Assembly: GCA_038087875.1 (NCBI GenBank) | Contig: CM075990.1 | Location: 16,742,001 to 16,806,000 of the forward strand | Length of the DNA stretch: 64,000 bases | Origin: Malacoraja senta | Lineage: Eukaryota | Direction: 5' to 3' | Shown: positions 1-64,000 of the stretch, piece after piece | How positions within the stretch are numbered: the first letter of the stretch is position 1 | Layout of the letters: every line of letters starts with the position of its first letter | The notes under the pieces: generated by a model | Databases searched by the model: none | What the model was told of the DNA's origin: nothing | Seen by the model: only the letters and a program-made list of their open reading frames with translations | Program-made: the position numbers and the translations under genes

Positions 1-96
1 TGAGCTGTTAATCACTTTTAATCAGCCTAATCACAAAATCTACTCCTCCAGAGAGGTGCGGCGAGTTTGCAGTACGGAGCAATTAATTGTTGCAGG

Positions 97-315
97 ATGG
101 AACTGCAAATGCTGGTTTACACCGAAGATTGACTCAAATTGTTAGAGTAACCCAGCGGGACAGGCAGCATCTCTGGAAAGAAGGAATGGGTGACGTTTTG
201 GGTTGAGACCCTTCTACAGACGAAGTAGAGTCTCGACCTGAAACGTCACCCATTCCTTCTCTCCAGAGATGCTGCCTGACCCGCTGAGTTACTCCAGCAT
301 TTTGTGTCTATCTTT
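97..315. mobile_element. Penelope-like element terminal fragments as an inverted pair
   Basis: Left arm GGAACTGCA...GGGTGACGTTTTGGGTTGAGACCCTTCT is the reverse complement of right arm GTCTCGACCTGAAACGTCACCCATTCC...TTTTGTGTCTATC; the same unit recurs throughout the window. Confidence 0.65.
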
Positions 316-2704
316 ATGCTGTGACATTGGTATTTTATTACTGTCACATCATACCGTCTATACGGTGAGAAGCTTTTGTTCTCATGCCATACAGTCCTAG
401 CCTGCTCAATCTCTCCCCTATAGCTCAGGCCCTCAAGTCCTGGCAACATCCTTGCAAATCATTTCTGCATTCATTGTGAAGCGTGTTTAGATTATATTTC
501 TTTGGGAGTTTTTTGTAATATGACCATTGAAAATACTATTGATATCATACAATACATGATGCCAGCCGTACACAGGTGCAAATAGTTCAAAGTGAAAAAT
601 GCCAGAGTGCAGAATATAGTGTAACATTGTAATAGCATTACGGTCACAGTGAAAGTGCAGATAAGAAAAAGTGTAAGGTCGGCAATGAGGTAGGTCGAGG
701 GATCAGAAATAGCACCCTAGCTTATGAGAAGACCGATCAGTAGTCGGATAACACCAGGGAAGAAGCTGTTTCTGAATCTAGTGGCACGTGCTTTCAAGCT
801 TTTTTATCTTCTGCCAGATAGGAGAGGGGGGAAGAAAGGGGGGGGTGGTAGAAGGTCCGTGATTATGTCGGCTGCTTTCCCGTGGCAGTGTGAAGTGTAG
901 ATGGGTCGATGGCAGAGAGTCTTGTCTGTGTGCGGCTTCTTGAAATCATCATTGAATGTTAGACTGATTTAGTGTCGACCTCAGCTGCATTTACTAATAC
1001 ACCCCGTCCCTGGATAATGAATGGGTTCTGTTATTACAGAGGTCCATAAGTTGATTATATCCATACGTCAGAAAGTAAACATCCACAGTGTTGTGATGAA
1101 TAGCATCAAAGCACGCAAGACTGAGAAGAAAGAACAATTACTAAAAGTGGAGAGAGCATGGAAACTAGTCCTGTCGATGATAGGAACTAGCGCACAAATG
1201 TCAGACATTTGAATGTAATAATATTGTGGGTGCTTGTTCGTGCGTAAGAGTGTCCAGAAGTCGGGGCTTCAAAACTTGGGGACAGCCTGTCTAGTGATAA
1301 CATTATTTAAAACCCAGTGCAGATTTTTTAAAAGCTCCAGTTTCACATGAATCCAATGCATTAAATGATGCGTGTTAAAGCCCTTGTGGTTTTCCAGTTA
1401 GCAACAACTGGAACTTGGAACAGTATAGCACAGGAACAGGCCCTTCGACCCACAATGTTTGTATCGAACATGATGCGAAATTAAACGGATCTCATCTGCG
1501 TGTACATGATCCATATCCCGCTAATCCCTGCACTTTCACATGCCTATCTTAAAGTCTATTAAATGCCACGATCCTATCTGACCACCACCACCCCAGCAGC
1601 ATATTCCAGGCCCCCACCACTCTCTGTGGAACAATAGTTTACGGCATCTCCATTAAACTTTCCCCCTCTCACATTATAGCTATTTCCGCTGGAGTTGGAC
1701 ATTTCTACCCCATCTGTGTCCGTCATGTCTCTTGGCTAACCATCCCTAGGAGGCAAACCACCATTGCTTTACACCGCATCTTAGAGCTGAAATACTCGTT
1801 CAGTTACAACAGGGATCCTGAGAAGCGTTCAGAAGATACCAATCCACCCCTAGCTGCCCGACCAGCAGCAATAAACACTGCTCCAACTGTGATTTACGGC
1901 ACTGTTAATATGAGGTTTCTCCAAGACAGGGATATGTGGCGATACTTAAATGAATTGGATTGACCTGCACAATTGCCTAGTCCACGTGCTGTAATCATTC
2001 ACTTCAGCTTTTGACCAGGAAACTAGACGAACAGTGACGTGACTCTAAAGTTGCTGATTGTCCTCATGGCCGAGCCTCAAGTCGCTGGCTTTTCCATGGA
2101 GCACAACATGACTGTAACCAGTCAGACAGTCAGAACCTTTAGCCCGGGGTGGCAATGTGAGAAACTAGAGGGCACAGCTTTAAGTCGAGAGGGGCAAAGT
2201 TTAAAGGAGAAGTTGTTTTGTTTAGACAGAAGGTGGTGAGTTCCTGGAACACGCTGCCATGGGTGGTGGTGGAGGCAGATGGAACAGTGGCATTTAAGCA
2301 GCTTTTAGGTTGACACATGATATGCGGGGATTGGTGACAATGGAGGGGTATGGATCACGTGCAGGCAGAGGAGACTCATTTAATTTGGCATCGTGTTCAG
2401 TGCGGACATTGCGGGCTGTCTGCAATGTCTGCCTCATCCCAAGGGTGGCGAATAGTTGCCCCTATTGCATAGGCCGTGTAGACTCTGGGGGGAGTTGACA
2501 GGACTTCAGGGAGAACAGGCTCCCAGGGAAAGTTAGTGGGGAATGGGATTGTGAGAGAAATGGGTGGGACACAAAGAGAGGAGGTTACCCAAAATTGCCG
2601 GATGGGTGGACAAAACTCAAAGATGAAAAGATAACAAAAGGTTATGAGATAGGGAGAGAAGAGGACTGGAGTCTTCCTGACTTTATGAAGCCCCAATAAC
2701 AACT

Positions 2705-3994
2705 GTGGAGAAGATGGAGCGAACCATAACTTCATACGTGAAGAAATGGCTCGGTGTCCCACGATGTCTAACTAACATCGGCCTCTATGGCAAAGGGGTC
2801 CTGGAACTACCTCTCACTAGTCTAACAGAGGAATATAAGTGTTCTAAAGTAAGACTCCAGATGACACTGAGGGACTCTAGAGACAAGATCATCAGTGCTG
2901 TTGCGCCGCCCCTAGCAACTGGCCGGAAGTGGACACCATCTGATGCAGTACAGCAAGCTTCATCAGCCCTGAGGCACAAAGACATAGTGGGGCAAGTCCA
3001 GCAGGGAAGAGGAGGCTTTGGCCTTACGACAAGTAAACCAACTTGGCGAAAGGCCACAACATCAGAGCGGAGGACGTTGGTGGTTGAGGAGGTGCGGCGA
3101 CAGGAGGAGGCCGCAAGAAGTGCAAAGGCGGTCTCTCTTGCCAAGCAGGGGCAATGGATGCAGTGGGAAGGTGTGGAGCGGAGGAAGATCAGCTGGAAAG
3201 AACTATGGGAAATGGAAGCAAGCAAGATCAGCTTCATCATCAGAGCGACATATGACGTGCTTCCATCACCAAAGAACCTCCATCAGTGGTACGGCGAGGA
3301 TCCAACCTGTGCCATCTGCCCAACTCCAGCGACCCTCAAACACATCATGGTAGGCTGCAAGACCAGCCTCACGCAAGGGAGATACACGTGGCGGCATAAT
3401 CAGGTACTAAAAAGCCTGGCATCAGCCCTTGAGAACAGGCGGTGTGCGACCAACTCCTTGCCTCCGAGAGCAAGCAACCCTCCCCTAAGGGTAATAACCT
3501 TTGTCCGAGAAGGACAGAAAACTTCTAAACTTCCTTCCACCAGATCAGAAGAAGGAAGCCAATGCAGGGCCCGTGACTGGAGGATGCTGGCGGACATCGG
3601 CCGACAACTAATTTTTCCACCTGAAATTGCTTCCACCACCCTCAGGCCAGACTTGGTGTTCTGGTCCCCTTCACAGAAGACTGCTTACATCATAGAGCTC
3701 ACAGTTCCATGGGAGAACTCTGTTGAGGAGGCCTATGAGCGTAAGAAGCTGCGCTACGCAGAGCTTGCAGCAGAGGCAACGCAGCGTGGCTGGAACACCA
3801 AAGTCTATCCAGTTGAAGTGGGATGCAGAGGATTTGTTGCGTCATCTACCATCAGACTGCTGAAGGAGCTTGGAATCCACGGTCAGGCTCTGCGGAAGAC
3901 CATAAGATCACTCTCAGAGGCGGCTGAAAGAAGCAGCCGGTGGATTTGGCTCAAGCGGAAAGACCCATGCTGGGCCCCAAGTATGTCGGGGTGA
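2705..3994 (+). CDS. C-terminal part of retrotransposon polyprotein: post-RT region, CCHC zinc knuckle and restriction-like endonuclease (RT core lost by truncation)
   Basis: CAIC...LKHIMVGC zinc knuckle, RYTWRHNQVL, RPDLV...IELTVPWE...ERKKLRY PD-(D/E)xK motif; uninterrupted 429 codons. Confidence 0.85.
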   Translation: MEKMERTITSYVKKWLGVPRCLTNIGLYGKGVLELPLTSLTEEYKCSKVRLQMTLRDSRDKIISAVAPPLATGRKWTPSDAVQQASSALRHKDIVGQVQQGRGGFGLTTSKPTWRKATTSERRTLVVEEVRRQEEAARSAKAVSLAKQGQWMQWEGVERRKISWKELWEMEASKISFIIRATYDVLPSPKNLHQWYGEDPTCAICPTPATLKHIMVGCKTSLTQGRYTWRHNQVLKSLASALENRRCATNSLPPRASNPPLRVITFVREGQKTSKLPSTRSEEGSQCRARDWRMLADIGRQLIFPPEIASTTLRPDLVFWSPSQKTAYIIELTVPWENSVEEAYERKKLRYAELAAEATQRGWNTKVYPVEVGCRGFVASSTIRLLKELGIHGQALRKTIRSLSEAAERSSRWIWLKRKDPCWAPSMSG

Positions 3995-3995
3995 A

Positions 3996-4150
3996 TCTTT
4001 GGGACGGTTTGACACGGGACATGCGCTGAGGGTTGATCATCCTGCAGCGGGCCGCCCTTGTGGAGGGTGTATAGTGTTAAAAGGCCGAAACACCCAGTGA
4101 TGCAAGGGTACACTACTGATGATGTGTCCTGTGCCCAACTGTCCTGAAGG
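3996..4150 (+). ncRNA. Structured 3' UTR with a rearranged hammerhead-like core
   Basis: 28-bp enclosing helix 3996-4023/4123-4150; GGGUGUA 4065-4071, GAAACACCC 4087-4095, ACACUA-CUGAUGA 4110-4122. Confidence 0.55.
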
Positions 4151-5254
4151 TTACCCCCCCCACCCCCCCCCCCCCGATGTTGAGCGTCTACCACTCTCAA
4201 CAATCAACGAATGTCGTGAAATGCTCCCCACCTATTGGCACAAGGGACTTCTTAACATCTTGTCCTGTGTATTTGATTCTGACAGGTTTTATATTCAATG
4301 TCAAGAGTTTTGCTGTATATTTCAAGGGTATGTTGTTTGTTCCAGAGCTGCTGTTTCCTCCAATTTGCACTGGGCCTCACCCTGACAATGGAGGAGGCCC
4401 AGGACAGAAAGGTAGGATTGGGAATGGGAGGGGGGGTTGAAGTGCTGAGCAACCGGGAGATCAGGTAGGTTAGGGTGGACTGAGCGGAGGTGTTCAGTGA
4501 AACGATCACCGAGCCTGCGCTTGGTCTCGCCGATGTAGAGAAGTTATGTAAATAAGTTACATGTTTTGTTCTGGGGAGGAAAAACAAAATCACTCGCATC
4601 CATCAACCGGGTGTCAAGATGGCTGTTTCCATCAGCCTTTACATCAACATTTCACAAAGTTGAAACAACCCTTCCAATCAAACTCCCTGGAAACCTCTGG
4701 GCAAGGAAGAAAAAATGAATCAAAGTTCACATAAATTTCTGCAGCACTGGCCACAAAGCCTCCACAAAAATAAAATAGGAAAGGGGAAATGAAAGGAAAT
4801 TGAAAGCAGCCAGAAAAAAACTGAAGGGCACAAGCCAGAGTGGGTAGTTGAGGCTAGGACTATCCCATTGTTTAAGAAACAGTTGGACAGGTACATGGAT
4901 AGGACAGGTTTGGAGGGGATATGGATCAAGTGCAAGCAAGTGGGACTAGTGTAGTTGGGACATTGTTAGCCAGTATGGGCGAGTTGGGCCGAAGGGCCAG
5001 TTTCCACACTGTATCACTCTATGACTCTATGTGTTGTGACAGAAAATAGAATGAAGTGGGCAAAGACAAGAGGCAGTGGAATGGATGAAAGACACAATAC
5101 AATACAAACACAATAGGGCAAGTAGTCTTCGTGTCCATGTTCTATGCTCACTGGAGTTCGCCAATGAACCAAACATGTTTTTACAACAAACTAGTAGCTT
5201 TATTATCACCACTCTTGATGCCATTTTTTTAAATCACAGTTTGAATTAGGGGTA

Positions 5255-5555
5255 TCACGAACCAGAGGACATAGGTTTAAGGTGAGGGGGAAAAGTTTTA
5301 ATAGAAACCTAAGGAGCAACTTTGTTTACCCAAAGAGTGGTGGGTGTATGGAACGAGCTGCCGGAGGAGGTGGGTTTGAGGCAGGTACTATCACAAAGTT
5401 TGAAAATCATTTGGACAGGTACATGGAAAGGACAGGTTTAGAGGGACTTGGGCCAAACGCAGGCTGGCTGGTGGGACTAGTGTGGATGGGGCATGTTGGT
5501 CGGCATGGGCAAGTTTGGGCAAAGGACCTGTTTCCACGCTGTATGGCTCTATGAG
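5255..5555 (+). mobile_element. CR1/HER1 LINE 3' fragment
   Basis: RTRGHRFK..FNRNLRSNF..WNELP-type coding remnant and GGGC..AAGGACCTGTTTCC tail. Confidence 0.7.
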
Positions 5556-5739
5556 TTAATGACTTAATTTTAAATTAATGAACAGCACTGTGGGATCTGA
5601 ACGTAGCTCCAAATCAATACTCAAGGCCACTGGGTGCACACAGCCCTGTATCTAATCACCAGGTTACCATACCTACTATTGGCCATGAATCTCTGTTGGC
5701 CTCAAAACACAAGGGACACATTCAGCTTTGTTCAGGAGT

Positions 5740-6178
5740 TATCGTCGTGGTGGCTATCCCTCAAGGTTGAGGATGATGGTCTACGTTCTGTTGTTTTTAT
5801 GGACCCTCAGGTGGCTTATGAGTCAATGTGCTGCTCACAGAACGAAGACGCCTGTGCGTGTGTTTGTTACCGTGTACTTGATGTTGCACTCCAAGAAGCA
5901 CACGGTCCTTCACAAATCAATCAACTCATTCCAATGGCAAGGGAACCAAGACAATTGGAGCCGATAGATCCGTTGCAGCCTTCATCCGCCTTCACAGCAT
6001 TGAGTTCAAGATAACTTTGTCCGCCTGGTCCGCCGTTGAGGTCTTGCAGGTTGGATCGTTCTTAGTCTGGACCCTCATCCTCCACCTTACCGCCATGGGT
6101 GGCCCGACCAGAAGCTGGTGCTTCCGACGGCAATCATGGGGTCACGCAAGCCTCTTCACCATGACACGGTAAACGATC
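5740..6178 (-). mobile_element. Non-autonomous bipartite RTE-derived element
   Basis: Minus strand starts with an RTE-type 5' motif (ACCGTGTCATGGTGAAGAGGCTTGCGTG) and ends with an RTE-type 3' motif (ATCATCCTCAACCTTGAGGGATAGCCACCACGACGA). Assignment is from recall. Confidence 0.5.
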
Positions 6179-6414
6179 ACGACCATAGGAGACCTCTCAC
6201 GACCATACAGGCGACCCCTGGCGACATGTTGCGGGCGACCTCTCACAACCATAGGAGACCTCTCACAACCATACAACCTAAGGTCGTGAGAGGTCTCCAA
6301 AGAGTCGTAGCATCTTTCTGGTCGCTGCTGAATTTTCAACATGTTGAAAATTCCGGTGACCTATGACGCGTGCCGGCAGTCGCCTGTAAAGGTCGCGTAA
6401 GTGGGACAGGCCCT
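6179..6414. mobile_element. PIF/Harbinger-type MITE, partial (one TIR)
   Basis: Right TIR GTGGGACAGGCCCT followed by TAA; 24-bp internal palindrome at 6330-6353. Confidence 0.6.
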
Positions 6415-7323
6415 TAACTCATCGGGTCTGACAGCATCGCTGGAGAACATGATGGGTTACTCCAATACTTTGTATCTTTCATTGTGAACCAGCACCTGCA
6501 GTTCCATTTACTACACTTGTGTGCTTTGCACCCACTCTTTGCTTGTGCTCCTGGTCGAAAGCTCTTGAGGTGCTAAGAATATGAATAATAAAGAGGATTT
6601 ATCCTGGGAAATAGGTGCCAATGCTTGTCACAAGTGGGGAATAGAAAGGGAGTGCAAATTAATTGAGCAGCTCATGAAGCAGCACTTGAAACATCATTCG
6701 ATGTTCATTGCATACTCCGTGGAGAAACCTGTTGCAAATCCTGCAGACTGCAAATGATTCCACTGAATAGGGGCTCACCTAAACTTCTCATGTGCAAAAA
6801 GTATTCTGCTCAGTGCACCCAACTGTAAAATCAGCCTGCTCTTCTAACGTGCACTGATGTAGAAATGACTGTGTAACATGGAGACTTAAAGGTAGAATTA
6901 TTTAGAGTGGAAAAGCTCACCAATGTAAGGACATCATTGATTCCCATGCAGGGCGGCACAGTGGTGCAATTAGTGCAGCTACCGCCTCACACGACAGTGA
7001 CCTAGGTCCCACCCTAGCCTCGGGTGCTGTCTGTGGGGAGTTTGCCCGTTCGCACTGCAATCGGGGGGAATTTCCCACGAGCACTTCTCATTCCACCTAC
7101 ATTCCAAGGACATGAGGGTTGGTCGGCTTATTAGCCATTATTAAATTAGGGGTGGAATTCAATAAATAACGCCCAGGATTAGTGCAAATGGGTGGCTGAT
7201 GGTCAGCATGGACTCGATGGGCCAAAGGGTTGGTTTCCATGCTGATTCCGCAAGTTGGTGGTCCATGTTATAATATGCGATCGCTATCTTTCTGCAACAA
7301 ATCGTGACCTCCAATGATGCTAA

Positions 7324-7466
7324 TTCTTCTTCCCCTTCTTGCGTATGGCGTGCACAGCCTAAAGTTGAAGGGCAACTTGTTCTATTTGATCTTATGTGAT
7401 TGAGCACGCTGGGTTGATTGCATTCCTCGAAACAGGGCGGGCCATGTGAAGGTTGCAATCTCCCAC
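7324..7466 (-). mobile_element. Ribozyme-headed short retroposon family A, copy 1 (degenerate)
   Basis: Same body and GAA tail as the other copies; lacks the first Gs of P1, catalytic C replaced by G, L3 UUCACAU. Confidence 0.8.
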
Positions 7467-9539
7467 ATGCTTTTAGAGTGACAATTAAAGTGATCTCCAC
7501 AGAACCATTGAGATGGGCAAAAATGGCTACCTTAACTTGTGATATTAATATCTTATTATTCTCACGTACTGAGATAGAGTGAAAAGCTTTTGTTTGCATG
7601 CTATCCGGTCAAATCACACCATACATCATGAGTACACTCAATCCATACATGGACAAAAAGTAGTGCGAAGAGAAAAATACCAAAGAGCAGAATTTAATGT
7701 TATAGTGTTCCAGTTGTAGAGAAAAGGTGCAACATCTGCAACGAGGTAGATTGGGAGCTGGGAATTACATCCCTGCTCAGTAGACGACCTTGCATTCATC
7801 TGATAACGGCAGGGAAGAAGCTGTTCCTCAGTCTGATGATATATGCTTTCAGATTTTTCATCTTCTGCCTGATGGGAGAGGGTATAACCAGGATCGATAG
7901 GGGAGTCAAGAACCAGAGGACAAAGGTTTAAGGTGAAAGTGGAAAGATTTAAAAGGAACCTAAGGGGCAACTTGTTCCACTCAGAGGGTGGTGGGTGTAT
8001 GGAACGAGCTGCCGGAGGGGGTAGTTGATGCAGGTACTATGACAGCATTTAAACAGACATTTGGACATGTACGTGGATGAGAAGGGTTTGAACAATAGAC
8101 AATAGGTGCAGGAGTAGGCCATTCAGCCCTTTGAGCCAGCACCGCCATTCAATGTGATCATGGCTGATCATCTGCAATCAGTACCCCGTTCCTGCCTTCT
8201 CCCCATATCCCCTGATTCCGCTATCTTTAAGAGCTCTATCTAACTCTCTCTTGAAAGCATCCAGAGAACCTGCCTCCACCGCCTTCTGAGGCAGAGAATT
8301 CCACAGACAGGGAGATATTGCCGAGGGCAGGCACGTGGACCATGTAGATGGGGCATCATGGTTGGTTTAATGCTGGTGTAACTAAAATAAATAGATCATA
8401 GAAACCATGTTATAATGACCCTAGTGTCTCAGAGTAATGTCCACAAAATATATCTGTAACAAGCCCCAGAATATCATTTTCACTAAAACATGTTTGGGCT
8501 ACACCAGATCTATATTTGCTGCCTGAAATGAGACAAAGCTTTAACCCAAGCATCCAAGTAGAATAATATTACAGAAGGCAAGTAATTCCTGAGATATACT
8601 GTTTCACTACATGTTACCCATTGCCCGGCATTCTGCCTCATATCAGGTGCTCATAGCGTTCAAGTCAATCATGAATATTTTAGGACTATGTTTTAAGGGA
8701 AATTCTCAGCATTCTTGTCATGAGATCAGAGAACAGAACAAGACATGAGCGTCACATGAATTCCCGCTCTTGAACAATATGCAACACTAACAAAAGCCCA
8801 TACAGTGGAGCAGCTGGTAGAGTCACTGCCTCATCGGACCAAAACACAGGTTCAATCCTGACCTCTGGTGCTTGCAGAGAAGGTTCAGTAAATTTATTAA
8901 CTTACCAGACCTTGAAAGCATGTACCATCAGATTGAGGAACAGCTTCTTCCCAGCTGTTATCAGACAACCTTCTTGCAGACATTGGACTTTATCTCTAGA
9001 ACTCTAACTCTACAATGTTGTAACATTCTAGTTTAGTTTACCGAGGTACAGTGAAAAGCTTTTGTTGCAGTCTGTATTATTCTGCAACCTGGTATTTTTT
9101 CTCATTGAACTACCTGTTGTACTGGATTGTGCAGACATAGTATTATCTGATTCAATTGGACAGCACAGCAAACAAAAGCTTATCACTGTAATAAACAGTG
9201 TCAGTAGTAAACCAATATCAACAATGAATGCGTGAAGTCAAAACCATCCTCATCTAATCCAGAACCAGGACATTTCATTGCAAAGATAGACACAAAGTGC
9301 TGGCGTAACTCAGCGAGTCAAGCAACATCTCTCGAGAAAATGGACATGACATTTTGTGTCAGGACCCTTCTTCAGACTGATTGTAGCAGGGGAGAGCGTG
9401 CGCCCAGAGGAAACCCACGTGGTCACAGGGAGAGTGTGCAAACTCCACACAGACAGTCTGAAGAAGGGTCTCGACCCAAAACGTCACCTATTCCTTTTCT
9501 CCAGAGATGCTGCCTGAATCGCTGAGTTACACCAGCAAG

Positions 9540-9832
9540 AAGAACAGAACAAATCAGAGCCGCAACAGATAACCTGTTGCGATGTATTCCTTCCAATTTG
9601 AGATACCAGCTACTAAGACAGAAGTGTACAGCAATTCATTCTTCCACCACACAATTAAAGCATGGAATAATCTTCACCCAACCATAATTACCCAGCCAGA
9701 CGCAACTACATTTAAGGTAGCTCTTTTTTCCTCCAAGAACCCTTTTTTGATTAAGTCCACCCTCCTCCACCTCCAGTTTGAATACCATTTGGAATATTTT
9801 TGGAGGACCAGGAAACCAAGAACAAGAACACA
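9540..9832 (+). mobile_element. LINE 3' end (CR1/L2 group, Crack/Daphne-like)
   Basis: FQFEIPATKTEVYSNSFFHHTIKAWNNL C-terminal LINE motif; CAAGAA-repeat tail. Confidence 0.6.
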
Positions 9833-10688
9833 AGACCTCAGGCAAGGAGGTTCCCCAATAGGCCATGGAAGTGAAAAAACAGGACAAGCAGGGCCGGCAA
9901 CTTTTGTCTATCTTTGGTATAAACCAACATCTGCAGTTCCTTTTTTATAAAAATCTTTTGTAACAACTTTCTTCTCGGTAATTGTCTACAGTGGACGAAC
10001 CACTGATGTAAATTAAATGTACAAATGCTCACTAGCTTAAAGCAAACATACAGCCTACCAAGCAGATGGTTGTTAATTAGATATTGGCAGGGCCCAGCAT
10101 GGTTGTGGCAACCACTTTCCTCTTGGTCTATTAACCGGTTGCAAAAAATTAACTTTGCAAATCACCCATGTGGTGTTGTTGGTTAATTCCATTACGAACC
10201 GGTATCTACAGGAGTGTAGAGAAGCAAGGTGACCTGATATGTCAGTGTGCTTCAGAGGACAGCCACCATTTAAGATTGGCTCAGTAACCCCAGCAAGAGC
10301 CACCGGCCTCACAGTCCAGCGACAAATACTGTGATACCAACTCAAAGAGAAGGATGCTCGACAAGAACGTGGCATCTTTTGGATGAGGTTTAGGGTTAGG
10401 GTTATTGTGGTCACATGTACCAAAGTACAGTGAAAAAGCTTTGTTTTGCATGCTATCCAATCAAATCAAACAATACTGTACATAAATACAATCGTCAAAC
10501 TCAAATACAATAGGTAGAGTGATGGGAAGGATTGAGGTTACAGAATATAATTCTCAGCATTGTAGCGCATCAGTTCGAAAGACAAAGTCCAATGTCCGCA
10601 ATGAGGTAGAGGTGAATCTAGCTTATGGAAAGACCGTTCAGAAGTCTGATAACAGAGGGGAAGAAGCTGTTCCTGAGTCTATGGTGTT

Positions 10689-10806
10689 GGGGTGGGAGAT
10701 TGCAACCTTCACGTGGTCCACCCCTGTTTCGACAAATGCAATCCACACAAATAGAACAAGTTGTCCTACAACTGTAGGCTGTGCACGCCATACGCAAGAA
10801 GAAGAA
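10689..10806 (+). mobile_element. Ribozyme-headed short retroposon family A, copy 2
   Basis: Starts at GGGGTGG (predicted G1), (GAA)n tail, 14-bp TSD GAGTCTATGGTGTT at 10675-10688 and 10807-10820; internal deletion after the ribozyme. Confidence 0.85.
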
Positions 10807-11874
10807 GAGTCTATGGTGTTGTTGCACAAAAGTAAAGGAAAAGAACACAGTGAGCAAGATGGAAGAATAGATGGAATCAAAGAAGCCATCGGTCCATCTC
10901 TGCATCAACTTCAGGATCTCCTGTCCAAGATGTGTTTAGAGATACAGCATGGAACCTGGCCCTTCAGCCCACCAAATCCCAAAGACCACCAATCACCCGT
11001 TCACATTCATTTGATGTCTTACTACTTTCTCATCTATTTCCTACACACTATTTTACAGAGTTCAATAGTTGATGTACACATGTCATTCAAACACAGCTGG
11101 TCTATGAACTGGATTGTTATCAATTCCCAAGAATGAAATGGCAGCCAGGTTTTCAACCTTTCACCCGAGTACTTGTTTACTTTTCATAATTCAGGACCTC
11201 AATTTGAATTTGATCCATCAACCCATTAGGCCGAGTCTTTTCATTAGGTCGGCATGAACCAGTTGGGCCGAAGGGCTTGTGTCCGTGCTGCATGAGTCCA
11301 TGACTAATTGGCTCTGCATAAGATGTTAAATAAGTTAGCAATTTACATCTGCTGGAATGATTCAGGAACATTTTGCAACTTTTTGTGTAAATTATACAAC
11401 CAAAAATAAATTATAATAAACTGGGAGGGGGGGGGGAGGAAGTGAAGGTACAATTGAGGAAATATTTCATTAGAAAGTCTACATGACCACTTACATAAAG
11501 TGAATTTCACACTCTGCACCTTTGTTCATTGCCCTCAATAAGCCTCCTATCATATAACAACAAGGAACTGCAGTTTATACAAAAGACGCAAAATGATGGA
11601 GTAACTCAGCGGGTCAGGCAGCATCTCTGGAGAACATGGATAGGTGATGTTGCAGGTCGGGACCCCTCTTCAGTCTTGAGAGCCTGGCAACTCTTGCATA
11701 TGGTCTCAGTGGGCTATTTCTAAACAGTTTCTACTTAAACTGGGATTGTACTTATGTATGGTATTATTTTACTGAACAGTATGCAAAAAGAGAATTTCAC
11801 TGTACATCAATACCTCATAATGATTCAAAAAACTTTACCCCAGCCCTGCATGAACACAAGACTTGGCCATCTTG

Positions 11875-12183
11875 TTTAGTTTAGAGATACAGCACGGAAA
11901 CAGGCACCGGGCCCACCGAGTCCGCACCGACCAGCGATCCCCGCACACTAACACTATCCTACACAAACTAGGGACGATTTGCACTTATACCATGCCAATT
12001 AACCTACAGACCTGTCCATCTTTGGAGTGTGGGAGGAAACCGAAGATCCCAGAGAAAACCCACGCGGTCATGGGGAGAACGTACAAACTCCGAACAGACA
12101 GCACCCGTAGTCGGGATCGAACCCGGGTCTCTGCCGCTGCAAGCGCTGTAAGGCAGCAACTCTACCGCTGCGCCACCGTGGCC
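11875..12183 (-). mobile_element. HE1-type tRNA-derived V-SINE
   Basis: A box GGTGGCGCAGCGG, B box GGTTCGATCC, V-domain TCCTCCCACACTCCAAAGA, CR1-like tail with (CTAAA)n. Confidence 0.8.
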
Positions 12184-13913
12184 GCTTGAGGTAAAGAACT
12201 CCTAAGACTCTCAACCCTTCATGAGAAGGATTTTTTCCTCATCTCAGTCTTAAATGTATGACCCCATCTCCTGACACTTTCCCCCCCAGTTCTAGATTCT
12301 CCAACCAGAGGAAGCTTCCTTCACACATCCATGACCACACTGTTTGTTCCATTGTTGCCAGTCATGCCTATAATTCAATGAGCATTAGGTTTGTAGTTTC
12401 CTGCCTAAATCTCCCGGATCATTTCTCCGCATTAAATATGCTCCTTAAATAAACCTCTCCGACCGAGCTTACTGGATCACTAGTCCTGTGATCTAGTATC
12501 TCAAAATTCCATTCGGCACATTTTATAGTGTAGGAAGGAATTGCAGATGCCGGTTTAAACCGAAGGTAGACACAAAATGCTGGAGTAACTCAGCGGGTCA
12601 GGAGAGAACGAACGGGTGGCGTTTCGGGTCTTCAGACTGAAGTAGGGTCTCGACCAGTCCTTCTCTCCAGAGATGCTGCCTGTCCCGCTGAGTTACTTCA
12701 ATTTGTGTTTATTAATGCTAAAGATGGCTTATATATGGAAATTGTCACAGAATTAAAGGAACATTTTGAGCCATTGGGAAAACGATCAAATATCACTTTC
12801 AACAAAAACATTGCATAATCATCAGGCAACCGATCATCACCTAGACTACAAACTACCTGGGTTGCACTGGGGACTGGGCTGTGGTTTTGTTTTTGCACTA
12901 GATTGGGTTTTTTAATTTATTGATTTTTTTTTTAGTTTGCTCATTATATTATCTATTGAGTATTGGGTTTACATAGCTGTTGTGATGCTGCAATAAATAA
13001 TTTCATTGATCCGTTCCGGTACGTATGACAACTAAACACTTAGACTCTTGAGTGGATTGGCAGAGTTGGTAAGTGCGGTAACTCTTCACAAGCCTTTGAC
13101 CTGTCCTTGTAGCGACAGGATTTATGAGGCAGTCCAGCCACTGAGGGCCATGTCTAGTCTATGGGGAGTCTAGTCTATGGAGCTGATGCGCTATAATGCT
13201 GAGAACTACATATGCGGCACAGTGGTACAGCGGTAGAGTTGTTACCTTACAGCACCAGATACCTGAGTTTGTTCCCGACTACGGGTGCTGTCTTTATGGA
13301 GATTGTACATTCTCCCCATGACCTGCGTAGGTTTTCTCCGGATGCTCCGGTTTCTGATAAGGAAGAATTTCTTTAGTCAGAGGTGAATCTGTGGAATTCA
13401 TTGCCACAGACGGCTGTGGAGGCCAAGTCATTGGGTATTTTGAATACAGAGATTGACAGATTCTTGATCAGTACGGGTGTCAAAGGTTACGGTGAGAAGG
13501 CAGGAGAATGGGATTGAAAGGGAAAGATAGATCAGCCATGACTGAAGGGTGGAGTAGACTTGAAGGGCTAGAATGGCCTACTTCCGATCCTATGACCGAT
13601 GAACTTTTGAAAAAACAGCAAAGTTTGCTAAAGTTCATGAAACAATGTGTATGTGAGTGAACCAATGTGGTGTGCCAACTTGCCGATACTCTTTCTGTTC
13701 TCCTTTCTGATTGACTGACACCTTGTTAAATTATACAGTGAGGGAGGGTAAAGTTCATCCACAGAAGTCAACTATTTTATTCTACTGAAGGAAGTGCGGT
13801 TACTGGAGCTTCCTGACCCATTAGTCATGCTTCTGGGCTGTGCAGACACGTGAACTGATGTTAGTGCAGGGTCACCAATACACGGAGGAACTTGCTTTGA
13901 CACAGTCAGATCG

Positions 13914-14207
13914 TGCGGCACGGTGGCGCAGCGGCAGTTTCTGCTAGAGACGCGGGTTCGATCCCAACTACAGGTGCTGTCTGTACGGAGTTTGTACGTT
14001 CTCCCCATGGCCTGCATGGCTTTCCTCCCACACTCCAAAGACGTACAGGTTTGTAGTAAATTAGCTTGGGTTTGTATACTCGGTATAAGTGTAAATTGTC
14101 CCCTAGTGTGTGTGGGATAGTGTTCATGTGCGGGGATCGCTGGCCGGCGCGGACTCGGTGGGCCGAAGGGCCCGTTTCCGCGCTGTATCTCTAAACTAAA
14201 AACTAAA
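13914..14207 (+). mobile_element. HE1-type V-SINE
   Basis: Same head, V-domain and tail. Confidence 0.8.
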
Positions 14208-14970
14208 CATACAGTCAGTGTGTCATTGCACTGTATCCAAGCAACAAAACAGACATGAAGCAGGATGTAGAGGGCTGAACGACGTTGATAGTAATCGAGT
14301 AAAACACCAAGTGCTGGAGAAACTCAGTGGGTCAGGCAGGGATTAGTTAAGAATAAAAATTGTCACCAACATTACAGAAAAAAATTCACCCTAAGTAGGA
14401 ATTTAAGAAAAACAATATTTGCAAAGGAGAGTGTGGGTGGTTTTCCATTTGCAACCTAAAGGGACTGGTGTTAAGCTGTATTGAGAATAAATTACAGTTG
14501 AGGGAGTTTATCTCTCCATATTTTGCACTGTGATATTATAATAATCATAATAATAATCTTATAAATGCCCTTCTTATTTCTAATTACATTTATCCAATTC
14601 CATGTTTATTTCCTGCATTATATTGAGCATTGATTCTCTTCATACATTCCCAGAACCTGGCATAACTGGTCAACTAAGAGGGTTTAGTCTCCATTGTCCA
14701 TTGCACCCCACTCTGAGGTCCAGTTATGTGACCATCTAAACGTACATGCCCAAGGCTCCACCTAACCCTGTGATAAGATGGGAATTGCCCGTTCCACAAT
14801 ACCAGGGCCCAACTCAAACGGGGAACATCGTCATCTTCATTGGTGCCAAGGTGTGTGAACACTCTCAGCCACCACCCACGGACTGACCATTGCACATCCA
14901 TTGCTCGAGCCCAGATCTGACCAAAGGCTTCAGCTCTCTGAAGATAGACACAAAAAGCCAGAGTGCGTCA

Positions 14971-15291
14971 AGGCCCTGTCCCACTTTCCCGAGTTACTCA
15001 CGAACTCTCCCGAGTTTTCCCCTTGATTCGAACTCGGGGAATGTCGGGGAATGTCGGTATCGAGCTCGTAGGAGCCCGATGGAGTCCGTAGATGTTTCGT
15101 AGCGGCTCGTAATGCCAGCCGTAGGAACTCGGGGCATCAGGTAAGTCGGGACGTTTATTCGACATGTTGAAAAATGTCCACGAGTTAAAAAAAAGCCCCG
15201 AGTACCTACAAACGGCTATTACCGTAATTCTCCGAGTTCGAATCAAGGGGAAAACTCTTCGTGAGTAACTCGGGAAAGTGGTACAGGGCCT
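14971..15291. mobile_element. PIF/Harbinger-type MITE inserted in a Penelope terminal repeat
   Basis: Long TIRs AGGCCCTGTCCCACTTTCCCGAG..., flanks TCA/TAA; host Penelope sequence resumes at TAACTCAGCGGGTC. Confidence 0.75.
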
Positions 15292-15632
15292 TAACTCAGC
15301 GGGTCAGACAGCATCTCTAGAGAAAAAGAATAGGTGACATTTTGGGTCGAGTGACTCGAGACCCTTCTTCAGACTCTGGACTGGACTGGACCATCAACCC
15401 AGAGTGAACAAGGGATGTGTATTAATGGGAAACAAAACAATCAGTAAAAGCGCGAGAGTAGAAACAAGAAACTGCAGATGCTGGTTTACAAAAAATGGCA
15501 CAGCGGGTCAGGCAGCATCTCTGGAAAACATGGATAGGTGACGTTTCACAGAGTGCTGGAGTAACTGAGCGGGTCAGGCAGCATCTGTGGAGAACATGGA
15601 TAGGTGACGTTTCACAGAGTGCTGGAGTAACT

Positions 15633-15742
15633 CTGTGATGACATATTTGTCGCCGCTGGATTTTGAAATGCTCAAAATCTTTTGGCGACACTGATATGAC
15701 GCCGGCAGTCGCCAAAAAAAATCGCCAAGTGGGACAGGCCCT
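15633..15742. mobile_element. Harbinger-type MITE fragment (same family as 43223-43453)
   Basis: Shared internal sequence TTTGTCGCCGCTGGATTTTGA and right TIR GTGGGACAGGCCCT. Confidence 0.6.
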
Positions 15743-18700
15743 TTACTTCCCAAGGAATAGATCATTTATTCCTGCCCCAGCTGGGAGGTGCTGTCTTTTC
15801 GTTACCCCTAATTTACAATCCCAAATTTCATCCAGTCTTTTCCATTGTTCTGTGGCAAAAGAGGAGTTTTTATTTTGGGACATAATGAAACAACAATCCA
15901 TGGGTATCACAATCGCACATGCCTTCAGGTTTAGCTCCATTACTGTCAAATGTACCAAGGTACAGCTTTGTTTTACATGCCTGCCAACAGATTGGATAAT
16001 ACTATGCATAAATACAATCACATCACACTCAAGTACAATAGATAGAGAAAAAGGGAAAGATAGGTTCAAGGTTTCAAGGTCAGTTTGTTGTCACATGTAC
16101 CAATTAAGGACAGTGAAATTTGACAGAGTTACAGAGTGCAGATAAGCTCTCATTTCACTCCTGGCATCGGGAAGAAAGATTACGATTCTGAAAATTGTGA
16201 CCTCCAGGTTAAGAAACAGCTTCTACCCAAAACTAGAAACACCAACTAATCTTCAAACTACAAATTGTATTGGTCGCACTAGGGAATTGGACTTTAGTTT
16301 TGCACTATATTGGGGTCTTTTATTTATTGTATTTGTTTTGTTTCTGTCATCTACACAAACCGATGTGCTGCAGCAAGTAAGGATGTTATGATTCTGCTTC
16401 GGTGAACATGACAATGAAACACTCTTGACTTAACACAATGGTCTGATGGTGCTTTAGTCACATGTACCTAGGTACAGTGACATTCCATTTTTGCATACAA
16501 TTCATTAAGAAATCTTACTATAAACAAGCACAATCATACTCTGGAATATAGTGTTTAAGAAGGAACTGCAGAAGCTGTAAAAGTAAGTAAGTTTATTGGA
16601 CAAGTATTCACATACAAGGAATTTGCCTTGGTGCTCCGCCCACAAGTAACAACATGACATACCGTGACAGTTACGAATGACTGAGAAAACACTAAACATG
16701 TATAATAATAAGACATTAATGATAAAACACCATTGATCAAGGTAGACAAAAGTGCTGGAGAAACTCAGCGGGTGCGGCAGCATCTATGGAGCGAAGGAAA
16801 TAGGCAACGTTTCGAGCCGAAACCCGGTTTCGGCCCGCTCCATAGATGCTGCCACACCTGCTGAGTTTCTCCAGCACTTTTGTCTACTCTGGAATATAGT
16901 TTTTAGCATCGTAGAGCTTTGTAGCGCATCAGTTCCATAGACTTTCAAACCTGACACACAGTCTTTCAGAAGACAACACCCTTTTATGCAGGAAAAATGA
17001 GAAATCAACCTGATAAATTGTGCAATTTCCCTTGACTGCAGTTGCGATTTCTGTATAACCGACAGAAACTCAGATTTTCATTTTCCTCTGATTGAGAGTA
17101 CTAAGGGACAGCAAATTCTCTCACCCTGTGCACTGAGCGACAGATACTCAAATTGAACGTAAGCACATAATGAGTTGACTAAGCAACCCCATATATTATT
17201 TTAGACGCAAGCACACACACACATATAGAACACACAGCAATAATAGTGTAGCAAATTGTTTACCCTCAGGGATAATAATCCAATATAACTACTTCTGAAG
17301 GTGCAAATGTGTACACATGCACGAATGACTGACCGAATAACTACATCCCATAAATTCTCTATTTCTCAAGTCACAATAAATAAAACTTTCCACACAGTTT
17401 TTGTGCAAGAAAGTAAATTTATACGTGCTTAAATATAACTAGGCAGTTACTTCAGAAATTGCTAAAGCTAATAGAATGTGTGTCCCCAACACCCCTCCTG
17501 AAGACTGGACACATGTCCCCAATACCTTGGGTAAGACCAGTGCCCACCTGACCCCATCCCCGAACCACCGAACTCCCACTCCCAACTCAAATCGGTTCCA
17601 AAGCCCCAGGTTTGATCCTGACCTCGGGTGCTGTCCATGTGGAGTTTGCATGTTTTCCCTGTGACCGCATTTCCCTGTGACCCATCTGCTCCAGTTTTCC
17701 AAAGACGTTTAGGTTGATTGACGCTGTGTAAAATTGACCCTGGTGTGTCGGGAGCGGATGAGAAAGTGGGATAACATAGACCCAGTATAAACGGTTCCAA
17801 AGACCATGTGGAAACCAAGGAACCTTTTTAGTTGTCTATTGTTTGAGTGGCCCTGCTCGCTTGACAGGACACATAATACAAATCTTTAGACTTTAGAGAT
17901 ACAGCGTGGAAACAGGCCCTTCGGCCCACTGGGTGAGTGCCGGCCAGCAATTACCCCATACACTAACCTACACGCACTAGGGACAATTTTACAATTTACT
18001 GAAACCAATTAACCAGGAAACCGGCATGTTTTTACACAGAGAGTGGTGAATCTGTGGAACTCTCTGCCACAGAAGGTAGTTGAGGCCAGTTCATTGGCTA
18101 TATTTAAGAGGGAGTTAGATGTGGCCCTTGTGGCTAAAGGGATCAGGGGGTATGGAGAGAAGGCAGGTACGGGATACTGAGTTGGATGATCAGCCATGAT
18201 CATATCAAATGGCGGTGCAGGCTCGAAGGGCCGAATGGCCTACTCCTGAACCCATTTTCTATGTCTTTGAAATACTGCACGGTAAACAACTTTGACACTG
18301 AACATGTGCAGCCTTGGAGTGTGTTCGATCTGTCCCGACGTTGGAGTTTTGATCATCCCGACGAGAGGGCTCGCACATCGGGCCGTCCGTAGCGGCAACT
18401 ACGGAGGGTCAAGGTCCCCGACCACGGGTGAACAAAGGTGGAGACTGACTGAACTTTATTGCCTTCCATCACAGTGAAGAATGCTGTGGTGGATGTTTAT
18501 GTTAAATTCTATTGTGTGTTGTGCTCTTGTGTAATTGTATGGCTGCATGGTAACTCATTTCACTGAACCTTGATTGGTGCATGTAACAAATAAATATGAA
18601 CCTTGAATCTTGAACTTAGTGTCGATGTTCCCCATATAAATTCCTGTCCTCATAATCAATGGATCCTACCTGCAAACCTGAAGAAGTGTTGCTGATATTT

Positions 18701-19649
18701 CTGTTGTGGGGATGACTGGGGAAATTAATACCATACTAGGCTAAAGTTAGACAGCTGTTTGTTTAAACCAGCTCAAACGTTCATTTCTTAAAAGAACACA
18801 TCATGTCAAACCTTAATGCAATCAGCCGCTGAGTAAATGATTCAGCAGGTTGTGGCCTCCCACTTCTTGTGCCTTGAAAACCACACTTGGTTTAATCTCC
18901 ACCATAAAAGCCCTGTAAACATCACTGTCATGTGGTGACAAACTAAGAGGGCTAGACTACTGTGTAAGTAACAACAAAAAGTGACACTTTTTTACATTGG
19001 GGAATGGAGAAGTCCTGATAAGAATAATCAGATATGAACATAGTCTGAAGGAACAAACCGCCGTCTAATTTTAGCCTCTGGTTTAATTCAGTTTAGAGAT
19101 ACAGCATTGAAACAGGCCCTTCGACCCACCCGAGCCCACTCTGGCCATCAATCACCCGTTCACACTAGTTCTCCCACTTTGTCATCCACTCCTGCAAAGA
19201 GCTGAATTAGAAGGACATTTTGCAGCAGACTTCACTGCATGTAAACAAGCCACTATCCAGAAAACATTAAATTAGGATTGCGGGGGAGGGGGAGGGGGAG
19301 AGGGGCGGAGGTTAAGAAGATGACAAATCGCTAGGGAAACAGAACAGAGCAAATTGATGGAGCTTCTGTGTTGGTGAATCTTCTGATCCTCATAGACTTT
19401 GTTTCAGGGCTTTCAAAGACGCGCCTGGGGAAATGGTTGATGTGTTGATTTGAATTGCCCAAATTTGGACAAATTGGATTTGGTGTACCATTGTTCAGTT
19501 TTTGGTCATCCTGCTGGAGGAAAGAATCTTTCTTCCACCCCCACATCAGTCTGAAGAAGGGTCTCGACCCGAAACATCACCTATTCCTTCGCTCCATAGA
19601 TGCTGCCTCACCCGCTGAGTTTCTCCAGCATTTTTGTCCACCTGCTGTA

Positions 19650-20140
19650 GGAAAGTACTCATTACGCTGGAAAGAGCGCAGAGAAGATTTACGAGGACGT
19701 CGTGGGCCTGAGCTACGGGGAGAGATAGGGCAACCCGGGGCTTTATTCCCTGCAGCGCAGAAGGCTGAGGGATGATCTAGTAGAGGTGTAAGTCAATCAT
19801 GAAGGGAATAGACAAGAGTCAATGCACAGTCTTTTATACAGGGTGGGGAAATCAAGAACCAGAGGACACAGATTTAAGTTGAGAGGGGCAAGATTTAGTA
19901 GGAACCTGAGAGGCAACTTTTTCATAGAGAGTGGTGGGTATATGGATCGTGCTGTTGGGTTGTTCAACAACGAGGTTGTTCACACAGGCACAATAATAGC
20001 AGTTAAAAGACCTTTTGCCAGGTACATGGATTTGAAAGGTTCAGATGGATATGGGCCAAACATGGGCAAGTGGGACCAGCAATGATGGGGCATCTTGGTC
20101 GGCAAGGAAGAGTTGGGCCAAAGGGCTTGTTTCTGTTCTA
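19650..20140 (+). mobile_element. CR1/HER1 LINE 3' fragment
   Basis: KSRTRGHRFKLRGARFSRNLRGNFF remnant. Confidence 0.7.
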
Positions 20141-23100
20141 TATCTGCATTTTGTGTCTATCTTCAGTGTAAAGCAGCATCTGCAGTTCCTTCCTACACAT
20201 TCATTAAATTATGCTTTTCTGTCTGTATCCAAAACCTAGGCGAACTGATGCAATATCTTAACAAGGGACCTTCACTTTTGACACTTCACACCATAATAAA
20301 TGAAACAGAGAGCAGTGAGCACTAGATCTGGTTGAAGAAGGGTGCCGACCCAAAGTGTTGCCTGTCCATTTCTCCAGAGATGCTGCCTGACTCCAGCACT
20401 TTGTGTCTTTCTTTATAAACCAGCATCCGCAGTTCGTTGTGTCTAAGATATTGTTTCATTTTATCAAATGACAGATTTCAGCACAATCTGATCTGTTTGT
20501 CTGGAAATAATGTGCCATTGGAAGTGACTGGGTTTAAACATCACTCTCCTCCCCAACTCCACCCCTCAACCCAAAAGGCAGCAACTAAACAAGAGACACT
20601 GTCAGTATAAACTCCATCTATGACTCATCCCGTAATCCTGTAATTGTTTACGTCAGTGACTAAAGAACATGCACTGCTTCACTACAGACAGCTGTAATTA
20701 CAACAAATTGACACACAAATTACGTAGGCAGCCGTCTATGGATTACGTTCTCCTTAAACCGCGGAGACAATAAGATTACGGTCACAGCGAAGGAGAAAAT
20801 GGTCTGCATTAATACTCGCACTTAAGGGAACTTTGGAACGAATGTAAACCTTGACAATTCCTGCCTTTCAAAATGACCAGCATCTCCTCAAACATCTCAG
20901 TCCATTTCACATACAACCACTTTGAAATTCAATGGCTGATTTCAATAGGTGTCGAGGCCATTTTGATCGCAGGATAAGTTGTGACGTTGCTACCTTTAGC
21001 TCAGATGTAACACACCCACCTTGGGGTCAGAAGGTTATTGGTTCAAAGGCTCGTTTCTGTGACATGAGCTCATAACCCGAGCCAAGGCTCTGACGATATA
21101 CTGACGGAATGATCCCTAGATATGAGCAACACAGTGGCGCAGCTGGTAGAGCTGCTGCCTCACAGCGCTAGAGACCTGGGTTCAATCCTGATCTCAGGTG
21201 CATTCCAAGTGGAGTTTGCACGTCTCCTTGTAACCATATGGGTTTCCCTCGGATGCTCTGCTTTCCTTCCACAATCCAAAAGCATGCGGTTGGCAGGTTA
21301 ATTTGCCTCTGTAAATTGCAGTTAGTTTGCAGATGAGGGTATAATAGTCTTACAGCACGGAAACAGGCCATTCGGCCCACATTGTGCATGCTAACCAGGA
21401 TGCCCCATCTTAGCTGGCCCCATTTGGTCCATATCGCTCCAAACCTTTCCGATCCATCTATCTTTCCAATCTGGGGAATGATGATGGGAATATGGGGAGA
21501 ATAAGATCGGGCCTATTTCCATGCTGTTTATCTAAACTATAATTAGGATTAGAATAAAATGGGTGCATAATGGTCAACATAGATTTGAAGGGCTGAACGG
21601 CCCAATTCCAAGGCAAGACTCGATGAGGAGGTTCCGCTCAGCTGCTAAATGATTGTCTGGGGTTGGGAGTTCAACTAGTGGATAGGTCAGGACCCTCCAC
21701 CTCTCCCCTCCCCTCCCAACCAGCATCAACTATCATCACTCTGAGTGTGGCAACCCAATGACAACACACATCAACATTTGGGCATTTTGTAACAACACCT
21801 GAAAGGACATCATTGATGAGCTGCCAGTGAAAGTGGCTGAGGCAGATACTATAACAGCATTCATAGAAACATAGAAAATAGGTGCAGGAGGAGGCCATTC
21901 AGCCCTTCAGTGCCAGCACCGCCATTCATTGTGATTATGGCTGATCGTCCCCAATCAATAACCCGTGCCTGCCTTCTCCCCATATCCCTTGATTCCACTA
22001 GCCCCTAGAGCTCTCTCTTAAATCCATCCAGTGATTTGGCCTCCACTGCCCTCTGTGGCAGGGAATTCCACAAATTCACAACTCTCAGGGTGAAAACATT
22101 TTTTCTCACCTCAGTCTTAAATGGCCTCCCCTTTATTCTAAGACTGTGGCCCCTGGTTCTGGACTCGCCCAACATTGGGAACATTCATACGACATTTGGA
22201 CAGGTACATGTTAAGGAAAGGTTTAGAGGAGTATTGGCCAAATGCAGGCAGGTGGGACCAGCTGTCATCTTGACTGACCTGGATGAGTTGGCTGAAGGGC
22301 CTGCTTCCATGCTGTATGACTAAATGACTGCAAAATACACATGCAAATGTTCACAGCTTCTTTAAGGGTTTAAGGTGCTGTGAAGGTGAGAGGGGCAAAG
22401 TTGGAAGAAGAATTGCGGAGCAAGTTACTTTACACAGAGGGTGGTGGGTGCCTGGAACATGCTGCCAGGGGTGGTGGTGGAGGCAGGGTGATAGTGGCAC
22501 TGTAAGAGACTTTTGGATCAGCACTCGGATATGCAGGGATTGCAGGGATGTCAATTATATGCAGGTAGATAAGAGTTGGCATCATGTTTGGAATCGACAT
22601 TGTGGGCCGAAAGGCCTGTTCTTATGCTGTAACTGTTCTATGTTCCATGTTGCAAATTCTTACCATTGATAATGAAAGGAGGAATACTGACCAAGATATT
22701 ATGTCCTTCTTCAGTAATTCTCCAGTTTATTACAGAACAAAATAAAACATGAATGACTTAACTCAACGCATTATAATAATCTGAAACAGTCTTGGTCACT
22801 GGTGTCAGGGAAAATGTATGCTTCAAGTGGAGAAATTTAGCAAAATTAATAAAATATATTAAAAGGAATGCTGGAAAATACAAGTTGAAATCAATTAACT
22901 GATATTGTTTAAAGAAAAGTCAATAAAGATGAATTGGTCTGGCTGCTGTATGTTGACAGTGACGTGGTATTACACGCTGCGCCTGCTAACCAGGATAATG
23001 TCACGTAGTTGGTGAGGAAACAAGATACGGAAGCATTAAGGATTGATTTCTCTTGCCTTCTGTGCCTGACACAGGAAGAGCATTTCCCATCTTAACCATT

Positions 23101-23764
23101 TCCAGAACAACAGTGAAAATGTTCCCCCCAAAAAATGCTCAATACTGCAGGCTGGGAATTTTTGGCAAGGCTTATGAAGAGGTTAAAAATTGTGTCGAAA
23201 GTCAGAAGTTTTTTTCGCCCGGGAGGGAAATGTCAAAGACGAGAAGGCATACTTTAAGGTGAGAGGGCAAGGTATTAAAGGAGATGTGCAGGGCAAGCTA
23301 TTTATATACGGGAGGGTGGTGGGTGCCTGGAATGTGCCTGGCAGTTGAGGCATGTACTAACTCAACGTTTACGAAGCATTTAGACAGCTACATGGATAGG
23401 ACCGGTTTGGAGGGATATGGGCCAAATGGCGGCAGATGGGACTAGTGAAGATGGGACATGTTGGTCGGTGTGGGGAAAGTTGGGCCAAAGGGCCTGGAAT
23501 GTGCTGCTGGGAATGGTAGGGGGGGGCAGATATGATAGTGGCATTTAAGAGGCTTTTGGATATGCTGAGGATTGAGGGACGTGAATCACACGAAGCAGAG
23601 GAGATTAGATTAACTTGGTGTCATATTCAGCACAGACTCTGTGGACTAAAGGCCCTGTTACTCTGTTGTACTGTTGTATGTTCTATGTACAAGCCAACCA
23701 GAGGGTGGTCTCCACAATTTCGATTTAGTTATAGGTTCATTACTGTCATATGTACAAAATCACG

Positions 23765-24125
23765 TGTATAAAATCATGGAAGGCACAGATCGAGTAGATG
23801 CACAGAGTCTCTTGCCCAGAGTAGCGGAATCAAAAACTAGAGGGCATAGGTTTTAAGGTGAAGGGGGAAAGTTTTAATAGTAATCTGAGGGGTAATTTAT
23901 TCACGCAGAGGGTGGTGGGTGTATGGAAGGAGCTGCCAGAGGAGGTAGTTGAGGCAGGTACTAACTCAACGTTTAAGAAGCATTTTGACAGCTACATGAA
24001 TAGGACAGGTTTGGAGGGATATGGGCCAAACGCAGGCAGATGGGACAAGTGTAGATGGGACATGTTGGTTGGTGTGGGCAAGTTGGGCCGAAGGACCTTT
24101 TTCCATGCTATACGGCCCTATGACT
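23765..24125 (+). mobile_element. CR1/HER1 LINE 3' fragment
   Basis: KTRGHRF / FNSNLRGNLFTQRVVGVWKELPEEVVEAG. Confidence 0.75.
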
Positions 24126-25009
24126 ATGCACAATTTTACAGTGAAAAGCTTTGTTTTGCATGCCATCCAATGAAATCAGATAATACCACACATAAATACA
24201 ATCAAGTCAAACTCCTGTACAATAGGTAGAGCAAAGGGGAAGATACAGAGTGCAGAATATAGTTTCTCCCTGCTGCTTGATTCTATTTGAAGCAACAAAT
24301 AATGACTATTTTGTGATTCCAAAAGAATGTGGCATTCACCAACGGTGACATTGAATAAAAATCACACTGCTCCCACTTTCCTGATCTATTAACTGAGTGC
24401 AATTATAACATCTTAACCATTCGGTAATTCCAACATCACAACTAGGCGGATGCAGCGGGTATCATCTGAAAGATGCATCACATCAGAACCTTTTCATAAG
24501 TGCCGAGGATTTATCACCAGCAGGACAAGCATCGCAGGTACAAGCGAATGCCAGCAGTTGGAAATTCCCTTCACACTCACACACCCGACCAAAATGTGTG
24601 GAAGGGAACTGCAGATGCTGGTTTAAACCGTAGAAAGACACAAAATGCTGGAGTAACTCAGCGGGACAGGCGGCATCTCTGGAGAAAAGGAATAGGTGAT
24701 GTTTCAGGTCGAAAATCCACTTCAGACTGGGGATGGGTGGGGAAGTAGAGGCGAGAAAAGAGCAGGACAAGATAGGGCCGGCAACAGATTATCTCAGGAA
24801 GGGTGGAGTCCATCATGGCCCATTGTTGGCTGGGAAAGATGAGCTAACGACAGGGATTTAAGGATGCGAAGTGGAACTAATAGGAACTTAGCACACCCTG
24901 CTAAGTTAGAAATCCAACACGTCCTTCTACACTGCTCTCTGCTCTCGTATCTTGCATCAACTGCTCTCTTGATTAACCCCAAGCCTGTCTGCGCACTACA
25001 ATACAATAG

Positions 25010-25328
25010 GGTGACACAACAGTGCAGCAGGTAGAGCTGCTGCTTCACAGCAACCGAAACCTGGGTCCGATCTGACCTCGGGTGCTGTCTCTGTGGAGTC
25101 TGCATGTTTTCCTGTGACCTCGTGGGTTTCCTCCAGGTGCTCCGTTTTCCTCCCACATCCCAAAGGCGTGCGAGTTTGTAGGATAACTGGCCTCCGCAAA
25201 ATTGTCCCTACTATGTAGAGAATGGATGGGAAAGTGGGATAACATTGTCGTGTGAAAGAGTGATCAGTGGTCGGCATGGACTCGTTGTGCCATGAGGCCT
25301 GATTCCATGCTGTATCTCTAAACTAAAT
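25010..25328 (+). mobile_element. HE1-type V-SINE (diverged)
   Basis: GGGTGCTGTCTCTGTGGAG...TCCTCCCACATCCCAAAG...TGTATCTCTAAACTAAA. Confidence 0.7.
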
Positions 25329-25664
25329 GACCTAGTCAAGGGCATGGAGCGGTGATGATCACACACAGCTATCCTTGCCTGTATCATCCACATGCCTTGA
25401 ATGAATACACCTGAAACATCAAACTTCAAGAAAAAGAGTTCCATTAGATCTTCACAACACAACCAAGTTACATTTGATGGACCAGTTAAAAAGCAGAGAG
25501 CAAAATCACACCAAGGTTAAAAGTGATAGTTTTCTCATAACAGCCATGTACTATTGTATAACATAGCAAACCTTGAGAGAGCATTTATGAGAAGAATTAA
25601 GTGGGCTGCTCATAGGAACTGCACACGAAACAATTTGCACACAAATGGATCTAATGTCCGAAGA

Positions 25665-26318
25665 TCTGAAGATCTCTCCTGGTCCAATAACACTGATGCA
25701 ATTATTAAGAAAGCACATCAGCGCCTCTACTTCCTGAGAAGATTACGGAGAGTCGGTTTGTCAAGGAGGACTCTCTCTAACTTCTACAGGTGCCACAGTA
25801 GAGAGCATGCTGACCGGTTGCATCGTGGCTTGGTTCGGCAACATGAGCGCCCTGGAGAGGAAAAGACTACAAAAAGTAGTAAACACTGCCCAGTCCATCA
25901 TCGGCTCTGTCCTCCCTACCATCGAGGGGATCTATCGCAGTCGCTGCCTCAAAAAGGCTGGCAGCATCATCAAGGACCCACACCATCCTGGCCACACACT
26001 CATCTCACCGCTACCTTCAGGTAGAAGGTACAGGAGCCTGAAGACTGCAACAACCAGGTTCAGTAATAGCTACTTCCCCACAGCCATCAGGTTATTAAAC
26101 TTGGCACGGACAAAACTCTGAACATTAATAGCCCATTATCCTGTTATTTGCACTTCATCAGTTTATTTATTCATGTGTGTATATATTTATATAATGGTAC
26201 ATGGACACACTGATCTGTTCTGTATTCATGCCTACCATATTCTGTTGTGCTGAAGGAAAGCAAGAATTTCATTGTCCTATCTGGGACACATGACAATAAA
26301 CTCTGTTGAATCTTGAAG
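25665..26318 (+). mobile_element. Rex1/Babar LINE 3' part (frameshifted)
   Basis: KAHQRLYFLRRL...CIVAWFGN...DPHHPGH..LPSGRRYRS...FPTAIRLLN, then 3' UTR ending AATAAA and TTGAATC-type repeats. Confidence 0.85.
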
Positions 26319-26927
26319 GGAATCTACCAAACGAATGGCAACACATGAATCTGTAGATGCTGGAATATTGAGCAAAATGCAAATTGCTGGAGGAACTCAG
26401 AGGATCAACTAGCATCTGACTGGTGGGTCAGCCACCAGGTAGAGGTAATTAGACAGGCGATGTTTCATGTTGGGACCCTTCATCAGACTGAAGAGGCAGA
26501 ACTAGCTGGGCTGGGCTCTAAAGCCTCAATATGTGCCCCCCCCCCATTCAATAAAAGCATGTTATCTCAATGTCACTTTGCTGCACTAAACAGCAATCCC
26601 ACAATTCATCTACTATCCAAATATGTGCCAAGTCTTTTTTTTAATTTAAAAAGCGCAAGAAAATCAGCATTTGTATTTGAAGAGACTGAATGAAAATGCA
26701 AGTTCCTGACTCCTGGTATCAATAGATCAATACCACAAATACTATCTAAACTATGAACAACAAACTGTCTTGGTTGCACCGAGGACTTTGGGCTTTTTGC
26801 AACAAGGTTGTTTTTTTTTAATTTATTGGTTTTCTTTCTTTATTATGTTATCAATGAGTATGGTGTTTACTGGCCTGTCACGCTGCAGCAGGTAAGAATG
26901 GCATTGTTCCAATTAAACACTCTTAAA

Positions 26928-27218
26928 CACGGTGGCGCAGCGGCAGAGTTGCTGCCTTACAGCGAATGCAGCGCCGAAGACCCGTGTTCAATCCTGACTA
27001 CGGGTGCTGTCTGTACGGAGTTTGTACCTTCTCTCCGAGATCTTCCGTTTCCTCCCACACACCAAAGACGTACAGGTTTGTAGGTTAATTGGCTTGGTAA
27101 ATGTAAAAATTGTCCCTAGTGGGTGTAGGATAGTGTTAGTGTGCGGGGATCGCTGGTCGGCGCGGACCCGGTGGGCTGAAGGGCCTGTTTCTGCGCTGTA
27201 TTTCTAAACTAAACTAAA
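26928..27218 (+). mobile_element. HE1-type V-SINE
   Basis: Full head-body-tail. Confidence 0.8.
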
Positions 27219-28545
27219 CGACTATTGACGACTCTTGACTCTTCTATAGGAGAGTAGATTGCTTGCTCTCAACTGCAGAGAGAGTGGAATGGAACAGGGA
27301 TTGGATAAAGAGCTGATTCAGGTTTCTGTTATCGTCCATAGATTAAGTTACATAAAAGGTAATAAAAAGAGTGTTTATTTTGTAGACTTCTTAATGTAAT
27401 TGAACCAGCATCCCTTCGCCAGAATGAAACATATTACAACATTACATGGCGTCACTAGACTACAGGTGCTGGAATCATGAGTAAAACAAAATTCTGGAGG
27501 AACTCTACAGGTCAGGCAGCATCTGGGAGGAAATTGATAGAAAATGATACGTCTGAAAAAGGGTCTCGACCCGAAACTTTACCCATTCATTCTCTCCAGA
27601 GATGCTGCCTGTCCCGCTGAGTTACTCCAGCACTCTGTGTTCAATTTCAGTTTTAAATGTAGAATCTGACTATAGCTTGACAAGCTCGTGGTTTATGACC
27701 TGTAAAGAATGGGAACAGTTCCAGGAGCCACACGTAGAATGTTGTGCAGGTAGTTGAATGCACGACATTGAATCCCAGAACATAACAGTGGAAACTGCAC
27801 CAATTCTACTCGCAATAAAAACACTGTATCCTGCAGGAAATGCTAGGTTGAAGCCTGTTACAACAATACCCAGTCAAAGACAAGGCATGCAACAGGGATG
27901 GAATAAATACCTGCCATAAAAGAAAATCAACTTATGTAATTTGTTTTTTAGCTTTCAGCCATAGGCTTTATATGTAAGATAGGAACTGCTGATACTGGTT
28001 TACACTGAAGATAGATAGACACCAAATGCTGGAGTAACTCGGCATTTTAAAAAGCATCTCTGGAGAAAAGGAATAGGTGACGTTTCAGGTCATCTGATGA
28101 AGGGCCTCGACCCAAAATGTCACCTATTCCTTTTCTTCACAGATGATGCCCGACCCACTGAGTTACTCCAGCATTTTTGCCTATCACAGGCATTATATGT
28201 CAATGATGACACCTTATTTATGGTTGCAAAGATTTTTATGATCATGAAGATTTCCACTACCCCTGATGTGAATACCTGTGTCTAAGCAATAGCCCTGAAT
28301 GGCAAACCTAATTCTGTTATGCTCCAGCAGCCCCCTCCATCCTTCACTGGACTCCTCCGCCAACATCAATCGGCTCTGTGTTCTAGCACACGGTTGCTCT
28401 CTAGTGACAACCCAGTCATTCCTCCTTTCCCCCGCCCGTCTGGCAGAAGGTACAGAAGCTTGAATGCATGCTCCCCCAGTCTCAGGAACAGCGTCTTCCC
28501 CCCCCATCACCAAGCTTTGAACAATCCTCCCATAAGCTAGGGTGA

Positions 28546-28688
28546 GGGGGTGGGGAGATTGCAACCTTCACCTGGTCCGCCCTGTTTCGACGAATGCAAT
28601 CAACCTGGCGTGCACAATCAAGTAAGATCAAATAGAACAAGTTGCCCTACAACTTTAGGCTGTGCACGCCATACGCAAGAAGAAGAAG
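28546..28688 (+). mobile_element. Ribozyme-headed short retroposon family A, copy 3 (full length)
   Basis: HDV-like fold 28547-28601, (GAA)n tail, 12-bp TSD AAGCTAGGGYGA at 28534-28545 and 28689-28700. Confidence 0.85.
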
Positions 28689-28749
28689 AAGCTAGGGCGA
28701 TATCCGATTCACCTCCACCCACTGCGGGCATTGGGCTTTGTCGACGCAA

Positions 28750-28884
28750 CTTCTTCTTCTTTTCGTGTCCATCTTGTTACAAATGTTGGTCTCGCTGTCA
28801 TCGTCCGTCCTGAAAAGGACGCAAGCTTCCGCCAACAATCAGTGGAAGCCATCACTTGTCTCAGTAGATGATGGTGGTAGCAGA
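28750..28884 (-). mobile_element. Short retroposon family B, 5'-truncated copy
   Basis: Body and (GAA)n tail match 53343-53476; truncated within the 3' strand of ribozyme P2. Confidence 0.8.
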
Positions 28885-29589
28885 CTGATGCACTACAATG
28901 CTGGAAACTACCTTCTGTATCTTCACTACTGCTCCATCTGTTGTACTCGAGTCTGAACTGAGTCTGTGTCTGTGTACGGTACATTTGATTTGATTGGATA
29001 ACATGCAAAACAAAGCTTTCCACTGTACCTCAGCACACGTGACAATAATAAACGTAAAACCTAAATTGCCTTAGTGGGGATGGGAGCACAAGTCTCTGAA
29101 TGCTCCACGTGGAACTGTACCTTTCTGACGTTTAACATCAGTGACATTTGGGTAAGTTTTGATGCAGCTCCGATGAGGATAGCAATGAGTACACAGCCAC
29201 TGATGGGAGATATTCAGCCTAAAATCACACACGGCAAAATATCTGATTCCCAAATGCAAAGATGCAAACTTGAGCCCCAAAGTAAAAGGTTCCAAGCCTT
29301 GCTTTTAGTGCATTATTGTCTGTCTGTCAGAGAGCTAGATGAATGAAAGACTCACAAAGTCTTGCTCACTGGGCATAAACTGCTCCTCCGGAAACAATCA
29401 CAGAATCTTGACGTGCAGCCAATGTTGCAGGAAATGTGACAGCCAATTTCTACATAGAACAACAACGCCCCACCCCCCAACTCCACCCCACCCCACAAAA
29501 AAACAGAAGTGACAACAAGCAGACAGCTGGTTTGTTGAAAGTGGCGTCACAGATAGATGGGGTGTAACAATGGGGTGGTAACAGTATCC

Positions 29590-29958
29590 TAGCTTATGGA
29601 ACACTATCATCTCTAACTTCAAGTAACCCTTGCTTTCCCTCTCTCTCCTTCCCTCCCCCTTCCCAGTTCTCCGACCAGCTGACTGTCACCAACTACGTTT
29701 TACCTGTTTGTTTTGTTGTTACCTTCTCCCAATTAACAATGATCTATTCTACATTTTCCTTGAACTCCATCCCCTTTATCCTGTTTTCACGCCTGACATT
29801 TCCTTATCTATGTATCTCCCTCTCCCCTTGCATCAGTCTGAAGAAGGGTCTCGACCCGAAACATCACCCATTCCTTCTCTGCTGCCTGTCCCGCTGAGTT
29901 ACTCCAGCATTCTGTGTCTATCTTCGGTTTAAACCAGTACCTGCAGTTCCTTCCTACA
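29590..29958 (+). mobile_element. Penelope-like element 3' end
   Basis: TTATGGAAC..TCTCTAACTTCAAGTAA ORF end, pyrimidine-rich UTR, CTGAAGAAGGGTCTCGACCCGAAAC hammerhead core. Confidence 0.65.
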
Positions 29959-29959
29959 C

Positions 29960-30250
29960 ACTTATGGAAGGACCGTTCAGAAGCCTGATAACAGAGGGGA
30001 AGAAGCTGTTCCTGAGTCTGGTGGTGCTCGCTTTCAAGCTTCTGTACCTTCTGCCGGACGGGAGCGGGGAGAAGAAGGAATGACCGGGGTGGGACAAGTC
30101 TTTGGTTATGTTGCCTGCTTTTCCAAGGCAGCGTGAAGTATGGACGGAGTCAATGGTGGGGAGTGTGGTCTGTGTGATGGACTGGGCTACATCCACAACT
30201 CTCTGCAATGTCTTGCGGTCAGAGCTGCCCCCAAACCAAGCTGTGATGCA
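29960..30250 (-). mobile_element. Rex1/Babar-derived 3' fragment
   Basis: QRVVDVAQSIT..LPTIDS..SHPGHSFFSPLPSGRRYRSL..FFPSVIRLLN. Confidence 0.8.
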
Positions 30251-31367
30251 ACCTGTGTAAGAAAGAACTGCAGATGCTGGTTTAAATCGAAGGTCAACAC
30301 AAAATGCTGGAGCAACTCAGCGGGTGAGCCAGCATCTCTGGAGAGAAGGAATGGGCGATGTTTTGGGTCAAGACCCTTCTTCACACCTGACAGCGTGCAG
30401 ATGGGACTCTGGAGAAGGGTCTCCACCCGAAACGTCACCCATTCCTTCCATCCAGGGATGCTGCCTGGCCCGCTGAGTTACTCCAGCATTCTGTGTCTAT
30501 CTTCAGCATGCAGATGGGGGTCTGGCTTTAAGGTCTCATCTGAAAGAATACAGGGCTGTATTCCCTCCGCAAGATGTGCTCATTAAAGAGACGAGGGGGG
30601 AGATTAAAAACGCAGGCAGGGAGGACAGACAGGTGCAAGGCAACTGGAGAGAGGGCAAGATGAATTGCAATATCAATATGCAGCAAGCAGCGTGCAGTAA
30701 CAGGCTCGGGGCACCTGTACATTGCAGTATGGAGTTTGAGAAGCAGGTTTACCGAGTTGAGCTACCTTTCCACTGAAAACCAGAGAGTAACTAAAATGCC
30801 CCCACTTTAGACTCTCCCGCTTGACGAGTCATCTGCCGACATCTGTCGCAGACCACGGCATTGCGGCTGGTGTGGGGGAAAAAACCCAGTGGGGAATGTT
30901 AAAAGGTTGAGAACGCACACTGGACTTGTGAAGCGGATCTGCACTTATCCTGAAACGGCTGCAGAAATTACTTCCAGATGCTGAAACGCTCAGATGCATT
31001 GAACAGTGTTTTTGTTTGAAAACGAAAACGCTCTTTAAACAAACACGCCTGGCACAACAAAGTGGTCGATGTGAGCGACCCTGGGCACTGCTCTTGATAA
31101 AGCCGTGTTTAACCACGAGAGTTACTGAGTGTCCCCTAGCGCTGTCTTTTGATATTACCGCTGGAAAGAGGTGGGTGTGGGGAGGGGGGGGAGGACACAC
31201 ACACAAATAAATTTGCTCAAGACGAAGCGCCAGGAAGTCAGTCATTGCCTGCAGCACTTAGCTGCTGTCATCCAACAGAGTGCAGGCTTGACATTAACAC
31301 AGCATTCTCTGAGGAGGAGGAGGAGGAGGTGAAGACATGGCCAATCGCCCCACTTTATATGGGAGGG

Positions 31368-31373
<6 letters not shown>

Positions 31374-31417
<44 letters not shown>
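31374..31417. repeat. (GA)n microsatellite
   Basis: Direct observation. Confidence 0.95.
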
Positions 31418-31418
<1 letters not shown>

Positions 31419-31834
31419 ATTTCATTCAAGGCGGCGTTTCATTTGAAAATGGAAAAGAGCACTTCGGAATCAATGTTTAAGAAGGAACTGCAGATGCTGG
31501 AAAAATCGAAGGTAGACTAAATCGCTGGAGAAACTCAGCGGGTGCGGCAGCATCTATGGAGCGAAGGAAATAGGCAACGTTTCGTCCCGAAACGTTGCCT
31601 ATTTCCTTCGCTCCATAGATGCTGCCGCACCCGCTGAGTTTGTTTCTCCAGCAATTTTGTCTAACTTCGGAATCTATGTGTGTTCCTTCCCTTAAAGGGG
31701 CTTGAGAGACAATGGCGAGGGAACTGACTGCAAACGTGGCGCACACACACACACACACACAACACACACTGGAGTCTGCAAATGACATTTACAGCTCATG
31801 GCAGCGCCGGGCAAAATAGCAGGGAAAGACAGGA

Positions 31835-31844
31835 CTAAAAATAG
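31835..31844. promoter_or_regulatory. MEF2 consensus site in a repeat-poor part of CAMK2 intron 2
   Basis: CTAAAAATAG matches CTA(A/T)4TAG; function not shown. Confidence 0.35.
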
Positions 31845-32371
31845 CTGGCTGCGTCGCAGAAAGTGCGTGATTTAGATGTGATTCATCACCTGAGGCCGGG
31901 TGATTGGTGGTGGGGGGGGGGGGTCGGATAAGAAAGAGGCAAGGTGCATATCTTTGTTAATTTATTACACAGCAGAAGACAACCCTGCAGCTCTGGGGAT
32001 TTTTTTTCCCCCCTTTAAAGAAAAATGTTTCTCTTATTTCTTACACAGGCATACAAATAATTCACTGACCCCTCCCTCTCTGATGTGCTGCCGGCGCCTG
32101 CATTGCGGTTGCGGTGACCCCCCCCCCTCACCCTCACCCTCTCCCTCTCACCCAAACAACCAAAGCACTGACCTCTCCAACCCACCACCCCCACCCCACC
32201 ACCACACACACACTCAATAACCTAAAGACAAGAGCAAGCACTAATGCACCCGTGTTAACAGAGGACATCTATCTCTACCCTTTGGTTCTCTTGCAAGTAT
32301 CTAACAAACATGTGTTCTATATCTCTCTGTATCACCATCAATGTCTCTCGTTCCCCTCTCCCCTGACTCTC

Positions 32372-32406
32372 AGTCTGAAGAAGGGTCTCGACCCGAAACG
32401 TCACCC
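32372..32406 (+). ncRNA. Minimal type I hammerhead motif of Penelope terminal repeat (representative copy)
   Basis: CUGAAGA-A-GGGUCUCGACCC-GAAAC-GUC. Confidence 0.6.
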
Positions 32407-33261
32407 ATTCCTTCTCTCCAGAGATGCTGCCCGACCCGCTGAGTTACTCCAGCATTTTGTGTCTATCTTCGGTGTAAAACCGCATCTGCAGTTCCTTTCC
32501 TAAACAAAATCTTTACCTCAAGGTGACCAGAGGAACTGCAGATGCTGGAATCTTTCACCTGCCAGGATTTGTCCCACCAGCTTCTCTCTTTGCCAGCTTT
32601 CTCTCCCCCTCCCCTCCCCTCCCCCAGCTAAAGTCTGAAGAAGAGTCTCGACCCGAAACGTCACATATTCCTTCTCTCCAGAGATGCTGCCTGCCCCGCT
32701 GAGTTCCTCCAGCACCTTATATGTTGCTACTTAAACTATGCAACACCGCGTCTGCAAAAGGGAATGTTGTACCCACCAGCATTTTAATTGTAATTTAACC
32801 AACGCGTAAATATGACAGTTTCCCAACCCTTCGGCCAAGCGCTGGTGTTTATTTAGGAAGATGTCAAGAGAAGTCTGTCAGTTACATAATCCAGAGAGGG
32901 CACTCGGTACAAGACCCGGAGTTTAGTGCCGAAAGTTGGCTATGGTTCTAGCTACAAATGCACATCTTAATGAGTTGTAAGTGAACCCTCGGCGGGGAAA
33001 GTTGAGCCCAGAATGACATCCTAATATGACCAGTTCATTTGACAATAAATATGTACTTAGTTCCGGTCACCATTAATTCCTGCTGGCGCTTTAAATTATT
33101 TAAACGAGCTTTACTTCACGCAGTGTGTCGTTTTGTTCCGCCAGCAGCTCGGCTTGGCCCGGACATTGAAACAAAAACCTGTGGGTTTAACGCCACAGTG
33201 GAACTGCCTTCTTGATGCTAACGACTGCTTACCGACACGCAGAAAACAACTCCTCTCAATG

Positions 33262-33522
33262 CACACATACTCACACACACAAACACACACACAAACACAC
33301 ACTCACACTCACACTCACACACACTCACACTCTCACACGCACACTCACTCAAACACACTCACACGCACACTCAATCACATACGCACACTCAAACACGCAC
33401 TCACACACACGAACACACTCACACTCAAACACACACACTCACACTCATACACAAACACACACACTCATACACAAACATTCACACCGTCACACTCAAACAC
33501 ACACTCATACACACACACACTC
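33262..33522. repeat. Degenerate (CA)n/(CACT)n tract
   Basis: Direct observation. Confidence 0.9.
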
Positions 33523-34102
33523 GCTGGTGCGGGAGCCTTTTATTAACCATGAACTAATCCCAATTCCACTCTACCAGTGAACACCAAACAAACCTGTTTT
33601 TCAAAACACAACACATAAGGAAGGGCTTTATATAACGATGCGCCATCCTATTAGAAAGTTTTACAATTGCTGCTGTCTATACTGCTAAGTGTTGGGCACT
33701 GCATCAGCGCTTGTTCCCGCTGCACAATTTAACCCCCCGGCTGGTCCTAAACCTGTAATGCAGACCGGCGCTTAATGCAACACTGCCATAAATTAAAATA
33801 CCACGCAAAAGGCATCAGTAAAAACGCCGGGCAGACACATCTGTGGCATCTCCTTGGGGTGTCTGTGATCTCACACAGTCAGAGTGAGTGGATACAGATA
33901 ATGGATACAGAGATTGTTACCCCCCCCCACACACACACTTTGCAACATTGGCCCAAAGTCACTGCACCCAGAGCGACGCTGCCAGTTTCTGAGACCCCTG
34001 TCTCACTACTCCACCTTCCTGCCCTCGACCCAACTCCACCCCACCCTCCCTCCCTCCCTGCCCCACGCCCCTCAAACACACACACACACACACACAGGGT
34101 CA

Positions 34103-34243
<141 letters not shown>

Positions 34244-34354
34244 TTAGGTGGAGAGCTCAAGGGGGAAGGGAGGGGAGGGGGGGGAGGATTGGAAGCAAAA
34301 TAAGTGCGGGGCATTGGAGCGAGGGGGGACGGGGCGAGGGGTGAAGTGGCATAC

Positions 34355-34420
34355 TTTCCGAGCTCTGTCACATAACTGGTATTCCTCGCTAAACCGGGTA
34401 CACGTTGCGGTAGTGGCCAT
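34355..34420 (-). CDS. CAMK2: CaMKII exon 1 coding part (apparent +1 frameshift)
   Basis: caacATGG context; MATTATCTRFSEEYQL then ELGK in a shifted frame; GTATGC donor; 66 nt where phase with exon 2 requires 65. Confidence 0.9.
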
Positions 34421-34509
34421 GTTGAATGAAAAGCCTGGAATTGGCTAGCATGCACTCGCCTGTCAGATGCAGGGGAGGGTGGATGTGGAGCCGCTAACGC
34501 GAGATTACA

Positions 34510-34696
34510 AGAGAGAGACAGGAGGGAGAGGGAGAGGGGAGGAGGGAGAGGGAGAGGGGAGGAGGGGAGGAGGGGAGGAGGGGAGGAGGGGAGGAGGGAG
34601 GAGGGAGGAGGGGAGGAGGGAGGGAGAGGGGAGGAGGGAGGGAGAGAGAGAGAGGGAGAGGAGAGGAGGGAGATAGAGAGGAGAGATAGATAGGGA

Positions 34697-34727
<31 letters not shown>

Positions 34728-34769
34728 GGAGGGAGATAAATAGAGAGAGAGAGAGGAGGGGTGAGAGAG

Positions 34770-34855
<86 letters not shown>

Positions 34856-35003
34856 GGGGATAGAGAAGGAGAAAGAGGGAGGTGGGAGGGAGATAGAGGG
34901 GGGGAGAGGGAGGGAGGGAGAGATGAAGGAAGGAAGGAAGGAAGGAAGGAAGGAAGGAAGGAAGGAAGGAGGAAGGAAGGAAGGAAGGAAGGAAGGAAGA
35001 GAG
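34510..35003. repeat. Polypurine/polypyrimidine tract: (GGA)n, (GA)n, (GGAA)n
   Basis: ~490 nt almost entirely purine on +, immediately upstream of CAMK2 exon 1. Confidence 0.95.
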
Positions 35004-37994
35004 AGCTTCCAAATGCAGTGGATCTCAGCGCCGCCTGACACAACCCGCCAGCAAACTTACTTTAGTCCCTGAAAATCATCCTTAAAGCAAATGAAGAAGT
35101 ACATGAAGCATATTTAGCATGATAAAGGAGATGGTGGCAGAGGCAGATACAATGGTGACATTTAAGAGACGTTTGGATAGGTTGTTTACTGATAGGTCGG
35201 TAGTGTTTGTTATAGGTTGGGTACATTGATATGCAGGGAATGGTAGATGTGGGTCATATGCAAGTGGATTCATGTTCGGCACAGATATTGTGGGCCGAAT
35301 GGCCTGTTCCTGTGCTGTGCTTATGTTCCATGTTTAGAACCTTCCATTGTTCTATTTCGGGATTAAACTCTCGTTGCTGAAGTATATACATTTCCCAAAC
35401 ATATCACAAAGAATGCAATAGAGACAAACCAATTATGTCTTTGTAAGGTTTAAGAAGGAACTAAGGGTCTCGACCCGAAACGTCGCCTATTTCCTTCGGC
35501 TCCATGGATGCTGCCGCACCCGCTGAGTTTCTCCAGCATTTTTGTCTACCTTCTGTCTTTGCAAGGGATCACCTGGTATTAACGGGTGACGTTTCCGGTC
35601 GAGACCCTTCTTCAGTCTGAAGGTTCAAGGTTCAAGAGAGGTTGTTGTCATGTGTCCCAGATAGAATTTCACTGTCCTATCTGGGTCAAATGACAATAAA
35701 CTCTCTTGGGTAGACAAAAAGTGCTGGAGAAACTCAGCGGGTTTATGGAAGGAAATAGGCAACGTTTCGGGCCGAAACCCTTGGGTTTCGGCCCGAAACG
35801 TTGCCTATTTCCTTCGCTTCATAGATGCTGCCGCACCCGCTGAGTTTCTCCAGCACTTTTGTCTACCTTCGATTTAAACCAGCATCTGCAGTTCTTTCCT
35901 ACACCTGGCATTTAACGTATTGGTTGGGGAAATTTCAGCGGTGCTGGGGATACGTCTTATATCCCCTTATTTCTTAACTCTGGACTGCAGCCATCTATCA
36001 CAGAAAGAGGAAATGTCATGTTTCATTTGATGCTCTCCCTTCTATGGAGAAGACGGGTGAGAGGGGATACTGGAAACAGCCACCATTTCTGGGTGCCCCC
36101 CATGCATCAGTACTCTGTACTGGGTAACAGACTTCGATTTTCCAGCATCTGCAGTTCCTTCTTTAAGACTAGAGAGTGGTCCTGGCCTTCCATCTACCTC
36201 ATTGGAGACCCTCGGGTTATCCTTAATCAAACCTTACAGGACTACCTTGCACTAAACGCTATTCCCTTCATCCTGTATCTGCACACTGTGGACGGGTTGA
36301 TTGTAATCATGCATGTATGGTCTTCCCACAGATTGGATTGCATGCAACAAAAAAAGCTTTTCACTGTACATCAGTGTACGTGACAATCCTAAACTAAATT
36401 AAACCATAGTCTCATTGTCAATGGTTGCTGATTGGTGAAGTCAGGTTCAAGTGGCTGGTGCCGGTGAAATCATCTTTGATACTCCATTGAAGTTGAATTT
36501 AGAACATGAAACAGTAAAGCACAACAGGCCATTCGGCCCACAATGTCTGTGCCAACATGATGCCAAGACCAACTCTATCTGACTGCATGTGATCTATATC
36601 CCTTCATTCCCTGCACATCCATGTGCTCTTATCCATCACTGCCTCTCCACCACTCCAGGCAGCACATTCCAGGCACTCACCCTCTGTGTAAATAAAACTT
36701 GCCCCTCACAGTTCGGCACGGACTTGAAGGGCCGAGATGGCCTGTTTCCGTGCTGTATTGGTTATATGGTTATCTCCTTTATACGTTGCCCCCTTCACAT
36801 TAAAGCTATGCTGTGTAGTATTTGACATTTCCATCCAGAGAAACCCTATCTATGCCTCTCATCATTTTATATACTTCCATCAGGTCTCCCCTCAAACCCC
36901 TCTGTTCCAGAGAAAACGGGTGCTGTCTGTATGGAGTTTGTACGTTCTCCCCGTGACCTGCATGGGTTTTAGCCAAGATCTTCGGTTTTCTCCCACACTC
37001 CAAAGACGTACAGGTTTGTAGGCTAATTGGCTTGGTATAAGTGCAAAAGTGTGTGTAGGATAGTGTTAATGTGCGAGGATCTCCGTTCAGTGCGGACTCG
37101 GTGGGCCGAAGGGCCTGTTTCCGCACTGTATCGCTAAACTAAACAGAACTAAATTAAACTAAAAAGTTAGTGGTTCTCGTCCACCGAGAATTCCATGAAG
37201 AAGTGTCCCGACCCGAAACGTGGCTTATCCATGTTCAGCAGAAATGCTGCCTGACCCGCTGAGTTACGCCAGCATTTTGTGTCATCCTTTGAATGTCACC
37301 ATTGTTCTACAAGAAAGATGACATGCAGGGTTTGTTTTTGATGAGGTAAGTAGCCTTAAGCAGTCTTTTCATGGGGTCCCTGGTTGGAAACTGCCTCTGT
37401 AGGTGAAGCCACACGGCACATCTTACAACAGACATTATTTCAAACACACTGGCAGGGAACAAGTTCTCTAAAACCATTTTTTTAAAACAATCTCACTCTC
37501 TGCGTATAATTGGTATCAGAGTGCACATTTTACAGGCATTTCATGGCACTAATTACCCGTTATTATCTCAAAGAAACCCTGAAGTAATGAAAAGACTCCT
37601 GTGGAATTATGCATCACACTATCAGGACACTGTGTGGAATGAGAGATGATGGGCATGGAATTACATAAAAGTTACAGCACATTAACAGGCCACTCAGTCC
37701 ACCTGGATCTTCCCAGAATTTATCCTCCACATCAACGTCTTCCACATCCCAACTGTATCCCACTTATCCTGCCCTCCTCAATTCCAGGTTTCTCCCACTC
37801 CCTACAATTGGACTGAAGAAGGGTCCTGAACTGAAACATTACCGATCAACATTCTCCCGAGATGCCCCCTGACCCGCTGAGTTACTCCCGCATCTGCAGT
37901 TCCTTGTTAAGTACAAATCCCCCTCTATACCTTTCTCTTTCATGCATTCATTTAGCTTCAGCTTCCAATGTATCTGGATTATGAATTGGATTAT

Positions 37995-38260
37995 CGGGAT
38001 GCATGGTTTGGGAACAGCTCCATCCAAGACCGCAAGAAATTGCAGAGAGTTGTGGACGTAGCCCAGACCATCACACAAACCAACCTCCCTTCCAATGACT
38101 CCGTCTACACTTCACGCTGCCTTGGCAAGGCCAGCAGCATAATCGAGGACCAGTCTCACCCTCTCCCGGTCACTCCCTCTTCTCCCCTCTCCCACCAGGC
38201 AAGAGGTACAGACGTTTGAAAACGCACACCTCCAGGATTCAGTGGCAGTTTCTTCCCAGC
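37995..38260 (+). mobile_element. Rex1/Babar-derived fragment
   Basis: AWFGNSSIQDRKKLQRVVDVAQTIT..LPS. Confidence 0.75.
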
Positions 38261-38406
38261 AGACGTGTCAGGTGAAGCCTCCAATCAACACCACAAACAA
38301 CATGGGGCTGCTGGAAAACGCCGCACTCTGGAGTAAACTGAGGCCAAAGCCAAACGAGACACAGCCTGGGTCCGAATAGTGGTTTATTGGACCAATTCAC
38401 CTGCAT

Positions 38407-38606
38407 NNNNNNNNNNNNNNNNNNNNNNNNNNNNNNNNNNNNNNNNNNNNNNNNNNNNNNNNNNNNNNNNNNNNNNNNNNNNNNNNNNNNNNNNNNNNNN
38501 NNNNNNNNNNNNNNNNNNNNNNNNNNNNNNNNNNNNNNNNNNNNNNNNNNNNNNNNNNNNNNNNNNNNNNNNNNNNNNNNNNNNNNNNNNNNNNNNNNNN
38601 NNNNNN
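38407..38606. other. Assembly gap (200 N)
   Basis: Run of N. Confidence 1.
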
Positions 38607-40492
38607 CATGCTGCCTAGAATTGCCACGGGAGTTCTCGTTGCCAGCTTTGAGACCCAAAAGGCGGGTTCTAATTACTGTCTGCCCAGAACTGCTTTCACA
38701 ACTTGCATTCTCAGCTCCTCCGTAGCCCTGATGCCATTTCAGGCACTTAAAGTGGAAGCAATTTTCCTTGGGCTGCCTCAGCCAAAAAATGTCAGGAGTG
38801 GCATTTAACCAAGTCCAGACTCGGCTTGTTCATTAAGTCACTGTTTCCATGTGGAATTGTTTCTTGCTCCCAAAAGCAGCCTAACAACCTGCGGCTGGAG
38901 AACTATGCACTATAAATTCTCTCTTCATGTATACACTGGTAGTCATGGACGTTACTTCAAAGGCAGCACAATGTTTATTTTTCATTTTGTGAACTTCCCA
39001 CACTGATTTCACGGAATCTTGAAGGATGTTAAATTGAATTCTGCATTAAAACTTGCTTTAAATGCTCACGAGAAATTAAACTCAGGTTGTTTTGACTGGA
39101 AGAGTCAAGGATGAAATTAGTTCTAATGGAAGAGTCAGTCTGGAGCTTGCTCTAGAAATAGTGAGTAGCTTGCTGGCATGGAGGTCAGGTTACTAGACCA
39201 AGAGCCAGATTATTGATCTGGAGATGGGTGCTCAAATCACCTCCACCTAATCCTGTTTTCCTATTCCTATTTCCTGACCACAACCATTATCCGAAGGGAT
39301 ACTACGTTAAGGAGATCATGGATCAACTCTGTGCTTGCATAAACTCCCCATTTGTAGAGTCACTATTAATTTAGACTATGGAGTCAGCGACCTGCAGTTT
39401 GAGAGTGACCTCAATTTCACGAGCATTCACAGTCCTATTTCCCAGTCTAGAGGGTTCTAAATCTAAAGGGCATAGACTTAAGATGAGAGGAGGGGGACAC
39501 TGTGAGAGGAGTCTGTATTTGCAATGAGCTGCCTGAGGGGTTATAGATACAATTACAATTTTTTTAAAAGACTTTTGGATAGATAATATGGACAAGAAGG
39601 ATGTAGAGGACTAGAATGCAGGCAACTGAGACTAGTCCAGAATGCCAGCTTGGTCAGCATCGACAGGGTGGGCTGAAGGGCCTGTTGCTTTGATGTATAG
39701 CTCTACGACTCGATGACACCCGTGGAATTTGTGACTAAATCCTTTGTGTACATTTCAATAATACCACAGATGACAAACCTTCTCGGATAAAGGAATTCTC
39801 ATTTGAAAGCTCGGTTTGAAAGCACCAAAGTGTTGAGATGACGAACGTTCCATACGGGGCATTCTCTCCCTTTCCTCCCACGTTCATAAGATGAGCCGAA
39901 AACGTAGGCACATCCTGATCCCCTTCATCTTCATTCATCTATCGTGTCAAAATTCTTTTTGCCGATTGATTCACCATCAACAGAGGGAAATATGCGAGGA
40001 ATTCCACAATATTACTGAGAATTTCCACAGCACTTAGAGAAGACGACCTGCTGGAGTAAACTGTGTCGGGATAGACCTGGTGTAAGGCAGCATCTTGGGT
40101 TGATGGGATGGAGTGGTAGAGGTGGCGGGAATACTGGAGTTCAAATCTTGGCATCTGGTGACGTGGTTGCTACTGCCAGAATTGCCAAAATCGAGGATGA
40201 ACAGGAGGCCAGATCTAGAGGAACATAGAGGTGTTTATATTCATTACTGAGATCCAGTTGTCCCAGGCAAGGCCTGCATCTCTTTCCCACCCTTCGAGTC
40301 ACACGGCATGGTCCTTTGGCCCAACTCGTCCATACCTATTAAGATGCCCATCTACTCAAGTCGCAATGAACCCATATCCCTCTGAACCTTTCCAATCCAC
40401 GTAACTGTCCAGATATCCCTCAAGTGTTATTATTGAACATGACTCAACAACTTCCTCTGGCAGCTCCTGCCGTGAAGCTCAATGAAGCCCAT

Positions 40493-40627
40493 GGGGTGGG
40501 AGATTGCAACCTTCACCTGGTCCACCCTGTTTCCACGAATGCAATCAACCTGGCGTGCACAAAACAGAAGATCAAACAGAACAAGTTGTCTTACAACTTT
40601 AGGCTGTGCACGCCATTTGCAAGAAGA
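40493..40627 (+). mobile_element. Ribozyme-headed short retroposon family A, copy 4
   Basis: HDV-like fold 40493-40546 (L3 UUCACCU), GAA tail; TSD unclear. Confidence 0.8.
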
Positions 40628-40634
40628 GCCAGCA

Positions 40635-40980
40635 CTCACCTCTGCAAGTGGATTCTCAACTTCCTGACCAACAGACCTCAATCGGTGAGGATAGATGACA
40701 AATCATTCTCGACAACAATCTTCAACCCTGGTGCCCCGGCAAGAATGCATTCTCCGCCTCCTACTCTACTCCTTCGACACTCACGCCTGTGCAGACAAAT
40801 TCCAATCCAACTTTATGTTCAAACTCGCAGACGACACCACCCCAGTGGGCCGGATATCAAATAATGACGAGGCGGAGTACAGGAAGGAGATTGAGAAGCT
40901 TCGAACCTGTTGCCGAGACAACAACCTCTCCCTCAATGCCAGCAAGACAAGGGAGATTGTGATCGACTTCAGGAAACGAT
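40635..40980 (+). mobile_element. Rex1/Babar RT fragment (frameshifted)
   Basis: LCKWILNFLTNRPQSVRI..GAP / KLADDTT..NNDEAEYRKE..NNLSLNASKT.EIVIDFRK. Confidence 0.8.
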
Positions 40981-41021
40981 GGATTAGAGGGTTTTGACCA
41001 AACACAGGCAGGTGGGACTAG

Positions 41022-41675
41022 TGAATGAATGAATGAATGAATGAATGAATGAATGAATGAATGAATGAATAAATGAATGAATGAATGAATGAATGAATGA
41101 ATGAATTAATAAGTTTATTGGCCAAATATTCACATACAAGGAATTTGCCTTGGTGCTCTGCCCGCAAGTGACAACATGACATACAGTGACAGTTAAGAAT
41201 GATACATAAAACATTAAACATTAATAATAAAACATTATCGATTAAACAGGTGAATTGAATAAAATATCAGAGCAAAAGGAGGCTACAGATTTTTGGTTAT
41301 TGAGTAGAGCAACTACTCGTGGGAAAAAGCTGTTTTCATGTCTGGCTGTGGCAGCTTTGACAGTCCGGAGTCGCCTTCCAGAGGGAAGTGATTCAAAGAG
41401 TTTGTGGCCAGGGTGAGAGGGGTCAGAGATGATCTTACCCGCTCGCTTCCTGGCCCTTGCCGTGTACAATTCGTCAATGGAGGGAAGGTTGCAGCCAATA
41501 ACCTTCTCAGCTGATCGAACGATTCGCTGCAGCCTCCGGATGTCGTGCTTGGTGGCTGAGCCAAACCAGACCATGATGGAGAAGGTGAGGACGGACTCTA
41601 CGATGGCCGTGTAGAATTGGACCATCATTGCCTGTGGCAGATTGTGCTTCCTCAGCTGCCGCAGGAAGTACATCC
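41022..41675 (-). mobile_element. Rex1/Babar LINE 3' end with (ATTC)n tail
   Basis: MYFLRQLRK...FYTAIVESVLT..VWFG..DPSHPGH..LPSGRRLR; tail is the (GAAT)n array at 41022-41106. Confidence 0.85.
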
Positions 41676-42287
41676 TCTGTTGTGCATCCTCTGTTGTACA
41701 TCCTCTGTAGATGGGACATTTTGGTCAGCATGGGCAAATTGGGACGAAGGGCCTATTTCCACGCAGTGTGACTCCATGACTCTAAGTTTGTCGCACTTGC
41801 CTGCCTTTGGCCCACATCCCTCTAAACCTTTCCTATCCATGCATCTGTCCAAGTGTCTCTTGACATTCTGCTTAACTGCAAGGTGTTGGTTATACAGGAT
41901 TTGACAAAACCCAAGCTCTAACACCGAGTCAACAAATGCCATTACTGGCCTTTGAATAATACATAAAAACAGATGAAGGCATCTACCTGATTATTGAACC
42001 TTGAAGAGAATGCCCTGAGATGAACTTGAAGTAGTCAGAGCAACTTAATCTGCTGTGAGAATTTGCCTGTTTAATTTTTGATGATGGTTCTTGCAATGTC
42101 TCGTGGAGACAGTCATTGCAATGAACTGCTCTTGCACTAAGTGCACCATCACTTGTCCCCTGGCTCTCTGATTAATGGGTCTCTGCAGGGGCAGCCAGGA
42201 TTTGTGATCTTCTCCAGTTATTTATATGGCTGGCAGCTGTAGCTCCTGATGGAAAAGTGCTGTGCACATCACCACAAGTAAACATGC

Positions 42288-42685
42288 CAGGTCTCCTCCA
42301 TTGTCAGAGTGAGGCTAAACGCAAATTGGAGGAACAGCATCTCATATTTCGCTTGGGCATCTTACAGCCCAGTGGTATCAATGTTGCAGTCAGACACAAA
42401 AAAGCTGGAGTTACTCAGAGGGACAGGCAGCATCTCGGGAGAGAAGGAATGGCTGACGTTTTGGGTCGTGACCTTCAGACATTCTATGTTTTGTATGAAT
42501 ATTGATTTCTCTAACTTCAGGTAGCCCCAGCAATCCCTCTCTCTCCATCCCTCCCCCACCCAAGTCGCACCAAGTTCTCATTTTCACCCACCAAACAGCT
42601 AACAACGGCCTGTTTCCTTTATCATCATTAGTTTTTTTGCATATCTTTCATTCATTGTTCTTTATCTCTCTACATCATCTCTATG
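42288..42685 (+). mobile_element. Penelope-like element: GIY-YIG endonuclease C-terminus and 3' UTR, interrupted by an inverted terminal fragment
   Basis: GLLHCQSEAKRKLEEQHLIFRLGILQPSGIN...MNIDFSNFR. Confidence 0.7.
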
Positions 42686-43222
42686 TGTAGATAGTGAGTG
42701 CATGGGTGATAGCTGGTCGGCGCGGACTCGGTGGGCCGATCCTCTCAATGAAAATGGGAATCCGTCAACAAAAGAAGACACAAAATGCTGGAGTAACTCA
42801 GTGGGTGAGGCAGCATCTTTGGAGAACATGATGTTGTTACCTTGTGCATCTGGACCATTCTTGAGATGATTTCATGTGAGAGGAGGTAAAAGAGAAGTTA
42901 TTCAGGGTGAGGACAGATTCTGCCAGGCAGGTGAATATTCGGAGAGGGAAATTGAATGGCTCTCTGTTTAAGAAAGAAACTAAGATAGACACCAAATGCT
43001 GGAGTACTGTAACTCAGTGGGACAGGCAGCATCTCTGGAGAAAAGGAATAGGTGACGTTTCGGGTCCAGACCCTTCTTCAGACAGGGGAAAGGGAAACAA
43101 GAGATATACAGTTGATGGCGATATAGAGAGATAAGGAACAAATGAATGAAAGATCTGTAAAAAAGTTACAATGATAAAGGGAACAGGCCATTGTTTGTTG
43201 TGGACTTGGTGAAAACGTGTGA

Positions 43223-43453
43223 AGGGCCTGTCCCACTTGGCGATTTTTTTCGGCGACTGCCGGCATCATTGACTGACGTATCAGGTCACCGAAAAATTTG
43301 TGGCGGTGATGACGTATTGACGCGCTGTGTTTTTTTTCAAGTGTCGCAACATTTTATTTGTCGCCGCTGGATTTTGACATGTTCAAAATCTTTTGGCGAC
43401 CCTGATATGACGGCAGCAGTCACCGAAAAAAATTGGCAAGTAGAACAGGCCCT
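43223..43453. mobile_element. PIF/Harbinger-type MITE
   Basis: TIRs AGGGCCTGTCCCACTTGGCG / AAGTAGAACAGGCCCT. Confidence 0.7.
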
Positions 43454-43667
43454 TTAGACTCAACAAGATGGCTTTGAAGCTGGTATAATGACTTGGGTGG
43501 GGGAGGGACAGAGAGAGAGAGAGAATGCATGGGTTATAGAAATCATGGTTCATACCGCTGGGTTGTAAGCTGGCCAAGCGAGACCTTCCTGCTAGGGGCC
43601 GGAGGTGTAAAGAGACTGGACATCCATGGTAAAGATGAGGAAATGGGGACCTAGACATTGATAGTAA

Positions 43668-43804
43668 AGGGCCTGTCCCACTTGGGCGTTATTTGCGCAA
43701 CATTTACGCGACATCATTTACGCATCACGATGCACGATGCGACATCATTTACGCGTCACGCACGCGTCGTGACGCGCAAATGAGGCTCAAGAGGGACAGG
43801 CCCT
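43668..43804. mobile_element. PIF/Harbinger-type MITE (short, CpG-rich)
   Basis: TIRs AGGGCCTGTCCCAC / GGGACAGGCCCT, flanks TAA/TTA. Confidence 0.7.
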
Positions 43805-45499
43805 TTACTGAAGAGTTGAAGGGCGTGTGAGGTGGCTTGGATGTAGTTTTTAACTTGGAAGGTTTGTTGAAAGTTAGTCGCAATAAGTGGGTCACAGAGC
43901 GGTACTGCGAAGCCTCATCACCAGGTCACTCATCCGGAACATTCCAGCAAAAAAACAACTCCAATATCTTGCAGCTGCCTCAGCACCTCATTCTGTCATC
44001 TTGTATCATCATTCTTTACTTCACCAATCTGATATTTTTTGTTTCCTGTTTGTATTTGTGCTTATTTATTAATTTAATTTGGTTTATCATATGTAATCTG
44101 GGTGTCAAGTTTTGCATATACAGACTTGTTATGCTGTTGCAAGTAAAGGGCCTGTTACGCGATTTTTTCTTTGACTTGCCGGCACCCGTCATAGTCGCAG
44201 CAGGTAGCAGGTGGCAGAAAATTTACAACATGTTGAAAATCCAGCGGCGACCAGAAAAAGACAATAGGCAATAGACAATAGACACTAGGTGCAGGAATAG
44301 GCCCTTCGAGCCAGCACCACAATTCAATGTGATCATGGCTGATCATCCCCAATCAGTACCCCGTTCCTGCCTTCTCCCCATATCCCCTGACTCCGCTATC
44401 TTTAAGAGCCCTATCCAGCTCTCTCTTGAAAGCATCGAGTGATGCAGCACAGAAACAGGCCCTTCGGCCCAATTCGTCCATGCCGACAAAGATGCCCCAA
44501 CCCAAGTCAATGCCATGAGCTCGCGTTTGGCCTCTGTCCCTCGAAGCTTTTTCTATCCATGCACCTGTCTTGTACGTATCTTGTAGATGTTGTTAATGAA
44601 CCCGCCTTGACTATACACCTTCCTCCAGTATTGATCACTGGCTTGAAACAGGAGGACCACTTAAATAGAACTTTTTTTTTAAAGAGAAAAGAACAACAGT
44701 TTTGTTTCTTGTAAACCTCAGTAGAGAAATATTTCTGCAGCATTGTTATTTTGCTTTATGAATACACCAGTGGAGAAATTGACAAATTGTTTCATACATT
44801 GGAACAGCTCCAGGCAGCAAAGTGGGAGACGGTTCCAGTTCAGAGGACATGCTTTATTTACTGCTGGGCTTATCACACTTGAAAATGTTCAGGCAACATT
44901 TTGGGGTAGATTTGTTGGCACAATAGAAATGTGCAACGCGTGCCCTTTCTAGGCCATTGACTTGTCTTGTTGGTATGCAAAGCTGGAAAGTTACGCTTAA
45001 GAAAGCCAGCGGTAAATCCAGCTTTGCCTTTGTCACTTGCCTGAGAAATGCGCAGTAACTTCTATCCTGGTTGCCGAGCAAAACCAGCCACCCCCTTCAG
45101 GGATTCAAGGAAGGACATTTCAAAGAAAAGACTGAGAAGGAAAGGGCTTTGTTTTTCAGTGCGTGCCAGGCAACCGCTAGGGAGGGAACGGTGGTGCTAG
45201 TGAAAGATGTGATCTCCCAGCAAAGGACCGTTGGAATTTCTGCTTCATATTGGCCTCAAAACTGCACCATAAATAGTCACGGCTGAACCATTTGACGTTT
45301 CATAAATCATTCTGCATTGATCGCAGATCAATCTGATAGAGAGCGAGCCGTTTAAAGTATATTTTCTTCCCTTCACCGTCCTCTTAATGAGCAGAACTCT
45401 CTCTCACCCCCCCCCCGCAGGCTGTAAACTTGTTGATGCAGTTCACAGGCAAACAGAAAAATGCCATGGCTGTGACCAGTGTTTCCTGGTCCACGCCCA

Positions 45500-45975
45500 A
45501 CGTGGAGAGGGTCCAGAGGAGGTTTACAAGAATGTTTCCAGGAATTAGTGGGTTAGCATATGATGAGCGTTTGACGGCACTGGGCCTGTACTTGCTGGAG
45601 TTTAAAAGGTTGAGGGGAGACCTCATTGAAACTTACAGAATAATGATAGAGTGGATGTGGAGAGGATGTTTCCACTGGTGGGAGAGTCTAGGACCAGAGG
45701 TCATAGCCTCAGAATTAAAGGGCGCTCTTCCACAACAGAGGTGAGGAGGAACTTCTTTAGTCAGAGGGTGGTTAATCTGTGGAACTCATTGCCACAGAGG
45801 GCAGTGGAGGCCGAATCAGTGGATATTTATGGCAGAGATAGACAAATTCTTCATCAGAATAAGTGTCAAGGGTTATGGGGAGAAGGCAGGAAAATGGGAT
45901 TAGGAGGCAGAGATCAGCCATGATTGAATGGCAAAGTTGACTCGATGGGCCGAATGGCCTTATTCTACTCCTATA
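45500..45975 (+). mobile_element. CR1/HER1 LINE 3' end
   Basis: VERVQRRFTRMFPG...RLRGDLIETY...RTRGHSLRIKG..RRNFFSQRVVNLWNSLPQ; GGGCCGAATGGCCT tail. Confidence 0.85.
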
Positions 45976-46767
45976 ATTTGTAAATTTGTGAAATTGGGAT
46001 TGAAACCATTGAAACACGTTTGTCCACTGATGCTGGGACCATGCTAGAGTGCACACTAATTCCATTATACCCCACTTTCTCATTCCTCCCCACAAACGAG
46101 GGTCAATTTCTATAAAGGTGGCCAATTAACCTACAAACCTGCACGTCTTCGGGATGTGGGAGGAAACCGGAGCACCCGGAGAAAACCCACGGGGTCACAA
46201 GGAGAACGTGCAAACTCCTGACAGATAGCACCCGAGGTCAGGATCGAACCTGGGTCTCTGGACTTTGAGAGAGCGGCAGGTGAATCTTTATATCCATCCG
46301 AAAGCATAGGCATTAGCAACATGAATCTTTAATGAATGAGTTGATGAGTACTCTGGCGCTGAGACTCGCGAGTACAGCAGCCCTCGATCACAATGTCAGG
46401 TAGTTATGTTGTCGTAAATTTCAAATCCCTGATCAAGAATTTAACATCGTTGGAGAAGGTAGAAATAATATGATGATGAATGCGTGGCATTTAACTTGAA
46501 ATAAATGGATATCAAATGTCAAACTGCAGCAAATTCATCAGTGTCACGGTTGAACTAAAGCACTCAATCCTCACAATCAATGCCGTGCCACCACCACAAT
46601 CTTGTCGCAATCATTCTGCTATGATTCCACAGCCCTCCGAGGTAGACCTCCAAACATGTACCACCCTCTGCTTGAATAAATTTCCTTTCTCAGTCTGAAA
46701 TGGTCCACCCCTTCCTTATTCAGCGCACCTGAGCAGGTAAACGGCCTCCCTTCATCCATCCATTTAG

Positions 46768-47260
46768 ACTTCAGACTTTAGAGATACAGCATAGAGACTG
46801 GCCCTTCAGCCCACCGAGTCCGTGCTGACCACTGATCACCCCGTACACTAGCACTATCCTACACACACTAGGGACAATTTACAATTTACCGAAGCCAATT
46901 AACCTACAAACCTGTAGGAGGGCACTGCAGATGCTGGTTTAAATCGAAGGTAGACACAAAATGCTGGAGTAACTCAGCGGGACAGGCAGCATCTCTGGAG
47001 AGAAGGAATGGGTGACATTTCGGGTCAAGACCCTTCTTCAGACTGCTGCCAGGGGAGTGGGCGGGACAGAGATAGAATGTAGTCAGAGATAGTAAGACGG
47101 TAAGCCAAACCTGGACATCTTTGGAGTGTGGGAGGAAACCAGAGGACCTGGAGAAAACCCACGTGGCCACAGGGAGAACATACTGACAGCATCAGTAGCC
47201 AGGTTTGAACCCGGGTCTCTGGCATTGTAAGGCAACAACTCTACCACTGAGCCACTGTGA
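46768..47260 (-). mobile_element. HE1-type SINE interrupted by a Penelope fragment (~46915-47102)
   Basis: SINE sequence stops at CAAACCTG and resumes at CAAACCTG after the insert. Confidence 0.7.
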
Positions 47261-47376
47261 TTCCCTGTGGAGACCAGTAAGACTTTGGAAGTTGTAATAT
47301 GATCACACTTTTAGACTTTTGAGAGTCCAGGCCTGACTTACTGAATCTTTCCTGCTATCCACACCAAACCTGGGGG

Positions 47377-47672
47377 GGGCAGCATGGTGGCGCAGCGGTA
47401 GAGTTGCTGCCCTACAGTACCAGAGACCCGGGTCAGATCCTGACTACGGGTGCTTGTCTGTACGGGGTTTATACGTTCTCCCCGTGACCTGCGTGGGTTT
47501 TCCCTAGACTTCCTCCCACACTCCAAAGACATGCAGGTTTGTAGGTTAATTGGCTTTGGTAAAATTATAAGTTGTCCCCAGGGGGTAGGATAATGCTAAT
47601 ATACGCGGTGATCGCTGGTCGGTGCGGATTCGGTGGGCCGAAGGCCTTGTTTCCGCGCTGTATCGCTAAACT
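47377..47672 (+). mobile_element. HE1-type V-SINE
   Basis: Full head-body-tail. Confidence 0.8.
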
Positions 47673-47946
47673 GCTCTCTGTTGAAGAAGTCTCCAAAACA
47701 CTTGCTACATTCACTCTATGGCATGTAAACCTGTCTATGTGGGAGTATATCTGCATTTGTAAACACTGGACAAGACAGAAAGTAAGATCTCCAACCACAG
47801 CTGACAAAGAAATCCTTAGACTCAACTTGGCAACATTCAATTATTTATTGCAATAGATCTTTGGAGGAATTGTAAAATGCTAAGAAGGAGATAATGCATG
47901 TTAATACATTCTGACCCTGAAGTTCAGTCTTGTAAATACACAGTTA

Positions 47947-48173
47947 AGGGTCTGTTCCACTTTCACGACTTAATTCACGACCTTTTTTACTCGTGGACGT
48001 TTTTCATCAGGCTAGAAAAACGCTCCGACCTACTTGATGCCACGAGTACCTACGACTAGCATCACGACCTACCTATGACCTTCTACGACCTCGTGACGAC
48101 CATGCTGCAAGTATGAGTCAAGGGCAAACTCGGCAGAGGTCGTGAATTAGGTCGTGAAATTGGGACAGGCCCT
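47947..48173. mobile_element. PIF/Harbinger-type MITE
   Basis: TIRs with TTA TSD on both sides. Confidence 0.75.
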
Positions 48174-48892
48174 TTAAAGGGATTGTGCAAAATCTTTCAT
48201 CCTAACATTGAGTACCTGCAATGTTTAGTGATTTGATTTGCTCTGTTCGTTGCTTAGGCTAGTTTAACTTGGCATCATGGTCGGCATGGACATTGTGGGC
48301 CGAAGGGCCTGTTCCTGTGCTATACCTTTTTCTAGTGTTAGCGGCGTTAGACAGCATGGAAACAGGCCCTTCAGCCCGACGAGTCCACACCAACCATCAA
48401 TCACGCGCCCACACCTGTTCCATCTTATCCCATGTTCACATCAGCTCCCTGCACACTAGGGGCAAGTTACAGCCCCTAGTGTGCGGCCTGCAAACCTTCA
48501 CATCCTGGAGGTGTGGGAGGAAACCAGAGCACCCGGAGAAATCCTACACCATCATAGGGGGAAGGTGCAAACTCCACACAGACAGCACCTGAGGCCAGGA
48601 TCGAACCTGGTCTCTGATGCTCTGTGGCAGCAGCTCTACCAGCTGCACCACTGTGTTGCCTATGTATTGTACTGTTCTCTGAGTTGTGAGGAAGAGCTGC
48701 ATCCTCCCTCAAACCAACTGCGAGCATTGCCAGTAATGCTGCCGCCTCACAGAGGAAACTAGGGCTGCCTGAGATGAGGAGCAGACGTTTCATTAACATT
48801 GCGCCTGGTGTCGGCCTGGTAATTGTTCAGGGATGCTCCAGAGAAGATTGGAACTGTGTGGGACAGAGATTAGCCAGAGCGTACAGCTTTAA

Positions 48893-49024
<132 letters not shown>

Positions 49025-49354
49025 TGAGTCGGCAACAAGCTCCCTCCAGAAGCATTGTTGCTGATCCAGGATGTGGAACAGCATCCCCCTTCCCATCAGA
49101 ACTGCCCCCTCCATCGACTCCTTTAAGTCAAGACTAAAAACTTATCTATACTCCCAAACCTTTCTTGACATCCTCTGAGTGAGGGCTATATGTATATATG
49201 TATGTAGTTTGTTTGTTTATATTATTCTTATAACAAATGTAAAGCACTTTGGCCAACGAGAGTTGTTTTTTATATGTGCTATATAAATAAATGTGACTTG
49301 ACTTGACTTGACTGATCGAATTGAGCAGCGAACCAAGACTATTCCATGGTGTCA

Positions 49355-49572
49355 GGCACAAAATGCTGGAGTAACTCAGCGGGTCAGGCAGCATCTCTGG
49401 AGAGAAGGAATGGGTGACCTTTTGATTCGAGACTCTTCTTCAAACTAAAGAGGGTCTCAACCCCAAACGTCACCCATTCCTTCTCTCCAGAGATGCTGCC
49501 TGTCCCGCTGAGTTACTCCAGCATTTTGTGTCTATCTTCGTTTTAAACCAGCATCTGCAGTTCCTTCCCACA
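49355..49572. mobile_element. Penelope terminal fragments as an inverted pair
   Basis: Arms are reverse complements joined at the hammerhead core. Confidence 0.65.
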
Positions 49573-50137
49573 CTATTCCATGGTGTTAACAGTTAGTAGA
49601 AGACAAAATCGTTTTTGGCATCATGCTTCAGGATGGATTATAAAACCCAGGCTGAGATTTTTGGGCAAATGCTTTAATGTTTTAGATACTCAGCAGGTAC
49701 ACTCACACCTCAAGGACTGCAACGGTTCAAGTAGGCAGCACAACGCCTCCTTCTCAGGGCAACCAGGGAATGGCAATTAAATGCTGGCTCAGCCCACAAA
49801 GCCCACATCCAGTGGAGATGGAAACAGAGTTCGTGATTCATGTGGATCATTCTTCATCGGAACTGTAATCATCTTATAAGTTGCAGAGAGAGGTACAGGT
49901 GGAGAGAATGTTTGTGACACAGTGGCAGATGTGTCACCAGTTGGCACAGTGGGGCAGCGGTAGAGTTGCTGCCTCATAGCGCCAGAGACCCAGGTTCGAT
50001 CCTGACCACGGGTGCCGTTTGTACGGAGTTTGTACATTCACCCCGTTTTCTCCGGATGCTTCAGTTTCCTCCCACAATCCAAAGACGTACAGGTTTGTAA
50101 CTTAATTGGCTTTGGTAAAAATTGTAAATTGTCCCTA

Positions 50138-50797
50138 GTACCTTGCACATTGCACCTTGCACCTTGCACCTTGTACCTTGTACCTTGTACCTTGTCCCTT
50201 GCACCTTGTACCTTGTACATTGTACATTGTACCTTGTCCCTTGTACCTTGTCCCTTGCACCTTGTACCTTGTACCTTGTCCCTTGCACCTTGTACCTTGT
50301 ACCTTGTACCTTGTACCTTGTCCCTTGCACCTTGTACCTTGTCCCTTGCACCTTGTACCTTGTACATTGTACCTTGTCCCTTGTACCTTGTACCTTGTCC
50401 CTTGCACCTTGTACCTTGTCCCTTGTACCTTGTACCTTGTCCCTTGCACCTTGTACCTTGTACCTTGCACCTTGTACCTTGTCCCTTGCACCTTGTACCT
50501 TGTACCTTGCACCTTGTACCTTGTCCCTTGCACCTTGTACCTTGCACCTTGCACCTTGCACCTTGTCCCTTGTACCTTGTACCTTGCACCTTGTCCCATG
50601 TACCTTGTCCCTTGTACCTTGTACCTTGTACCTTGTGAAGAGTCCACCAGGGACTATACTGGAAGTTGGACAATGTACCTTGCACCTTGTACCTTGTGAA
50701 GAGTCCACCAGGGACTATACTGGAAGTTGGACAATTTACCTTGCACCTTGTACCTTGTGAAGAGTCCACCAGGGACTATACTGGAAGTTGGACAATT
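50138..50797. repeat. 7-mer minisatellite (CCTTG-TA/CA/TC)n followed by three 61-bp units
   Basis: GAAGAGTCCACCAGGGACTATACTGGAAGTTGGACAAT at 50637, 50698 and 50759. Confidence 0.95.
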
Positions 50798-53012
50798 TCT
50801 ACTGGACAATTTATACATTTATCATGCCAATTAATCAAGCCAATTAACCCACAAACCTGTTACTCTTTGGAATGTGGTAGGAAAGCAAAGATCTTGGAGA
50901 AAACCCAGGCAGGTCACGGGAAGAACGTACAAAATCCGTACAGATAGCACCCATAGTCGGGATCGAACCCGGGTCTCTGGTGCTGCATTTTGCTGTAAGG
51001 CAGCAACTCTACCGCTGCGTAGGATAGTGCTGGTATACGGGGATCGGTGGTCGGTATGGTCTCGGTTGGTCAAAGGGCCTGTTTCTGCGCTGTATCTCTA
51101 AACAAAACTAACCTAAACTTGGTCTCCAGGCCATTCCCACAGTTCGCTCTCCCCCTTCTCTCAAGGTTGAGGCTGGGGAATTAAAAGAGAAATTCCAGAA
51201 ATTCCAAAGAATTATTTTGGATCATTCTTCGTATTAAAAAAATCCCTGTAATAATAGGTCGTCAAAGGGCCTTCAAGGAAAGAAGAACTTGAAGCATTTT
51301 CTGACACTGGAAATAAATTACAAGGCAAACTAACGGTGATAAAGGCGAATCTGACGACCTGTACCCTTGGATTTAAATGGTGGCAGAGTTGATGGGCACG
51401 ATGGTAGTAATGTGTCAAACGTGTCGGATTCAGGAGCTGTCTCAGAGGATGGGAAAACTGCAAAAATGTTTCTGCTTGTGTGCTGTTCATCGTTTGGACT
51501 TTTGCACACAAGATGAAATCAATTCTTTCTCCAATGCACCAAGGTTTAGGTGGGCGGCATGGTGGCGCAGCAATAGAGTTGCTGCCTTCCAGCTCCAGAG
51601 ACCCGGGTTCGATCCTGACTATGGGTGCTGTCTGTACAGAGTCTGTGCATTCTCCCTGGGACCGCTCCAGTTTCCTCCCACATCCCAAAGACATACAGGT
51701 TTGTAGTTTAATTGGCCTCTGTAAATTGTTCGCAGTGTGTAGGATAGAACCAGTGGATAGAACCACTTCCAGCGTTATTCCCTTTGGTCCTCCAGCCTTT
51801 TCATGTCCAAGTATTTTTCCAATTTTCTTGCAAGAAACTCTGTTGGATTTGCGTGGACCACCCTTGCAGACAGCATATTCCCAATCGCAGCATGCTGTGT
51901 TAAAAACAAGCTCATCTCTTTCTCAATTCTTTGGTCAGTCGACTTGAAACACCAAATTAATCAAGCAGCCTGGCTCACAAGACGATGGCAAGGTTGCAAA
52001 GTGTGCCTTATATTTTTCAACAAATTTGCGGGAAAAAACATGTGTTTTTAATCAATGCAACTTTTTTTTTTTCCTCCTGACTTTTCTATTCTTTAACAAT
52101 TTCTATAATGGATTGCCCCTGAGTGAAACAGACTGAATGTTTGTTTTAATTGGACGCATTTGAACCTGATTTAAAATTCCACTCTTTTTTTGTGTGTCAT
52201 TGTCAAACCTTCTGGGATAAATTGAGTTACAGTGACTCATATCTGTAAAGATGCCAAAGTTCCTTCACAGATAAACATCACACCCTCTCTTGGCTTTATC
52301 AGAAGGCTCATGTTTGGTTTGAAATTCTTCCCAGGGTACATTCACCTATCCTGCACATGGGCTCAGTATCTAGCCTCAACGTACAAGGGTTGTCTGCATT
52401 GGGTTTTAGCAACGGAAGTGCCAAACTTAATGCTGAAGTGCCTCAGGCTTCTGACATTTTGGGGGGAAATACCTTGGAAGAAGGATGGCTTTGGATTTGC
52501 TGTTGTCAAGAGTCAAGAGTGTTTTTTTGTCAAATGTCGCCAAATGGAACAATATAATTCCTACTCGGATTCATGGGGCCATGCAGAATGGAAACAAGCC
52601 CTTCAGCCCAACTCGTTCATGCTGACCAAGATGCTCCACTAGTCCCACCTGCCCGCATCTGTCCCATATCCCTCTCAACCTTTCATAAGGTCATGTCATA
52701 AAGTGATAGGAGTAGAATTAGGCCATTCGGCCCATCAAGTCTACTCTGCCATTCAATCATGGTTGATCCATTTACCTGTCCAAATGTCTTTTAAATCTTG
52801 TTATAGTACCTGCCTCTTGCCGCAGTGTAACAGGCCCGTTAATCCCATAACACACAGATAAATATATAATAATCAGTAATACAATCAATTTGTATCTGTA
52901 ATACTAGGCAACCATAATAGTGCCACAGAAGTCACAATCCGTTGAAGATCATAGTTGCTGAGGTTAGTGGTGTGTAGTGTTCAAGAGCCTGGTGGTTGCA
53001 GGGAACAAGCTG

Positions 53013-53148
53013 TTCTTCTTGCGTATGGCGTGCACAGCCTAATGTTGGAGGTCAACTTGTTCTATTTGATCTACTTGTTTGTGCACGTCGGGTTGATTGC
53101 ATTAGTCGAAACAGGGTGGACCACGTGAAGGTTGCAATCTCCCACCCC
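53013..53148 (-). mobile_element. Ribozyme-headed short retroposon family A, copy 5
   Basis: Inserted in a Rex1 remnant (AAGCTGTTC|TTGAACCTGG); starts at predicted G1 53148. Confidence 0.85.
53095..53148 (-). ncRNA. Minimal HDV-like ribozyme (predicted, intact)
   Basis: GGGGUGG GA GAUUGCA ACC UUCACGU GGU CCACCCU GUUUCGA CUAA UGCAAUC = P1,J1/2,P2,P3,L3,P3',P1',P1.1/mini-P4,J4/2,P2'. Confidence 0.8.
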
Positions 53149-53342
53149 TTGAACCTGGTGGTCACGGTTTTCAAGGTCTTGTTTCGTCTTCCCGACTTTC
53201 CTTGTTGAGCACATCCGCCACTTTGAGCTGGACCGCTGGTGTAGGATTGGGAGGGACCATCCTCTTCATTGCTGTCCAAGTTTGCCACCCATTGGCCTCA
53301 CCAAGACACAAGTTGAGTCGTAATCTATCCTGCATAGAAATC

Positions 53343-53535
53343 CTCTTCTTCTTTTCGTGTCCATCCTGTTACAAATGTTGACATCGCTGTCATCGTCCGT
53401 CTGAAAAGGACGCAAGCTTCCGGCGACAATCAGTGGGAGCCATCACTTGTTGCAATAGATGATGGTGGTAGCAGAATTAGCTCAGGATACTTCCAGTTTC
53501 CAGCCCCGCGACGTGGACGCTTCTGCTATGGGGCC
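53343..53535 (-). mobile_element. Ribozyme-headed short retroposon family B (full length)
   Basis: (GAA)n tail; 11-bp TSD TGCATAGAAAT 53331-53341 / TGCACGGAAAT 53536-53546. Confidence 0.8.
53469..53535 (-). ncRNA. CPEB3-like HDV-family ribozyme (predicted)
   Basis: GGCCCC A UAGCAGAA GCG UCCACGU CGC GGGGCU GG [P4] CUAA UUCUGCUA. Confidence 0.8.
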
Positions 53536-54204
53536 TGCACGGAAATAGGACCATGGAAGGCACATCAACCATCAACAGTCCCATACTACAAGCACCATCC
53601 TACATCTGCACTAAACCTCTACTATTTTCACCACTTCCCCATCAACAACACCCAGCTTGTATCACCCTCCTCCACAAGGAACAAAATACAGTGTCTAATT
53701 AATATTCCAGCCCGTACTTCTCTGGAGGTGAAACAAGAAGCTCTTTGGACATTGCTTCATCCCGTACCTATTGTGCTGAATGATTCTAACAGGTTTTACA
53801 ATATGGTGTGTCTTTAATAATCCATCTGGTGAATATTCTGTTCTAAGTCTATCCTTCCTTGCGTAGAACGTGTGGCAGCTGTACGCAATGTTCCAGATGT
53901 GGTCCTAGCAGGGCCACTAACGGGACCCAAGCAGATGCTTGGCAGGAGCAATGTCTTTCAGCCAGAGGTTAGACTTGGGCAGCAAATGTGAGCACAGCTC
54001 AGAGGCAGTGCCATTCATTCGAAGGGTGAAACTCATATAGACGCACATGCCTCAAATCAAGGGAACCTTTAGCTTTGCAATTGTCATCATAGTTTGGTGA
54101 TAACTCTGGCTTCAGTAGAGAGGATATCAAATCAGCCACTATTGTGCTGATTTTCATAAACAACCTGGCAACATTCCTGTTTATGGTATGCTTGCCCACA
54201 TTGA

Positions 54205-55150
54205 TAGGGGCATTGAGTATAAAAGTCAGGAAGTCATGTTGCAGTTTATCGGACTGTGGTGAGGCCACATTTGGAGTATTGTGTGAAGTTCTGGTCGGCC
54301 CATTACAGGAAGGATGTGGAGGCTTTGGAGAGGGTGCAGGATTGCCAGAATATTTTTGTGGCCTCTTCTCTTTGTGCTGAAACATTGCCACTTAATCCAA
54401 AATCCAAGCTCCTTACTTTTTGAGAGAAGTACCTTATACTCCAGTTTACCAGAATGCTGCCTGGTTTTGAGAGTATTAGCGATGGGGAGAGATTGGACAA
54501 ACTTAGATTGCTTTTTTTCTGGGGCATTTGAGACTGAGGGGAGATTGGTAGAAGTTTCAAAAATTATAAGAGGCATAGCTATAGGGTAGGGTCTGAAGAA
54601 GGGTCTCGACCCGAAACGTCACCCATTCTCTCCCAGAGATGCTGCCTGTCCCGCTGAGTTACTTCAGCATTTCGTGTCCATTGTCAGTGTAAACCAGCAT
54701 CTGCAGTTCCTTCCTACATTGATAGGGTAGGCTGTCAGAATCTTTTTTTTCCCCAGGATGGAAATGCCAAAGATTAGAGAGCATGGATTTGAAGAGGGGA
54801 TCTTATTGAAACATAGAAGATTATTAAGGGTTTGGACACGCTAGAGGCAGAAAACATGTTGCCGATGTTGGGGAGTGCAGAACCAGGGGGCACAGTTTAA
54901 GAATAAAGGGTAAGCCATTTAGAACGGAGATGAGGAAACACCTTTTCACATAGAGAGATGTGAGTCTGTGGAATTCTCTGCCGCAGAGGGCGATGGAGGC
55001 CGGTTCTCTGGATGCTTTCAAGAGAGAGCTAGATAGGGCTCTTAAAGATAGCGGAGTCAGGGGATATTGGGAGAAGGCAGGAACGGGGTACTGATTGTGG
55101 ATGATCAGCCAGGATCACATTGAATGGGCCGAATGGCCTACTCTTGCACC
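54205..55150 (+). mobile_element. CR1/HER1 LINE remnants with a nested Penelope end (54589-54718)
   Basis: GIEYKS..VRPHLEYC-type remnant and GGGCCGAATGGCCTACT 3' tail; inserted CTGAAGAAGGGTCTCGACCCGAAACGTC unit. Confidence 0.65.
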
Positions 55151-57266
55151 TATTGTCTATTGTCCATTGTCTATTGGAGAGGGGCAAAGTTTAAAGGAGC
55201 AAGTTTTTTACACAGAGAAGGTGCCTGGAATGTGGTACCAGGGGTGGTGGTGGAAGCAGATATGATGGTGGTGTTTAAGAGGCTTTTAGATGGGCACCGT
55301 GGATATGCAGGGAATGGAGTGATAGGGATCACGTGCAGGCAGAGGAGATTAGTTAACCCTCGCATGATGTTGTGGGCTGAACGGACTATTCCTCTGTTGT
55401 ACAATTCTATGTTTTGGTCAGGAATTCACTTTATTTAAAGAGTCTGACCACGTGTACCACCTGAAATCTGAAAACAGAGCTCAAGACAGACCTAAACATC
55501 TGATGTTTCAACAATGCTCTTTGAGATGGAACAAACTGCAGAGACAGGCGATGCATTTCAAACTGGATTAACCAAACAGAAAAATTATTGAATTTGCGTT
55601 AAATATTCTGAAGTGGTCCATGGTATCGATGCATTTTGTAAGAAACTGCCCACAAAGCACTGAAAGGAAGAGAACAATTTTTTTTTTTTAAAGCCCTCAA
55701 AATAACTCGAGCCGAACAAAAAGGGATTTAATCAGCGGCATGTATTGCCATGGCAACAAAATTCAATCTGAGCACTATGTGTTTAGACGTGGGCCTTCCA
55801 AGAATTGTGGGTGGAACACAGCTGGGAGTACAAGGGCTTTGGAGTTATAATAAAATAGAAAAATAAAATTGGTTTGTCAGATAGAAGAATCAAATTCAGC
55901 AGAAGAAAATGTTGGTAATCATAGAGGTGTGTGTGCAGATCTCCAGACCACTGGAGGACCAGGCTAGCATCAAAACAAAATATATCTTATAAACTGCAGT
56001 ACCGATTATAATTCTGTGCGACGTTCTTGCCTCTAATGCTCCTTTTGATTGGTGTTGGCTTTGGGACGTGAAACTCGTGGATCCAAATTCTGATCTACAC
56101 ACAAGGAACTGCAGATGCCAGCTTACAACAAAAAAAAGACACAAAATGCTGGAGTAACTCAGCGGGTCAGGCAGCATCTCTGGAGAAAAGGAATAGGTGA
56201 TGTGTCGGTCGAGACCCTTCTTCAGACCCAGGGTAGGGGGAATGAAGAACGAAAGATCATAGGCTTAAGGCAAGAGGGAAAAGATTTGAGATAGGCAATA
56301 GACAATAGGTGCAGGAGTAGGCCATTCGGCCATTCGAGCCAGCACCGCCATTCAATGTGATCATGGCTGATCATCCCCAATCAGTATTCCGTTCCTGCCT
56401 TCTCCCCATATCTCTTGACTCCGCTATCTTTAAGTGCCCTATCTAGTTCTCTCTTGATGAACCTGAAGGGCAACTTTTCAACCCAGCGGTGATGCGTATG
56501 TTGGTGGAGCCGCTAAAGTAGTTTGTTGAGGCAGGTACTATAACAACATTTACAGTCACTTGAACAGGTGGATAGGAACAGTTTAGGGGAAATATTGTCC
56601 AAATGCGGGCTAATGGGACGAACATAGATGGGCATTGTGGAACGAATGGACAGATGATGTTTCAACTTTTCAGTCTGAAGAAGGGTCCTGACCCTAGTGT
56701 GTAGAATAGAAAAGTGTACGGGATGGGCACAAAATGCCGGAGTAACTCTACGGGAGGCAGCATCTCTGGATAGAAGGAATGGGTGACATTGTGATTACCA
56801 TTCGCACGGACTCGGTGGCCAAAGGACCTGTATCTCTAAACTAAACTAAACTAGAGCTGGTGGTTTCTGGTTGCCACTAACCATCCTGTCTAGATCCCCT
56901 GGGCGTTCGGTACAGGTGACTGGGACCACGTTGGAAACTGATGTTTCTCCAGCTCCTTGTCCTACCTCCCATCTCCGGAGAGTGAAGCTCCATCTGCTGA
57001 ATAGCATTTTCAAAGCCGGAAAACAATTCCACAGGATGTTCCCAACCAGCTTGCATTAAGTAGATCCTACTCGCTCATGTTGGACAGGATCCCGCCAGCA
57101 TGGATCCAAACGGCACACAAGGTTTGCCTCATAATATCTCGAGGGGAATCTTCTTGACAAGTTTATTTGGAGGCATACAAATCGAATCCTGCACTGCATG
57201 CAAGGAATGCGATAAATGTTTTCCTGCTTCAAGAACTAAACAACAGCAATTTAGAAATCACCCTTA

Positions 57267-57597
57267 AAACCCTGTCCCACTGTACGAGTTCATTCAAGAG
57301 TTCTCCCCGAGTTTGCCCTGATTCGAACTCGGAGAATTACGGTAATAGCCGCTCGTAGGTACTCGGGGCTCTCGTGGACATTTCTCAACATGTTGAAAAT
57401 TCTTCACGAGTCTTCCGAGCTTACCTGCCGTTAGTGAATCTTCCCGAGTACCTGCCGTTAGCGTTACGAGCCGCTAAGAGATGTCCCCGAGCTCCGACGT
57501 ACCCGCTACGTTCATTCTCCGTGCTTACCACGAGTTTGATTTTTTGATTTAATTCTGGAGAGCTCTTGGAATGAACTCGTACAGTGGGACAGGGCTA
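57267..57597. mobile_element. PIF/Harbinger-type MITE
   Basis: TIRs CCCTGTCCCACTGTACGAGTTCATTC with TTA TSD. Confidence 0.75.
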
Positions 57598-59586
57598 TTA
57601 ACGTAATAAAGATTGCAAAGTGTTTCATTGCAGAATTATTCACGGAACAATGGCCCCAATCTGATAAGGAGGTAACATGGTCGACAAGTAAAAGTCTTGT
57701 CAAGGAGAAAAATGTCACAGAATTTCTTAAAGGGAAGAATGAGAGATGGAGAGGTTTAGGATGGACATTCAGAAACGTAGGGATTTGGTGACTTTAGGTG
57801 CAGTGTGGAGTAATGATAAAAGAGATGATCAGGAAGCTAGAATTTTCTGTGTGTAGAGATGTTGAAGAGTTACAGGGAACCACAAATATAGAGAGTGTCG
57901 CGAGTATAGAGGCATTTGAAAGCAAGGGGGTGAATTTTGTAAATGAGCGTCTGATTTGTTCAGTTTGGAAAACATAGCATTGAAATGAGTCTTTCAGCCC
58001 ACCGGTCCGCGCCGACCATTGATTGGCCTGTTCCACACTAGTTCTATGTTATCCCACTTTCTCATCCACTCCCTGCACACTTGGTGCAATTTACAGAGGC
58101 CAATTAACCACACAGTACGTCTTTGGGATGTGGGAGGAAACTGGAGCACCTGAAGGGAACCTATGTGGTCACAGGGAGAACGTTGCAAACTCCACACAGA
58201 CAGCACCCGAGGTCAGGATCGAAGTCGAGTCTCTGATGCTGTGAGGCAGTGACTCTGCCAGTACACTATTGTGCCGCCATTTAGGGAATGGACACTAGCT
58301 AGGACTTTGGAGATAAAGTCTCTGTCCTCCTGCAGAACAGGATTTTAATACCCACCAGAGTGAGCAGACCAGTTTCTGATCAACGTCTCATGAGAGAGAT
58401 GGCAACTCAGAAGGCATTGAACTTCCTCTTTGCCACAATGGAATGTCAACTTATTTTTGTCCAGTTCTTTGGGGTGGAACAAGAATCTGTTGGCATGAGG
58501 CAGCAGGGAGAAATAGATGGCTCTCCTTTCAAAGGGAGCTTCCTCCTTGCTTCAAACCCCCTACATGGTTTGGCACAAAAGTCACATCCAGTGAACTTGA
58601 ATATAGCAGTCAATCATTCTGCTGGGTTAACTGGAAATTTCTATCAGCCAGATTTCTGAAAGGAACCTTTGTAAAAGTTCTAAAGTCCTGGCATTTGTGT
58701 CGGTTCTTCATTGATCATCTGGCAGAATATCAATTAAATTCCAGCTCTGTCCGTTTTTTCTGAGCTGAGTCCAATTCCTGAATCCAATTACTCGCACCTG
58801 CGCCACTCCACAAGAAACCAAAGGTCCCATCAACTGTGCGGGTGAACGGAAAGATGCAAGGGTCTACCTCAGGCCGGTGGTCTCACTGGTGTGGGCATTC
58901 ATGGATTAGGAGCATCAATCTAAAAACAGGAACAGATCCAATAGAGAACTCTGGAGAAACTCTGGAGAGTGGTAAGAATGTGGGAACTCTCTCCTTTTGG
59001 AACCGGAGGAACAGCAATTCACATTCCGCTTGTGTTTCTTCCAACCCAATGGAATGAGCATTGAATTCACAATTTCAACTAATACTACCCTAACCTCCCC
59101 CTCCATCTCTTAACTTCCACCCCCATCCCAAATTCCGGTAGACACTCATTTCTCCTGCCATCTTCCACAACCGTAGTCACCCTGCTCCTTTCTCCTCCAC
59201 GTCTTCATCTTACAAAAGATCGACACAAAAAGCTGGAGTAACTCAGCGGGACAGGCAGCATATCTGGAGAGAAGGAATGGGTGACGTTTCGGGTCGAGAC
59301 CCTTCTTCAGAAATTTATTTTATCCTTCCTCTTCACCCTCCCCTGTCCGCTTCCTCTCATAGCTCTTCCTCTGAATTTATTGCTATTATTTTGATATTTT
59401 CACATGTTTAAATTATAATATTTTATTTTAATTGTCTATTGTATATCGTGTTTTACCCTTGTGAACAAAGCATCAAGGCAAATTGTTGTATGTACAGTAT
59501 ACATACTTGCAATAGAATTGTATTCATTTTAATTCAATTCAATTGAATTATTGCACTATTTTTGTTTGTTTGTTTGTTATGTGAAC

Positions 59587-59587
<1 letters not shown>

Positions 59588-59625
<38 letters not shown>

Positions 59626-59633
59626 TGTGTGTG

Positions 59634-59677
<44 letters not shown>

Positions 59678-59711
59678 GTGTGCGTGTGTGTGTGTGTGTG
59701 TGTGTACGTGT

Positions 59712-59790
<79 letters not shown>

Positions 59791-59792
59791 TG

Positions 59793-59836
<44 letters not shown>

Positions 59837-59869
59837 TGTGTGTGTGTGTGTGCGTGTGTGTGAGTGTAC

Positions 59870-59901
<32 letters not shown>

Positions 59902-59913
59902 GTGTGAGTGTAC

Positions 59914-59944
<31 letters not shown>

Positions 59945-59956
59945 TGTGTGTGCGTG

Positions 59957-60006
<50 letters not shown>

Positions 60007-60011
60007 TGTAC

Positions 60012-60043
<32 letters not shown>

Positions 60044-60045
60044 GT

Positions 60046-60101
<56 letters not shown>

Positions 60102-60139
60102 TGTGCGTGTGCGTGCGTGTGTGTGTGTGTGCGTGTGCG

Positions 60140-60225
<86 letters not shown>

Positions 60226-60296
60226 TGTGCGTGTGCGTGCGTGTGTGTGTGTGTGCGTGTGCGTGTGTGCGTTGTGTGTGTGTGTGTGTGTGTGTG

Positions 60297-60328
<32 letters not shown>

Positions 60329-60331
60329 ACG
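59588..60331. repeat. Long (TG)n microsatellite with CG/TA interruptions
   Basis: Direct observation. Confidence 0.95.
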
Positions 60332-61194
60332 TTTTTGACCTTGTTTATTATATTATTTACAGTGTATTATCTTGACATATTGTGTTGTGCTGCAGTAAGA
60401 ATGTCATTGTTGTATCTGGGACATATGATGATAAAACATTCTTGAATCTCATGAGACTTCTCTCCTTACCTGATATCTTTTTGTCTCCTTTTCATCTCCC
60501 ATCTTTGTCACTATCTTTACCATCTGCCAATTGCCACCCTCTCTCCCACCCTCATAACACTGGTCAAGATTTGTCCCCTCCCCACCCTTCTTTTCCCTCT
60601 TCCTCCTCCCTAATGCATCACCGAAGAAGGGGCTCGACCCGAAACATCACCCGTTCTTTCTCTCCAGAGATGCTGCCTGTCCCGCTGAGTTACTCCAGCA
60701 TTTTGTGTCTATCTTTGGTTTAAACCAGCATCTGCAGTTCCTTCCTACATATGGGGGTGAAGTTGATCAGAATATACTGATGGAACCCGTTTGAATCGAG
60801 TCTAACGTCAGTTTGTGTGGATTGTTAAGGCCGGGCAGGGGTAAATGGCCACTTTTTAAACAATTTTTAGTTTAATTTAGAGATACAGCATGAAACAGAC
60901 CCACTGAGTCCACACCAACTGTTATCAGGCAGAGCTGGTGAGTGGAAGATGATAGTCAACTTTGTCACCCATCAGCGTTCCTGTGGGGACATTGGGAGGA
61001 TGTGTGACTGGCCTCTTTCAAAGCCTCATAACCACGGAGGTTTCATGACAACAGCACATTTGGTCTTGGCATCATGATTGGGACAGGCACTGTGGGCCGA
61101 AGGGCCTCTTCCTGTGTTCTATGTTCGACAAGCTTGCAAAAGTGTGTATAGACCTGCCCAATTGGAAAGTTGTCCAAGCCTAAAGGCTTCCCCT

Positions 61195-61375
61195 TTATTT
61201 TTATTCAAAAAATGTATTCAATTATTAAAAAAATACTATTACAATACAATAAAACAAACCAGAACCCACCACCATAATACAACACTTTAATAAACAGCTA
61301 TCTTACACTCCTTGTCAAGGATGCATTCAACACCCCGCGGAGCCCAGCGGTCCCGGAACTCCCCCGAAAGGCTTC
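61195..61375 (-). mobile_element. Probable Tx1/L1-group LINE 3' end
   Basis: Minus strand reads EFRDRWAPRGVECILDKE then an A-rich tail; clade assignment from recall. Confidence 0.4.
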
Positions 61376-61746
61376 CCCCTTGAAGCCCTGAAACTAATTA
61401 CCTGAAAGAAGTACAAAAAGTGTTATTTTATTGGGATTACAGGTGAAAACATGTTCTGAGACTACAGAGCTTGAAATCAGATTCAATGTGTATTGATGGT
61501 TGGACAGGAGAGAGATCCCTGGAGTCTAGAACGCTTGTCAAAATCCAATCCCTTTTGTCCAAGTACCTGAGGGGTCCTTTTCACTGGCATTTAGGTTGTG
61601 GCTGATGACCAGCTGAATGTTCCATGTTGAAATTCTTGGTACTCGCAACCTTACAAAGTTCAACAGGACTCCAGTCCCTGTGAATATTTGAACTCTCACA
61701 AACTCAGGCTTTTCGTCAGTCAAGAAAAGGCAGCCCAAACTATTAA

Positions 61747-62043
61747 AGCCCCTGTCCCACTTTCCCGAGTTACTCACAAATTCTCCCGAGTTTTCCCCTT
61801 GATTCGAACTCGGAGACGCCAGCCGTAGGTACTCGGGGCTATTTTTTTTACTCGTGGACATTTTTCAACATGCTGAAAAAACGTCCCGACTTACCTGATG
61901 CCCCGAGTACCTACGGCTGGCATTACGAACGCTACGGAACATCTACGGCCTCCTACGGCCTCGCTACGGACATTCTCCGAGTTTGAATCAAGGGGAAAAC
62001 TCGGGAGAATTTGTGAGTAACTCGGGAAAGTGGGACAGACCCT
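61747..62043. mobile_element. PIF/Harbinger-type MITE (same family as 14971-15291)
   Basis: Long TIRs with TAA TSD. Confidence 0.75.
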
Positions 62044-62175
62044 TAAGAGTCAAGAGTGGCGCAGTGGAAGAGCCGCTGCCTCACGGCGCCCAGAGATCCG
62101 GGTTCCGATCCTGACTGCAGGGTGCTGTCTGTGTGGAGTTTGCACGTTCTCACCCGACCGCGTGGGTTTTTCTCC

Positions 62176-62375
62176 NNNNNNNNNNNNNNNNNNNNNNNNN
62201 NNNNNNNNNNNNNNNNNNNNNNNNNNNNNNNNNNNNNNNNNNNNNNNNNNNNNNNNNNNNNNNNNNNNNNNNNNNNNNNNNNNNNNNNNNNNNNNNNNNN
62301 NNNNNNNNNNNNNNNNNNNNNNNNNNNNNNNNNNNNNNNNNNNNNNNNNNNNNNNNNNNNNNNNNNNNNNNNNNN
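62176..62375. other. Assembly gap (200 N)
   Basis: Run of N. Confidence 1.
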
Positions 62376-63444
62376 TAATTAAATTTATACATGGTTACCT
62401 ATTAATTCAAGTACTCTGAATCACCCCTAATCCTAGTGTTCTGCTGGACATGCAGTGCCTTCCATCAGTTCTGGTTGAGGGAAGTGCCGCCTGCTGTTTT
62501 TTGTAGGTTTATCATCCAAAGCACTGGTCAGCGTTCAAACGATGTGTTGCCACAGCTGGTAGAGTGTGAGAGTGTGAAAGAACCAAGTTCAATCCTGATA
62601 TCGGGTGCTGTCTGTGTGGAGTTTGCACATTCTCCCTGTGACTCTTTGTGGGTTCTCACCGGGCGCTCCATCCCAAAGATGTAGGGGGTTTGTAGGTTAA
62701 TTGGCCCTCTGTATAAATTGCTCCTAGAGTGTACGGAGTGGATGAGAAAGTGGGATAACATAGAACTGGTGTGAACGGGTGATCGATGGTTGGCATGGAC
62801 TCGGTGGGCCGAAGGGCCTCTTTCCAAGCTGCATCTCCAAACCAAGCTACAGCTAAACCTGCACCTAAAGCACAGATCGACCACTTCTCCATTTAGTGTG
62901 TGTGTGTTGGTGCAAACACAACAAGTGGTGCAGTTGCCAACGAAACAATCCATGTGCTGAAAGCTAGTTCCGAGCAGCACCACGGACTGCATCACACAAG
63001 ATGGCTTTTTTGGTTTAAATCTTCACATAAAAGGAGAACAGCGGTCCTTATACCTGGGACTGCCCGTCCAGAAGCCCCAACAGGGTAGAATTATTGAACA
63101 TGTCTCAAACACCACAGAGCTGTTGGCACAAACATATTTTGTCCCCGCACACAAGGAAAGGAATATAAAATTTCTAGAAACCCATTAGATAACGGAGAAT
63201 ACTTCAAAGCATCTCAGTTATTTGTAGTTATAATTAGGTTATTTGGCTGGAAGATAGGAAATGAGTACGTGGATGGTGCCTGCTGTGCATGTTGCCAGAG
63301 CGTTCAATGTCATTGATGTCCTTTTGTGTTCCATTGCTTTCATCTTTCGAGGACCAGTTGCTATGAATCTTTTGGGACTTTGGGGAAATTACTCTGCATA
63401 TTATCACTACAGCCACTCTTGGTCAAGAGGGATATAGAGTAATT

Positions 63445-63740
63445 AGTTTAGTTTAGAGATGCAACGCAGAAACAGGCCCTTCGGCCCACAGGGTCCACGC
63501 CGACCAGCGATCCCAGCACACTAACATTATCCTACACCCACTAGGGACAATTTTTACATTTACCAAGCCAATTAACCTACAAACCTGCACGTCTTTGGAA
63601 TGTGGGAGGAAACCGAAGATCTCGGAGAAAACCCACGCACGTACAAACTCCGTACAGACAGCACCCGTAGTCGAGATTGAACCCATGTCTCTGGCACTGC
63701 ATTCGCTGTAAGGCAGCAACTCTACCGCTATGCCACCATG
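63445..63740 (-). mobile_element. HE1-type V-SINE
   Basis: Full head-body-tail. Confidence 0.8.
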
Positions 63741-64000
63741 CGCAGTAACCAGACCATTCGGCCCACCATATCTGTGATATTCTGCTCATCCCATTTCTCA
63801 TCTCTCTGCCTGTATTTATACCATTGTATTTCCTGAGCTTGTCTAAATAATTCTCTAAGGTCTCCGCATCCATCCACCCGCTCAGTTTAGTTTAGTGTCA
63901 CGTGTGCAGAGCTACAGTGAAAAGCTTTTGTTGCGTGCTATCCAGTCAGCGGAAAGACGAGTAGTATGTTCCAGATTCTCTCTGTGTGGACAGACAATAG

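What the first reader, a model, noticed from the sequence alone, without database searches (positions are those of the whole stretch)
53331..53546. A ~190-bp retroposon headed by a CPEB3-like HDV ribozyme
Seen: the minus strand from 53535 folds as the nested double pseudoknot. P1 is GGCCCC/GGGGCU with a G1-U wobble, P2 UAGCAGAA/UUCUGCUA, P3 GCG/CGC, L3 UCCACGU, P1.1 a 2-bp CC/GG, then a short P4 and J4/2 CUAA with the catalytic C at 53480; 67 nt in total. The element begins exactly at G1, ends in (GAA)n and is bounded by an 11-bp TSD with 2 mismatches. A second, truncated copy is at 28750-28884, so it is a family. Established: HDV-like ribozymes generate the 5' ends of R2, RTE and Ingi/L1Tc RNAs and their short derivatives. 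From recall, the mammalian CPEB3 intronic ribozyme core reads AGCAGAAGCGUUCACGUCGC...UUCUGCUG, one base different from the core here. Inference: this is a promoter-independent, ribozyme-released non-autonomous retroposon (possibly Ingi/Vingi-derived), and such a family is a candidate source lineage for the CPEB3 ribozyme. P1 is 6 bp rather than the usual 7.
Basis: partly seen in the sequence, partly recalled or inferred. Interest (0 to 1): 0.95.

Follow-up and report, generated by a model that had tools for sequence, protein, structure and literature searches.

The report
Ribozyme-headed short retroposon in a skate
This is one copy of a short jumping element in a skate genome whose RNA probably cuts itself free with a ribozyme almost identical in its core to the mammalian CPEB3 ribozyme, which points to a possible origin for that ribozyme.

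Summary
Window 53342-53535 (minus strand) is a full-length 194-nt non-coding retroposon flanked by an 11-bp target-site duplication. Its first 67 nt fit the HDV nested double pseudoknot. They match only Rfam's CPEB3 ribozyme (34.9 bits, cut-off 35; E 1.5e-5 for the whole window).

The genome is from a skate-like ray (RAG1 96% identical to a named skate's). A 20-nt tag from the element's 3' part occurs 340 times in it. Of 44 tag-anchored copies, 36 start exactly at G1, most with duplications abutting G1.

At least five other ribozyme families of this type occur in the genome. One heads a 3.1-kb endonuclease plus reverse-transcriptase LINE, and another heads a second LINE lineage. Both LINEs end in the short element's 3' box, GACACGAAA(A)G followed by an AAG/A-rich tail. 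Across 17 ribozymes, P1, P2 and P3 covary strongly.

Distant relatives of the LINE on metagenome contigs carry the same ribozyme just upstream of their reading frame. One has P1 and P2 identical to the mammalian consensus.

As an element it is a new member of a known kind. What may be new is the sequence-level link to CPEB3. Self-cleavage was not tested.

The parts
53536..53546 (-). 5' copy of the target-site duplication, ATTTCCGTGCA, abutting G1
   Evidence: It matches 53341-53331 at 9 of 11 positions. The two differences are transitions in one CpG.
53469..53535 (-). HDV-fold, CPEB3-type ribozyme, 67 nt. The presumed cleavage site is immediately 5' of G1 (53535).
   Evidence: RF00622, 34.9 bits. 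Covariation of P1, P2 and P3 across 17 related ribozymes.
53530..53535 (-). P1 5' strand, GGCCCC. It pairs with 53502-53507 (GGGGCU) and includes a G1-U wobble.
   Evidence: In the alignment, 4 of 7 P1 pairs show compensatory changes.
53521..53528 (-). P2 5' strand, UAGCAGAA. It pairs with 53469-53476 (UUCUGCUA) to form the pseudoknot.
   Evidence: 6 of 8 P2 pairs show compensatory changes.
53508..53520 (-). P3 (GCG/CGC) enclosing L3 (UCCACGU). C20 and C21 of L3 can pair with G35 and G36 (53501-53500) to form P1.1.
   Evidence: 2 of 3 P3 pairs are compensatory. The inner P1.1 pair is C-G in 14 of 17 sequences.
53477..53480 (-). J4/2, CUAA. The putative catalytic C is at 53480.
   Evidence: The C column is at least 90% conserved in alignment A2.
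53481..53499 (-). Short P4 region (3-4 bp)
   Evidence: P4 is long in the related LINE ribozymes and almost absent in family E.
53394..53413 (-). Body hairpin. The family majority reads CGTCC TTTTCA GGACG; the window copy lacks one G.
   Evidence: about half of the laid contigs carry the extra base. A similar hairpin sits at the ORF start of related LINEs.
53342..53362 (-). 3' box GGACACGAAAAG plus the (AAG)n tail, shared with the autonomous LINEs
   Evidence: The last 17 nt are identical to the 3' end of LINE family A. The second LINE lineage also has a GGACACGAAAG box.
53331..53341 (-). 3' copy of the target-site duplication, ATTTCTATGCA
28753..28884 (-). Second copy of the same family, 5'-truncated (element nt 61-191)
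   Evidence: 91.7% identity. Sequence read.

Best explanation
The feature is a full-length copy of a young, roughly 190-nt, ORF-less non-LTR retroposon of a skate genome. It is a 'bipartite non-autonomous LINE': it looks like a SINE but has no polymerase III head.

Proposed mechanism:
1. The element is transcribed as part of a longer host or read-through transcript.
2. Its 5' HDV-fold ribozyme, which has a CPEB3-type sequence, cuts immediately 5' of G1. The released RNA therefore starts with the intact ribozyme.
3. The reverse transcriptase of 3.1-kb LINEs in the same genome recognises the RNA's 3' box, GACACGAAAAG(AAG)n. These LINEs encode an endonuclease and a reverse transcriptase, begin with related ribozymes and end in the same box.
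4. Target-primed reverse transcription copies the RNA up to G1. Each new copy therefore carries a complete ribozyme and 9-14 bp target-site duplications.

Shown here: the fold and its covariation, the pile-up of 5' ends at G1, the target-site duplications, the shared 3' box, and the ribozyme-headed LINEs.

Inferred: self-cleavage itself, co-transcription, and which LINE mobilises the element.
For: Fold.
- RF00622 scores 34.9 bits, and it is the only Rfam ribozyme family matched.
- I aligned 17 ribozymes: the window copy, five other families from this genome, and five 5' ends of LINE relatives from metagenomes. 84.8% of cells pair, against 72.5 +/- 1.2 in shuffles (0 of 500 shuffles reach the observed value). 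13 of 20 pairs change on both sides, against 7.6 +/- 1.5. Structures with partners slid by 1-3 columns pair in only 38-49% of cells.

5' ends.
- I sampled 44 copies by a 3' tag, so the sample is not biased towards complete 5' ends. 36 begin at G1, 3 at nt 2, 1 at nt 4, 1 at nt 8, and 3 at nt 50, 58 or 128. None reads through upstream. Five pairs among the 44 are segmental duplicates.
- All 30 best-scoring copies start at nt 1 (29 with G, one with A). In most of them, 9-14 bp duplications abut that position.
- Contigs were laid from 4 of 4 public runs (four coded organisms). They cover only 53336-53539 and diverge into unlike sequence after 53535. The counts are 142 contigs in X19, 18 in X1, 7 in X6 and 1 in X5. 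X19 may be the sample the window was assembled from.

Partner LINEs.
- Family A is 3.14 kb. It has a 934-aa ORF with Exo_endo_phos and RVT_1 domains, starts at its own ribozyme's G1, and its last 17 nt equal the short element's.
- A second LINE lineage (L189) is headed by the family-B ribozyme and ends in GGACACGAAAG(A)n.
- A model built from the alignment hit 13 of 70 metagenome loci that encode relatives of the LINE. Every hit was on the coding strand just upstream of the ORF. There were no hits elsewhere in 217 kb.

No polymerase III head.
- Nothing but RF00622 matched at E<=10 in 53300-53650.
- The body contains a TTTT run.

Precedent. Passages read in PMC5786205, PMC6765202 and PMC8256844 describe HDV-like ribozymes at the 5' ends of R2, RTE and L1Tc/NARTc, and bipartite non-autonomous LINEs.
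Against: - No cleavage assay and no RNA 5'-end data exist. All the runs found are contigs.
- The window copy scores 0.1 bit below Rfam's cut-off.
- Its P4 is only 3-4 bp, and J4/2 is CUAA rather than the CGAA of the CPEB3 consensus.
- The minimum-energy fold without pseudoknots is no better than shuffled sequence (z 0.28).
- The second P1.1 pair is C-G in only 3 of 17 aligned sequences. The window sequence is one column out of register in that count.
- No LINE was found whose 5' region matches this family beyond the ribozyme type and the hairpin layout. The 'internal deletion of a LINE' origin is therefore inferred.
- A start at G1 would also fit a transcription start set by an internal promoter.
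Confidence: 0.85

Rival explanations
1. The 5' end at G1 is set by transcription initiation from an internal promoter in the first ~70 nt. The HDV-like fold in this short family is an inactive relic, or has a second role such as 5'-end protection or protein binding.
For: - A pile-up of starts at G1 cannot by itself tell a transcription start from a cleavage site.
- In L1Tc/NARTc the same 77 nt serve as both promoter and ribozyme (abstract of PMC3383444, listing).
- The window family has a short P4 and a 6-bp P1.
Against: - The core is kept and covaries across families and across distant LINE relatives. That argues for selection on the fold.
- The start coincides to the nucleotide with the position that the HDV fold defines as its cleavage site, in three families with different P1 sequences (A, E and F).
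- 6-7 bp P1 helices are normal for active HDV-like ribozymes (passages of PMC4908430).
Confidence: 0.1
2. The likeness to the mammalian CPEB3 ribozyme is convergent. Functional constraint on HDV-fold cores produced similar sequences independently, and there is no shared descent.
For: - HDV-like ribozymes are defined by fold, with few invariant nucleotides (passages of PMC8256844 and PMC2950038).
- The clade explores many P1 and P2 variants, so some likeness could arise by chance.
- Two LINE relatives (L111, L107) carry a different HDV-like type that scores on RF02682, not RF00622.
- The CPEB3 ribozyme is reported only from mammals (PMC2950038).
Against: - The freely covarying helices are also alike. 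L120 has P1 GGGGGCC/GGCCCCU and P2 GCAGAA/UUCUGC, identical to the Rfam consensus. 35 of its first 37 nt and 11 of its last 12 nt are identical to that consensus.
- The P4 stem of genome family C (CAGATTCT...GAATCTG) resembles the consensus P4 (against the consensus printed).
- 39 of the 59 candidates scored in this genome pass a cut-off that was set on mammalian seed sequences. The best scores 64.2 bits.
Confidence: 0.25
3. The fit to the ribozyme fold is a chance resemblance inside an ordinary repeat.
For: The score lies just under the Rfam cut-off, and the minimum-energy fold is unremarkable.
Against: - The E-value is 1.5e-5 for the whole window against 4227 families.
- There is strong covariation, with shuffled and slid controls.
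- The same motif sits at the same place in distant LINE relatives.
Confidence: 0.02

Closest known systems
NARTc / RIME, the non-autonomous partners of L1Tc / Ingi in trypanosomes
   Same: They are short, ORF-less derivatives that keep the 5' end of a LINE, including its HDV-like ribozyme, and its 3' end. The LINE mobilises them in trans. (Passages of PMC8256844 and PMC5786205; abstracts of PMC3383444 and PMC3185411.)
   Different: The host here is a vertebrate, the ribozyme sequence is of CPEB3 type, and the tail is (AAG)n rather than poly(A) (the poly(A) tail is from my recall). Here the 5' part is not sequence-identical to any LINE that I found.
HDV-like ribozymes at the 5' ends of RTE, R2, baggins and other LINEs (Ruminski et al. 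2011; Eickbush and Eickbush 2010)
   Same: [quoted passage not shown] (Passages of PMC6765202 and PMC5786205. The primary papers were not held.)
   Different: I could not check whether any of the published ribozymes has the CPEB3-type sequence. The element here is a ~190-nt non-coding derivative with about a thousand or more copies.
Mammalian CPEB3 intronic ribozyme (Rfam RF00622)
   Same: The fold is the same. The core AGCAGAAGCGU(U/C)CACGUCGC and the 3' strand AAUUCUGCU are nearly identical to it. Related families in this genome and on metagenome contigs pass the Rfam cut-off.
   Different: The CPEB3 ribozyme is single-copy, intronic, known only from mammals and conserved as a host element. 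The one here is multi-copy, sits at the 5' end of retroposons in a cartilaginous fish, and has a 6-bp P1 with swapped G/C content, a short P4 and CUAA in J4/2.
Bipartite non-autonomous RTE and Vingi derivatives (e.g. WALLSI3, RTESINE2, Vingi-1_EE derivatives; Kojima 2018)
   Same: The architecture is a LINE 5' part plus a LINE 3' end, about 200-500 nt, probably transcribed by polymerase II. (Passages of PMC5786205.)
   Different: In the passages I read, those families are not described as carrying a CPEB3-type ribozyme. Whether the partner LINE here is RTE or Vingi is unresolved.

Membership tests
HDV-like (nested double-pseudoknot) self-cleaving ribozymes | P1 helix that starts at the cleavage site with a G1-U wobble | tested here: met
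   GGCCCC/GGGGCU with G1-U34. 4 of 7 P1 pairs are compensatory across 17 sequences.
HDV-like (nested double-pseudoknot) self-cleaving ribozymes | P2 pseudoknot between the strand after J1/2 and the 3' end | tested here: met
   UAGCAGAA/UUCUGCUA. 6 of 8 pairs are compensatory and 85.3% of cells pair.
HDV-like (nested double-pseudoknot) self-cleaving ribozymes | 3-bp P3 closed by a 7-nt L3 | tested here: met
   GCG/CGC with UCCACGU. 94.1% of cells pair and 2 of 3 pairs are compensatory.
HDV-like (nested double-pseudoknot) self-cleaving ribozymes | P1.1 mini-helix between L3 and J1/4 | tested here: inconclusive
   The window copy can form CC/GG. Across the alignment the inner pair is C-G in 14 of 17 sequences and the outer pair in only 3 of 17. 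The window row is one column out of register.
HDV-like (nested double-pseudoknot) self-cleaving ribozymes | Catalytic C in J4/2 | tested here: met
   C56 (53480) in CUAA. The column is at least 90% conserved in A2.
HDV-like (nested double-pseudoknot) self-cleaving ribozymes | Site-specific self-cleavage 5' of G1 | not testable with these tools
   Indirect evidence only: 36 of 44 tag-anchored genomic copies begin at G1.
Rfam RF00622, mammalian CPEB3 ribozyme | Score at or above the gathering cut-off of 35 bits | tested here: not met
   The window copy scores 34.9 bits. Other families in the same genome do pass: 39 of 59 scored candidates, best 64.2 bits.
Rfam RF00622, mammalian CPEB3 ribozyme | Single conserved copy in an intron of the CPEB3 gene of mammals | tested here: not met
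   The element is multi-copy (340 tag matches) and the genome is a skate-like ray (RAG1 96% identical to a named skate's). Whether the window copy lies in a gene was not examined.
Bipartite non-autonomous LINE (ORF-less) | 3' end shared with an autonomous LINE of the same genome | tested here: met
   The last 17 nt are identical to LINE family A. The second LINE lineage also has the GGACACGAAA box.
Bipartite non-autonomous LINE (ORF-less) | 5' end derived from the 5' end of that LINE | tested here: inconclusive
   The ribozyme type is the same, and so is the layout of ribozyme, spacer, then a TTTTCA-loop hairpin. Beyond an 18-nt ribozyme core, blastn found no match to LINE family A. No LINE carrying this family's exact 5' sequence was found.
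Bipartite non-autonomous LINE (ORF-less) | Target-site duplications and dispersed copies | tested here: met
SINE in the strict sense | Head derived from tRNA, 5S or 7SL with an internal polymerase III promoter | tested here: not met
   No such Rfam match at E<=10 in 53300-53650. There is a TTTT run inside the body.
RTE clade or Vingi clade (partner LINE) | Placement of the reverse transcriptase in a tree with reference elements | not tested
   No reference set (Repbase) was available. A single ORF with endonuclease and reverse transcriptase, a length of about 3.1 kb and no RNase H match fit both clades. The C-terminal CxCG...H...C motif makes me lean towards Vingi, but that rests on recall only.

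The most novel reading that the evidence does not exclude
The mammalian CPEB3 ribozyme is an exapted 5' ribozyme of this LINE clade or of one of its short derivatives. On this reading, an element like those described here inserted in the sense orientation into a CPEB3 intron in the lineage leading to mammals, and only its self-cleaving head was kept. The clade is old and widespread in animals, so its ribozymes would also be a plausible pool for other 'orphan' HDV-type ribozymes.
Probability: 0.55. Interest if true: 0.8.

Novelty: new member of a known kind. Interest (0 to 1): 0.7.

Why it matters
Ribozyme-released retroposons are already known, so the element itself is not a new kind of thing.

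The new point is a sequence-level relative of the CPEB3 ribozyme outside mammals. The CPEB3 ribozyme is one of the few self-cleaving RNAs conserved in mammals and has been linked to memory. The passages I read describe it as absent from other vertebrates. My searches found no paper naming a source lineage for it. The listings were uninformative: none of the papers listed holds the ribozyme terms.

Here such a relative sits in an active-looking retroposon system of a cartilaginous fish and in distant relatives of its LINE. This turns 'where did the CPEB3 ribozyme come from' into a testable comparative question.

The finding also adds a vertebrate example, with about a thousand or more young copies, for studying how a 5' ribozyme stands in for a promoter-defined start. 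It supplies natural variants (6- or 7-bp P1, long, short or absent P4, UUC/GU or UCC/GG at P1.1) for structure-function work.

Tried and rejected
- **Energy fold.** The minimum-energy fold of the 67 nt gave z 0.28. It is uninformative because pseudoknots are not modelled.
- **RNA evidence.** No RNA holder was listed. All 24 runs found are Logan contigs of uncertain kind. The contigs laid cannot show RNA starts, so expression and in vivo cleavage remain open.
- **Exact parent LINE of this short family.**
  - The 44 tag-anchored places all aligned to the short element; none showed LINE sequence upstream.
  - The best-matching metagenome LINE (L120 and its relatives L125, L128) has no long ORF to use as a query.
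  - A DNA search with its 5' UTR and ORF start found one place. That place turned out to be a second LINE lineage headed by the family-B ribozyme, not the parent.
- **Protein atlas search of the LINE ORF**. It gave only 'reverse transcriptase, commonest Chordata or Arthropoda'.
- **Earlier findings of this scan**. None bears on this element.
- **Primary papers.** Ruminski 2011, Webb 2009 and Kojima 2011 are not held. What those papers show about RTE and Vingi ribozyme sequences could bear on novelty, and I did not see it.
- **Searches for a published CPEB3 origin**. They returned nothing relevant. In some searches the listed papers did not hold the ribozyme terms, so those two listings prove little.
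- **Reading rejected.** An integrated delta-like virus does not fit. The element has LINE-type target-site duplications, a LINE 3' box and no antigen ORF.
Full report
**1. What is in the window**

Read on the minus strand, 53535-53469 is GGCCCC AUAGCAGAA GCG UCCACGU CGC GGGGCU GG ... CUAA UUCUGCUA.
- P1 has 6 bp and includes a G1-U wobble.
- P2 has 8 bp and forms the pseudoknot.
- P3 has 3 bp and closes a 7-nt L3.
- P1.1 is a CC/GG pair of 2 bp.
- P4 is short.
- J4/2 is CUAA, with its C at 53480.

The element runs on to GGACACGAAAAGAAGAAGAGG (53362-53342). It lies between ATTTCCGTGCA (53546-53536) and ATTTCTATGCA (53341-53331). The two differences between these repeats are transitions within one CpG.

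Rfam's gathering-threshold scan of the window found nothing. The E-value scan found one family only, RF00622 (CPEB3 ribozyme), at 34.9 bits against a cut-off of 35. The E-value was 8.3e-8 for the region and 1.5e-5 for the whole window. No other HDV-type model matched at E<=10.

It holds against the consensus that the tool prints: AGCAGAAGCGUUCACGUCGC there and AGCAGAAGCGUCCACGUCGC here, one difference.

A pseudoknot-free energy fold is no better than shuffled sequence (z 0.28). Thermodynamics therefore adds nothing.

The second copy at 28753-28884 matches element nt 61-191 at 91.7%.

**2. It is a family, and its copies start at G1**

The window lies in a 1.94-Gb assembly. The RAG1 gene of this genome is a single 1027-aa ORF. 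It is 96% identical to a named skate's RAG1, 84% to two other rays' (a stingray and an electric ray) and 80-81% to sharks'. The host is therefore a skate-like ray.

A search with the 216-nt stretch gave 2070 first-look candidates. The 40 that were scored are 95-100% identical (one of the 40 is the window copy itself). In the 30 I could read, every copy starts at nt 1 (29 with G, one with A). Most have perfect 9-14 bp target-site duplications that abut that position on one side and follow the (AAG)n tail on the other.

That set is biased towards complete copies, so I re-sampled from the 3' side. A 20-nt tag at element nt 162-181 has 340 exact matches, and its reversed control has 0. I read the first 44 listed places.
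- 36 begin at G1. Four of these have internal or 1-nt deletions.
- 3 begin at nt 2, 1 at nt 4 and 1 at nt 8.
- 3 are truncated, at nt 50, 58 and 128.
- None continues upstream.
- Five pairs among the 44 are segmental duplicates.

These copies are 89.6-96.9% identical to the window copy.

I also laid contigs from four public runs of four coded organisms. They cover only 53336-53539. Many go on past 53535 into mutually unlike sequence: 142 in X19, 18 in X1, 7 in X6 and 1 in X5. X19 may be the window's own sample.

**3. Other ribozyme families and the autonomous partners**

RF00622 run over the genome scored 59 candidates, and 39 of them passed the cut-off. The best scored 64.2 bits. By eye they fall into at least five families other than the window's. 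All have the core GCGUUCACGUCGC or close variants of it (for example GCAUUCACGUUGC or GCGUUCUCGUCGU). P1 and P2 differ between families but stay complementary. Most are followed by ACCAC.

*Family A.* It heads a 3.14-kb element. Three copies are 98% alike. One copy has a 934-aa ORF with Exo_endo_phos and RVT_1 domains. In two other copies the frame continues through a CxCG...H...C motif to about 25 nt before the 3' end. Its last 17 nt are identical to those of the short element.

*Family B.* It heads a second LINE lineage (L189). Its segments are 44-55% identical to the first at the protein level. It ends in TAAGGACACGAAAGAAAAAG and has its own target-site duplication.

*Family E.* It is another ~170-nt ribozyme-headed element, with target-site duplications, a GACTCGATAAGAAG tail and almost no P4.

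The short family in the window shares only the ribozyme type and the tail with LINE A. Its body does contain a hairpin, CGTCC TTTTCA GGACG. A similar hairpin (GGTC TTTTTCAA GACC or GGCCC TTTTCA GGGCC) sits at the ORF start of LINE B and of several relatives. The layout of LINE 5' part plus LINE 3' end is therefore plausible. I did not find the parent LINE.

**4. Relatives elsewhere, and covariation**

The LINE protein has 306 relatives at E<=1e-10 among the 8000 candidates scored. The 120 best listed are 46-87% identical. The named ones come from aphids, psyllids, moths, crabs, sea urchins, a starfish, amphioxus, a notothenioid fish and an anole.

A scan of metagenome contigs returned 70 loci that encode relatives. 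I scanned the 18 loci with usable 5' regions against Rfam.
- RF00622 matched just upstream of the ORF in L120, L121 and L122 (55.6 bits, three records of one sequence), L108 (30.5 bits), L125 and L126 (23.4 bits) and L106 (23.1 bits, partial).
- L111 and L107 carry a different HDV-like type, RF02682-like, at 39.9 and 30.9 bits.

A model built from my 17-sequence alignment hit 13 of the 70 loci. Every hit was on the coding strand just upstream of the ORF, and there were none elsewhere in 217 kb. Five of the 13 were in the training set.

On that alignment I counted pairs for P1, P2 (as a pseudoknot), P3 and P1.1.
- 84.8% of cells pair, against 72.5 +/- 1.2 in shuffles.
- 13 of 20 pairs change on both sides, against 7.6 +/- 1.5.
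- The covariation score is 0.430, against 0.184.
- For each of these measures, 0 of 500 shuffles reach the observed value.
- Structures with partners slid by 1-3 columns pair in 38-49% of cells.
- P1.1 is weakly supported. Its outer pair is C-G in only 3 of 17 sequences.

The sequences are related and I drew the structure from them, so these controls overstate independence somewhat. Even so, the compensatory changes in P1 and P2 between families are plain to see.

**5. How it most likely works**

The element has no polymerase III head, and its body contains a TTTT run. Full-length copies begin at the nucleotide that the fold defines as its cleavage site. The same is true of families A and E, which have different P1 sequences.

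The simplest reading is this. The element is transcribed as part of a longer transcript. It cleaves itself 5' of G1. The LINE enzyme recognises the GACACGAAA(A)G box with its AAG/A-rich tail. Target-primed reverse transcription then copies the RNA back to G1.

The published model for R2, RTE and L1Tc/NARTc is the same. It is described in passages of PMC6765202, PMC8256844 and PMC5786205. The last of these also defines 'bipartite non-autonomous LINEs' and lists RTE, Ingi, Vingi and R2 as the clades that produce them.

Cleavage, co-transcription and the identity of the mobilising LINE are inferences. The main rival is an internal promoter that sets the start at G1.

**6. Comparison with what is known, and novelty**

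As a mobile element this is a new member of a known kind. Whether its partner LINE is RTE or Vingi is open. Both are compact single-ORF endonuclease plus reverse-transcriptase elements (passages of PMC13708176 and PMC5786205), and I had no reference set for a tree. A 6-bp P1 is ordinary (PMC4908430).

What stands out is the specific likeness to the mammalian CPEB3 ribozyme.
- L120 has P1 and P2 identical to the Rfam consensus. 35 of its first 37 nt and 11 of its last 12 nt match that consensus.
- Genome family C has a P4 stem close to the consensus P4.
- P1 and P2 are free to vary within this clade, so identity there argues for shared descent rather than constraint.

The passages I read describe the CPEB3 ribozyme as confined to mammals (PMC2950038). 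They treat domestication of transposon ribozymes only in general terms (PMC7761336). My searches found no paper naming this lineage. Two further searches returned listings without the ribozyme terms, so they say little. The primary papers on RTE and Vingi ribozymes were not held. Prior description therefore cannot be excluded.

**7. Verdict**

The element itself is ordinary for its class. The CPEB3 link is the part worth following up, and it can be tested by comparative searches and cleavage assays.

Noticed in passing
L107, L111, L137, L139 (near the ORF start); L189:226-245; window 53394-53413: A hairpin with a TTTTCA-type loop (GGCCC TTTTCA GGGCC and variants) sits at the start of the reading frame in several LINE relatives and in the body of the short element. 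It gives weak matches to the histone 3' stem-loop model RF00032: 33.6 bits against a cut-off of 34 at L137:1185-1231, and 21-23 bits at the ORF starts.
   Followed up: partly
Alignment A2, columns 87-93; window 53464-53468: The motif ACCAC (or AACAC) directly follows the P2 3' strand in almost all families, in this genome and on the metagenome contigs. That suggests a conserved function just past the ribozyme.
   Followed up: no
L051, L053, L057-L060, L181-L187: Family E is a second ~170-nt ribozyme-headed element with target-site duplications. Its P4 is almost absent, as in minimal HDV-like ribozymes. Most copies have a U-C mismatch, or a shifted register, in P1.
   Followed up: partly
L175 (G000:C2:2573127-2573284): A copy of the window's family is preceded by a run of about 16 G, merging with G1-G2.
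   Followed up: no
L109:1-85: A metagenome contig of a LINE relative has a ~21-nt direct duplication (GTGTAGTTACGTGGTTATGAA) where the 5' half of the ribozyme should be.
   Followed up: no
window 50006-50775: A long tandem minisatellite that is open in several frames on both strands (repeating LVPCTL-like translations).
   Followed up: no
window 31528-31643: A near-perfect palindrome that gives sub-threshold matches on both strands to a plant microRNA model (RF04164, 45.5 and 44.4 bits against a cut-off of 73). This is most likely an inverted repeat, not a microRNA.
   Followed up: no
window 2681-3994 (+): A 437-aa open frame, read stop to stop, that looks like the C-terminal part of another retroelement protein. 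Many SINE-like and CR1-like fragments lie elsewhere in the window.
   Followed up: no
window ~38400-38650 and ~62170-62380: Runs of N (assembly gaps). Long (CA)n, (CT)n and similar microsatellites lie at 33.1-35.1 kb and 59.5-60.4 kb.
   Followed up: no
L104, L105: Two metagenome contigs encode a protein 86% identical to this genome's LINE family A. They probably come from a closely related host.
   Followed up: no
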